This document shows positions 1-64,000 of a stretch of DNA of 64,000 bases, in pieces. The stretch spans positions 68,448,001 through 68,512,000 of the forward strand of contig NW_027361696.1 of assembly GCF_039654945.1 (NCBI RefSeq), in the 5' to 3' direction. Positions within the stretch are counted from its first letter, which is position 1. Every line of letters starts with the position of its first letter. The DNA comes from Dendrobates tinctorius. Taxonomy: Eukaryota. The notes below the pieces were generated by a model. The model did no database searches and was not told where the DNA came from. It saw only the letters and a list, made by a program, of their open reading frames with translations. Made by a program: the position numbers and the translations under genes.

Positions 1-236
1 CCCTCTTGTCTCCACCCCCCAAGTCCCATAAGTCTGGCTTGCTTAAAGAGACAGATCTAATCATTATACATTACATCATCCCCTTTTTTTTTTTTTTTTT
101 TACTATAAATAACCTATATTACTGATAAATGCAACAACATGAAAACGTCCAAAGAAATCATATGTACGTTTTGTCTTATTTGTTCAATTCCAAAACCAGA
201 GAAACAAACAAAAAAACAAAACAAACAAAACTGTAG

Positions 237-1586
237 TTACACTTCTTCAATGAGCCTCGATGGAGCTCTTCTCTCTCGTGTGGGATAACGTCTGGGCTCA
301 TTGAGAGGGTTCATTGTTGATGGACCAGCTACCTCTTGTTGGTCCTCTCCACCATCGGATACCAAATCTTCCACCAAAGAGAGTTCATTGTCATCATTCT
401 GCGGTATGACTTTAAAATATGAAGAATTTCGCGTTATGGAGTGTCCATCTCGTTCAGCTGTGATCATGCTGCCTTTCCTTTTAGTAACATAATATTTTGC
501 AGGACCATATACAGGTGAGGTCTTGTTGGTTGGTCTTTGACGTACCACCACGACATCCCCTCTTTCGATGGCACTTGACTGTGTCCTTCGCCTTCTGTCT
601 GCATAACGTTTCATGGCTTGTTTGTTGGAGAAATCTGTGGATCTCACTGAGGAGTCACTCGGTCGCGGATGGCTGGTCACATCAGGGAGACGTATACGCA
701 GGGTTCTGCTGAACATTAAATGAGCTGGAGCAGCATTAGTAGTGGAGTGTGGCGTATTGCGGTAATTACGCATGAATTTGTATAATGACTGTTTCAGTGG
801 GATGTGCTCCAGACTCGCTGCCTTGATACGTTTCCCCAGAGTGCGCATAAAACGTTCCACAATTCCATTGGCTTGCGGCCAGCAAGGTGTGATTTTCCTG
901 TGATTGAATCCCAAGTAGTCAGAAAATTGTGTAAACACATGTCCATTGAATGGAGGTCTATTGTCTGTTTTGACCACTCTTGGAATACCATATGCCGAGA
1001 AAATGTCGTCCAGCTCTGGTATGACATTATTAGCAGATGTTGAAGAGATAAATGAAATGACAGGGTATCGAGAATATTCATCAATTGTTACGAGAATGTA
1101 TTGGCCATTTGGCAATGGTCCATATATATCGACTGCCACTTCCTCCCAGACAGCAGTGGGTAACGGAGACATTTGTAATGGCTCTAAGTTTGATGATGGA
1201 GTGATTAATTGACAAGTAGAACAGCGTCTAATCTTTTCTTCCACCAAGTGATCCATATTTGGGAACCACACTTTTTCTCTGAGTAACTTCTTTGTGATAA
1301 CAATTCCTAAATGACCTTCATGTGCTATCTGTATGACTAAGTTACGCAAAGCCTTAGGTACAACTAGTTTGGTACCTCGAAGAATGAGGTGTTCTTCTGT
1401 GACTGATAATTCCTCACGTACGTTTGAGAATAGTTTTAACTCTTTCAGATCAATCTCAGAATCAGGAAATTTTTCCTTTTGAATTTCATGCCACCTTCGA
1501 TTTTGAATGATTTGTATTAGGGCACAGAGTGTCTTGTCTTTTGTTGTTTCATTTATAAATTGATCAAGAGAAAGTGCTTTTGGCAC
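237..1586 (-). CDS. Gypsy integrase (separated from RT/RNase H by a frameshift)
   Basis: HEGH...C..C zinc finger, DDE core (VAVDIYGP, KTDN, NGIVERF), GPY/F-like C-terminus. Confidence 0.9.
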   Translation of the reverse strand: MPKALSLDQFINETTKDKTLCALIQIIQNRRWHEIQKEKFPDSEIDLKELKLFSNVREELSVTEEHLILRGTKLVVPKALRNLVIQIAHEGHLGIVITKKLLREKVWFPNMDHLVEEKIRRCSTCQLITPSSNLEPLQMSPLPTAVWEEVAVDIYGPLPNGQYILVTIDEYSRYPVISFISSTSANNVIPELDDIFSAYGIPRVVKTDNRPPFNGHVFTQFSDYLGFNHRKITPCWPQANGIVERFMRTLGKRIKAASLEHIPLKQSLYKFMRNYRNTPHSTTNAAPAHLMFSRTLRIRLPDVTSHPRPSDSSVRSTDFSNKQAMKRYADRRRRTQSSAIERGDVVVVRQRPTNKTSPVYGPAKYYVTKRKGSMITAERDGHSITRNSSYFKVIPQNDDNELSLVEDLVSDGGEDQQEVAGPSTMNPLNEPRRYPTRERRAPSRLIEEV

Positions 1587-4184
1587 GGCATGATCTGAAC
1601 AAAACGTAGGTATTCTTCAATGGAGGAATGCATAGGTATATCATCATTAGTAGGGTGTCTTGAAAGATAATCAGCCGGATTGCTGTATTTTCCAGGTTTG
1701 TGAACAATTTTATAGTTGTAGTCCTGTAGACGTAGGCCCCATCGTTCAATTCGTGCAGGCATTTTAGCTCTGGGATTTCCAAAAATTGTAAGAAGTGCTT
1801 GATGATCTGTGACAATGGTGAAGGGAGCTCCATAGAGAAATAAGTGAAAGTGTTCACATCCCCAGACAACTGCCAAGCTTTCCTTTTCAGGTTGAGAATA
1901 TTTTCTTTCAGTGTTTGTTAAGCTCTTACTTGCATAAGAAATGATGTGAGGATTTTGATTGTTATCCTTGTACTGCGCTAGAATAGCACCCAGTCCCACG
2001 GGACTGGCGTCCACAATCAGTTCAGTTCGAAGAGCTGGATCAAAATAAGCCATAGTGGTTGTCGAGCAGAGTTCATTTTTAATTGTTTCAAAAGAGGCCT
2101 GACAGTCTTGAGACCATTGAAAAATACAACTTTGTTTTGTAAGTTCCCGTAGTGGATTGCTGATTGTTGAAAAATTCGGAATATATCTAGCACAGTAACT
2201 TGCCATTTCAAGGAAAGAACGCACTTCACTGGCATCCTGTGGAATTGAGGCTGTTCTGATAGCTTCCACTTTCTTGGGGTCTGGTTGTACTCCTTTTGCC
2301 GAGAAGATGTGACCATAGAATTCTAATGAACCCTTGTCAAACTCGCACTTCTCTTTGTTTAAAGTGAGTCCATTAGAAAGCAGGCATTCGAAGATAGCAT
2401 ATAGAGCATGATTATGCTCAGCTTGAGTTTTACCAAAAACCAATATGTCATCACTGTAATTAAAGGCATTTGGGATGTGTTGAATGACACTCCTTATTGC
2501 ATCCTGAAAAATTTCTGCTGCTGAGCAGACTCCAAAAGTCAATCTTTTGTATCTTCTGAGGCCCACATGGGTGGAAAATGTGGTCAAGTATCGGGACTCT
2601 GGACTCAGTTCTAATTGATGATATCCCTTATTGAGGTCGAGCTTTGAAAAGACGGTGGCTCCATTTAATAAATGAATGTCATCAATCGTAGGTGAGATAT
2701 GTCTTTCCCTCTGGATAGCGGTGTTGGGCAGGCGCATGTCAACACACAGTCTCACTTGATCAGGAGTCTTTGGTTTTGGAACTACCACAAGTGGAGAGAC
2801 CCACGGAGTGGGACCAGTAACAGTTTCAATAACGTCCTCATCCATGAGCAATTGGAGTTCCTTTTCTACCTTCTGTCTCAGGTGAAATGGAATACGCCTG
2901 TGAGGCTGGGCTACTGGACGAACATTGTCATCCACATGAAGGTGTACTTGAGAGTCCTTTAGTTTTCCCAAACCACTAAATAGGGAGGGAAAGCTGTTCA
3001 CCATAGTTTGTACATCCATATCCGCAGGGTCAGTTATGGTATGAATAATCTGGATGAGCCCTAGCTCCAAGGCAGTGTGATAGCTGAGAAGACAGCCTCC
3101 CGATCCTTGTAATGTGTGGAAAGTGGTTTTCTGCCTGTTTTCTTTATATCTAATTTCAGCATCAAATTGTCCCATTATAGCTAGAGGTGTTTTAGATCCA
3201 TAAGGAAAGATTTTAGTCTGCACTTGTTGTAAGACTGGCCTTGTTTTCAATTGTTCATATGTAGTGCCATCTATGATATCCACTGAAGCTCCTGTATCTA
3301 TTGTAAAGGTAATGTCAGTGTTGCAGATTGAGAGTGTAACACAGGGAGACTGTACTGAACCAGTGACAGAGGTAGTGAACACATAGTTCTCAGTCGCAGA
3401 CATTTCTTCTGTGTACTGATTTATCACTTTTACATCTGCAGATTTTGTCATAGGCAGCGGAGGCTTGTAGTGCGCTGACTTGCAAACAGCTGCAAAATGA
3501 TTCCATTTTCCACATTTACTGCAGGTTTGTCCCATAGCTGGACATTTGTTCTGGTGGTGAGGGAAATCCTGTCCACATCTATAACATTTCTTCTGTTTCT
3601 GGGCTTGTTTGTCTGGTAAATTTTTCTGTTTGAGATTATGCACATGTAATTTATCCCCATTCTCCGTTACGGTAGCCTGATGATCTGCTATTTCTATAGC
3701 ACGGGCCATTTTGAGAAAATTATGTAGAGAGATATCCTGCTGCAGAGCCTTACGCCTTAGGTTATTAGACGAGCAGGTGACAATTATTTGAGTTAGGATT
3801 TCATCATCTACATCTGTAAAGGCACATCCATGTGCTAACTCTTTCAGCCGTGTGACATAAGTGTCTATGGACTCTTCTGGAAGCTGCTTGGCAATCCTGA
3901 ATTTATATCTTTCATATCTGATGTTCTGTTTGGGGTTGAAGTAGCCAGTGAGAGCTTTAGTGCAGTTGCTGTATGTGTCTGTTTCTGCTGCAGGTAACGT
4001 ACTGTATATGTCATAGACTCCTGTGCCTGCACTGCAGGAGCAAAGCTCTCTTTCTTTTCTCCTCCTTTATGTCCATGGCTTCTAGGAAATTCTCAAATCT
4101 GTTTAGCCAATTTCTCCAGTTATGGGAGAGATTAATGACATCAGTCATATCAAACTGTGGGAATGTGTGCAAGTAGTCAGCCAT
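1553..4184 (-). pseudogene. Gypsy gag-protease-RT-RNase H, frameshifted near 4020
   Basis: ORF 4011-4241 gives the gag N-terminus (WRNWLNRFENFLEA). ORF 1553-3709 has CYRCG/CSKCG knuckles, IDTGAS, LDLNKGYHQ, YSDD and DASPVGLG. Confidence 0.9.
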
Positions 4185-4257
4185 GATAGAGTCTCTCAGT
4201 GGTGCTGGCGTGTGAAGCAGTAAAATAGGGTCCGTACTCACAGCAGTAGGTGATTAT

Positions 4258-4275
4258 ATCCCATCCTCGTCGCCA
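4258..4275 (-). promoter_or_regulatory. Primer-binding site complementary to the 3' end of tRNA-Ser(GCU)
   Basis: Plus strand ATCCCATCCTCGTCGCCA matches the recalled 3' 18 nt of vertebrate tRNA-Ser-GCT plus CCA; 2 nt from the LTR. Confidence 0.8.
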
Positions 4276-4277
4276 GT

Positions 4278-4485
4278 TGTAATCTCCACACGTTATGAAG
4301 AATTCAAGGTATTAAACTTTAGATATGTTTTATTCTTCGTCCTCCAGCACACAGCATAACAGTTGCATTCCCTTGCTACACAGAAGTCAAACTGAAACTT
4401 CGCTTCTCATCCCTCTTGTCTCCACCCCCCAAGTCCCATAAGTCTGGCTTGCTTAAAGAGACAGATCTAATCATTATACATTACA
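4278..4485 (-). repeat. 5' LTR of the Gypsy element (208 bp)
   Basis: TG...CA inverted termini; 4411-4485 is identical to 1-75; adjacent to the PBS. Confidence 0.92.
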
Positions 4486-4944
4486 CTAACAGGCTCAGTG
4501 TTTTTGTATGTTTATGTTGCGGCGCCTGTGTGTGAACAGGGCCCGCTTTGCGCACTTCGGGTGAAGTCTAACCCGTGCGCATTATACCGCCACATTGCTT
4601 GTCTGTCATTACCTAGCAGTGGTGTAACATCTGCACGGTGGACCCCGAGCGGCGAACACACTTTATTTTTATTTAGTGCGTTCCGCCGTTCCTAACAAAT
4701 GTGCCTGCGCCGGAGCCATTTCAGGACGGGAGAAGAGGACTTCATCGCAGGAAGAAGGGAGGCACTTGACTGCAACACCCATCAGACCGGACCGCCCACA
4801 TCGGCGAGTATAAATAACGTGTCTTTCTTCTCTTTCAGGTTACATCGGGGGCTTATCTACAGCATTACAGAATGCTGTAGATAAGCCCCCGATGTCTATG
4901 CCGGCAGCAAATAGGGGAAAAAAAGGGTGACAGATTCCCTTTAA
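4486..4944. mobile_element. Kolobok/T2-type MITE, right part (apparent target of the Gypsy insertion)
   Basis: Ends GTGACAGATTCCCT-TTAA; contains a perfect 25-bp hairpin at 4842-4895. Confidence 0.5.
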
Positions 4945-4956
4945 CTTTTTTTTTAC

Positions 4957-5060
4957 CTAGTGTCAGCCTCCTGTGACAGCAGTATACACCCATGGTTTCC
5001 TGTGTCCTCCCACTGAAGGCTCTGAGAAAAATTTTATGGTGAGTACCCAAAAATCATCTT
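4957..5060 (+). mobile_element. DIRS right-terminus remnant
   Basis: Similar to the right end of the DIRS element at ~15404-15509 (agtgtcagcctcct...acacccatggt...ccaaaaatc). Confidence 0.7.
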
Positions 5061-5088
5061 GCTCGTTTGGTGATCGGCAGCCGGTTGC

Positions 5089-6238
5089 GGCTGCACGATT
5101 ATTGGGAGATAAGCTAATTATGCAAATTGTCTCTTCAGAGAGGAAGAGGACTAGAACTCTAGTGCCATCTATTGGAAGTAGCAATCCTAAAAGTCAATGT
5201 CAACCTTTTAACAAGCCTTGTTACATGACTTAGGATAAAAGCGAAGCCAGAATCTCAATTTGCAGACACTGTGTTTCGGGGTACTGTTATGAATGGGAAA
5301 CCGAGGAGGAAAAACAAGACAACAAGCTAAGTCTTGGTAACTATGCAGATTGCAGATCCCTGATCTTAACCGCACAACTAGAAGCAGTCGTGGAGCGTTC
5401 CTACATTGGTCCTAGACGCCTCGTCACAACCGGAGAACTACATAAGCCTAAAGCAGGAGAAGAGGAAAACTAACTGCCCCAGAGCAGACCCCAAAGGAAA
5501 GACAGCCCCCCCACATGTATTGACGGTGAAGCAAGATGAAAATACAAACAAAGGCAGGAAAATAGGCTGAGCAAACGATGGGGCCCGGCTAACTAAAAAG
5601 GACAGAAAAGGAAAGACACTGTCTGCAATCTGCCAAAAACAACCTACAAAAATATTATCCAACACTTCTGATAGCAAAATTAACCCTGAAGTCACTAGAC
5701 TTCTAAACCTATATCAGCACTCTGAAATATTCTGAGACAGAGCAAAAAAGAGGCCAATCTAATAAGGAACAAAAAGCAGATTGGCAAATACTGATTAATA
5801 GGAGTGGAAATTCAGCATAGCCCCAGCAGGGGCAAGCTGATTACACAAAAAACTGAATTGACCAACAAGCGCAAGTGTGAACATTAGCAAAAAACAAACT
5901 TAACTTGAGAAGACTGGAAGAGAGTCCAGGACTTGAGAAGCAGACTGAATCACCAGCACCCGGATAGGGCATCGGCTGTCTTATATCCAGTCTGATACTC
6001 CAGAGATCCAATCGTTATCTTCCTCATCAGGTGGCAGATCACTACCACTTAAACCAACAGCACTACCTCCTGTCACCACCAGAGGGAGAACGGAAGGGGA
6101 ACTCTCAACTGGTGGAACAGAAAATGAGTTCATGACAGGGTACTGCCCCTCGTCAGTGCAAAGTGTAAGATCTGGTTTGGCTGTGAGAGATGTGTCTGAC
6201 CGATATCCAAGAAGTATCATTTCTCCTTGCAGAGAATT
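5089..6238 (-). mobile_element. Hammerhead-ribozyme repeat (326-bp retrozyme family), interrupted by a solo LTR
   Basis: 5089-5284 plus 6144-6238 align with 43768-44058. Rejoined minus strand reads CTGACGA-GGGG-cagta-CCCC-GAAACAC-A-GTGTC. Confidence 0.85.
5285..6137. mobile_element. Solo LTR (853 bp)
   Basis: Termini TGTTATGAA...TTCATGACA; 6-bp TSD GGGTAC at 5279-5284 and 6138-6143; the host repeat resumes exactly after it. Confidence 0.85.
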
Positions 6239-6652
6239 GGGAGATAAGTAACATTAGTAACGGGGACAGGGTTACATGGTAAAGAATAGCTTAATATGTG
6301 GACTTACTTTGATTGAATGGGGTAACAATCAGGGGGCATCTGCAAAGTCGTATATCATTTAAGTTCCCATTTGGCTTCATAGCCTTATGTAATAGGGTTA
6401 GCCTAAAGCAGACAACCCCTTTGTAATCACACTGGTCATGTTGGTCTGTCCAACAGCTCTTTCCCAGCCCTTCCATACACATGCACACTCGGCTCCAGCC
6501 GTCCATTTCATGTATTTAGTTATCATATTAATCGGCCAGTGACATATGACTTTTGTGCCATGACTTTCCTTGCTTTTCAGACCATTGAGTGCTGTGCCGA
6601 ATCACTGAGACAAGTCTATAAGAATGAGGTAGTGACATGTAAAGCACTTTAA

Positions 6653-6658
6653 TTTATT
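6653..6658 (-). terminator. lhb: Polyadenylation signal of lhb
   Basis: AATAAA (plus an overlapping ATTAAA) ~125 nt after the stop codon. Confidence 0.65.
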
Positions 6659-6780
6659 GGGATGGTATACATGTTACATGCATACAATCAATAGGTCCGC
6701 TACCTATACATTTATGGTGATAGGTTTCATTAGGATTTTGTGATTTTGCTAGTACCGATTCTATCGCTTTGACTGTAGCG

Positions 6781-7011
6781 TTATATTTCTAGGCGGCTCT
6801 TCATGCAGACATCGGGCTCGCTGCTCTCCACGGTGCAGTCACTGTAGTCCATCTTGCAGTGGTCACAGGCACAGCTCAGTGCCACAGGGTAGGTGAAGAA
6901 GGGGTCTGTGCCAGGTAAGCAGCCTGGGAGTTTAATGGTGTCATAGCGGATTTCTTTATAAGTGCAGATTTGTTGTCTAATGTCTGAAAGTGCAGTTTTG
7001 AGCGACAGATC
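6781..7011 (-). CDS. lhb: Luteinizing hormone beta subunit, last exon
   Basis: Acceptor ttctaacag|GAT. Translates DLSLKTALSDIRQQICTYKEIRYDTIKLPGCLPGTDPFFTYPVALSCACDHCKMDYSDCTVESSEPDVCMKSRLEI*, a cystine-knot beta subunit closely resembling anuran LH-beta. Confidence 0.97.
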   Translation of the reverse strand, partial: DLSLKTALSDIRQQICTYKEIRYDTIKLPGCLPGTDPFFTYPVALSCACDHCKMDYSDCTVESSEPDVCMKSRLEI

Positions 7012-8118
7012 CTGTTAGAAATAATAGAGATACTTTAGAAAACAGTGATTTTTTTTAATTTCTGTTGAACAGGTCTAGAAATGAATCAAATTATCTTGAT
7101 ACACTTCAACGGGAATTATGGTAACAAGTGAACAAAGTTTACTCCTGCGGATGGGAAGGTACCTTTAGGATTGAACTTGTATGCAAAGTTAATGTGTTTT
7201 TGGAGCCAAAGATGGAATTGGATCCAAAAAGGAATGAAGAATATAAAGAAAAGACTTTATCAACTCTTGATTTTGGCTCAAAAACTCAAATTCTGATTAC
7301 AGATTATAGAGAACCTCTCCGCTTCCCAAGCCTCCACAACCTGCCACCATGTCTTTATTTATCCCTTTATGTACTTCCTAACAGGCTTCTTTTTGTGGTT
7401 CATAGATTTTTGAATGTCCATAAGATCAATTATATAACCGCATCAGTGATATACTAATTAGGGGGTGACTCGTTCTGCGGGACGTTGCTTTCCCTGGACT
7501 AATCTCGCTAATCATGTTATCACATCCCTGAGTGACATGATTGGCAAAAACTGCATAACCGCTAGCTGTTTGCAAATTTCTGCCTCCCTGAAAATGCGCA
7601 GTGAAGTTGGGGTACATGCATGTTCATCAGTGCACTACGTTTTCCCAAGAGGCCAGCAGCAAGGTTTGTAAAGAGCCGGCAGTAATGGCTGCCTTAGTCC
7701 AGTATTACCGTTGCCTCTGGCTTCACTGCGAGGCCAGGGAGGCAGAGATCTGCAAACAGTTGGCAGTGACGCTGCTCTTGCAAATCCTGTCTCTCAAGCC
7801 CACAGAGCCACAAGTTTATGGTTTTTCAAAGAGAAAAGCAGAGAAAGCCACTGCCAAACAGCTCTGGCAGAAGCTTATTTCCTGAAGAACAAAAGGCTCT
7901 GGAATTAAAATTAAAACTGTGGACCCTTATTTTCCTCAACTGATGAGAGTTGGGCGGCTATTCATACATATTAGATCACCGGCGGGTTTGGCCCACTTTA
8001 GTGCTTAAGGGGGTCTTTATATTAAATGTGGCTCCAACCATGATATGTCTTTGGCTTTGTACTCAAAGATGCAAGAACGGGCTTAATTTGTGCCATCAAT
8101 GCAAAATACAAATCTTAC

Positions 8119-8286
8119 CGTTGTGCTACAGTAACCACTGCAGATGGTGGTGGTGAAGGCGATGCACACTGGACAGTGATCCTTCTCAGCAGATATGGTA
8201 GCGTTAGTAAGATGACATAGCCGACGTCCTTGCACAGCAGACAAGTAAACAACCAGAATGTAGGATATCAGATGAGACGTGAACAT
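8119..8286 (-). CDS. lhb: Luteinizing hormone beta subunit, exon 2 (signal peptide and N-terminus)
   Basis: MFTSHLISYILVVYLSAVQG|RRLCHLTNATISAEKDHCPVCIAFTTTICSGYCSTT. Acceptor cag|G at 8287, donor ACG|gtaag, phase 0. Spliced product 132 aa, mature 112 aa, 12 Cys, one N-A-T sequon. Confidence 0.97.
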
Positions 8287-10128
8287 CCTGGGTTCAAAAA
8301 GGCAAAATTATACAGGTGTAGCTGGAATCATATATGCAGTTATTAGGGAAAATTATCAGAGGAATTATCCATCATCTGGCACTCCCTATATTGAATATAA
8401 ACAATATATGGAGCAGCGCATCTCCATGCATTGTTTAGTGACTGCTACTGGGGTCCTACATCTTGACCCTATTCATCATTTTTTATCCATTTTTTTCTGG
8501 AGTAATTTTCTCTCTTTTTAGTGGCTTTAGATAGTGTTCTGTTCACATTTTGCACCACTTTTAAGTTGTCTTTACTTTTTAAGTCTGTTTTTATTTTTTC
8601 AAATGATTTATAAATATTTATGAAATGAGACTTTTACCAAATTGAAGACAATAATAAAACGGATATCAAAGTTATATGCCAACGTCACTGTTGTGTCCTA
8701 CTGTCTCCGATAAGCCCAATGTACCAAGAACACCCCATGATTCAAATCAACAACAAAGAAACAGGGAGTAACAGTCCTTTTCAAAGGTTACAAAATTTAT
8801 TCAGAAAAATAAGAAAATATATGGACAGTAAAAACCACGTACATTACATATGAAGGCAAGGATTTCAAAAAAGGAGGCCTCATTGGGAGCAAATAACTAA
8901 CTCATCTTAAAAATGTGAAGTAGACATGGGGGGCTGAATACTAAAAGATATTCCTCCAAATAGTACCAATACTGCTGCTTCTAAAGTGCAAGTGCGCTAA
9001 TGTTACATAGATCATCAAAGAATGCAGAGAGGTATTTCTGGTAAAAACATAACTCGTCATAATAACTCACATAAAGTGAAGTGAAACATATAAAGTAACC
9101 AAACAATTACCCCAGCAGCTAACCATAATACATATGGTGATTGTGTTTCGTTCATACAGCATCCTTACCCATGTAGTGCTACTTAGATTGGGGTTCTGTT
9201 CTTACCGCCAGGTATGCACACAGCACTTTAATAATAATTGATTGTCATATTTGCCACTCCTGGGCTATCTCCCTAGCGGTTATAGGTATAACTATTTGTG
9301 AACTGACTGAACCTAATGTGTAAATATTGCCTTGTACACTTACCTCGGACTCCTCTATAATACTCATCATTTTATTACTGGGGGGATATACCGTACTAGA
9401 GGCTGTATTTTGTCTACATACCCCCTTTTTCTGTAGGAGTTGTGGGTTGCTATATGGCATACATGTTTCAGTGCACTTACGCTAGAGGAGTTTCTTTATC
9501 GCCTTATTGGGGGACACAGATTACCATGGGTGTATGCTGCTGCTGCTAGGAGGCTGACACTATGCAAAAACAAGAAAATTGGCTCCTCCCCGGCAGTATA
9601 CACCCACCGACAGATACCAAGTACCTCAGTTTGTGCTTAGTGTCTGTAGGAGGTGGACTGGGATCTTCTCAGATCCGCAGTTAATAATTCCTTTCTTTCC
9701 TTACGTGTTTGTCGAACTTTTTAATCCTTTCTCGCTTATTTTTCAGGTTCTCCGTCGGGAAACAGGGTGTAGTTATCACCCTGATTTCCCATATCAGGTG
9801 GCTGAGCGAGCAGTGTGGTGTCATCCACATCGCAACTCAGTACCGCAGGCAAGACTTTTCCCCTATCACCATTCGGTGCTATGGGCTGATGACGGGTGGT
9901 CCTTGTCAAAGCAACTCCTCTCCCGGGACAGGGCTGAGAGGAAGACGGCGGCAGCCAGTGGGCTCTCTTTCGCTCCCAGCAAGAAAACGCCGTCTTCTGC
10001 ATGACAAAGGGTAAGAGGACCTCTCCCAGCGGCCTGACTGCTCGCATGGCCCCTGCGGTCATCCTCTTCAGGGACGTCAGGTAAGAGTCTGATCGTTCCC
10101 TTCAGCCCTGCATTTCTCTGAGCACCAT

Positions 10129-12198
10129 TTGAATTTCCCGCTCCTCCTCCACTACAAGCCGCGCACCTCACGCTGCAGCCGCGCACCCTTCTGTGCAGAG
10201 GCACACAGCGGTCCCACATGGAGTGGTTTCCTGAATTATCTGCGGGGGGTTTATTTTATCACAGAGGGGGTTTTCACAGCGGTGTGGCGCAGGCTCACCT
10301 CTATGTATCGGCGCCACAGCCATTTCAGTTTACAGATCCAGGCGGGGGAGGAGACCGCGTCACACTTTCACTTTCTCACCTTCCCGCTCTGGACGCGCTC
10401 ATTTCCTCACTCTGGGCGCACTTTTTTCACGCCCATTCCACCCTATCACAGGACACCTTTCTATTTAGAGGCATCAATCTCCTTTATTACTGCGCCCCTC
10501 CGCTCCCATTGTCCAATCACGGCCTGGCGTCAAGCTCCGCCCACCGACTTCACTGCCAGCTTCCATCCTGCAATTTCACTTGCTTCCTCGCTGCTTGGGG
10601 GACACTTCAGGGTCCTGATGCTCGTCAGACTCCCGGTAGGCTCGGCGCTTTATGGCAAATTGGCTCTCCTCTGCAGTCCCTGTCTATTTAGTGCGGCCAT
10701 AACGAGTGACCCACCTATGCCCAACCCTTCAACGGCGCTTTCTTTCAAGCCCACTGTTACTCACTACGCCTGTGCACGCTGTAAAAAGTGGGCTTCGGGT
10801 CAGTCTTCACCCTTCTGTCCGTCCTGCATTCCTTCAGTTATGTCAGCCTCTCAGGAGCACACCAATTCCTGTGATGAGGGTACTTCCCCTCTCCCAGAGT
10901 GGGCCGTTGCTTTGTCTCAGTTGGTCTCTGATCTGTCTAAAGTGTCTCAGTCTCTGGTCCAGGTCCTAGAACGTTTGCCTCAGCTATCTACAGCCACCTG
11001 TGCAACGACCGCCTTTCAAGGTGAGTCGTCCGCACCTGACCGCGACCTTCAGAGGGACAGACCGAGTAGGATTTCTAGGAAGCGTGTTCTGTCTGGCTCA
11101 TCTTCCAGCTCGCTAGGCCCATCTGCTTCACCCAGGTGCCCTTCTCCCTCTTCAGGGGACGACATTAGGTTAGAGGACGATCCCCAATCGGGATCTAGTT
11201 CAGAAGCAGATAACATATCTAAAACTCGGAATATGGTCGATAGTCTCCTTTCAGCTATCTTCCAAATCCTAGAAATTAAGCAGGACAAGCCCCCGCCTCA
11301 GGAATGCTCTGTTCCATTTAAACGTGCAAGGTCTCCATCCCGAACCTTCCCAAACCACAAAGAGTTTGACACTACATTAACCAAACATTGGGAGCACCCT
11401 GAGCAACGCTTCTCAGGCCGCAGGTATTTAGATGTCCTGTACCCCTTTGATGTAGATTTACTCACAAAATGGACCAAAGCCCCCGAAGTGGATCCTCCTG
11501 TCTCTCGCATAGCCTCTAAGACGGTTCTATCCCTCCCAGATGGGGCATCGCTTAAGGATCCAACAGACAGGCAAATAGAATCTCTGGCGAAGTCAATTTT
11601 CGAGGCATCTGGCGCCTCCCTCTGTCCGATTTTCACGTCTGCCTGGGTGGCAAAAGTCATTTCGGCTTGGGCTAAGATCCTTCGCAGAGTCATATTAGCA
11701 GCAGCTCCTCAGGATGAGTTGGCAGATCTGGCAGATCAAATTAATCATGCGGGTAAATACCTTTTGGCTGCCTCCTTGGATGCGGCTGGGTGCATGGCAA
11801 TGGCTAACAGCAACATAGTAGTCGTACGCCGAGTCCTTTGGCTAAAGTCATGGAATGCGGATACCACCTCTAAAAAGTCTCTTACCAACCTGCCATTCCA
11901 TGGCTCTAGTCTCTTTGGAGCCAAGCTGGATCAAATAATATCCGATGCCACTGGTCGTAAAAGCACTTCTCTTCCCCAGTCTCGACGAAAACGCTTTTTT
12001 AACAGAAAGGGTTTCCGGACGTTTAGGCCCTTTCGTCCCTTTTCGTCCACAGAGAGATCTACAGAGCAAGATCGGCCTTCTGCCTCTAGGGAGCGAGAGC
12101 AGAAAAAAACATCTTACAAACCCGCTCCCCGCTGGAGATCTAGAGGACAATACCCCAGGTCTTCAGGCGCCCGTTCCGGTAGGTTTTCCTCAAAGTGA
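10129..12198 (+). CDS. DIRS ORF1 (gag-like); likely start at ATG 10717
   Basis: Long open frame with an N-terminal CxxC...CxxC, DPPVSRI / LKDPTDR / LPFHGSSLFG motifs typical of DIRS ORF1, and an Arg-rich tail. Confidence 0.85.
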   Translation: MNFPLLLHYKPRTSRCSRAPFCAEAHSGPTWSGFLNYLRGVYFITEGVFTAVWRRLTSMYRRHSHFSLQIQAGEETASHFHFLTFPLWTRSFPHSGRTFFTPIPPYHRTPFYLEASISFITAPLRSHCPITAWRQAPPTDFTASFHPAISLASSLLGGHFRVLMLVRLPVGSALYGKLALLCSPCLFSAAITSDPPMPNPSTALSFKPTVTHYACARCKKWASGQSSPFCPSCIPSVMSASQEHTNSCDEGTSPLPEWAVALSQLVSDLSKVSQSLVQVLERLPQLSTATCATTAFQGESSAPDRDLQRDRPSRISRKRVLSGSSSSSLGPSASPRCPSPSSGDDIRLEDDPQSGSSSEADNISKTRNMVDSLLSAIFQILEIKQDKPPPQECSVPFKRARSPSRTFPNHKEFDTTLTKHWEHPEQRFSGRRYLDVLYPFDVDLLTKWTKAPEVDPPVSRIASKTVLSLPDGASLKDPTDRQIESLAKSIFEASGASLCPIFTSAWVAKVISAWAKILRRVILAAAPQDELADLADQINHAGKYLLAASLDAAGCMAMANSNIVVVRRVLWLKSWNADTTSKKSLTNLPFHGSSLFGAKLDQIISDATGRKSTSLPQSRRKRFFNRKGFRTFRPFRPFSSTERSTEQDRPSASREREQKKTSYKPAPRWRSRGQYPRSSGARSGRFSSK

Positions 12199-14060
12199 CG
12201 GGTCAACCCCACCTGGAAGCTCTTCCAGGGTGGAAGGCAGACTTTCCTTTTTCGTGGACGCTTGGGTCAGGGAAATCATCGCATCCGGATACAAGATCGA
12301 ATTTGCTTCCCCGCCAAACAGACGATTTTTCCTGTCTCCAAGACAGCGGTCTCACATTCCAGGTTTCTTTCAAGCCGTCTCCTCCCTTCTCACCGCCGGA
12401 GTGATCGTTCTCGTTCCCCCAAACGAACGATTTTCAGGGTTCTAATCAAATCTTTGTAGTCCCGAAGAAAGACGGTTCCCTTCGGCCAATCCTGAATCTC
12501 AAGTTGCTCAACCGCCACGTGAAGATTCTCCACTTCAAAATGGAGTCTCTTCGGTCAGTGATAGCCTCAATGGAACCCGGAGAATTTCTCTGCTCTGTGG
12601 ACATACGGGATTCCTATCTTCACATCCCTGTTTGTTTGCAACATCAGAAATATCTTTCGTTTTGCGATTCAGGAAAATCACTACCAGTTCACGGCGCTTC
12701 CCTTCGGCCTGGCCTCCGCTCCCCGGGTTTTCACGAAGGTGATGGCGACAGTCATGGCCATCCTTCGCTCCAGGGGGATCCTTTTCATCCCTTATCTGGA
12801 CGATCTCTTGATCAAGGGCTCGTCCCGTCAAGACTGTCTTCAAAGTCTCCAGATAACCCTGGATACTCTTTGCCGCCTCGGATGGATAGTCAACAGGGAA
12901 AAGTCCATTTTGAGCCCTGCTCAGCGTCTGACCTTTCTGGGCATGGAATTCGACACGAATCTAGCCCGTGTGTTTCTTCCAAGGGAAAAATTTGCGGCTC
13001 TTTCAAAGGGAATCCGAATTCTAAAATGTCCAACGCCCATCCCCCTTCGATACTGCATGAAGGTCCTTGGGAAGATGGTAGCCTCTTTGGAAGCAGTGCC
13101 CTTCGCACAATTTCATCTTCGCCCCCTCCAGCTGGCCCTTCTTTCAGCCTGGGACAAGACCACGCGGTCTTTGTACCGCCCCATTCTCCTCCCTCTGAGT
13201 GAGGCAATCCCTGACTTGGTGGTCAATGCCCGAGTCAATCCTTCAAGGGAGGTCTCTTCTGCTTCAGTGGCAAGTCATCACCACCGATGCCAGCCTTCTA
13301 AGATGGGGAGCGGTGTTCCATCAGAAAACGGCCCAAGGACGCTGGAACCCACAGGAGGCTCTTCTCCCTATCAATCTTCTAGAGATCAGAGCAATCTTCC
13401 TGGCCCTTCTTCATTGGCAGCCTCTCCTCGTCGGCAAGCCAGTCCGCATTCAGTCGGACAATGCCGTGGCATACATAAACCACCAGGGGGGCACATGCAG
13501 CAAGCAAGTAATGGCAGAAGTGGCCAAGACACTGTGCTGGGCGGAACGTTACGTTCCGGTAATCGCCACCGTTCACATTCCAGGAGTGGAAAATTGGGCA
13601 GCCGACTTTGAGTGGTCAAGGCCTAGCATCAGGCAAATGGGCTCTCCATCCCACAGTCTTCGATCAGATATGACAGCGCTGGGGCTTACCGGATGTCGAT
13701 CTCATGGCATCGCGGATGAACCACAAAGTTCCACGATTCGTAGCCAGGTCCAGGGACCCTCTAGCCGTCGCTTGCGACGCCCTAGTAATTCCGTGGGCCC
13801 AGTTTCATCTTCCTTACCTGTTTCCGCCTCTTGCCTTGATCCCACGAGTGGTCAAAAAGATAAAATCGGAAGGCGTACCAGCGATTCTAGTGGCTCCAGA
13901 CTGGCCAAGGCGACCTTGGTACGCGGAGCTGGTGAACATGCTCGTGGACGTCCCCTGGAGGCTTCCAGACCATCCAGATCTTCTCTCGCAAGGCCCCCTT
14001 TACCACGAGAATTCTCAGTCTCTGAGTTTAACGGCATGGCTATTGAGGCCACGATCCTGA
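12195..14060 (+). pseudogene. DIRS RT-RNase H-methyltransferase, several frameshifts
   Basis: FKMESLRSV, YLDD, TTDAS, SDN, HIPGVENWAAD and YLFPP/PDWPRRPW spread across different frames. Confidence 0.88.
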
Positions 14061-15076
14061 GAGAATCAGGCTTGTCCAACCAGGTGATTCAGACTATGAT
14101 CAGAGCCAGAAAACCGGCCTCTTCCCGCATTTGCCATAGGTACTGTGGAAGGCTTTTTCGTTGGTGCGACGATAAAAAAGTGTTTCCGATGTCTTTTTCC
14201 ATTCCATCCATTCTTGGTTTTCTTCAGTCCGGCTTAGATGCGGGTCTGTCCCTCAGTACCCTCAAGGGCCAGGTCTCCGCTCTGTCGATCATTTTCCAAA
14301 GAGAGCTCGCTTCCTTATCGCAGGTTAAGACCTTTCTCCAAGGGGTCGCCCATGTGGCTCTGCCTCATCATTCGCCAATAGATCCGTGGGATCTTAATCT
14401 CGTCCTTAGCGCTCTCCAAAAGGTGCCGTTCGAGCCTATCCAGGACATTCCTTTATCCCTTCTCTCATGGAAGGTAACCTTTTTGATTGCCATTACATCT
14501 ATCAGAAGAGTTCCTGAGTTGGCGGCCTTGTCATGTCGTTCCCCTTACATGGTTCTCAATCAGGATAAGGTCGTCCTCAGGCCCGTTCCTTCTTTTCTTC
14601 CAAAGGTGGTCCATATTAATGAGGATATCGTTCTCCCATCTTTTTGTCCTGCTCCTTCTCACCCTCTTGAGAAGTCCCTCCACAAACTGGATGTAGTCAG
14701 AGCCTTGCGTGTCTATCTCGCCAGGACCGCTTCACTTCGTCAATCCGATTCCTTGCTGGTTATCTCTGAAGGTCGCCGGAAAGGGCTTCCGGCGTCCAAA
14801 TCCATGATCGCTCGCTGGATTCGTTCTACCATTCTGGAAGCGTACCGACTTCAGGAAAAACGGCCCCCTCCGGGAGTGACAGCTCACTCCACCCGGGCTG
14901 TGGCAGCTTCGTGGGCCGCTCGTCACCAGGCTTCGGCTTTACAAATTTGCAGGGCCGCGACCTGGTCGTCCTTACACACTTTTGCGAGGTTCTACAGGGT
15001 TCATACCCAGGCCGTGTCTGATGCAGTTGTTGATAGGAAGGTTCTGCAGGCGGCGGTGGCACACCGACAGACCTAA
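14036..15076 (+). CDS. DIRS tyrosine recombinase
   Basis: C-terminal part of ORF 13199-15076: SIRR, HSTR and TFARFY catalytic motifs. Confidence 0.9.
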   Translation: MAIEATILRESGLSNQVIQTMIRARKPASSRICHRYCGRLFRWCDDKKVFPMSFSIPSILGFLQSGLDAGLSLSTLKGQVSALSIIFQRELASLSQVKTFLQGVAHVALPHHSPIDPWDLNLVLSALQKVPFEPIQDIPLSLLSWKVTFLIAITSIRRVPELAALSCRSPYMVLNQDKVVLRPVPSFLPKVVHINEDIVLPSFCPAPSHPLEKSLHKLDVVRALRVYLARTASLRQSDSLLVISEGRRKGLPASKSMIARWIRSTILEAYRLQEKRPPPGVTAHSTRAVAASWAARHQASALQICRAATWSSLHTFARFYRVHTQAVSDAVVDRKVLQAAVAHRQT

Positions 15077-16758
15077 GCCCTTCCTGTTCTTTCGTTCCTT
15101 ATTGCTGTTCCCACCCTTGGGATTGCTTTGAAACGTCCCATGGTAATCTGTGTCCCCCAATAAGGCGATAAAGAAAGATGGCTTTTTGGTTCTTACCGTA
15201 AAATCTTTCTTGGAGCCTTCATTGGGGGACACAGCACCCTCCCTGTTTAAGTTGTACCGTGTTGGGCTTTGAGCTCCTTGTTGGGTTGGTACATATGTTT
15301 AAAGTTACGTGGCTTCTCCTACTGCTTTCTCACCAACTGAGGTACTTGGTATCTGTCGGTGGGTGTATACTGCCGGGGAGGAGCCAATTTTCTTGTTTTT
15401 GCATAGTGTCAGCCTCCTAGCAGCAGCAGCATACACCCATGGTAATCTGTGTCCCCCAATGGAGGTTCCAAGAAAAAGATTTACGGTAAGAACCAAAAAT
15501 CCATCTTTTATAGGTGTATGCACTACCAAGATATGCACATAGCACTTTGTCAATATAGTGTCATGTTTACTGCTCTTTGAGCTACCTTCCAAGCGAGCTT
15601 TGGTGCAATTACTTGTGTACTAGCTGCACATTCAATGCAAATATTGTTTTGTACATTAACCCTGAACTACTTTTATGACATTTGTCACTTTATTATTGGG
15701 GCATATACCTCATTAGAGGTTGGATTCTACTTATATACCCCCCTTCTTTGTAGGAGCTTTGGGTTTGCCACATGACATATATGTTTTTGTACTTATAGGT
15801 ATATATATTATATTATGCATATATGTAATTTTAGCCCATTTGATGTAAACTTGAGCATACATACCTGGTGTTATCACACTTGTTTGTCTCTTCTCTTTTT
15901 GTCGTCATTTTATTATGAGCATTAATAAAATTAATTGCACTCATGTCTATTGATATGCGCCTTTTTTCTTCCGGTTTTGTTGATTTGCTTAGATGAGGCA
16001 GTCAGTAGCCTGGGTTTCCATGGGGGGGCTCTGCCTGTGTGCCCAAGCCTGTCTAATATAATGCAGATCCCAGGTGTATGTCATTCAAATCAATGTCACG
16101 CATGTGTGATGAGACTCGGCACATTCAACACGATGCTTCCGGCTTCCCGTGTGATGCGGTGGCTGAGGGAAATCCCTCATGACGTCAGTGACCAGCACGC
16201 ATCACGTTCTTGGCGCCATCGGCATCGCGGTGCATACCGTCGTGTCACAGACATGCGCAGATCGTAGGACCTCACCTTGGATACCGAGATGCGTATCCTA
16301 ACCTCTTCCAGTACCCGGTTAGTTTAAACCCCTTACAACCCCCTCCGGCTATCCGATCTAATATGTTGGGACCCCGATCTTTCCCATACTTATTAATTCC
16401 CCATAAGAGTGTTTATTTTTGGGACATAATACCCCTCATCCAAACATGACAATAAAAAACAAAGTGTAAAGATCCGTTTCAATATATACATAGTGAAAAA
16501 CAGTGAAAACCTATATATCATATATCAAGGTTCAAGGTGCCACCTGCATAAAAAATCATCTGAGTTCATACAATACATAACTCAGTAAAATACATAAAAA
16601 ATGAAAAGAAAAAACCCATAAGGGAAAAAGACAAGTGATATATTGCAAATATTTAGATATAAAAAGCAACGTATTGAGTGAAACATTCCCCTCATATAAA
16701 GAACACATTAATATAGTGTACAGGTGAAAAATAAAATATACACGATAGAGAACATTAT

Positions 16759-19279
16759 TGGAGTACAGAATAGATGTACTAAAGACGTCTCACAGAGAGA
16801 ATCCTCTCAATAGCCAGGAATTAGGTTGGAACATCCAGGACTCGTACAAGACTTACTAGAATCATTTCATAAGACCACCTCATCCCTGTAGTCCATTTAG
16901 TTGGATGTAAAATCCATTGATTAAGAGCAGGTACAAACATCATACAAAACTGGGATCATAATTGGTGCTAAAATAAAAGACACACAAACATTAAGATAAT
17001 TAAATAGAATAATAAAATAAATCCCGTTCAGTTTCCTCGATATCCTCGGCTGAGGACAAGACACATGGCCCTGACAGTTCCAGACCAACATGGGATAGAA
17101 GGAAACATTCAAAGGACAACTGGCACAAGGTGGTACGTTTCAATAACAAACGAAAGATGACATCATCACCCCAAAGGGATAAGAAAGCCAAAACTAATCT
17201 ATTAGAGGTAATTTATTTATCCTCAAAAGTAATTACTGAATCTCAAAGAGAGGCTTTGAGCCTCTGTTTATCATTTGACTATTTCACAGAATTGAAAGAT
17301 TTGAATCTTTTCTCGCGTAAGTTGATTTTGAAGAAGCTTCACTCAAACTCTAATTCCAACACTGGGATGAATAGCGCAGCCGAAAGGGAAGCCATTGAGC
17401 TTCTGGAGGAACAGGAGAGGGGAATCCCATCCAGAGGCATCAGGTACCTTATCCACCACCGAATTTGACAAGATCCACCACTCTTTCCCCACTGTCATGG
17501 TAGAAATTTTTACCAAACTGTTGTCTGAAGAATTCAAACAAATTAATAATGTTAGTATAAAAAGAATCATACTAACTCACAGCGTCAGGCTGTGGAGGAA
17601 TTAAAATCGATGGAGGGGGTTGTGATAAAACCAGCTGATAAGGGGGGGAATGTGGTAATTTGGTCGATGGAGAAGTATGAGAAGGAAGCCTTTAAGCAGC
17701 TACTCAATAAAGATACTTGCACACCTCTTCCCCAGAATCTTACATCAGCATTTGGGGAAAAACTTAATAATATTCTGGAAATTATTCCAAGAAAAACAGC
17801 GGAGGGCCTTTTGTCTAAACATCCTGTTTACCCACGTTCTACCTCCTCCCCAAGGTCCACAAGGCATCCTATTGTCTCTCGAATAGGAGGGCTATGTGAT
17901 CCTGTGTACATTTTTGGAATACTATCTACGTCCACAGGTTGAGACGCTGCCCTCCTGTGTTAGGGACACTACGGACATCCTCAAACGCCTTGATGGTTTG
18001 CACCTGGATGCAGATATGCTTCTCGTTGTAGCAGACATTGAGGCATTATACACAAGAATTTCTCATGAGGATGGATTGGAAGCAGATTGTTTCTTTCTGG
18101 AATCCAGCAATCTTGATGCTGTCATCAGGGATCTCGTGTTGGAGCTGTTGCAGTTCATCCTATCACATAATTACATTACATTCAATGATCGGTTCTTTTT
18201 GCAGAGACGAGGGTACAGCAATGGGAGCGGTGTGTGCGCCATCATATGCAAATCTATTTTTGGGGTAGTGGGAGAGAGGGACGCACATGCCGCCACCCAG
18301 ATCCTTGGATTGAACAGATATATAGATAATAATCTCTTTATCTGCCATGGTATGACCAGTGATCTATCGGATTTTATGTCGGGATTGACCTGCAACGGCT
18401 TCAGCATTAGACTTGCCTATACTTACCACCCTAGGGAGTTTCCTTTTTTGGACATCATGCTTCAGGTCCAGGAAAATGGGTTTATCTATACAGATATATT
18501 CTGGAAGAAAACTGCATCCAATACGTTAGTTACCTTAGGTCTTTTAGAAAGACCTCTTGGTGAATAGTTATGTAGAAAAACCCCACCAACCCATTTAGTA
18601 TTGAAAACCAGAGACCGGGATGTTAAATCCGCGAATATATAACCTGCAATACTACAAATGGTATATATTATGCAAAATGTACGTGTAACTTGATATTTGT
18701 AGGCCTTACCACTTACGAAATGCGAGTGAGGATGAGAGAACACATACGGGATATTGTAGCCAGCGAGAGACGTGGACTATGTGAGCTGCCTAAAGACTAG
18801 GCATTTCAGGAGACACCACAATTGTAACACCAGTGAATTAAAAATATATGGTATTGATAGGATCAAGATGGGTATTAGAGGAGGGTATAGCCAACGGCTA
18901 TTGGCACAAAGAGAATGTAGGTGGATCAAGGTTCTGGAAACCATGGCACCGGCGGGTCAGAATGAGCACCTTAGTTTTGTTGCTTTCCTTTAAGTTGGTG
19001 TGTTCTGGATTTATTTATTTTATTCCATTTAATTATCTTAAGGTTTGTGTGTCTTTTTTATTTTAGCGCTAATTTTAATTGATCCCAGTTTTGTATGTTG
19101 TTGTACCTGCTCTTCGTCAATGGATCTTACATCCAACTATATGGACTACAGGGATGAGGTGGTCCATATGAAATAATTCCAGTAAGTCCCCTACGATTCC
19201 TGGATGTTCCAACCTAATTCCTGGCTATTGAGAGGATTCTCTCTGTGGGATGTCTTTAGCACTTCTACTCTGTACTCCA
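16759..19279 (+). mobile_element. Penelope-like retroelement (decayed RT and GIY-YIG) with inverted repeats
   Basis: KPADKGG, GTAMGAVCAPSYANLF, RYIDN and a GIY-YIG-like C-terminus (RECRWIKVLETMAPAGQNE). 16759-17024 is an inverted copy of 19007-19279. Confidence 0.88.
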
Positions 19280-19280
19280 T

Positions 19281-20713
19281 TTAGCAAATTTATTAAAGAA
19301 AAGCTGAAATATCACATGGTCATAAGTATTCAGACCCTTTCATCAGACACATATTTAAGTCACATGCTGTCCATTTCCTTGTGATCCTCCTTGAGATGGT
19401 TCTGCTCCTTCATTGGAGTCCAGCTGTGTTTAGTTAAACTGATAGGACTTGATTTGTAAAGGCACACACCTGTCTATATAAGACCTCACAGGGCATGTCA
19501 GACCAAATGAGAATCATGAGATCAAAGGAATTGTGGCAAGGGACAGATCTGGCCAAGGTTACAAAAGAATTTCTGCAGTACTCAAGGTTCCTAAGAGCAC
19601 AGTGGCCTCCATAATCCTTAAATGGAAGAAGTTTGGGACCACCAGAAGTCTTTCTACATTAGACCTGGCCATCCAGCCAAACTGAGCAATCATGGTAGAA
19701 GAGCCTTGGTGAGAGGGGTAAAGAAGAACCCCAAGATCACTGTGGCTGAGCTCCACAGATGCAGTCGGTAGATGGGAGAAAGTTGACTTTGTGAAACGAT
19801 CACTGCAGCCCTACACCAGTGGTGCCTTTATGGCAGAGTGGCCTCTCCTCAGTGCCAGACATATGAAAGCCCGATTAGAGTTTGCTAAAAAAAAACATAT
19901 GATGGACTCCCAGACAATGAGAAATAAAATTCTGTTGTCTGATGAGACGAAGATAGAACTTTTTGGTGATAATTCTAAGCGGTATGTGTGGAGAAAACCA
20001 GGCACTGCTCATCACCTGCCCAATACAATCCCAACAGTGAAACCTGGTGGAGGTGTCATGATGGTATGGGGGTGTTTTTCAGATGCAGGGACAGGACGAC
20101 TGGTTGCAATTGAACGAAACATGAATGCGGCCAAGTACAGAGATCCTGGATGAAAACCTCTTCCAGAGTGCTCTGGACCTCAGACTTGGCCAAAGGTTCA
20201 CCTTCCAACAAGACAATGACCATAAGCACACAGCTAAAATAACAAAGGCGTGGCTTCAGAACAACTCTGTGACCATTCTTGACTGACCCCTGACTTAAAC
20301 CCCATTGAGCACCTCTGGAGAGACCTGAAAATGGCTGTCCACCGACTTTCACCATCCAACCTGACGGAACTGGAGAGGATCTGCAAGGAAGAATGGCAGA
20401 GGATCCCCAAATCCACGTGTGAAAAACTTGTTGCATCATTCCCAAGAAGACTCATGGCTGTACTAGCTCAAAAGGATGCTTCTACTCGGTACTGAGCAAA
20501 TGGTCTGACTTACTTATGACCATGTGATATTTCAGTTTTTTTTTCTTTAATAAATTTGCAAAAATTTCTACATTTTTTTTTTTTCCAGTCAAGATGGGGT
20601 GCAGAGTGTACATTAATGAGCGGAAAAAAATAAACTTTTTTGAATTTACCAAAAGGCTGCAATGAAACAGAGTGAAAAATGTAAAGGGGTCTGAATACTT
20701 ATTGTACCCACTG
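19281..20713 (+). mobile_element. Tc1-family DNA transposon, decayed, left end truncated
   Basis: [30 protein letters not shown] and LNPIEHLW remnants; right TIR ends ...CACTG-TA. Confidence 0.9.
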
Positions 20714-20719
20714 TATAGA

Positions 20720-22237
20720 TAGTGAAGGAAATAAGTATTTGATCCCGTGCTGATTTTGTAAGTTTGCCCACTGACAAAGACATGAACAGTCTATAATTTT
20801 AAGGGTAGGTTAATTTTAGCATTGAGAGAGAGAATATCAACAATAAAATCAAGAAAATCACATTGTATAAAATATATAAATTGATTTGCATTTTGCAGAG
20901 AGAAATGAGTATTTGATCCCTCTGGCAAACAAGACTTAATACTTGGTGGCAAAACCCTTGTTGGCAAGCGCCGCAGTCAGATGTTTTTTGTAGTTGATGA
21001 TGAGTTTTGTGCACATGTCAGGAAGAATTTTGGTCCACTCCTCTTTGCAGATCATCTCTAAATCATTAAGATTTTGAGGTTGTTGCTTGGCAACTCGGAG
21101 CTTCAACTCCCTCCATAAGTTTTCTATGGGATTAATGTCTGGAGACTGGCTAGGCCACTCCATGACCTTAATGTGTTTGTTTCTGAGCCACTTCTTTGTT
21201 GCCTTGGCTGTATGTTTTGGGTCATTGTATTGCTGGAAGACCCAGCCATGACACATTTTTAATGTCCTGGCGGAGAGAAGGCGGTTGTCACTCAGGATTT
21301 TACGGTACATCCCTACATCCATTCTCCCATTGATGCGGTAAAGTAGTCCTGTGCCCTTAACCGAGAAACAGCCCCAAAACATAATGTTTCCACCTCCATG
21401 CTTGACAGGTGGGACGGTGTTCTTTGATAGGCAGCATTTCTCTTCCTCCAAACACGGAGAGTTGAGTTAATGCCAAAGACGTCAATTTTTGTCTCCTCTG
21501 ACTACAGCACCTTCTCCCAATCACTCACAGAATCATCCAGGTGTTCATTGGCAGACTTCAGACGGGCCTGCACATGTGCCTTCTTGAGCAGGGGGACCTT
21601 GCGGGCACTGCAGGATTTTAAACCTTTATGGTGTAATGTGTTACCAATGATTTTCTTAGTGACTGTGGTCCCAGCTGCCTTAGCAAGCTCACCCTGTATA
21701 GTTTTAGGCTGACCCCCTCTCCCCTTCCTCATGATCAAGGATACCCCACAAGGTGAGATTTTGCATGGTTCCCCAGATCGATGTCGATTGACAGTCATTG
21801 TGTATTTCTCCCATTTTCTTACTATTGTACCAACAGTTGTCTCCTCACCCAGCACCTTACATATGGTTTTGTAGCCCATTCCAGCTTTGTGCAGGTCTAT
21901 GATCTTGTCCTGACATCCTTATAAAGTTCTTTGGTCTTGCCTATGTTGTAGATGTTAGTCTGACTGAGTCTGTGGACAGGAGTCTTTTATAAAGGTGACT
22001 GTTAGACAGCTGTCTTTAATGCAGGTAACAAGTCTCTAACTGGTCTGTAGGAGCCAGAACTCTTAATGGTTGGTAGGGGATAAAATACCTACTTGTCACT
22101 GCAAAATGCAAATTTATACAATTCTGGATTTTATGTTTGATATTCTATCTCTCAATATTAAAATTAACCTACCCTTAAAATTATAGACTGTTAACTTTCA
22201 AAATCAGCAAGGGTTCAAATAATTATTTCCTTCACTA
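20720..22237 (-). mobile_element. Tc1-family DNA transposon, decayed
   Basis: TIRs TAGTGAAGGAAATAA / TTATTTCCTTCACTA; [34 protein letters not shown]. Confidence 0.92.
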
Positions 22238-22272
22238 TAAATATATATACTGTGTGTGTGTGTATATATTAT

Positions 22273-22660
22273 AACCACCCTACCCGTGCCCTCCGTTCTG
22301 CTGATGACCTGAGGTTAGCTTCCACAATAATCAGAACCTCTCACTCCCGTCTCCAAGACTATACACGTGCTGCGCCAATTCTTTGGAATGCACTTCCCAG
22401 GTCAATACAATCACTCCAATATCCCTACAATTTTAAGCGTGCCCTGAAAATGCACTTATTCAGATTGGCCTACCACCTCAACACATTAACCTAACTATCC
22501 CTGTGTGGCACAGTCAAAAGTTTTACCATAACCAGGTTCCCCGTATCATGTTCCCACATGCTTTATGCGTCTATCAGCCCTCTGTGTCTGTACTATTACA
22601 CACTTAACATTATGGCTTATCCAAAACAATCAGGGCAATTATCACCCACCTTTCGTATCT
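22273..22660 (+). mobile_element. L2 LINE 3' fragment
   Basis: Closely similar to ~59118-59510 ([14 protein letters not shown]...HLFRLAY and 3' UTR). Confidence 0.85.
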
Positions 22661-23115
22661 ATTAGGCATAATCCTTTAGGCATACTCTTTTTCGTGTGCT
22701 TCATACATTAGGAACCTGACTACACATAGTTTGTAGTCTGTTACCATGGAGACCTGAAGATTCTAAATAAATACAAATGTAGATAGATACATTCTTAACT
22801 GAGACCCATTGCAATTCACTTTAAATGAAAGCTATGTTTACGAACGTGAACATAAATATTTTACTCTGCCCGCATTTGGAGAATGATCATCAAAGGCCAA
22901 CGCAATCTAATAGGGGTTCCTTTATAAAAAAAAAAAAAAGTGTGAAAAGGATATAAATCATGATGGTGGTGCTAAAGGAATTAAGCTTGAACCAAATTAA
23001 TGTGGACAGAAGTATACATAGGCCACTAAGCAATTTCTTTAAAATTGCTGCACCTCCCGATGCCACTGCAGCCCATCAATGCATAGCTGATCTCCTCAGC
23101 ATTGAGGCCACTTAC

Positions 23116-23171
23116 CTTGCAGCAAGGAGCTGAAGACTAAATAGTTCTTCCAGGTGTCTGGGCCGATGCAT
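23116..23171 (-). other. lhb: Candidate lhb exon 1 (probably 5' UTR; in-frame ATG at 23171)
   Basis: Strong donor AAG|GTAAGT at 23116/23115; 5' end ~30 nt downstream of a TATA-like TATTTAAATA; splices in frame to the exon 2 acceptor. Confidence 0.7.
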
Positions 23172-23189
23172 TCAACTTGTACACGTCCC

Positions 23190-23372
23190 TATTTAAATAT
23201 TCACGTATGACCCAGCCCTATCTGTCATGGCCACAGCATGTGGGGGTGTGAAGGCTGAATGGATCTTCTTTTTTTCATTTTTCTCTGAAGCAGATTAGTG
23301 AATTATTACTGAGATGTTAAATAAATCTTCCCTATCCCGAAATGAATGACTACACTAATCCACAAGGACCAA
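23190..23372 (-). promoter_or_regulatory. lhb: lhb proximal promoter: TATA, tandem SF-1/Egr-1, Pitx1
   Basis: Minus strand: TATTTAAATA 23199-23190; AGCCTTCA-CACCCCCAC 23256-23240; TGGCCATGA 23233-23225; GGATTAGTGT 23361-23352 next to TGGTCCTTG 23371-23363. Confidence 0.7.
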
Positions 23373-23692
23373 TCTGTCCAACCGGACATATGTGATGGTT
23401 TTTGCATCTCGCTAAAAAAAAAAGGACAGAGTAATTGCTTTCTATTGGCAATTTTATATTTGGATACATTTTCTTTTTTATACTCTTGGAATTCCTAGAA
23501 ATTCAGAATAATTCTTTGCTTTTATCATAATCCTTTACCAATATTGCAAAAAAAATCTTTTCTAAAGAACTAAACTGAAGATATGAGATAACTACTCTGC
23601 TTTAAGGCGTGAACCCACCATTGCCCCAGCGTAGGGTAATTATAGGCAGAAGGGGCAGATGCATTTTGGCCCCAGCCCTTCTCCGAGTTAAC

Positions 23693-24097
23693 TAAGGATA
23701 CCGTTACATTTAGCGATGCACCAGCGATTCCGACCACGATACGACCCGGTCAGGATCACTGGTGCATCGCTAAATGGTCGCTAGTGAGCTGCCAAACAGG
23801 CAGATCTCGCCAGCGACATAGCAGCGGTTGACGGTCGTTACTTACCTGTCAGACGTGGCGATGAAGACGTCCTCCCGCACGCGTCGCTTGTCGGCGCCAG
23901 CAGGAAGTCCAGCAGGAAGTGGCCGATGAGAAATGGTCCAGGACGTTCTCGCGCGATCAGCGATAACCAGCGGGGGAGCCGGTCGGAGTTAAGTATCACA
24001 CATAGCGATATCGCTAGCAATATCACTGCTGCGTCACAAAATCGGTGACGCTTTAGCAATATCGCTAGCTATCTCGCTGTGTGTAATGGGGGCTTTA
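23693..24097. mobile_element. Non-autonomous TIR element (Harbinger-like MITE)
   Basis: TAA/TTA-flanked imperfect TIRs and AGCGA/TCGCT-rich internal palindromes; second copy at 35649-36016. Confidence 0.6.
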
Positions 24098-24655
24098 GTC
24101 TAGCAATAAGTCTCTGAGTCTTGGATTAAAAAATGAGCTGAGCACTGATTTCCAGTATTAGACAGTGTATAGTGGTGTTATTATTAGAGCACTGTATGGT
24201 ACTATTATTTATGTATCATATAAACTTGAGTATTCTAGTGTTCACTGATGCTTTAATCCATGGTTTACAAACCTTCCAAAAAGTATATGCATGAATTAGT
24301 CATGTATTTTGGGCTAAAAATCATTTTTGAAATTTGGTTTAATTAAAAACTTTGCACTTTTTGGCTCTGTGGGGAGTCTGGCTGTGTCTGACACCCAGTT
24401 TTCTGCTCCCACAACTGCACAATCTAATGCAAGGTGCTTACTCTGCATTGACGTTTTAGATCCTCAGTGCAGAGTAAAGTGTGGACCATCCAGCTTCAAC
24501 TGCCATTTTGTTTATGCTTGAAAAAAACCGCTTGCTGGCCAAAACACTTTTATGATGTATTTTGGATGAATAAAATAATAGAATCATCTCTCTGGTGCCT
24601 TGGAAATGATGTGACTCTAGTTTAAAGGGGTTTCTGTGACTTTTTAAAAAAAATA

Positions 24656-26556
24656 TTTCCCCTTCCCCCTTGACCGCATCATGAAGAGATGGGATCCGCT
24701 GTTCAAGGACAGGAAATCTACAGATAAAAAGGGCAATTCCATTCTTCCGCATCAGTTGGTTTCCTGTACTTGACAGGGAGCCTACAGTCAACGTACCTGC
24801 AAAGGAAGGCATACCGGACTGCCAGAAGAGAATCATCGTGGGATGCCAGGCATGGCCAGACCGATTCAGGCAGCGGGGGTTTCCTACCTCGGCTGGCACG
24901 GTGTCCTGAGTCGCCACCTCTGGGGTCAGTGGGCCTCTAGGGTGTGCTGGGAGAGGCAGAAGAGAAGATGCATTGCTGGGTATACAGCCTCTCCTTGAAT
25001 CCTCATCGCCTGCTTTTCAGTCAGCCCGGGCCAGCATTGGAGGCAAATGCACGCAGGGATACTTCCGGAGTCCAGTGCACACGCAGGGATGCAGCGCCGC
25101 AAGGCGTGACTGGGAAATCCAGTTGTCGCATGCACGCATGCTTGCCGGTAGTGTATGCGACCGGATACTGTTCGTCCGCACGCTTCAGACCCTCCCTGAG
25201 CGCGTCCCTATGGAGGACATATGGGCGTCTAGGCATAATGAGATGCTGAAACAGCACAGGGGTGCTGAAGAGGGGGGGGGGCACGGCTTATTCACCACCA
25301 GAAAGCACTGGAACATTGATTCTGAAAAACTCTGGCAGTCTCCATCCCCCCCCCCCCAGTCATGAGCAAGCAGAAGCACCAGGGGGGTGCAGACTCTGCA
25401 TTCCCAGTCACCACCCCAGCAGCAGCAGCTACTGTCGCAGCCACAACAGAGACAGCAAAGGAAAAAACGAGCGGGACAAGAGTACCCTTCCTATCATCAC
25501 GAACGTGGTAATGAACACAATTACGACCTGGCTAGAAATTGGTGGCTAACCAGACCTCCTTTCGAATCTCTGGCAGAGGCTTTGCTGAGAATTCTGTCCC
25601 TTAAGACATCACTTTTAGTAGCTTTTAGTAGCTCTCACTTTAGCTCATAGGGTCAGTGACATCCAGGCATTATCTGCTGGCCCTCCATTCACACAAATCT
25701 TGGAGGATAAAGTTATTCTTAAAACCCACCTGGCCTACCTACCAAAAGTGGTGTCGCGATTCCATAATTCTCAGGAGGTCTCCCTCCCTTCTTTTTGTCC
25801 TAACCTCAAGAACAAGGAAGGAGGAGTCTTACATACACTAGACGTCAGAAGGTGCCTAATCCAATACCTAGCGGCCACATGAGAGTGTAGGAAGGATAGG
25901 TCTTGCTTTGTGACCTTTAAGGGACTTCGAAAGGGTCAAAAAGCTTCTAAGGGCATGTTGGCAAGAAGGATAAGGAACACCAACACCGTCATACTCCTCA
26001 TGTGGAGAGGCCGCCCTCATTAGACACGGGCAGTGGCAGCCTCCTGAGTGGAAAGAGCCGGTGACTCAATACAGCAGATATGTAGAGTTGCTACATGGTC
26101 TTCCCCCTCTATATTCTTCAATCACTATCGACTGGACCTAGCCTCTTCTTCAGACCTTACTTTTGGTAGAAGGGTTCTGGAAGTGGTGATCCCTCCCTAA
26201 TAATACATTCTCTGCAATTCTCTCCATGGTGCCGTCATGGGGGAAGGAGAATGACGTATTTACTTACCGGTAACTGGATTTCTCAGAGCCCATGATGGCA
26301 CCCGTACATTCCCTCCCTTCATGTGTGGGTGTGCACACTTAATTTTGTTATCTATATGTAGTCACATGGTGTTCCTGTTAAGCTCATACTGTGTTATTAA
26401 GCTGGAGGTCCTCTCATGCTCTGTAAACAACTGATGTGGGGGAGAGGTACTGCCCTTTTTATCTGTAGGTTTCCTGTCCTTGAAGGGCGGATCTCCTCTC
26501 TGTGGTTCTGTCATGGGCTCTGAGAAATCCTCTTACCGGTAAATAACTACATCTTT
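24656..26556 (+). mobile_element. Internally deleted DIRS element (second family)
   Basis: ITRs (tcaaggacaggaaatctacagataaaaagggca / tgccctttttatctgtaggtttcctgtccttga), ICR ~26220-26305, decayed tyrosine recombinase 25540-26200 (YLPKVVSRFH, HTLDVRRCL); gag and RT absent. Confidence 0.85.
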
Positions 26557-27529
26557 TTTGCTTAAAAGAATTTATTTGGGGCTAAAAATCAATTTTGCTA
26601 TTTGGTTTCATTAAAAATGTTGCACTGTTTGGCTCTGGGGGAAGTCTGGCTGTATCTGACACCCAGTTTGCTGCTTTCAGAGCTGCACAATCTAATGTAC
26701 TGTCAATTCACAGTAAAGTGGACCACCCACATGACTATATTCTATAGGCAGTCTAGAACTAGTTAAAGGGGATGTCCACTTTTGGGGACTTTGTTTTCTT
26801 GTTTTTGCAATTTGGGTTCATTTAAAATATTTCACTGTTTAGCTTTTACAGGCTCTTTGTTACCCTGCACATTAAACTTGGTCAAATTACCTGAGATCAG
26901 ATAAAGCAAATGACAGATAAGAGCTGTAAATTATCCCATTGCATCGTCAGAATAAGCTCACTGACGGATTCTCAGTTAACTAATTCTGCAGCCAACAAAA
27001 GGCCCTGCAACACAGAGGCTACAGAAGGCTAATAATGCAACATTTTTAATGAAATGCAATTACGGTATAAAAATGAGAACCAGCACCACAAACTTGTGTA
27101 CTTTATCATTACACCACCCAATGGAGTCCCTCTGCCGTCCGGAGGAGTCCCCCAACCACCCGGAAGAGTCCCCTGACCTCATATGGCTCACTCCAAATAT
27201 CTTTTAGTTATATTAATGCCTTTCATGGTTGAGGAAATGATTATTACTGGGTATTACATAACAGGTGTTATATTCCTGGCATAGCCTTGGTCCTAGCTAT
27301 ATCCTCAGGCACTGGGTGTTCTGTGTGGGAGGCTGTAACCAGAGCAGCTGTTTCAGCTGATAAATGTGTTAAGACCTTAGATATCAACCTTGGGCTAAAA
27401 TTGAACCAGGGACCCAACATGTACTTACCGGTTTTCTAATGATAAAGGGATTTCCTTGAATCAGGGCTTATGTTAAATGGATTTTTTTTTTCTTACAATA
27501 TAAAAAATTACAATTTTCACACTGGCCAC

Positions 27530-28005
27530 ACTGTATTATCCACTGTATATAGAGGTGTTATTAGTCATTTTACTGGAGGAGGAGGTGAGCTGTGATATCA
27601 CCTATTGTGAATGGTGAATAGTGTGTTAGCTTCTGTATATAGAGGTGTTATCTGTCTTTCTATAGGAGCAGAAGGAGGTGAGCTGTGACATCCTCTATTG
27701 TGAATGGTGGATGCTGTTATCTACTGTATATAGAGGTGTTATCAGTCATTGTACAGGAGGAGGAGGACGTGAGCTGTGACATCTATTGTGAATTGTGGTT
27801 CCTGTATTATCTACTGTATATAGAGGTGTTATCAGTCCTTGTACAGGAGGAGAAGGTGAGCTGTAACATCATCTATTATGAATGGTGGTTCCTGTATTAT
27901 CTATTGTATATAGAGGTGTTATCAGTGATTATACAGGAGGAGGTGAGCTGTAACATCTATTATGAATGGTGGATCCTGTGTTATCTACTGTATATAGGGG
28001 TATTA
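27530..28005. repeat. Minisatellite, ~90-bp unit, ~5 copies
   Basis: ctgtatatagaggtgtta recurs at ~27543, 27633, 27725, 27815, 27905 and 27988. Confidence 0.85.
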
Positions 28006-29708
28006 CAGAACAGATAGTTTAAGTCTAATTAGCCTAGTAGCCAGCGTAAAAATTGCAAGTTTTTTTATGCAGATAGTGGTATTGAAAACTGAAAAAGACA
28101 TACCGGTAATCAAAAATTTTAAAAAATACATTTATCATATAAACCTGATTTACACAATAGGTTTGCAGTCCCTTCAATACTTATATAGTCAATATGGCTC
28201 GTCCAGAGGTGTATCTAGGTTTTCTAGCACCTGGGGAAGTTTGGCGCCCCATCCAAACACATATGTGATTTGCCCACTTACAGTCACGTGTCGACCATCT
28301 GCTCCTCCTAATTCTCTGTGTTAAGTGAAAAACTGAGAGAAGCAGGAAGAAAAGCTCGCTGTCACGTGACCGTAAGTCTGAAAATCGCATATGAGCGATG
28401 TGGCCATGTGATGACTGCTGGAGCCTGACAGTGAGTATATTACACGCTGTCAGGATTGGCTTCAGGGCTTCACTTTATAATTTAAGGGCTTGTCCAGGTG
28501 TGAGATGAAAGTCTGCAGTGACTCTAGGTGACTGCAGTCTCCTGAAGTCTCAGAATGTGTGCTGCTGTCACAATGCGGCAAATGCCCCTCCTGTCCCTCC
28601 CCCCGGATATTCACAGTGATTGTTCTACACAGATCTGCATTAGTCTTTCATAATGTGTGATTTATACAGCTGGAAAATATATATTTTTGAGCGACTTGCC
28701 CTTTTGTGTTTATTAGTGAACAGGGTCCGGTTATGCATCAGAAGAGCAGTGGAAGACTACATTTTCAGGAAGAATGACAGAGGAAAAGCAAGAGCATAGT
28801 AGACTACACTTTGTGGTGTCCACCTAAAAAAAACAGACAACGCCAGGAGGAATAGAGGCCAGACAGAGCGTAAAGTGACTCATTATAGTGAAGGAGTCCA
28901 TCGGGGGCATGACCGAATCCCGTATTTCGGGGATCAACACAGGTCCCGACAGTCCATTTTTCAAACAGGTCTTGACACCTCCACTTCCATACTGGGTATC
29001 CCCCAGGAGAGGTTTCAGTGTTGGCACAGGACTCGCGAAGGGAGGCTGGCTGCTCATTTCAATAGTTGAGCCAGCCGACCTCCCTGTCTGTGCATTCGAA
29101 AAAGAAGCCATGACAAATGAGCCATGACACAGAAAGACGGGAAGGAAGCTTCTTCTGAGTGAAAAGAGTTGCAAATAGACAAAGAAACTAAGACATCGAG
29201 GCACACTTGTAAAAAAAAAAAAAAAAGTATAATAATCCCTTTTGGATGTAAATGAGACATATTTTTATTTTGCTGGACATCTGCTTTAAGTGAAGGGTCT
29301 GATGAAATTAACAACAAGTAGAGAGAAATCACTAATCGCTATTCCTATGATAAAGCTACAAAGTGTTCAACCTTAAAGTGGTATTCTCGGAATATAAAAT
29401 GATCGCCTGTCCTCAGGATACATGATAACTTGCTCATCACTGGGGGTCTGACTCATTCACTCCCGTCGATCCTGCAGAGACCGATCTTGAATGGAGTGGA
29501 GGAGAGCATTGTCTAAGGGACTGATGGAGGTCGGGACGGCAAAGACAATGAATGCAGCAGAGTTTGAGCATGCACCATTCCAGAAAGGAATCTGCAGAGC
29601 TCCGATCACAGGAGGTTCCAGAAATGATCAGTAAATATTCCACAATCCCATCAATAAGGGGATAACTTTGAATTCTGGGAATAACCCTTTAAAATATATC
29701 ACAGGTCA

Positions 29709-29714
29709 TTTATT
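29709..29714 (-). terminator. Polyadenylation signal of the saxo3-like gene
   Basis: AATAAA 1 nt after the TGA stop. Confidence 0.55.
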
Positions 29715-29715
29715 G

Positions 29716-30124
29716 TCACACCGCAACTGGCCTCTCACTACCATATGCCTCGTACTCTGTTTCATACATCTTGGGAACAGCCATGATCTCTGGCAATGGT
29801 CCCTGTCTTGGTTTGGTCCAGGGGCATTCTAGGGGGAAGTAGACATCTTGTGACCTCTTGACGTCCAGTGGCCACTGGTAGCTTTCCTGTGCCAAGGATT
29901 TTAGTCCTGTGTGCGGGACAGATTGTGCACGTGGTGGAATCCGTGGCAGTTTACTGGCAAAGGGAAACTGAAGAGTGTCCCGCATTGGAGGTGGTCGTCG
30001 AAGTGTTGGTAGACTCTCCTTCGGTATAGGGTTTTCTTTCAGGCCATGTCCCCAGGCCTTAGGGTAATCCTCCGCCTGCCAATAAGTCAGAATATCTTTT
30101 TTCGGATAGCCTTCAAGTTCTTTC
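29716..30124 (-). CDS. saxo3: SAXO3-like microtubule inner protein, exon 5 (last)
   Basis: Acceptor ttttccaaaccag|G, phase 2; KELEGYPKKDILTYWQAEDYPKAWGHG...MYETEYEAYGSERPVAV*. Confidence 0.75.
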
Positions 30125-30976
30125 CTGGTTTGGAAAAATAGAAGATAATAAATACAATTTAACAAAAATAATGGCTGTCATTGGGACTAATGTAAAGGGC
30201 ATTGGAGCTGATCACTTCCTACTTAACCTTCAAATTCGTACATATCTCTCCTTCATATGTTAGACTCACTCCAAGATATAACCACTGGAGGTGGAGTTTG
30301 GAGACAATAAAGAACAGTTGGGCTACGATGCATCCATAGCCTCCAACCAAAATGAATGGGATTTCTGGAAGCAGAGTAGCTCCACCATCTCTGTACCTTC
30401 ATCTCCAGTGGTCAGAGCCATTCCTAAAAAGCTGAGATGTGAACAAGCCTATAACCAAAAACCAGGCCCTTAGTGATGCTTTGGGGTCTAACCTGGGGTA
30501 TATATTGGGTGTCGAGAAAGTTGTGACAACATGGTTCCTTTGGATCTCTCTTCTACGTGAAGAAGTTGTATCAAATTTGGACGTTATCCCCTATCCGTGT
30601 GACTTCCCTGATCATTGGGTGTCCGAACTCTGGGACCCGGGGTCTGCACTAATTCCAAGAACCGGTGGTCTGAAGAGCCCCTTTGTGAATAGAGTGGTGG
30701 TTGCTCATGCACAACTTTGCTCACTTCATTCTTAATAAGAGTGCAGAAGATCTGCTGATTTTGCATTAGGGCTCTGGAGATTTGTTACATCTTCGGGGAT
30801 CTACATCAACCTGGTCAACAAGAAGGAGCCACAATGGTTGATTAGCTCCACTTTTGTCCATGGCTGCAATACCAGGCACAGCCAACAGATAAGGGTGACA
30901 CTGTTTCTGGGAAATAATCTCCACCTTTTTTTAAATATCAGATAACTTCTAGCTCACTCGTGGTTGTTAGACTTAC

Positions 30977-31104
30977 GCTGTAAATGCACGGAAATCCTGA
31001 GCTGTAGTGGATGCATATATGTCGTTCAAGCTCAAGACCCCCTTGTCTCGTACGCAAAATGGTTCTCCGGATACGGCCTTGTTTTCTGTTGTTGCCACTA
31101 TCGC
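30977..31104 (-). CDS. saxo3: SAXO3-like, exon 4
   Basis: tttag|GCG...ACA GC|gtaagt; AIVATTENKAVSGEPFCVRDKGVLSLNDIYASTTAQDFRAFT (Mn-like YxSTTxxDF motif). Phases match both neighbours; this frame is not in the ORF track. Confidence 0.8.
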
Positions 31105-31569
31105 CTAAATTGCAACAGAGTTTGTAAAGATATACTCCAGAATTATCAAATATTTGATAAATGGCTGATGGAAATATGTAGCAGGCATAGATCATCCTTT
31201 TTCATTTTAAAGGACATCTGTTAGCACAAAATGACTGTTCAAACCTAGCACAGGAACTTTGTGCACCCTTGGTGTGGCTGAGCAGCTCAGTGCACCCTCT
31301 CACCTACTTGTTTTCTATTTATCTCTGTCCTTTAACAACTCTGATTATACAATAGACAAAGAAAAGGAGGACAGAGATAGATGGAAAATTTGTACGAGGG
31401 AAGGTGCACTGAACTACTCGGCCACACCAAGGGTTCACCGAGAGCTTGGGCTTGGTTTGAACAGTCATGTTGTACTGATAGACTGCCTTTGTTGAGTTTT
31501 TGATTGGAATCTTTTGTCGATTGATACAATTAACAGAAGCCACGAAACCCAATGTCAACATAGACAAAC

Positions 31570-31731
31570 CTGTGACGGTCCTCTATTTATGTGATTTTCC
31601 AGAGGGAAGGGTTGAGGTCCTGCATGGAAATTAGTGATGGAGGGGTGAGCTGGACATCCCTTGAATTCTGCTTTCATCTCACTGCTTTGGTGTTTAGGAT
31701 CCAGTGGAGTCCTCCATGGTCTTAGTTTCAA
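31570..31731 (-). CDS. saxo3: SAXO3-like, exon 3
   Basis: ctttgcag|TTG...CAG|gtttgt; LKLRPWRTPLDPKHQSSEMKAEFKG...HAGPQPFPLENHINRGPSQ; 162 nt, phase 0/0. Confidence 0.8.
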
Positions 31732-31860
31732 CTGCAAAGTTAATGAAAAAGTTAGTGTTAATTAAAATACTGTATTTAGTTCACATATGCTTTCCTCCTA
31801 GAGTCAAATTCATAGATCCATACTATATCTGGATTGTATGAGATTAGAAACAAAAAAAAA

Positions 31861-33598
31861 GTATTTTTACAGGATGAAAATGATGAAATGGTAAGACAGG
31901 ATGTTGAGAAGGCTGAACTTTTAAATTCCTATTTTGCATCTGTTTTCTCTCGGAAAGGAAATGCAACATCAACTGTTATTCACTGTCCTATTAAGGGAAT
32001 AGAAGAATCCAGGATATCTATAAACAGAAAGATAGTGAGGAAACACTTAGCTAACCTAAATGAATTCAAGTCTCCAGGTCCAGATGAATTACACCCCAGA
32101 GTACTAAAGGAGATAGCAGAAGAAATTTTTGAACCCCTCTCCATAATCTTTGAAAATTCTTGGAGAACAGGAGAAGTGCCAGAAGACTGGAGAAGAGCAA
32201 ATGTTGTTCCTATCTTCAAAAAGGGGAAGAAGGTGGACCCAGGCAACTATAGGCCGGTGAGTCTGACTTCTATACCAGGAAAGATCTTTGAACAAATTAT
32301 TAAACAACATGTATGTCAATACCTGGATAAGAATGAAGTGATTAAACAGAGTCAGCATGGGTTTGTAACTGATAAGTCATGTCAGACTAACTTAATTTCC
32401 TTCTATGACGGTATCACTGATTGGGTGGATCAAGGAAATGCTGTAGATATAGTATATCTTGACTTCAGCAAAGCATTTGACAAAGTCTCTCATACAATCC
32501 TTATTGAAAAAATGACTAAGTATGGAATGGACAAGGCAACTGTTAGGTGGATTCATAACTGGCTTAGTGATCGGACCCAAAGAGTGGTCGTAAATGGCTG
32601 CACATCCAGTTGGAAGAATGTCTCAAGTGGGGTACCACAGGGCTCTGTCCTGGGCCCTGTATTGTTCAACATCTTTATCAACGATTTAGATGAAGGAATT
32701 GAGGGTAAACTGATTAAATTTGCTGATGACACAAAGCTAGGAGGGATAGCTAATACTAGAGAGGAGAGAGAGATGATTCAAAAAGATTTAAATAAACTGG
32801 AGAAGTGGGCAGCAACTAACAGAATGGTTTTTAACAGGGAGAAATGCAAAGTACTACATCTGGGCAATAAAAATGAAAAAAGCATATATAGAATGGGAGA
32901 AATAGGGCTAAGTGACAGCACATGTGAAAAAGACTTGGGTATACTAATAGATCACAGACTGAATATGAGTCAACAGTGTGATGCAGCAGCAAAAAAGGCA
33001 AATGCAATTCTAGGATGTATTAACAGAAGCATACAGTCTAGATCACGTGAAGTCATTATTTCCCTCTACTCCTCTTTGGTCAGACCTCATCTGGAATATT
33101 GTGTCCAGTTTTGGGCACCACATTTTAAAAAAGACATCAACAAACTGGAGCAAGTTCAGAAAAGAGCGACCAGAATGGTGACCGGTCTGCAAACCCTGTC
33201 TTATGAGGAAAGGTTGCAGGATTTGGGAATGTTTAGTTTGCAAAAGAGAAGACTGAGAGGAGACTTAATAGCTGTCTACAAATATCTAAAGGGCTGTCAC
33301 ATTGTAGAAGGATCAACTTTATTCTCATTTGCACAAGGAAAGACTAGAAGCAATGGGATGAAACTGAATGGGAAGAGACACAGATTAGATATTAGAAAAA
33401 ACTTTTTGACAGTTAGAGTGATCAATGAGTGGAACAGGCTGCCACGAGAAGTGGTGAGTTCTCCTTCAATGGAAGTCTTCAAACAGAGGCTGGACAGACA
33501 TCTGACTGGGATGATTTAGCGAATCCTGCTTTGAGCAGGGGGTTGGACCAGATGGCCCAGGAGGTCCCTTCCAACTCTACGATTCTATGATTCTATGA
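31861..33598 (+). mobile_element. CR1 LINE, 5'-truncated, intact RT frame (ORF 31834-33519), in intron 2 of the saxo3-like gene
   Basis: [33 protein letters not shown]; 3' tail (ATTCTATG)n. Confidence 0.96.
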
Positions 33599-33819
33599 AA
33601 AAACCTGCTGTTTTCCAGAAACAGCGCCACACTTGCCCAAAGGCTGTGTCTCGTATTGCTTGTCTTCCACATACATTTGTACAGAGCTGAGTTGCAGTAC
33701 CAGGTTCGGTCTATAGGAAAGTGAAGAACTCTTTTCTCAACTCGCACAACCCTCCTGATCTGAGACTATACAGTTTGTATAAGCAAAAACCAAGAACTTG
33801 GTGAAATGACTTTTCTCAC

Positions 33820-34020
33820 CTTATCCCAAAAATCCTTGTTATAATGAACCTTCCAATGAGGAGCAGGGATGGGGTAACTGGGCTGAGACAGGACGCCCCC
33901 GCAATATTTCCGGTTGAGAGTGCTTCCAGTGGTAGTCTCGAATGTATTTATCAGCTCATCATAGGCGGTGGCTTCGCTTAGTTCCCGCAGTGTTGCTCGA
34001 AGAGGCTCAGAGATGGTGGA
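33820..34020 (-). CDS. saxo3: SAXO3-like, exon 2
   Basis: ttttttccag|TCC...AAG|gtgaga; STISEPL...AYDELINTFETTTGSTLNRKYCGG...KDFWDK; 201 nt, phase 0/0. Confidence 0.8.
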
Positions 34021-34565
34021 CTGGAAAAAAGGCAAAAAATGGCAGCCATGCAATGGATTGCAATCTATCATTGTAAGGCAAAAAAAATCTGTGACCCATT
34101 CAGTTATAGGAATCCTGGTAGACAGTCAAAAGAACTGCAATTTTTACAGTTGTGATTGGACCCTCCAAACTTTATAGAACCATTCATATACTTCTAAGCG
34201 ACATATGATATAGTATTTGCATTCAGATTTTCAGCCAAGAATAGTACAAGGTTCCCATCAGAATTTGTACCCTACATTTAGAGCGGGAAATCTCTAAACG
34301 TGTCCATAGTGCTCTAATGCAAGATGGAGGTCAAAAGGTATGGACTCATGTACCGTACTAGATGGTGCTATTCCATCCTGCAGAATCCACTAAACATGAC
34401 ACAGATCTGCTTTGTAACATGGGAGTCTATGCGTGATGAACATGTTATGGGCTTTTCATTATGGATCCGATAAAGGGATGCCATTATATCCTGTGGGTGA
34501 CGGATCCATCAAGTGAATGATTAATTATGGCCTCTATCACCCATAGGATATAATGGCATCTCTTT

Positions 34566-35650
34566 GAAGAGTAAGTGAACTTAATTGTTTTATTATTTTG
34601 TCCAGCATCAAAAGTTATGAAACTTTGCCCGTCACTTTATTTGGGGATTGTGTTCATTCATTTAAAAATGCATGCAAGTGTCTTGCTAATCCCTGCTTTT
34701 CCTCAGTCTATTGTCCTTCCTTTAGCCGCATTGTGAAAGTACTTATTTGGAGTACAGATGATGGCAGTAATGGGTCAGCTCAGCACTTGCTTTTCTCCAG
34801 TATATTATTCTTCCTTTATCCACATTTAGAAAGAACTCATTTGGCGTACAGATGATGGCAGTGATGGGTCAGCTCAGCACCTGCTCTTCCCCAGTCTATT
34901 ATCCTTCCTTTAGCCACATTTAGAAAGAACTCATTTGGAGTACAGATGATGGCAGTGATGGGTCAGCTCAGCACCTGCTCTTCCCCAGTCTATTATCCTT
35001 CCTTTAGCCACATTTAGAAAGAACTAATTTGGAGTACAGATGATGGCAGTGATGGGTCAGCTCAGCACTTGCTTTTCCCCAGTCTATTGTCCTTCCTTTA
35101 GCCACATTGAGAAAGTACTCATTTAGAGTACAGATGATGGCCGTGATGGGTCAGCCCAGCACTTGCTTTTCCCCAGTCTATTGTCCTTCCTTTAGCCACA
35201 TTGAGAAAGTACTCATTTAGAGTACAGATGATGGCAGTGATCAGCACCTGCTTTTCTCCAGTCTATTATTCTTCCTTTAGCCACATTTAGAAAGAACTCA
35301 TTTGGAGTACAGATGATGGCAGTGATGGGTCAGCTCAGCACCTGCTTTCCCCAGTCTCCTGCAGCAGCTTATCACCAGAGTTAGTGAGAACCAGGTGATC
35401 AGCTGCCCCATCACTACCATCATCTGTACTCCAAATCCTTACACTCTGATATCTATGTAGTTGATGGCAGAAAAATAGACTGAGGAAAAGCAGAGATTAA
35501 AAAGTTCATTACATAAAATTTGTTTACTGGATTGAAGTCAAATCCTTCTAATAAAGTGATATGTAAAGTTTCATAACTTTCCATGCTGGGCAAAATTACT
35601 TTAAAAAAAATAAAAATTGAAATAATAAAATAAAGTTTAGTTACTTTTTA
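34566..35650. mobile_element. TIR-bounded MITE containing a 94-bp minisatellite
   Basis: Inverted arms (cagcatcaaaagttatgaaacttt / aaagtttcataactttccatgctg); ~7 copies of a 94-bp unit at ~34690-35357. Confidence 0.7.
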
Positions 35651-36016
35651 AGGTGCTGTCACACTTAGCGATGCACCAGCGATCCCGACAACGATGTGAC
35701 CCGGTCAAGATCGCTGGTGCCTGGATAAGTGGTCGCTAGTGAGCTGCCAAACAGGCAGATCTCACCAGCGATGGCGGTCGCTACTTACCTGTCAGACGAG
35801 GCGATGAAGACGTCCTTCCGCCCGCGTCAAGGCGTCGCTCGTCGCCACAGCAGGAAGCTGACGACGAGAAACGGTCCAGGCCGATCTCGCGCGATCAGCG
35901 ATAACCAGCGGGGGAGCCGGTCGGAGGCAAGTATCACACACAGCGATATCGCTAGCAATATCGCTGCTACGTCACAAAATATTGCTAGTGATATCGCTTA
36001 GTGTGACGGGCCTTTA
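35649..36016. mobile_element. Harbinger-like MITE, same family as 23693-24097
   Basis: Direct sequence similarity; TIRs GTCACACTTAGCGA / TCGCTTAGTGTGAC. Confidence 0.65.
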
Positions 36017-36393
36017 CTGGTCTCATAAGGAAACAATTTACCAGATCTCCATGGGTGGCGGATGGTATTATTAGGCTCCTGTTACAGCCTCTAGTTAATA
36101 TATTTTGAGAACGTTTCCTTGCATATACTTCAAACCAAGGACATAAAATGTGGCATAAACAGGGTTTACAATGTACAAGATCACACGCTTGATACATTTC
36201 CTGGCTGATAGAAAAATAGAAAAAATTTAGATTTTTTTTCACACTGATCATGTATAATCTGATTTATGGTCAGATTACAATCAGATTGATAATAAAATTG
36301 TTACATTTGTGACCATTTTAGCAGACGTATCACATCCTTGCAACATCAACCTTTATATTACCCTGGCTTATTATCCACCGCCTCTCACATTAC

Positions 36394-36489
36394 CTTGATA
36401 TGTGCAGGTGGGAACGACACCGGAGATTTGTAGTCATGGCTAACGCCAGTGCTAGTGAGATGCCAGTCCTGCCTCCGCTCTACCCCCAT
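36394..36489 (-). CDS. saxo3: SAXO3-like, first coding exon (alternative in-frame ATG at 36600)
   Basis: Strong Kozak ATCATGG; MGVERRQDWHLTSTGVSHDYKSPVSFPPAHIK|gtaatg. WHLTS.GV.H recalled from human SAXO3; human SAXO3 lies directly upstream of LHB. Confidence 0.7.
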
Positions 36490-36592
36490 GATGAGAAAAA
36501 CATAAAAACTCCAAGGATCGAGCAATAGATGAGCGTGTGCAGCCGGTAGAGGTTCAGAATGGAGGCTGAACCTGCGGAATGTTGTGTTTCCT

Positions 36593-36606
36593 GTCGTCAT
36601 GGAGAT
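36593..36606. promoter_or_regulatory. X-box-like (RFX) motif upstream of the saxo3-like gene
   Basis: GTCGTCATGGAGAT is an imperfect match to the GTTGCCATGGAAAC-type X-box, ~105 nt upstream of the ATG. Confidence 0.35.
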
Positions 36607-37568
36607 AGAACACTGATCATTTACATGACAATGTGCAGTCAGGGACACAGAATGTCACAGTGAGACCTGTAACCTGTATTGTAGGGACACAAAGGGTGAT
36701 CATAGTCATTAATAATAATGAAATCCACATGGGAACCCCTGTATTGTGTCTCACAACTCCTGAACAGCAGATCTCCACAATGCAATTGTCTACGGAGGAT
36801 CAATAACATAATGTATATGACAAACAAGATTATGAAGAATTCTCAGTGTATGCAAGTCCCTACACATACTTGCTCATTTTAGAGAAATTAATGGCGATTT
36901 GAAAAACAGAATTTTTTTTTTTTACATGCACACCACAAAATCAATACAGACCAGAACCCCTAAAAAAAAATCAAATGAATACAGGACCCCAGATCAGAGC
37001 CTGCTTGGTTTACAGACCCCATTTTGCTCCCTGTTGAAAGGAATCAAAGGAACAGGATAAATAGGAATGTCAGGCACCTATATTCGCTGCCCCTGTTTAG
37101 ACTCATGGAGGTCTCTCATTATTCTGTGTGTCTCCTCAACATACTGAAATGGCAAATATGCTACAAAGACAGTAAATTCACAAATAGAAACCCCTAGACT
37201 AGAACCCACCTCATTTATACAGGCCTTAGACCTTCATGTAGACCCGTTTCCTGTATACAGACCCAAGCCCCTCGGATACAGACCCCAAATCAAACCACCC
37301 CTGCATACAGACCTTAAACCACACAGATCCCATACCAGACGCCATGTGCCCATAACAAGCAAGACTAACCATATAAATAGATGCCAGACCTCCTAAGTAC
37401 AGTGTATATTGACCCTCTAAATAGATACAAAAATATAAATATTACAAATAAATGATAAATCCTAGAACAGATCTATTAAAATTTCAGCCCTCTAGACCAG
37501 TCCCCCTGTTTACAGACCCCAGGCCAGAACCTTGAAAAGTCCTAGAATTCAGACTAGTCTACCTCTAT

Positions 37569-38042
37569 TTAAAGAGAACTTGTCACATGAAAAAACACTA
37601 TTACCTGCGGATATGAGGTTAATCTGCAAGTTAATAGCATTCTGAACCTGCTAAGCGTCTGCACTTTGCGGAATGCTGCTGGGAGAAAATGAACTTTATT
37701 TCCCCCGGCAGTGTAAAGGGTTTCAGTCACGGGGGCAATGCCGGTGCTGGTTCAGTCACTACTCTGTGCATAGAGAGCAGCAGCTGTAACCATGCCCCCA
37801 ACATTGACTGACAGCCGGCTCCAATGCTGAGCTGCAGTTGGTCAGTGCTGGGGGGCGCAGTTACAGATGCCGCTCACTATACGCAGAGCAGTGACTGAAT
37901 GCTCAACGCGGCCAGGAGGAATAAAGTTAATTTATTTGCCGACACCGCTGGGACCGCACCGCCACCGGAGGTGGGTACAAGTGTTATTATTTTACAAGGG
38001 GAAAACACGAGAAGATGTCTGAGTAGTGGACAACCCCTTTAA
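37569..38042. mobile_element. Kolobok/T2-type MITE(s)
   Basis: TTAA-AGAG start, CCCT-TTAA end, long internal imperfect palindrome ~37750-37900. Confidence 0.45.
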
Positions 38043-39165
38043 GGGCATTGTGGTATGCTGCCCACTGCTTTTATGTGCCCCTTGGCACTTTCCATCTGTA
38101 CATCACTGCCTATTAGTTGGATGATTGTGTGACCCGCTTCCCATTCATCTGGTCAATGCAGAAACTTGAATTCAAAAGGTTTGGGATTTCTGCATCATAC
38201 AGCGCAATAAGTCTTTTTCCCTATATTCCACCTATCCCACTTTAAAGGGATAATGTGACCTCTACTTTGTCGCAGCCAATATTTTTTTCGCTCCATATGA
38301 TCACTTCATCTCACATCAACCCAAATGGCTAAAGGGACATTTCCAAAAACTATCAAGAATCAATATTTACAACTTACCAAAGCCCCTGAATATTGGGGAA
38401 AGGTTTTTTTAATTAGGTATTTTGAATTTGCGTATTAGGAAAAAAAAACCACTAGGTGGCGCTATATACCACATTTTTTCAGTTGAACTTCACCCAATAT
38501 AGTGACCCCAAATACAGGACATATGTATACAATCAAATTAGGTGTGACTGACCGAGTCTGATTCACCTCATTTGGCTTTTTATAAAGGTATATTTAAGCC
38601 AAGTTATAATTGTTGTAACAATATTATCAGTTTCCAAACTTATCTGGACAGACACAGCAGCATTTTTTTTTCCTCCCAAAAAAAATCAAAATTGGATCCA
38701 AATTGCTCATAGCTCCCTGGATTGGCTCCATACATTCTATGAATGAGCTGGCCTTAGGATGTTCCAATTGTTGTGATGGATCGTGGAGTAATAGGAATTA
38801 GATAAGTTTTTCTTATGTGTCAATAGATATTAAATCTGTTACTGTAGAGTTGTAGCTCTACTGGATCATCATACTATTTACTACATGTTGTGTTAATTAA
38901 CCCCTAAAGGGGGGATTTCCTCGTTAAGTATACGCTTTTAGATTTACGTTCACATCACCGCTGCAGTCAATCACTGACCGTACATTGCTTGTGTGGCACA
39001 TCGAAGGATGCCACAGCTGGGTCTGTGTGTGGGCTATGGGGGGCTCCCATTAGTGCCGAACCAGCAGATGCTATCTTGATGCCTCAGGTGTGCTGTGAAG
39101 TGGATAGACTGGTGGAATTTAAAGGGATAGTTAATGTTGGCCCACTCTTAAAAGATATACTGGAT

Positions 39166-41366
39166 AACTAGAGGTGGAAGACCTGTGAAGACTCAGACGT
39201 CAAGGTTAGATTTCAGAAAGGCAGATTTTAAGGGATTCAGAAAGAGAATTGGAGGGATCCAATGGCTGGATATCCTTAAAGACAAAAATGTCCAGGAAGG
39301 ATGGGAAATCTTGAAAAATGAAATTCTCAATGCACAGTTGTTAACAATTCCGAAAAGAGGGAAGAATAGGAAGCATTTAAGGAAACCAGGATGGATGAAC
39401 ACAGAACTTAAGCACATGCTAAAAAGGAAGAAAAAAATGTTTATAAAATGGAAAGAGGGAGGCATATCTAAAGAAGAATATAATGCTGTCTGCAGAACCT
39501 GCAGGGCACAAATCAGATTATCTAAAGCTGAAAATGAACTGAGGCTTGCAAGAGATGTCAAAAGCAATAATAAAGGATTTTGGGGATATGTCAAAAGTAA
39601 AAGAAAAGTCAAAGATGCTATAGTATTTTTACAGGATGAAAATGATGAAATGGTAAGACAGGATGTTAAGAAGGCTGAACTTTTAAATTCCTATTTTGCA
39701 TCTGTTTTCTCTCAGAAAGGAAATGCAACATCAACTGTTATTCACTGTCCTATTAAGGGAATAGAAGAATCCAGGATATCTATAAACAGAAAGATAGTGA
39801 GGAAACACTTAGCTAACCTAAATGAATTCAAGTCTCCAGGTCCAGATGAATTACACCCCAGAGTACTAAAGGAGATAGCAGAAGAAATTTTTGAACCCCT
39901 CTCCATAATCTTTGAAAATTCTTGGAGAACAGGAGAAGTGCCAGAAGACTGGAGAAGAGCAAATGTTGTTCCTATCTTCAAAAAGGGGAAGAAGGTGGAC
40001 CCAGGCAACTATAGGCCGGTGAGTCTGACTTCTATACCAGGAAAGATCTTTGAACAAATTATTAAACAACATGTATGTCAATACCTGGATAAGAATGAAG
40101 TGATTAAACAGAGTCAGCATGGGTTTGTAACTGATAAGTCATGTCAGACTAACTTAATTTCCTTCTATGATGGTATCACTGATTGGGTGGATCAAGGAAA
40201 TGCTGTAGATATAGTATATCTTGACTTCAGCAAAGCATTTGACAAAGTCTCTCATACAATCCTTATTGAAAAAATGACTAAGTATGGAATGGACAAGGCA
40301 ACTGTTAGGTGGATTCATAACTGGCTTAGTGATCGGACCCAAAGAGTGGTCGTAAATGGCTGCACATCCAGTTGGAAGAATGTCTCAAGTGGGGTACCAC
40401 AGGGCTCTGTCCTGGGCCCTGTATTGTTCAACATCTTTATCAACGATTTAGATGAAGGAATTGAGGGTAAACTGATTAAATTTGCTGATGACACAAAGCT
40501 AGGAGGGATAGCTAATACTAGAGAGGAGAGAGAGAGGATTCAAAAAGATTTAAATAAACTGGAGAAGTGGGCAGCAACTAACAGAATGGTTTTTAACAGG
40601 GAGAAATGCAAAGTACTACATCTGGGCAATAAAAATGAAAAAAGCATATATAGAATGGGAGGAATAGGGCTAAGTGACAGCACATGTGAAAAAGACTTGG
40701 GTATACTAATAGATCACAGACTGAATATGAGTCAACAGTGTGATGCAGCAGCAAAAAAGGCAAATGCAATTCTAGGATGTATTAACAGAAGCATACAGTC
40801 TAGATCACGTGAAGTCATTATTTCCCTCTACTCCTCTTTGGTCAGACCTCATCTGGAATATTGTGTCCAGTTTTGGGCACCACATTTTAAAAAAGACATC
40901 AACAAACTGGAGCAAGTTCAGAAAAGAGCGACCAGAATGGTGACCGGTCTGCAAACCCTGTCTTATGAGGAAAGGTTGCAGGATTTGGGAATGTTTAGTT
41001 TGCAAAAGAGAAGACTGAGAGGAGACTTAATAGCTGTCTACAAATATCTAAAGGGCTGTCACATTGTAGAAGGATCAACTTTATTCTCATTTGCACAAGG
41101 AAAGACTAGAAGCAATGGGATGAAACTGAATGGGAGGAGACACAGATTAGATATTAGAAAAAACTTTTTGACAGTTAGAGTGATCAATGAGTGGAACAAG
41201 CTGCCACGAGAAGTGGTGAGTTCTCCTTCAATGGAAGTCTTCAAACAGAGGCTGGACAGACATCTGACTGGGATGATTTAGCGAATCCTGCTTTGAGCAG
41301 GGGGTTGGACCAGATGGCCCAGGAGGTCCCTTCCAACTCTACGATTCTATGATTCTATGATTCTAT
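39166..41366 (+). mobile_element. CR1 LINE, 5'-truncated, open ORF2 39185-41281
   Basis: Near-identical to the copies at 31861 and 45411; (ATTCTATG)n tail. Confidence 0.96.
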
Positions 41367-43200
41367 ATTCCCGAGTTCCATGGATGAGAATTGCCCATTC
41401 TCCGGTGTACTCCATGGTGTCATATATGTAGAGTTTAGCTTGTGACAAGTTAGGGTCGGTCTAAGTGACCTGACGATAACGATGACTCCATTGCAACTTT
41501 ACTGTTACAACTGTTTTGCTGTTGGTGCAATTTGAAGAGATCCTTAACGATGCAGCCAATTTTTAATTTTTTTTTGCCATTTCAAGTCTTCCTCCTTCTT
41601 CTTTCCAAGAGCCAGAATATTGTTTTTTATTTTTTCTGTCGTCATAGCTGTTTGATGACTTTTTTGTTTTTTTGGGTCGAGTTGTAGTTTGACCCCATTC
41701 ACTTTACCATAAAATTAAAACTAGAAAAAAAAGTCTGAATGGGGTGAAATTGATTTTTTATTTATTTTTTTAATACAAACAACCCCACAATTCAGCTATT
41801 GTTTCTTGGGGTTTAGTTTTTTTTGTTTTTTTTACAATGTTCATTATGCAGTAAAAATGACAGTATACTACAGGACAGTTAAATTATGGGGTTACCAAAG
41901 TTTTAAGGTTTTGTTATTGGTTTAGTGGCTTGAAAAAAACAATAAATTGATTTGTATCTACATTTTAGATTTTCCCATTGGTTGACTTGTGTCAGGGCTT
42001 GATATTTGCACGGTGAGGTGTAATGTGTATTGATATGATTTTGGGGTGCATTCAACAGTTTTATCTTTTTTTTTTTCTTTTTTTTTAATAAAACATTTAT
42101 TTTATGGGTTAAATATTAGATTGGACTTTTATATCCACAGCAATACCGAATGTGCTTATTTTTTTTTGGGAAGGGGGTACGGGTAGGTTCTTCAAACTCT
42201 TATGGCACCCTGTCGATGATGTAAAGAGGGAAGGGGTTAATATATGCAGAATTATTCCTACGTAATACTGTAAATATTTTATTAACATTACTGTTCTGTA
42301 AACACAATATAAAATATATAAAACAAATACAAAAACTAGAATATTATTTCGGGGTTTAGCCTTTAAAGTACAGTCACACTGAGGAAGACATTACTATAAA
42401 TGGCGCTTAATATATTGGGGGTGTGTTATACACGGAGCATTTGGTAAAGGGGGCTTCAAGTTACACCGCAATTAGAAGCATACACCTATGGTAAAATAAT
42501 CACTGGGCGTGTTGGAATCTGGAGGAAGTGTTGATTTAATCTACAGCACCCCCGAAGGTTAAATGAAGTATTGCACAGCTCTTCTGTAAAAATCTGTTTA
42601 AAATCTGGTCTGTTCTTGCAATACATGGGCATTAGAGAGGTTGTTTTAGGTGTTTCTTGGAGTTATACATTTTGGGATGGGAATTAAGGGCAGACTAGTT
42701 TTTTTTTTTTGTTTTTTTTTTGCAATAGCTTAAACCCTATACTAGAAGTCTGTCTGATTTGTTAATTTATGTAGATTAATACCTGTATGGCTTTTTTTTT
42801 TTTTTTTTCAGTGTGCAAAAAAAAAGTGCCAGCCTAAACGGTCAGATTGTCTCTAGAGCTTGGCTCTCCAAACCTTGCTTGGTCTGAAAGCCCCCTTTAA
42901 GAAATCGGACTCTAGCTATCTTCCCACATAAATAAACTGCAATGGAGATTCAAAAGTCTCATCAAAGAGGGTCTATGTGGCAGCCGAGCCTTGTACCGGG
43001 TGGGGCACAATTTATTCTTAGCTCAACCATCTGTCGTCTGGAATGCGGCGAGTGTAGGAACAAGGCTTCCTAAAGCCAGGACCATGCCAGCAGACCCACA
43101 GTCACACAGTGTCACATACCGTGTCAGTGTGAGCTCCTCTAAGGTTTTTTTTCCTTTATAATAACTTTCGCTTCTACGTTTTTTTGACCTGTACCCGCAA

Positions 43201-43345
43201 TCTACTATATAATCATCTAATTCTGTCTGTCTGTTTGTAACAGAAATCCCGCGTCGCTGATTGGTCACGCCCGGCCGGCCGCGACCAATCAGAGACAGGC
43301 GTAGTCCGGCCGCGAATTGGCACGGAATTTGAACGATGCACGCCA
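43201..43345 (+). mobile_element. Helitron-like 5' end fragment
   Basis: Starts TCTACTATATAA after an A, followed by (CTGT)n and a GC-rich hairpin ctgattggtc...gaccaatcag. Confidence 0.4.
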
Positions 43346-43698
43346 CCGCGGGTCATCTCCTGCCGCACGGAGGACAGCGGCGACGCAGCCGGGAGATGAC
43401 TGGCGCTAGCCGGTCATCTCTCGGCTGCATAAGTATCCTGACCGGTGCTAGCGATCTCGCTCAGTGTGCCACCTGAGGAAAACTGGATACAGACAAAACA
43501 CGTTATTTTATTATCTTTACTTATTTTAGCACTACATTTATCCATTCACCTGGTATCTCCACCTTAATTACGCACTGCTGGGATTCCATTGGAGGATTTT
43601 TCAATAGTACACCAGATCTATTGGATCTGGTTTATGTGATTTTGGAGTTGTGCCCATATGCGAAACTTCATCAGGTGAGAAATCTCCCTATAGTCTTG

Positions 43699-44095
43699 TA
43701 TCCAAGAAGTATCATTTCTCCTTGTGGAGAATGACATGCTAAGCATGTCGAGGTGAGCAGACTTAAAGCTGCAATGCTCCTCTGGGAAACATGCTAATTA
43801 TACAAATTGTCTCTTCAGAGAGGAAGAGGACTAGAACTCTAGTGCCACCTATTGGAGGTAGCAATCCTAAAAGTCAATGTTGACCCTTTAACGAGCCTAG
43901 TTACATGACTTAGGATAAAAGCTAAGCCAGAATCTCCATTTGCAGACACTGTGTTTCGGGGTACTGCCCCTCATCAGTGCACAGTGGGAGATCTGGTTTG
44001 GCTGTGAGAGAGGCGTCTGACCAATATCCAAGAAGTATCATTTCTCCTTGCGGAGAATGACATGCAAAGCATGTCGAGGTGAGGAGACTTAAAGC
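43699..44095 (-). mobile_element. Retrozyme-like repeat, 326-bp unit plus 71-bp terminal redundancy
   Basis: 43699-43769 is repeated at 44025-44095; contains an intact hammerhead core. Confidence 0.88.
43927..43996 (-). ncRNA. Type I hammerhead ribozyme
   Basis: UGCA-CUGAUGA-GGGG-caguA-CCCC-GAA-ACAC-A-GUGU-C^UGCA; extended stem I ccagaucucc/ggagauucugg; predicted cleavage between 43945 and 43944. Confidence 0.9.
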
Positions 44096-44232
44096 CATAT
44101 TCTAATACGTTATTACTTATCCTGTTTACCTGTTTATAGATAACTTGTTTTCATCAGATGACACCTTGAAGGTGGATCATGTGCTTAAGTAACCAAGAGC
44201 CCTACATGAAAGAAGGCCTTTCAATTTTGTTA

Positions 44233-45124
44233 TTTAAAGAGAACGTCTCACCAGCTCAAAAATGCCAGGTTTTTGCTCTTATTTCATTCCCACTTTTCCC
44301 CTGAGCATTCCACTTTTTTATTTGATTTTTAAAACGGCCATATGGTTCCAGAGATATGAGCCTTTTTACTTAGTGCTAGTATTTATGGTAATTAAGAAGG
44401 TGTGTGGATCACATGATCCTCAGGGGCATGTCTTTAGGCTTATTGGATATTTCGCCTGAAAACATGTGTCACCAATGGGCTTAATGCCGCAAAGAAATTA
44501 TGTTCCAGTTTTAGTGTGTTTTCCACATTGGACATCTCATATAATTCCTTGTATTTTTTTGTATGAGTTTTTTAGATTATTCATCAGTGATAATTTGTTT
44601 TATGTGAAATTTTTTTCTTTTTTTTCTGTTTTGTAACATATTGTCTAAATTGATATTATGCATCATGTGTGTGCTGGCTTGCAATTAGGAGGTGGAGGTA
44701 TATATTTGCATGATGTTCTCATTGCAAGCAGCTTTGAAAAAGAATTATCATTGTTCGAAACGCGTTGCCTCAGCATTGGTGCGGCCTCGTCCGTCACTCT
44801 CTGTTTTTATGTCCAATAAATTTTTCTCCATTTTGGAAGCTGAAATGGATTGTTTTTGTTGGACGTGAGACTACACGGAACTCATGCTTCCATGCACCAC
44901 TAGCCAAGGCAGGTGAGCTGGTTTATCCACTTCATTGCACATGTCTTTAGGATGTTTGTAAGCACCGCCCCTTTCATAAAGGCTATGAATAATTAGTGCT
45001 AAATAAAAATGCCTATATCTCCGAAACTGTACGGTGGTTTTAAAAAGTAAATAAAACAACAATATTCAGGTAAGTGGTGGAAATAAAATGAGTAAACTTT
45101 TGACTAGTTATGGGTCCTTTTTAA
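44233..45124. mobile_element. Kolobok/T2-type MITE with a nested ~500-bp insertion (44439-44939)
   Basis: Similar to the uninterrupted copy at 54937-55292; insertion flanked by a 12-bp direct repeat CATGTCTTTAGG (44427-44438, 44940-44951). Confidence 0.65.
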
Positions 45125-45410
45125 ATTCTTTTCAACCATGTTATAAAGGTTATTGGATTTTTACCTATCCTATTGTGAATCTCCTTCCGCCATTCATGTC
45201 TTGATAGTCCTTGCCCTGTAATGCATCCTGGGAGATGTAGTTTTTTTTATGTTATTTAATTGTATTTATTTTAATTATATTTTTTCCTGTCTACATGTGC
45301 TCTATCACAGTAGAGGCATCTGGACAAAGTTTTTTCTAATTTTAGATCTCTGTTTTATTTATTCATTGCTCCTCCATCTTTTGTCTGTAATTTTCAGATC
45401 CTGCCTCCTT

Positions 45411-46782
45411 GAAGAAGGTGGACCCAGGCAACTATAGGCCGGTGAGTCTGACTTCTATACCAGGAAAGATCTTTGAACAAATTATTAAACAACATGTATG
45501 TCAGTACCTGGATAAGAATGAAGTGATTAAACAGAATCAGCATGGGTTTGTAACTAATAAGTCATGTCAGACTAACTTAATTTCCTTCTATGATGGAATC
45601 ACTGATTGGGTGGATCAAGGAAATGCTGTAGATATAGTATATCTTGACTTCAGCAAAGCATTTGACAAAGTATCTCATACAATCCTTATTGAAAAAATGA
45701 CTAAGTATGGAATGGACAAGGCAACTGTTAGGTGGATTCATAACTGGCTTAGTGATCGGACCCAAAGAGTGGTCGTAAATGGCTGCACATCCAGTTGGAA
45801 GAATCTCTTAAGTGGGGTACCACAGGGCTCTGTCCTGGGCCCTGTATTGTTCAACATCTTTATCAACGATTTAGATGAAGGAATTGAGGGTAAACTGATT
45901 AAATTTGCTGATGACGCAAAGCTAGGAGGGATAGCTAATACTAGAGAAGAGAGAGAGAGGATTCAAAAAGATATAAATAAACTGGAGCAGTGGGCAGCAA
46001 CAAACAGAATAGTTTTTAACAGGGAAAAATGCAAAGTACTACATCTGGGCAATAAAAATGAAAAAAGCATATACAGAATGGGAGGAATAGGGCTAAGTGA
46101 CAGCACATGTGAAAAAGACTTGGGCATACTAATAGATCACAGACTGAATATGAGTCAACAGTGTGATGCAGCAGCAAAAAAGGCAAATGCAATTCTAGGA
46201 TGTATTAACAGAAGCATACAGTCTAGATCACGTGAAATCATTATTTCCCTCTACTCCTCTTTGGTCAGACCTCATCTGGAATACTGTGTCCAGTTTTGGG
46301 CACCACATTTTAAAAAAGACATCAACAAACTGGAGCAAGTTCAGAAAAGAGCGACCAGAATGGTGACCGGTCTGCAAACCCTGTCTTATGAGGAAAGGTT
46401 GCAGGATTTGGGAATGTTTAGTTTGCAAAAGAGAAGACTGAGAGGAGACTTAATAGCTGTCTACAAATATCTAAAGGGCTGTCACATTGTAGAAGGATCA
46501 ACTTTATTCTCATTTGCACAAGGAAAGACTAGAAGCAATGGGATGAAACTGAATGGGAGGAGACACAGATTAGATATTAGAAAAAACTTTTTGACAGTTA
46601 GAGTGATCAATGAGTGGAACAAGCTGCCACGAGAAGTGGTGAGTTCTCCTTCAATGGAAGTCTTCAAACAGAGGCTGGACAGACATCTGACTGGGATGAT
46701 TTAGCGAATCCTGCTTTGAGCAGGGGGTTGGACCAGATGGCCCAGGAGGTCCCTTCCAACTCTACGATTCTATGATTCTATG
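45411..46782 (+). mobile_element. CR1 LINE, 5'-truncated, open RT frame 45409-46704
   Basis: Same family as the other two CR1 copies; (ATTCTATG)n tail. Confidence 0.96.
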
Positions 46783-47493
46783 GTGCCTGAAAAGAAGCTG
46801 CCTTATAATTGTGAATGGGAGCCTGAGCTGCAGGAGAAATACTGTAACACTTTGAACTGGAATGAGGTGGGGGGGGCGGGGGCGCTGGACAAACTATTGA
46901 GGCTGCCATGCCACTTCGGAATTTCGAAGCCCACCAGCCTCATATAGGAGAAATGGTCATGCATGTGTCTGTGAAAGATATGGAGACTCGCCAGCCAGCA
47001 ACTGCCAAAGCCTAAATTTCCCTGTAGCGCCCCCATAGAATAAGTGAAGTATTACATAATTTGCCAAAAAATCAATTTAGCTGCATTGCCCCCGCAAGAT
47101 AATTGAAGTATTACATGAATTGTACCAAAAAAAATAATTTCCCTGCAAGATAAATAAAATATTATATAGTTTGCACAGAAATCAATAAATTGTTTATTCA
47201 ATGTGTGGATGTTTCAGGTCCTCCAGAGTAAGCTGTGAAGATGAGGATGAATGAACTCATGGAGATCAACATCCAACACTGCGGAGACACCATCACGTGT
47301 TTCTCAACACAGTGATTCTAGAGCACTGCCCCCATCCCTTATGGGAAATATGCAAAACATGCAAAACAGAAGCCGCGGAGACACCATCACATGTTTCTCA
47401 ACGCAAGCAATGACCAGCCAGGTCTTTGCCCGGGAAGGAACAACCACGGGAAAGGCAGTCTCCAATGAAGGAAACCACCTATGCCAAAACATG

Positions 47494-47553
47494 GTATCCA
47501 TTCACAGACAGCTGTTTCGGGGTATTGCCCCTCATCAGTGTGGAGTAGGAAAC
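47494..47553 (-). ncRNA. Type I hammerhead ribozyme
   Basis: CACA-CUGAUGA-GGGG-caaua-CCCC-GAA-ACAG-CUGU-C^UGUG; predicted cleavage between 47507 and 47506. Confidence 0.9.
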
Positions 47554-47844
47554 TGGCTGGTAGGAGCAATGCCTAGTAAAAGACTGTGAAGATGAGGATG
47601 AATGAACTCATGGAGATCAACATCCAACACTGCGGAGACACCATCACGTGTTTCTCAACACAGTGATTCTAGAGCACTGCCCCCATCCCTTATGGGAAAT
47701 ATGCAAAACATGCAAAACAGAAGCCGCGGAGACACCATCACATGTTTCTCAACGCAAGCAATGACCAGCCAGGTCTTTGCCCGGGAAGGAACAACCACGG
47801 GAAAGGCAGTCTCCAATGAAGGAAACCACCTATGCCAAAACATG

Positions 47845-47904
47845 GTATCCATTCACAGACAGCTGTTTCGGGGTATTGCCCCTCATCAGTGTGGAGTAGG
47901 AAAC
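47845..47904 (-). ncRNA. Type I hammerhead ribozyme (second unit)
   Basis: Identical to the copy 351 nt away; predicted cleavage between 47858 and 47857. Confidence 0.9.
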
Positions 47905-48404
47905 TGGCTGGTAGGAGCAATGCCTAGTAAAAGACTGTGAAGATGAGGATGAATGAACTCATGGAGATCAACATCCAACACTGCGGAGACACCATCACGT
48001 GTTTCTCAACGCAGTGATTCTAGAGCACTGCCCCATCCCTTATGGGAAATATGCAAAACAGAGTAAGCTGGCCATACTCATTGGATAGCCATCTCTCCTG
48101 ACACGCCCATACACAGTAATGCTCAGCTTAACTTATCTCCCCGCTGAACAAAAAGATTGGGTAATTGAACTCCAATCTCCTGGTCCTCCTGTTCTCAACA
48201 TAAACCGTCAGGGGACAGTTCGGATACCCACATACACATCAGATGATCAGATGATCAGCCGATCCCGACGTATTTGGCAAGTCTGGCCAGTTTTTATACG
48301 ATGTGTATGGGGTCTTAATGAGTAACCATCATCTCAGTTTTTATGTCATATATCAATAGTACACATGAAAATGAGAAACTTTGTCATATATCTTATCAGA
48401 GAAA

Positions 48405-51120
48405 TTATTATTATTGTGCATTTAATAAACATGTGTAAGACAAGGGACACGCAAGTACATAAGGAGAGGGGACCCTGCCCGCAAGGGCTCACAGTCTACA
48501 GGGATGGGTGAGGATACAGTAAGAGAGGGGAGAGCAGGTCTTTCTGTGGTTCAGTAGACCGAGGATCATTGCAGGCTGTATTCTTGTCGGAACAGGTGGG
48601 TCTTCAGGTTCTTCTTCAAGGTTTCCGTTGATGGTGAGAGTCTGATGTGTTGCGGCAGGGAGTTCCAGAGTATGGGGGAAGCACGGGAGAAGTCTTGTAT
48701 GTGGTTGTGGGAAAAAGAGATAAGGGGGGAGTAGAGAAGGAGATCTTGAGATGATCGAAGATGCGTGCGGGTAGGTACCTAGAGACCATGTCACAGATGT
48801 ATGGAGGAGACAGGTTGTGGATGGCTTTGTATGTCATGGTTAGGGTTTTGAATTGTAGCCTCTGGACAATAGGAAGCCAGTGAAGGGCCTGGCATAGGGG
48901 GGAGGCTGGGGAATAGCGGGGAGACAGGTGGATTAGCCGGGCAGCAGAGTGTAGGATGGACTGGAGTGGTGCCAGAGTGCTAGAGGGGAGGCCAGAGAGT
49001 AGAAGGTTGCAGTAGTCAAGGCGGGAGATAAGAGCATGCACTAGTGTTTTTGTGGTTTTGTGGTTGAGGAATGAGCGGATCCGGGAAATATTTTTGAGTT
49101 TCAGGCGGCAGGAGGAGGCGAGGGCCTGGATATGTGGTTTGAAAGAGCGCAGAGTCAAGGATCACCCCAAGGCACCGAGCGTGTCGGACTGGGGAAAGAG
49201 AGCAGCCATTGACATTGATGGATAGGTCTGGTGGAGGGGTAGAGTGAGATGGGGAAAGATGATGAATTCCGTTTTGTCCATGTTCAGTTTAAGAAAGCGA
49301 GCAGAGAAGAAGGCTGAGATAGCAGACAGACATTGTGGGATTTCAGTCAGTAAGGAGGCGAGGTCGGGTCCAGATAGGTAGATCTGCGTGTCATCGTCAT
49401 AGAGGTGATACTGCAAACCGTGGGATTCTATGAGCTGTCAAAAAGCCGAAGGTATAGATGGAGAATAGTAGGGGTCCTAGGACAGAGCCTTGGGGAACAC
49501 CAACAGACAGGGGCCGAGATGAGGAGGTGGTGTGTGAGAGGGAGACACTAAATGTTCGGTCTGTTAGGTATGATGAGATCCAGGATAGGGCCAAGTCTGT
49601 GATGCCAAGAGATGAGAGTCTGTAGCAGGAGGGAATGGTCTACGGTGTCGAAGGCAGAGAACAGGTCCAGGAGAAGGCGGACAGAGTAGTGTCGCTTGCT
49701 CTTGGCGGTTAGTAAGTCGTTAGTGACTTTAGTTAGGGCAGTTTCAGTTGAGTGATGTGGTCGGAAGCCAGATTGTAACCGGTCAAAGAGGGAACAGGAG
49801 GAGAGGTGAGAGGACAGTTCAAGATATACATGCTGTTCCAGTAGTTTTGAGGCGTAAGGGAGAAGAGATATTGGGCGATAGTTAGACACAGAGGATTGGT
49901 CAAGGGAGGGCTTTTTGAGGATGGGTGTGATTGAGGCATGTTTGAAGGATGAGAGAAAGATACCATTTGTAAGTGAAAGGTTGAAAAGGTGTGTTAGAGA
50001 TGGGATGAGGACTGTGGCCAAGTTAGGGATGAGGTGAGACGGGAGTGGGTCGAGGGCACAAGTGGTGAGGTGTGATCTTGACAGAAGGGTGGAGAGCTGA
50101 TCTTCTGTCATGGTGGAGAAGCTGGCTTTTGCAGAACAGGGCTGAGCGGCTAAGAGGGGCATTGGGGGCTGCGGGCCAAAGTTTTGTCTGATTGTGTCGA
50201 TCTTCTGCTTAAGGAAGGAGGCAAAGTCTTCAGCAGAATTGAGGGGAGGGGGAGGAGGTGTTGTGGGACGGAGTAGAGAATTGAAAGTGTTGAAGAGCTG
50301 TTTAGGGTTGTGAGACAGGGAGAATATGAGAGATGCGAAGTAAGTTTGTTTTGCAGCAGAGAGCGTGGACTTAAAGCTGACAAGGGACTGCTTGTATGCG
50401 TTGAAGTGCTCAGTAGAATGGGTTCTCTTCCATCTCCGCTCAGCGACCCTGGAAACCCGTCTCAGTTCTTTGGTCAGGCTGGTCAGCCAGGGCTGCCTGT
50501 TGATTGTTCGAGTTTTGCTCTGCGTGAGGGGGGCAGCCGAATCGAGTGTTGCTGTTATTATGGTGTTATAAAAAGTGGCAGCAGCATCTGTGTCATGAAG
50601 GGAAGCTATGTCTGTAAGAGGGAGAAGGGACTCAGACAGTGATTGTAAATTGAGGTGTTTGAGATTCCTGCGAGGGTGAGCGAGTTTATGGAGCGGGGGT
50701 TGCGCAGTAGGAGAGGAGAGGGAAGAGAATGTCAGTAGGTTGTGGTCAGACAGATGTGTTGAGGAGGGCCAGGATTTGGGGATACATCGCCAGCAATGAG
50801 GAGTAGTAGACGGAGCATTAGAAGGTGGGAGCAGGATAGGACATGATGTGGCCATGTGTGTCTGGAGAAAAAGGATTTATATGTGGAGGAACAGTTGTGA
50901 GGAGAAGGTTAGGTGGCTGGGGAGAATGGAGAGGGAGATGAATAGTTCCTTACTAGGAGGGGGGATTGAAGGAGTTAGGGAGAAATAGAGTAGTATGGGG
51001 GTGATCGTAAAAAGAAGACGAAACATTGTTGTGGTGTTATAGGCTGTTACCTTGCAGTCAAATTCCAGTCCAATTCTAGTTTAATTCAGAGTACTTAGAA
51101 ATCAGTACTTTGAAATAAGA
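48405..51120 (-). mobile_element. L2 LINE, frameshifted, endonuclease largely deleted
   Basis: RT motifs [41 protein letters not shown] and HWLP in several frames; 5' boundary approximate. Confidence 0.9.
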
Positions 51121-53117
51121 ATTTTGACATTGATGGAGCCGACTACGTCTGGAGCAGACCCATGGTGCTGAATATATGTGCAGCTAAAGACAATCAGGTG
51201 TGAGTGAAAGTGGGGTGTGACTGCCCAGGCCAAATGCATAGAGTTAAGCAGAAGTCATAAAAGGGGGAAGGGGTTATTTGTCCTCCTGGAGTGATCATTC
51301 ATTCATTGATAATTCGTTCTCAATTCGCTAGTAAAATTTTATTCCGTGAAGACAGCTTTTATAATTACTGAGATGACAGTTGGTGCTTTTAAAATTCTAT
51401 GGAGGTGGAAGGAGCTAAAAGCAGACATAGCTCTCTGGAAACAGTTTAAAGTTCTCCATAGAACTTTGAGAACCAACTGTCATATCCTATCTCGGTTATG
51501 GAAAAAATCTGAAAACTGTGAATTGAGGATAATCAGTCCAGGAGGAGAAAGAAGCAGATTTCTCTGAAAAAATATAATACAAAATGTCTTATTTTCATAT
51601 GTACTATTGATTTATGGGGGGAAAAGAAATATAAATAACGGCTACCCTTTAAGTCATGTACTTTTTATAGTCTCTTCATATTAGATAATCACATTGAACA
51701 GGGAACCCTGCTTATTTTTCATGAGCATTTTTTTTTATTTTGTAAGTATGTATTCTAAGACAGGCAGCCTCTTTAATGCCACGTAGGTTGGCAGCACATG
51801 TTGGCATTGTGGTGACGATCCAGCAGGGTTATGTTCAATACCACAACAGCTGCGGCAATCGGTGATACAGTCAGAAGATCCCAGAACGGATCTCTCTTTG
51901 GATAATACTGCTCCACGTGTTCATGTGCCAGTGGAACGGACTGAGGCAGAGTCTCCTGTTCACACCCATCACAACAAATGGTTCATGAAATGATCAGGCC
52001 AGTGTCAGCAGAGGATTATGCCACCTACACAAGTATTAGCATCTTTTTCCACTCTGAAGGGGGCACAGCGCCTGCTGTTAACTATATGCGACCCCTGAAA
52101 TTCATCAGAGAGGGACAATCATGCAAAAAAAGACAGATGCCTAAGCATGCCCTATAGGAGAGGTCTAAAAACTGGGGCAACTACAAGTCCCAGCACAACT
52201 AGCAGAGCAAGCGAGGAATTGCATCTTGAACAAATATCCATAGTTCTAGGATATATTTAGAAAAATATATACGGTAAATTTTCTTAAAACTCTGCATTAT
52301 ACCAATACTCTGTTATTCTTCCTGGAAATGTGAATAAATTGACAACTGGGTGTAGCCATTTATCTTGTCCAAAGTGGTAGATCCCTAAAGAGCCTGACAC
52401 TGGTAGCATTGATTGGTCTGTGTAACATTACACTATATGGTCAAACATTCATTTAATGCCACGTTTTATACACTTCCAGGATGAATAGCAGATGGACAGC
52501 ACAATAAAAGTTCTACAGTAAGCAAAGATACTGCAGAGTTGATTTGGGGGAAGAACTTCAGAATTAAAGGATTTTCCAAAATAGACATGTTGGAAGAGCG
52601 GACTGGAACTTTTTAAAGTTAAACCCCCATTCACTTTGAAATAAGAGACATTCATGCATTTTTTTGGCAGACCGAGCCAAGATGGAGTTGTCACTCATTT
52701 CCATAGCTCCAAAAGATATCCGATATGCCTTGGTCTGTCTACACAAGTAGTCATTGTAGCACTTTTGTTAGTCTATTTATCAACCAGGAGGATCAGAATA
52801 AACTTCAAAAAGCATTGCTGTAGTTAGAAACTTGCACTGGTACTTGTAGTACTACTGCAGCAGATGCACACTCACCATCATCTGTCTCACAGGTTTTTAC
52901 CGTAGGAAAATAACTTTGCGAATTGAGCTATTTCTTAGACCTCTGAGATTTGCTGCTCAGACATTACATAATCAATGCTACAGCGTGTTTGTGTGTATAC
53001 TGAAGTGATTTGCACATTCATTTCTAGAACAGAAAGGACAATTGCACGGTGTATACAATGCAGCCCCTTGCCATGCAGTATACCTTTACTAATATGCTAA
53101 AGAATGGCTAATTCTAT

Positions 53118-53426
53118 AGAACTAGAACCATCAGTACAGAAATACTTCACCAGAACCACCATCGGGACATAAATACATCACCAGAACCATATTCAGTATG
53201 TGAATACATCAATAGAACTACCATCAGTACATTGAATACAGCACCAAAGCCTCCATCAGTATATGAATACATTACCATAATCAGCAATAGTACATGAATA
53301 TAGCAAAATAATCATTTTTAGTATAAAAATACAGCACCAGAACCATCATCAATAAACATGAACACAGAAATAGCAGTTTTTGAATACATACGCAGAACCA
53401 TCATCAGTACATGAATACATCACCAT
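53118..53426. repeat. Degenerate minisatellite, ~31-bp unit
   Basis: Variants of cagaaccatcatcagtacatgaatacagcac repeated ~9-10 times. Confidence 0.7.
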
Positions 53427-53665
53427 TGTGACAAGTGGATTGAGGATTATTCCCTAGGAACTCTACAGATTTCATGTACAGGATTTTTTAAAACTTGTAT
53501 GACAAGCTCTGTGTGAACTGTATTGATGCCAGTACTGAAGACATTCTAATTTTCACTCAGCTACTTATAATTACTAGCGATGCTTTAAATTAAAAGGGGT
53601 TTCAGGTTTGGACAATTCCTTGTTGTCAGAAAGGTTCCAGAATGTAATCTGTGAGTGATCAGCTG

Positions 53666-54684
53666 TAGTGATGGGCGAACCCCTGGATATTTGGGTCTGC
53701 TGAGTTGAGCCAAACAGTTACAAAAAAAAAGTTCGGTTTGGGTACCAGAACAGTACCTGGACCCCAATCAGATGAATGGGGGTCCCGAACATCCATTGTT
53801 TGCCACCCTGTCATCTGCATGGCAAACAGTGGTTCTAATCGGTGGTAAGATTATTACCATCGGTCAGAAAACTGCGGTTCCCACGCTGTCAGATGAACGC
53901 TTGAGCCAGCAGCTCTTAAAGTCGGTAAAATGTTTACTAATACATGGGCTTGATGTCACCTGACAATACAAAGGTGACATCAACCCCACAAATATTAACC
54001 CCACTTGCCTCAGGGCAAGTAGGAAGATCCGGGCAAAGTGCCAGGATTGGTGCATCTAATAGATGCACCTTTTCTGGATCAACTATGAGATTCTATGTTT
54101 AGGCTAAGGAGGGCCAATATCCATGGCCCCTTACCAGACTGAGAATACCAGCCCCCAGCTGTCTGCTTTAGCAAGACTGGTTGTCAAAAATGGGAGGGAC
54201 CCCACGCCATTAAAAAAAAATGTCATGGGGACCCCTGTATTCTTGATAACCAGTCTTTCTGAAGCTGACAGCTGAGGGTTGCAGCCTGCAGCTGTCAGTT
54301 TTCCCATCTTGGTTATCAAAAATAGAGGAAAACACACACAATTTTTTGAATATTATTTATAGTGCAGGTGACATCTGCTTAATACTCCCATCAGCTGTGC
54401 CTGATCTCACTGTTATCAATGACAGCAGGCGTATACTGATGGCAGTATTATTTTCTCATCAGCCGATGCAGTAAACTGATCACATCTGCTGGCTCACGCA
54501 GCTCTCTGACCGGCAGTAATAATCTTACCAGATCATGCAGATGACAGCATGGGAAACACCCGATGTTTGGGGTGCCGAACCCGAAGAGTAACACAGGCTT
54601 CCTGGAGAAGTCGGTGTTCGGGGTCTGTGCCTGAACAATAGGTGTTCAGTACGGACCACAAACTTTTGGGTTCACCCATATCTA
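53666..54684. mobile_element. Non-autonomous hAT-type transposon
   Basis: TIRs TAGTGATGGGCGAAC / GTTCACCCATATCTA; 8-bp TSD ATCAGCTG at 53658-53665 and 54685-54692. Confidence 0.8.
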
Positions 54685-54936
54685 ATCAGCTGTAGTCTAT
54701 GATGACACTCTGCAATGAAAATTCAATTTCCCTGCAGCACCATCACAGGGAAAATGAAACATTACGCAGTTCTAACAGAAATTAACATATGGTACATGAC
54801 ACAAACTGACATGTCAGGTGAGGCAGAGCGTGCCTCAGGGGCATCAAACAGGATGCATAAAGCAGGATGTAGGAGTGCTTACTGTTTGGTGCGATGGCCT
54901 GGCACCCCAGGACACACAGGTATCAGTGGTGTAACG

Positions 54937-55292
54937 TTAAGGAGGATCTGTCACTACTTTAAAATTATCCAGTTTGTGCTCTTATTTTATTCCTCCTGCT
55001 CCCCTGACCGTTCTGATTGTTCTTTTTCCTAAATCTGCCATATGGTTCCAGAGATATGAGCCTTTTTATTTAGTGCTAATTTTTGTGATCTTTAGCAAGG
55101 GGGCGTGGTTCACAGGGTAATTATGCAGAGCAGCCTAAAGACACGCCCCAGAGGATCCTGTGACAAAAGACCAAGCACTAAATAAAAATGCTCATATCTC
55201 TGGAAACATATGGAAGATTTATGAAAAACAAAAAACATGCCTACTCAGGTGAGCAGGAAGAATAGAAAAAGAGTACAAACTGAAATCTTTAA
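54937..55292. mobile_element. Kolobok/T2-type MITE
   Basis: TTAA-flanked; inverted arms ccatatggttccagagatatgagc / gctcatatctctggaaacatatgg. Confidence 0.6.
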
Positions 55293-55439
55293 GGACTCAT
55301 TGTTCCCAATTCAAAATAGGGCTCCCAATGATCATGGGTCTTTTTATTGATCTTATCATATGGACCAAGGGGACTTTTTGGGCCCCGAAATTCCAGTGAC
55401 AAAAATCAACTAAAGGATTATAATGTTACACCCTTTATA

Positions 55440-58400
55440 CATTGTTTATCTAAGTACATGTATCAAAGTACTTCTGGCAGTTATAACATGGATGAATGTG
55501 ACACGCATCTCTATTCTCTTCATACAGGTAACCAGCTTTTCCAATCTCTGCTCTGAATCCACTCCTGTGTCTCCATTCAATGTCAGCAAGCAGTTAATCC
55601 TGAATGCTATCTATGTGTTTTCAACTCTGCAAGCTTATATCTGGTAACCAGCTTTTCCAATCTCTGCTCTGAATCCACTCCTGTGTCTCCATTCAATGTC
55701 AGCAAGCAGTTAATCCTGAATGCTATCTATGTGTTTTCAACTCTGCAAGCTTATATCTGGTATATAGTTATTTCAACTTACTCTGCTTGTCCCCTTATGT
55801 TGTGAGGTCAAGAAACTTTTCAAAGTGCTTTATGATCCATGTAGTGCTGGACATGTGTTTATTTGACCACAACATTTTATTGGGTCCTGGTGTCTCAATT
55901 TAGTGTGATTGATTAACGAGAAGAGAGAGCCCAAAAAAAAAAAAAAAAAAAAAAACTTAGCCGTAACCTCCTATATATTCAGACCTAGCTAGGGGGAGCA
56001 TTTATGCAGGGGTGGCATTTATGCACATGTAATCTAAGTACATGTATCAAAGTACTTCTGGCAGTTATAACATGGTAGTTAGACAGGGCAGGAGACAGGT
56101 AAGACATTTATATACATCTACTCTCTGTACATTTGGAGTACAACAAATATATACCATATGCATTTGTGTAATTTTTATCCTGGCCGCTGCATTCACACAC
56201 ATCCACCGCCCTGGCATTAACTCTCCACACTCCATCCATATTGGCCCCTCGCTCCTTTCCTCTCCTATGTATAGCACTCATGCTCTTTTCACATTGTTAA
56301 ATTGCACAGATCCAGCCAGTCCCACCATTCAACACCAGAGACGCTCTCACAAATCACTTAACCATCTGCTCACTCTTTCTATCCTCCTTCTCCTAGTTGC
56401 AGGAGACATTGCTCCCAACCCTGGTCCCCCATGTTATAGAAAGTCAAACCCCCCCACTGCTACACTCAGAAACCCCTCTAATCTTATTAATATTCCCTGC
56501 ATGCCATCTGTCTCTCTTAATTGTGCACTTTGGAATTCTCGCTCAGTGTGTAACAAACTCTCCTTCATTCATGACTTCTTCCTTTCTAATTCTCTTAACC
56601 TTCTGGCTCTTACTGAAACCTGGATCCAGCAGTCAGATACTACCGCTGCTGCTGCTCTCTCATACGGGGGGCTACACTTCTCTCATACCCCAAGATCAGA
56701 CAATAGAGCTGGTGGAGGCGTTGGTCTGCTCCTATCACCAAAATGTACCTTTCAGGTTATCCCTCAAGTACCCTCACTTGTCTTCCCTTCTTTTGAGGTC
56801 CATGCCGTCAGACTCTACACCCCCTTCTCCATGCGAGTGGCGGTGGTATATCGTCCTCCCGGCCCCTCCCATCAGTTCCTGGATCATTTTGCCACTTGGC
56901 TTCCACATTTTCTCTCCTGTGACATCCCTACCCTCCTCATGGGAGATTTCAACATCCCCATTGCTCTTCCCCTCTCCCCATCTGCTACTCACCTTTTATC
57001 TCTAACCTCCTCATTTGGCCTTTCGCAGCTTACTAATTCTCCAACGCATGAAGACGGAAACTCCCTCGACTTGGTCTTCTCTCGTTTTTGTGCAGTGGAT
57101 GATTTTGCAAACTCCCCTCTCCCGCTCTCTGACCACAATCTTCTTTCATTCTCTATAAAGAACTGCCAGGCTGCTCAGGTCACCCCCACTGTCCAGACTT
57201 ATAGAAACACACAGGCCATTAACACCCAGAAACTTCTGAAGAACTTGCAGTCTTCATTGGCCCCTATCTCCTCCCTCTCATGTCCTGATTCTGCATTGAA
57301 GCATTACAATGAAACACTTCAAACTGCCCTGGATGAATTTGCACCCCCTATAAATAGAACACCACAACGCAGACGGCGACAACCCTGGCACACGGTGCAA
57401 ACACGTTTCCTGCAGCGGTGCTCCAGGTGCGCCGAACGTCTGTGGAGAAAATCCAATCTACACGAAGATTTCATCCATTTTAAGTTTATGCTTAGAACAT
57501 ACAACACTGCCCTTCACCTCTCCAAACAAACCTATTTCAACACCCTCATCATCTCACTGTCCAATAACCCGAAACGTCTCTTTGACACTTTTCATTCTCT
57601 ACTCAATCCAAGAGTACAGGCCCCAACCACTGAGCTCCGAGCTGACGATCTGGCCAATTACTTCAAAGAAAAAATTGACCAGATCCGACAGGAAATTATC
57701 TCTAAATCCCCTCATACCATGCACTGTCTTCCCTCCCCCACTGCATCTAACTCACTCTCTGATTTTGAACCAGTCACAGAAGAAGAAGTAAGCAGGCTCC
57801 TTGCATCTTCTCGCCCAACTACTTGCACCAGTGACCCATTTCCGTCACATCTCCTCCAGTCCCTTTCCCCTGCTGTCACCCCTCACCTAACTAAAATATT
57901 TAACCTCTCTCTCTCTTCTGGTATTTTTCCCTCCTCATTTAAGCATGCCATCATACATCCACTACTTAAAAAACCATCCCTCGACCAAAATTGTGCCGCT
58001 AACTATAGACCTGTCTCTAATCTTCCCTTCATCTCTAAACTCCTGGAACGCCTGGTCCACTCCCGTCTTATCCGCTATCTCTCAGAAAACTCTGTTCTCG
58101 ACCCTCTCCAATCCGGTTTCCGCTCTTTACACTCCACTGAAACTGCCCTCACTAAAGTCTCTAATGATCTGCTAACAGCTAAATCAAATGGTCATTACTC
58201 CATGCTAATTCTCTTGGATCTCTCTGCAGCATTCGACACTGTGGATCATCAGCTCCTCCTCACTATGCTCCATTCCATTGGCCTCAAGGACACCGTTCTC
58301 TCCTGGTTCTCCTCCTATCTCTCCGACCGCTCCTTTACTGTTTCTTTTGCCGGTTCCTCCTCCTCTCACCTTCCCCTTACTGTTGGGGTTCCTCAAGGAT

Positions 58401-59697
58401 CGGTTCTAGGCCCCCTCCTCTTCTCCTTGTACACTGCCCCTATTGGTCAAACAATCAGTAGATTTGGTTTCCAGTACCATCTCTATGCTGATGACACCCA
58501 ATTATACGCTTCTTCTCCTGACATCACGCCAGCCTTTCTAGAAAACACTGGCGATTGTCTAAACGCTGTGTCTAATATCATGTCCTCACTATATCTGAAA
58601 CTGAACCTGTCAAAGACTGAACTCCTTGTGTTTCCTCCCGCTACTAATGTACCTACACCCGACATTGCCATTTCCGTCTGTGGTTCCACTATTACTCCCC
58701 AGCAACATGCCCGCTGTCTTGGGGTCATACTTGATTCCGAGCTTTCCTTTGCCCCCCACATTCGATCACTGGCTCGCTCTTGTCATCTGCACCTCAAAAA
58801 CATTTCTAGAATTCGACCTTTTCTTACTTTTGACTCTGCAAAAACTCTTACTGTTTCTCTTATTCATTCTCGTCTCGACTATTGTAACTCTCTTCTAATC
58901 GGTCTCCCTCTTACAAAACTCTCCCCTCTCCAATCTGTCTTGAATGCTGCAGCCAGGATCATATTCATCACCAATCGTTACACCGATGCCTCTACCTTGT
59001 GCCAGTCATTACACTGGCTACCCATCCACTCCAGAATTCAGTATAAACTTATTACCCTCACCCACAAAGCCCTCCATGGCTCAGCACCACCCTACATCTC
59101 CTCCCTTGTTTCAGTATACCACCCTACCCGCGCCCTCCGTTCTGCTGATGACCTGAGGTTAGTATCCTCAATAGTCAGAACCTCCCACTCCCGTCTCCAA
59201 GACTTTACACGTGCCGCGCCAATTCTTTGGAATGCACTTCCCAGGTCAATACGATTAGTCCCCAATCCCCACAATTTTAAGCGTGTCCTGAAAACGCATT
59301 TATTCAGACTGGCCTATCGCCTCAACACATTAACCTAACCTATCCCTGTGTGGCAGAGCCAAAAATTTTACCATAACCAGGTTCCCAGCATCATGTTCCC
59401 ACATGCTTTATGCATCCATTAGCCCTCTGTGTCTGTACTGTTACACACTTAACATTATGGCTGGTCCATACAATCAGGGCAACTGTTACCACCCACCTTT
59501 CGTGTCTACCTCTTTCCTCATAGACTGTAAGCTTGCGAGCAGGGCCCTCACTCCTCTTGGTATTTGTTATAATCTACTGTATGTGATTATTGTTATGCTG
59601 TAATGTCTATTGTCTGTACAAATCCCCTCTGAAATGTAAAGTGCTGCGGAATATGTCGGCGCTATAAAAATAAAATTTATTATTATTATTATTATTA
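55440..59697 (+). mobile_element. L2 LINE, apparently near full length and young
   Basis: Uninterrupted EN-RT ORF, 3' UTR ending in (TTA)n at 59697, 5' region with 117-bp and ~43-bp duplications; 5' boundary approximate. Confidence 0.9.
56042..59338 (+). CDS. L2 ORF2: 2A-like peptide, APE endonuclease, reverse transcriptase
   Basis: WNSRS, LTETW, GGGVG, GDFN, SDH (APE); [18 protein letters not shown] (RT); true start codon uncertain. Confidence 0.93.
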
Positions 59698-59899
59698 ACT
59701 ATTACATTACTATGTATGGAGCTGTCATTTGGTCACTGTATGTCGGTGTTATTTCTGTACTCTATGGCAGTATTTAGTTTGTGTGGCTTGGCTTTTTGGA
59801 CACTGTACGATGCATTTGTTTTGCAATATATGGCGATAGTGACTGTAACCTTTATATATTGTATATACAACTGTATCACAATGTTATTTACCCAGTTAT

Positions 59900-61190
59900 G
59901 GAACTGGACAGTATGGTGTTATAGTGTTACAGTATCAGAATGGTTCCCTAAAGCTTCATTATTTATTAACAAAAAACAATGTATCACTAAACCTTGTACC
60001 GTCTCCTTCCAACATATAGAAGTCAGCAAGAAAAAAAGAAAACAGAAGTTCTGGTTTACAGCAGCTCCACCGAAATCCTTCTCTCCCCATCTGACACTGT
60101 CTAATGTTACCCCTCCTACTCCCATCCAAGCCGCCGCCTTTCCTGGCCATCTCTAGCCCCAGCTAGCTGGCAGGGATCTCGAAGTCATCATCTGCAAGGC
60201 AAAGGCAGGGAGAGGGACTGCAGGCAGACACTCCTCTGGTAAGGCAACTCTGCTCCCTTTTATTCTATGCTTTCCCTTGTTTTGGATGTGACCTCTAATT
60301 ATAAAGTTTGGGGTCATATTTGGACCACTCGCCAAGACCCCTTTCTGGAAGAGGTCTAGTAAGGTCCTGGACGATTTGGAAATCATTAGGGGAGTAGACA
60401 AAAGGCAGAAGTGGAAAACTGCACTGGAAGAAATAGAAGCAATGCTGGTTGTGTGGGGGCAGCGGATGATCATATTCTACACCTAGAAATAGCTTAGAGG
60501 GGGCTGCGCTCCAAAAAGTTTACTATAGTGCCAACCTATTTCAAAGTGCTGTACACCGAACATAGCCATGTACAATCTAAAATCGCAGATTTATACCCGT
60601 ATGAGCGAGGGGTAAATTTGGATGTGATATCTGCAGGTACGCAGTCAATCAAAGCAGTGGAAGTTCTGGCTGATTGTTTACTAGCTAAAAGTTGTGTATG
60701 GATTGTAATTCTATAGCTCCAAACTTCATTCATAAAAGTCCTAGGACCTCAGAATAGTAAATTGCTTAAATATTCGGCCAACGGTCTGACAAATTGATCA
60801 AAACTTTGGATGGAAATTGGAACACAGATGTGCCAAATATATAAAGAGGTGCGCAGCTCCTAATTGGCAGATCTTAGCCCAACGCCTATTGGTTTAATAC
60901 TGGCGTATGAGACGAGGGTCGAAATAAATCTTCATATATAAAAGGAGTAATCCCATCTAGATGTGAAAACTTGTCTGCGAGATGACTGGAGCTTGCAAGA
61001 TATTGTCTGTAACTTCCATTCACTTCTATGGGAGATAGTGAAAAAGTATAGCAAAAGAAAGCACTAAGATGACCTAAAGGAGATTTTTTTTCCGTTTTGA
61101 GCTCCAAAAGTTTAATTATTGGATTACTAAAAGTTAAGAAAGTTTCCAAAATAATTTCATTTCATTAATTCCAATATCCTGTTCACATCT
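59900..61190 (-). mobile_element. Heavily decayed L1/Tx1-like ORF2 3' fragment
   Basis: Broken minus-strand frames loosely resembling an L1 ORF2 C-terminus; no intact motifs. Confidence 0.35.
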
Positions 61191-63423
61191 TACTACTCTG
61201 AAGAAGACAGGGTATTATTTATGGCAGCCTGTCTGAATTGATGCCGCCCTATGGCATAGGCTGTAGTAAAGGTGGCCCTGCTCACCATTGCTTTCAGCCC
61301 CCTATACATATGCACGCTCTCCTCAGCTAAGCATGCTCGTGTTCTGAATGGGAGTAAGCTTCCGCCATTCACCTCTGTCGGTGGCTTTTCTACTGGGAGG
61401 GAAAAAAAATGGGCAAATAAGTTCAGAGTACGTACCCCATCTTTTTTTAACGCAACATTAACGAGGTAGAGTCACATGCCAAGAGGATTTCCTGACTTCT
61501 GGCAGATTCTTTATTTGTTGCCATATTTTTTTCCACAAGCCCTTGATGCTTCTCATGACACTGCACCTCGTGCTATGAAGTCAGCAGAAGTGTCGCACAT
61601 ATGTGAGTTGCAAAAAGTTTTGTTACTTCAGGAGAGTTTGCTCCTTCCAGAGCGTTATTGATGGTGCTTGTCCGGTATCAGGTGATGTGCAAAAGAGAAA
61701 ACGATCCAACTTCTGGTCTAAAAACAAAAATAATGAAAAATTGTTAAAAAAATACACGGCACACCGAAACACACGAATGGTGGATAAGGGGAAAACATAT
61801 CAGAACACGTTTCGAAGGCACATTGCGTTCCGCAGTAGCAAGTGATGACGGAAGAGTTAAGTTGTTTTCACCCACTGTAAAGTAGGTCTTGTCATGGCCC
61901 TGGGCTCTTGGCATATATGAAGTGGGAATTTTCATGTGCCGCAGTTGTCCAGTCTCGGAGTTAGCATTTTATGTCTGTGTACAGTAGTCAGACAAAGGAC
62001 GGTATTCTCCTGAGCCCAAGCAAGAAAAAATAGTCTGTGCAGCAAAGACAAATGACATAAATTGGGTGTGGCGCTTCATTTTACAAACATGTAAACCAAT
62101 AAAAGTAAAGTCCAAAATTCGGCAGATGTCACCACCCAGGGCCCCTGGAAGCAGACAGCTTACTGCATGGGAATTATCAGATGTCTTGATACTCCAGGGT
62201 CAGCATGTGCCCAATCAAGTGGCCAGAGGATATTATTTTTGGAGAAGGGAGGGGGCGAAACCCCAATAAATAAGCTTTCTGATTTGTGTAAATGTTTACA
62301 ATTTTTTTTGTCATGAGATATTCATTGGAATTTTCAAATTCTTCAAAGTGGCACATTAATGTTGTGCAAAGTAAAAAAGAATCTTTATTTTTGTTTTCTC
62401 CTTTTTAGAACAAAAAAAGTCTCACGTTCCACAAAATGTCACAAAATTTGCACAAAATTGTTCTGGAGTACAAACAGAACAAAAAAATCACTCCAAGGAA
62501 AGGGGGGAATAGAGAACATTTGCACAAAAATATTTAGCAAATTTTCTAAAAAGCTGCATTTGATGGATCGGCCTCAAACATCTAGATAAACCACACTGAA
62601 GAAGAATCGGAAAACTAACTTTAAAAAAGGCACCAATTCTTGGATGAATTTGTCGAAAATTAAAAGCTTACAATATGAATGTTATATAGGCCAAAAAACG
62701 GACTATAATGCAGTGTTGAATGGGGTGCAATAACTTTATATCACTTGATGGAAAGCAGGAGGTAATGTCCTGGATGGTAGATGTGTTGGGAATGTAAGCT
62801 GTACCAATAACATTAGGTTACTGAGAGGGTTTAATGTGACATGATTTTGGGTCCTGGTTTTGTGAGTAACCAAAAAGTATCTGGCTGGGAAAAGTTGATC
62901 CTATGATCCAGTCCGGGTGTTTACAGGTCTATTAACAGCAGCTGGGTTAGCTCAGCAGAGTGGAGTGTGTTGTAACTGGAGAAAGGCCGAGCTGCTGGAT
63001 AGTCTGCTCTGCAACGAGAAATGTGCTAGAGTCAAACAGAGAAGTGTGTGTTTGGTGAAAACGTTTAATACAAGTTTGAGCTGCTGCTTGGAATAGCGAG
63101 GTTGGTAACGTTGCTACATATATATTGTTCCATTCTGCCTGAACAAAAAAACTGTTTGTCATCCATTAATCCTGAAGGAAGGCTGTTTTCATTTTAGAGC
63201 TGTAAAGTTTATGATGGACAATAAATTACATGCTGTTTTGATATAAAACCCTGTGTCACGTGTATCCAAAGATGTGAACCCCTCTACACTATTTGAAAAT
63301 GTCTGAAACTTTGCATTTATATTTTCAAGCCAAGTCATCAACAAGTTTGTGGCAGAAAACTGTTTGAAATGTTGAAACTTTTTGCACCAGATCCAAAAAT
63401 ATTATCAAAGTGACGCAAATAAG

Positions 63424-63845
63424 ATATGCAAATTGCCTCTTCAGAAAGAAAGAGGACTTTTACGCTACAGCGTCACCTATTGGTAGTAGCGATCCTACAA
63501 GTCACAATCAACCCTTTAACGAGTCTTGTAATATGACTTAGGATACAAGCCAAGCGATCCTACAAGTCACAATCAACCCTTTAACGAGTCTTGTAATATG
63601 ACTTAGGATACAAGCCAAATACAATGGCTTGTATCCTAAGTCATATTACAAGACTCGTTAAAGGGTTGATTGTGACTTGTAGGATCGCTACTACCAATAG
63701 GTGGCGCTGTAGAGTAAAAGTCCTCTTTCTTTCTGAAGAGGCAATTTGCATATTATTTTCCCAGAGGAGCATTGCACGGCAAATAAGCCTCCTTACCTTG
63801 ACAAGCCACAGCTGGCATGTCACTCTCCGCAAGGAGAAACCTTAC
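63424..63845. repeat. Fold-back (inverted) copy of a diverged member of the 326-bp retrozyme family, without the ribozyme
   Basis: Arms 63424-63617 and 63625-63753, 7-nt spacer, 65-bp tandem duplication (63488, 63553); homologous to 43710-43925. Confidence 0.85.
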
Positions 63846-64000
63846 CTCTTAGACCACAAATAAGATAGAAATGTACTTGAAATTCATGTCTGGAGTCTAT
63901 TTTTTATGCTGGCATACTGCATCTGAAAGATGGGACAAATTCAATAAAAATTGCATGCCTCTTAGTGAATTTTGCACATCTTCCTCCAGTATGCCTTGGA

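What the first reader, a model, noticed from the sequence alone, without database searches (positions are those of the whole stretch)
47224..48070. Young tandem retrozyme: two intact hammerheads 351 nt apart, flanked by a TSD
Seen: 2.36 near-identical 351-bp units. Each full unit has, on the minus strand, a full hammerhead core (CUGAUGA, 4-bp stem II, GAAA, GUC cleavage triplet) closed by stem I. Stem III is the loopless palindrome ACAGCUGU. The array is flanked by CAGAGTAAGCTG (7-12 bp, allowing for microhomology). Established: non-LTR retrozymes and newt satellite 2 are tandem type I hammerhead repeats that yield monomeric, often circular, RNA; palindromic stem III favours dimeric cleavage. 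Inference: this is a recent insertion made by rolling-circle reverse transcription of a 351-nt non-coding circular RNA, using another element's RT. The class is known; this frog family may be undescribed.
Basis: partly seen in the sequence, partly recalled or inferred. Interest (0 to 1): 0.9.

Follow-up and report, generated by a model that had tools for sequence, protein, structure and literature searches.

The report
Young frog hammerhead retrozyme insertion
This is a recent, non-coding jumping-repeat insertion made of 2.36 copies of a 351-base unit that carries a small self-cutting (hammerhead) RNA motif; a related frog still has the empty site, but this kind of element is already well described in amphibians, so it is a clean example, not a discovery.

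Summary
A 351-bp unit repeated 2.36 times occupies 47233-48060. Units 1 and 2 are 100% identical. Each has a complete type I hammerhead on the minus strand, cutting at 47507|47506 and 47858|47857. The 12-mer CAGAGTAAGCTG flanks the array and occurs nowhere else in 64 kb.

New evidence: a contig from a related organism (flanks ~97% identical) runs straight across the site without the 834-835 bp. So this is a true insertion with a 7-12 bp target-site duplication, made after the two organisms split.

The family is very high-copy and is present in three organisms. Isolated motifs are predicted to fold as a double hammerhead, not as an active monomer, as in newt and axolotl repeats.

This is a non-LTR retrozyme, a class already described in amphibians (Cervera & de la Pena 2020; Li et al. 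2026, 57 Xenopus families). This scan has already flagged the same ~352-nt family at other places in this genome (132 hammerhead/retrozyme notes).

Not shown: transcription, cleavage, circles, the partner RT. Rfam scores the motif below its threshold (22.1 vs 34 bits). This copy has a C.A mismatch in helix I. The simple "one circle, rolling-circle RT" step is unproven and mildly disfavoured by two details. Low novelty.

The parts
47224..47235 (.). Left copy of the target-site duplication CAGAGTAAGCTG. Its last 3 nt (CTG) also match the unit (microhomology).
   Evidence: The empty site in organism B keeps a single copy (X5 record 31).
47236..48058 (-). Inserted DNA proper (823 nt, all unit sequence; no extra 'tail', no poly(A)). 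The RNA-sense strand is minus: 5' end at about 48058-48060, 3' end at about 47233-47236.
47233..47583 (-). Unit 1 (351 bp), 100% identical to unit 2.
47584..47934 (-). Unit 2 (351 bp).
47935..48060 (-). Partial unit 3 (126 nt; in RNA sense the 5'-truncated first unit). It has G at 48011 (the family-majority letter at a CpG) where units 1 and 2 have A, and a C4 run instead of C5.
   Evidence: 47309 A>G is the majority letter in the family.
47490..47556 (-). Hammerhead 1 (type I): helix I CACA/UGUG plus distal UCC/GGA, core CUGAUGA, helix II GGGG/CCCC with loop CAAUA, GAAA, helix III ACAGCUGU, cut after C47507.
   Evidence: Rfam RF00163 covers 47544-47501 at 22.1 bits, E 0.0012, full model, no non-canonical pair.
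47841..47907 (-). Hammerhead 2, identical to hammerhead 1, cut after C47858.
47507..47857 (-). The one complete 351-nt monomer RNA that double cleavage of a transcript of this locus would release. It is predicted to be highly self-paired as a circle.
   Evidence: Linear MFE -126.4 kcal/mol, z -3.5. Circular MFE -125.0, z -4.4, 67% paired, GC 48.7%.
47350..47367 (.). Two tandem octamer-like motifs, ATGCAAAAC x2 (sense strand TTTTGCAT), repeated at 47701-47718. A possible internal promoter element; inference only.
   Evidence: The axolotl Ax353 construct also has CTGTTTTGCATA. Newt satellite 2 uses an snRNA-type promoter (Coats et al. 1994, as cited in PMC2220036).
48059..48070 (.). Right copy of the target-site duplication. 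Its first 2 nt (CA) also match the unit.

Best explanation
The stretch is one insertion of a very abundant amphibian non-LTR retrozyme. This is a non-coding 351-nt repeat whose minus-strand RNA carries a canonical metazoan type I hammerhead.

Shown: the 823-835 bp are absent from the orthologous site of a related organism. The site is duplicated by 7-12 bp. The insert is a 5'-truncated head-to-tail 2.36-mer with 2-3 nt microhomologies at both joints and no poly(A).

Inferred: a borrowed reverse transcriptase, most likely of a Penelope-like element, nicked the + strand after ...AAGCTG. It primed on the retrozyme RNA about 80 nt upstream of a hammerhead cut site and copied more than two unit lengths of a circular or concatemeric template. 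The second strand was then joined 12 nt upstream.

If the locus is transcribed on the minus strand, the two hammerheads can pair through the palindromic helix III (ACAGCUGU) into a double hammerhead. This would cut at 47858|47857 and 47507|47506 and release one 351-nt RNA. A host tRNA ligase (RtcB type) could circularise that RNA, and in the circle the hammerhead is held in an inactive alternative hairpin.
For: Array and unit identity.

Hammerhead: all invariant core positions are present with the correct topology. The Rfam type I model is matched end to end, E 0.0012 on the 81-nt stretch. Two helix I pairs change in a compensatory way (A-U to G-C, C-G to U-A) between this hammerhead and the one of the unrelated 326-bp family at 43927-43997.

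Dimer dependence: the free MFE of one 67-nt motif is not the catalytic fold (-14.9 vs -9.5 kcal/mol). The free MFE of two motifs is exactly the double hammerhead with an 8-bp helix III (-34.9 vs -29.8). This matches published behaviour of amphibian hammerheads (PMC7229834, PMC4209133).

Insertion: X5 record 31 joins 47230 directly to 48065, with flanks ~97% identical. Source-run contigs cover both filled junctions with no differences. The 12-mer is unique to the two junctions.

Family: summed contig depth over the array is about 3-7 x 10^5 against about 5 in the unique flanks, and the family is present in organisms A, B and C.

Class features: no meaningful ORF, GC 48.7% and a strongly self-paired circle, as described for metazoan retrozymes.

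The life-cycle model is the published one (PMC7761336). The Penelope link is from Li et al. 2026.
Against: No direct evidence of transcription, cleavage or circles. All available runs are contigs, their RNA status is a guess, and no ends or strands can be read.

Rfam scores the motif below gathering (22.1 vs 34 bits) and finds nothing in the default whole-window scan.

Both units carry A at helix I position 1.5 (47502 T on +) where about 99.9% of family depth has G. This shortens proximal helix I from 6 to 4 bp.

In the full 828-nt transcript the double hammerhead is not in the predicted ensemble and costs +11.9 kcal/mol.

Only 1 of 9 Xenopus retrozyme dimers cleaved in vitro.

No Penelope-like RT or GIY-YIG domain is detectable in the window, and the 30-40 bp 'tail' often seen at Penelope insertions is absent.
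Confidence: 0.85

Rival explanations
1. Same element, different route to the multimer. The template was not a monomeric circle. It was either a linear concatemeric transcript of a heterogeneous donor array, or two RNAs joined by template switching as in Penelope pseudo-LTR formation. Reverse transcription started at a defined 3' terminus.
For: Unit 3 differs from the identical units 1 and 2 at 2 of 126 sites. If both changes arose after insertion, the chance that both fall in unit 3 is (126/828)^2 = 0.023 (note 3). Two independent copies of the 326-bp family end within 2 nt of each other (43699 and the arm ending at 63853). That end is 80 nt before the next cut, and this array's 3' end is 77-80 nt before its next cut. 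Penelope elements and their non-autonomous derivatives typically insert as 5'-truncated partial tandems (PMC8557442).
Against: Only one family-1 copy and two family-2 copies could be examined. A circle copied from a specific initiation site would give the same fixed end. Gene conversion between the two full units could erase their differences.
Confidence: 0.4
2. The insertion was originally a 1.36-mer. The second full unit arose later by unequal crossing-over or replication slippage, so the perfect identity of units 1 and 2 dates the duplication, not the insertion.
For: Units 1 and 2 share a derived CpG-to-CpA change (47309/47660 A) that unit 3 and the family majority lack. The neighbouring family-2 copy is a 1.2-mer. 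Li et al. propose local amplification of retrozyme arrays by unequal crossover.
Against: It needs three events. No 1.36-copy allele was seen, though contigs cannot resolve this. Multimeric insertions are common for this class.
Confidence: 0.25
3. A dead-on-arrival copy. It inserted by retrotransposition, but its hammerheads do not cleave and the locus makes no 351-nt RNA.
For: C.A mismatch in helix I relative to the family majority. The Rfam score is below gathering. The double hammerhead is disfavoured by 11.9 kcal/mol in the full transcript. 8 of 9 tested Xenopus dimers were inactive in vitro. No promoter has been shown.
Against: All invariant core nucleotides and all three helices are intact in both units. 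If the template carried the same A, it was itself processed or at least mobilised. Amphibian hammerheads with weak helices do cleave as dimers.
Confidence: 0.35
4. DNA-level origin: a piece of extrachromosomal circular satellite DNA integrated by end joining, with no RNA intermediate.
For: Tandem repeats shed circular DNA. The joints show only 2-3 nt microhomology.
Against: A 7-12 bp duplication of the target indicates a staggered endonuclease cut, as in target-primed reverse transcription. The family is dispersed at very high copy with duplications at other loci according to earlier scan notes. The class is documented as RNA-mediated.
Confidence: 0.04

Closest known systems
Axolotl non-LTR retrozymes Rtz_353 / Rtz_331 (Cervera & de la Pena 2020, PMC7229834)
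   Same: Unit length is about 330-353 nt and arrays are tandem. The type I hammerhead has a 4-bp helix II and a palindromic, loopless-looking helix III (Ax353 ACACGUGU, Ax330 ACAUGU, here ACAGCUGU). Cleavage is dimer-dependent. GC is below 50%, the predicted circle is self-paired, and copy number is very high. There is an octamer-like TTTTGCAT in the sense strand.
   Different: By eye there is no sequence similarity outside the hammerhead and the octamer-like motif (not aligned by tool). The triplet here is GUC, against GUA in Ax353. Here helix II is four clean G-C pairs, whereas HHR_Amex2 has a U.U at its base. RNA circles were demonstrated for the axolotl, not here.
Xenopus non-LTR retrozyme families (Li, Clavereau & Pollet 2026, bioRxiv 10.64898/2026.07.22.740005)
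   Same: Frog tandem repeats averaging about 316 bp with a type I hammerhead in each unit. This copy meets their operational definition of an 'active' retrozyme: at least 2 consecutive units with a complete hammerhead and MFE below -5 kcal/mol.
   Different: Identity with any of their 57 families could not be checked, because the consensus sequences are not held and the organism is coded. They report exclusion from genes and kinship with Penelope pseudo-LTRs, neither tested here. They give no empty-site evidence for single insertions.
Newt satellite 2 (Epstein & Gall 1987; Forster et al. 1988; cited)
   Same: A roughly 330-bp amphibian repeat with a type I hammerhead that has a weak helix III and is active as a dimer. 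Monomeric and multimeric transcripts are made. It has an internal snRNA-type promoter (Coats et al. 1994).
   Different: It is known mainly as long satellite arrays. This is a dispersed 2.36-mer with a target-site duplication. Sequence homology was not tested.
Penelope-like element min-hammerheads in pseudo-LTRs (Cervera & de la Pena 2014, PMC4209133; Lunse et al. 2017)
   Same: Type I, dimer-dependent, in direct repeats created at insertion. The insertion architecture is a 5'-truncated partial tandem.
   Different: PLE min-hammerheads have a helix II of 7-8 bp with a bulged base, a helix I of 4-5 bp and no loop-loop contacts. This one is the canonical metazoan form (helix II 4 bp, helix I with an internal loop). 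There is no RT/GIY-YIG ORF and no 30-40 bp tail.

Membership tests
Hammerhead ribozyme, type I (Rfam RF00163) | Invariant core CUGANGA ... GAAA ... UH with G10.1-C11.1 and A15.1-U16.1 | tested here: met
   CUGAUGA / G-C at the base of helix II / GAAA / A-U / GUC in both units.
Hammerhead ribozyme, type I (Rfam RF00163) | Three helices around the core, with helix I open (5' and 3' ends in helix I) | tested here: met
   The Rfam alignment covers model positions 1-45 of 45 with no non-canonical pair. Helix I is 4 bp plus a distal 3 bp, helix II 4 bp, helix III 2 bp as a hairpin or 8 bp as a dimer.
Hammerhead ribozyme, type I (Rfam RF00163) | Score at or above Rfam's gathering threshold (34 bits) | tested here: not met
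   No hit in the whole-window gathering scan. 22.1 bits, E 0.0012, when only 81 nt are searched. In the 1.1-kb search only a mis-permuted Hammerhead_3 hit of 16 bits appeared.
Hammerhead ribozyme, type I (Rfam RF00163) | Helices supported by compensatory changes | tested here: met
   Helix I pairs 1.3/2.3 (A-U vs G-C) and 1.4/2.4 (C-G vs U-A) covary between this hammerhead and the one at 43927-43997. This rests on only two distinct sequences.
Hammerhead ribozyme, type I (Rfam RF00163) | Site-specific self-cleavage | not testable with these tools
   Needs in vitro transcription of a monomer and a dimer.
Metazoan non-LTR retrozyme (Cervera & de la Pena 2020) | Tandem repeats of about 150-450 bp, each unit with a type I hammerhead; no LTR, PBS, PPT or ORF | tested here: met
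   351-bp units, with a hammerhead in both full units. The longest ORF is 112 aa with no Pfam match, and it is broken by unit 3's 1-nt deletion.
Metazoan non-LTR retrozyme (Cervera & de la Pena 2020) | Dispersed copies flanked by target-site duplications longer than 4 bp | tested here: met
   12-bp (minimum 7) duplication. Empty site in organism B. High-copy family in three organisms.
Metazoan non-LTR retrozyme (Cervera & de la Pena 2020) | GC below 50% and a stable, highly self-paired predicted circular RNA | tested here: met
   GC 48.7%; circular MFE -125.0 kcal/mol, z -4.4, 67% paired.
Metazoan non-LTR retrozyme (Cervera & de la Pena 2020) | Expressed as linear and circular monomer RNAs | tested here: inconclusive
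   Runs guessed to be RNA (X15, X18) hold family contigs, but they are contigs of uncertain type with no ends or strand.
'Active' non-LTR retrozyme as defined by Li et al. 2026 | [quoted passage not shown] | tested here: met
   Two identical hammerheads; MFE -14.9 kcal/mol for the 67-nt motif.
Non-autonomous derivative of a Penelope-like element | Sequence kinship with the pseudo-LTR or 3' end of an autonomous PLE of the same genome | not tested
   No PLE RT or GIY-YIG was found in this window. Neither Repbase nor the rest of the genome is available.
Non-autonomous derivative of a Penelope-like element | PLE-style insertion: 5'-truncated partial tandem, often with a 30-40 bp tail or an inverted arm | tested here: inconclusive
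   A 5'-truncated head-to-tail multimer is present. The tail and inverted arm are absent. The family-2 copy at 63425-63853 does show inverted arms.

The most novel reading that the evidence does not exclude
Both hammerhead repeat families in this window end, in RNA sense, at a fixed point 77-80 nt upstream of the next cleavage site (45-47 nt upstream of the CUGAUGA box). If this holds genome-wide, frog retrozymes are not copied from arbitrary points on a circle. Instead the partner reverse transcriptase starts at a specific site, which would define the recognition element shared with the autonomous (Penelope-like) partner. This empty-site-verified young copy would then mark a family that is still mobile.
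Probability: 0.3. Interest if true: 0.5.

Novelty: new member of a known kind. Interest (0 to 1): 0.3.

Why it matters
Retrozymes are the animal and plant counterparts of viroid-like circular RNAs. How the animal ones are mobilised is still inferred rather than shown. This copy pairs a filled site with an empty site in related frogs, has exact junctions and two intact hammerheads, and is therefore a convenient natural substrate. It can be used to test dimer cleavage, circle formation, which reverse transcriptase copies the RNA, and where copying starts. It does not change what is known. It adds one well-documented insertion event, plus a testable hint that the 3' end is fixed.

Tried and rejected
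1. Rfam at gathering thresholds on the whole window found nothing. The 1.1-kb permissive search gave only a mis-permuted Hammerhead_3 hit.

2. Looking for more family copies:
- BLAST of the unit against the window found only the array itself and the hammerhead of family 2.
- One exact-pattern scan of metagenome contigs returned a single unrelated prokaryotic intergenic hammerhead with the same helix II (L001).
- The search of earlier findings by sequence was blank.

3. Identifying the organism by exact lookup of the 1098-aa LINE ORF: not on record.

4. Comparing with published Xenopus consensus sequences: the held supplement of Li et al. is only an oligo order form.

5. Reading Coats et al. 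1994 on the newt promoter: not held.

6. A coding reading of the 112-aa plus-strand ORF (the unit is exactly 117 codons) was rejected. There is no Pfam match, and the frame is broken in unit 3 and by family indels.

7. A neighbouring Penelope-like element as the source of the RT was rejected. The flanking RT ORFs show only generic RVT_1. One element has an APE endonuclease (a LINE) and none has GIY-YIG. The LINE that ends at 46782 is separated from the array by unique DNA that is continuous in the empty-site contig.

8. RNA ends and strand could not be read, because every run is held as contigs.

Full report
**1. What is there**

Tandem Repeats Finder reports a single array at 47233-48060 with period 351, 2.4 copies and 99% matches.
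- Direct comparison shows units 1 (47233-47583) and 2 (47584-47934) are identical at all 351 positions.
- The 126-nt partial unit 3 (47935-48060) differs from them by one substitution (G at 48011 against A at 47309/47660) and one deleted C in a C5 run.
- The 12-mer CAGAGTAAGCTG lies at 47224-47235 and 48059-48070 and occurs nowhere else in the 64-kb window. None is expected in dinucleotide shuffles.
- Its last three bases on the left (CTG) and first two on the right (CA) also match the unit.

**2. The hammerhead**

On the minus strand each full unit reads CCACA-CUGAUGA-GGGG-caaua-CCCC-GAAA-CAGCUGUC|UGUG.
- All invariant positions are present: C3-A9, G12-A14, A15.1-U16.1, C17, G10.1-C11.1.
- The cut sites are 47507|47506 and 47858|47857.

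Rfam gives mixed support.
- It finds nothing at gathering thresholds in the whole window.
- In a 1.1-kb permissive search it finds only a mis-permuted Hammerhead_3 hit of 16 bits.
- Given only 81 nt, the type I model RF00163 aligns end to end (1-45 of 45, no non-canonical pair) at 22.1 bits, E 0.0012. This is still below the 34-bit gathering score.
- The Rfam consensus itself models helix III as a loopless 4+4 palindrome.

A third hammerhead of the same build lies at 43927-43997 (-) inside an unrelated 326-bp repeat. Between the two, helix I pairs 1.3/2.3 and 1.4/2.4 change in a compensatory way (A-U to G-C, C-G to U-A), while the core, helix II and the 3' side of loop 1 are conserved.

The motif fits the published definition of the canonical metazoan type I hammerhead: helix II of 4 bp, and helix III of 1-2 bp capped by a 2-4 nt palindromic loop. 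It does not fit the Penelope min-hammerhead, which has a helix II of 7-8 bp and a bulged base (PMC4209133).

**3. Monomer versus dimer**

For the 67-nt motif alone:
- The free minimum is a non-catalytic hairpin (-14.9 kcal/mol). The hammerhead fold reaches only -9.5.
- For two copies, the unconstrained minimum is exactly the double hammerhead, with an 8-bp intermolecular helix III and swapped helices I (-34.9 against 2 x -14.9).
- This reproduces what is known for newt and axolotl hammerheads (PMC7229834).

Two caveats apply.
- Both units carry A at helix I position 1.5 (47502 T on the + strand), where about 99.9% of family depth has G. Proximal helix I is therefore 4 bp instead of 6.
- In the full 828-nt transcript of the locus, the double hammerhead is absent from the predicted ensemble and costs +11.9 kcal/mol. 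Cleavage, if it occurs, would be co-transcriptional or assisted.
- Li et al. saw cleavage for only 1 of 9 Xenopus dimers.

**4. The processed monomer**

The 351-nt RNA between the two cuts (47857 to 47507, minus strand) folds far better than shuffles.
- Linear: z -3.5.
- Circular: -125.0 kcal/mol, z -4.4, 67% paired, GC 48.7%.
- In the circle, the hammerhead core sits in the inactive alternative hairpin.
- The plus strand folds about as well (z -3.4), as expected for a self-complementary sequence.

The unit is non-coding. Its longest ORF (112 aa, plus strand) has no Pfam match and is broken by unit 3's deletion and by indels common in the family.

**5. It is an insertion: the empty site**

Public runs were held only as contigs. 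I laid four of them on 46500-48800.
- In organism B (run X5), a 1280-nt contig (record 31, depth 10) covers 46781-47230 and continues without a break at 48065-48381.
- It has 14 and 11 differing letters in the two pieces, so the flanks are about 97% identical.
- It skips 834 bp. The offset between the two copies of the 12-mer is 835 bp. So the empty site holds the 12-mer once, give or take one A in the AA run or the placement of the alignment.
- In the likely source run (X1), contigs with no differences cover both filled junctions (46759-47260 and 48033-48381). They stop 27 nt inside the array, as contigs do at high-copy repeats.

The 823 nt between the duplications are all unit sequence. There is no poly(A), no extra tail and no inverted arm. 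The array lies in low-depth unique DNA between two high-copy repeats. The LINE to its left ends at 46782 and is unrelated to it.

**6. The family**

- Summed contig depth over the array is 3-7 x 10^5 in X1 against about 5 in the unique flanks. This is a crude indicator, but it points to tens of thousands of unit equivalents.
- Contigs of at least 85% identity are present in organisms A, B and C.
- No well-supported alternative letter falls in the hammerhead core or helix III (47507-47538) among the rows shown. Several fall elsewhere: 47309, 47415, 47428, 47453, 47502, 47559.
- Earlier notes of this scan describe the same ~352/353-nt hammerhead family with target-site duplications at other loci of this genome. 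In all, 132 notes mention hammerhead retrozymes.

**7. Mechanism**

Shown:
- A staggered target duplication.
- 2-3 nt microhomology at both joints.
- 5' truncation (in RNA sense the element starts with the last 126 nt of a unit).
- A head-to-tail multimer.
- Absence from a related organism.

Together these are the marks of target-primed reverse transcription. The hammerhead strand is the RNA sense, so the first nick was on the + strand after ...AAGCTG. The primer paired with CAG in the RNA, and the cDNA ran from 47236 towards 48058.

Inferred:
- The enzyme came from another element. Penelope-like elements are the published candidates.
- None is detectable in this window by Pfam.

**8. Circle or not**

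Two details pull the other way.

First, the unit differences.
- A single circle gives identical units at birth.
- If the two differences arose later, the chance that both hit the 126-nt unit 3 and none hit the 702 nt of units 1 and 2 is (126/828)^2 = 0.023.
- Units 1 and 2 share a derived CpG-to-CpA change, while unit 3 keeps the family-majority G.
- A heterogeneous concatemeric template, a template switch, or a later duplication of one unit would each explain this.

Second, the position of the 3' end.
- The insertion ends are not at the cleavage site. The 3' end is 271-274 nt after a cut, that is 77-80 nt before the next one.
- In the 326-bp family, two independent copies (43699, and the inverted arm ending at 63853) end within 2 nt of each other, 80 nt before the next cut.
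- In both families this end lies 45-47 nt upstream of CUGAUGA.
- This suggests a defined terminus or initiation site. That is expected if retrozymes are non-autonomous Penelope derivatives, and it is compatible with a circle only if copying starts at a specific place.
- The sample is tiny: one copy of one family and two of the other.

**9. Comparison and verdict**

The element matches axolotl Rtz_353 and Rtz_331 in several respects:
- size;
- hammerhead architecture, including the palindromic helix III (ACACGUGU and ACAUGU there);
- GC content;
- predicted structure;
- a sense-strand octamer-like TTTTGCAT.

By eye there is no further sequence similarity. It meets Li et al.'s operational definition of an active non-LTR retrozyme.

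It is a new, well-documented member of a known kind, and possibly of a family already catalogued.

Noticed in passing
window 43699-44095 (hammerhead 43927-43997, minus strand): A second, unrelated hammerhead repeat family (326-bp unit, present as a 1.2-mer; 43699-43769 repeats at 44025-44095 at 96%). Its type I hammerhead is nearly the same but has a long helix I (10 bp distal stem) and helix III ACACAGUGU. No clear target-site duplication was found.
   Followed up: partly
window 5103-5286 and 6138-6237: Another family-2 copy, split inside helix II of its hammerhead by an ~851-bp A-rich unrelated insert. The insert is flanked by an 8-bp duplication, GGGTACTG (5279-5286 and 6138-6145).
   Followed up: partly
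window 63425-63853: Family-2 sequence arranged as two head-to-head inverted arms (63425-63618 and 63627-63853) with a perfect 65-bp tandem duplication (63488-63618). Both arms stop about 18 nt downstream of where the hammerhead cut would be and lack the ribozyme. This is a Penelope-style inverted-arm insertion. It carries a perfect octamer ATGCAAAT at 63427-63434.
   Followed up: partly
window 47281-47311 vs 47375-47405 (and the same in unit 2): Each 351-bp unit contains an internal 31-nt direct repeat (CGGAGACACCATCAC.TGTTTCTCAAC.CA, 93.5% identical), plus the 9-nt tandem ATGCAAAAC x2. The unit itself therefore grew by internal duplications.
   Followed up: no
window 45409-46782: The 3' part of an extremely high-copy LINE-like element (RT ORF 45409-46704, + strand). 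Its 3' end is at 46782, where hundreds of contigs in every run diverge. Similar RT ORFs lie at 31834-33519 and 39185-41281.
   Followed up: partly
L001 1540-1610 (metagenome contig Ga0315284_10168994): An intergenic hammerhead-like motif in a prokaryotic or phage-like contig. It shares the exact CUGAUGA-GGGGCAGUACCCC-GAAAC stretch with the frog family-2 hammerhead. This looks like convergence in helix II, not homology.
   Followed up: no
window 1-3709 (minus strand): An LTR-retrotransposon pol: RT, RNase H, and integrase with an H2C2 zinc finger (ORFs 1553-3709 and 237-1586).
   Followed up: no
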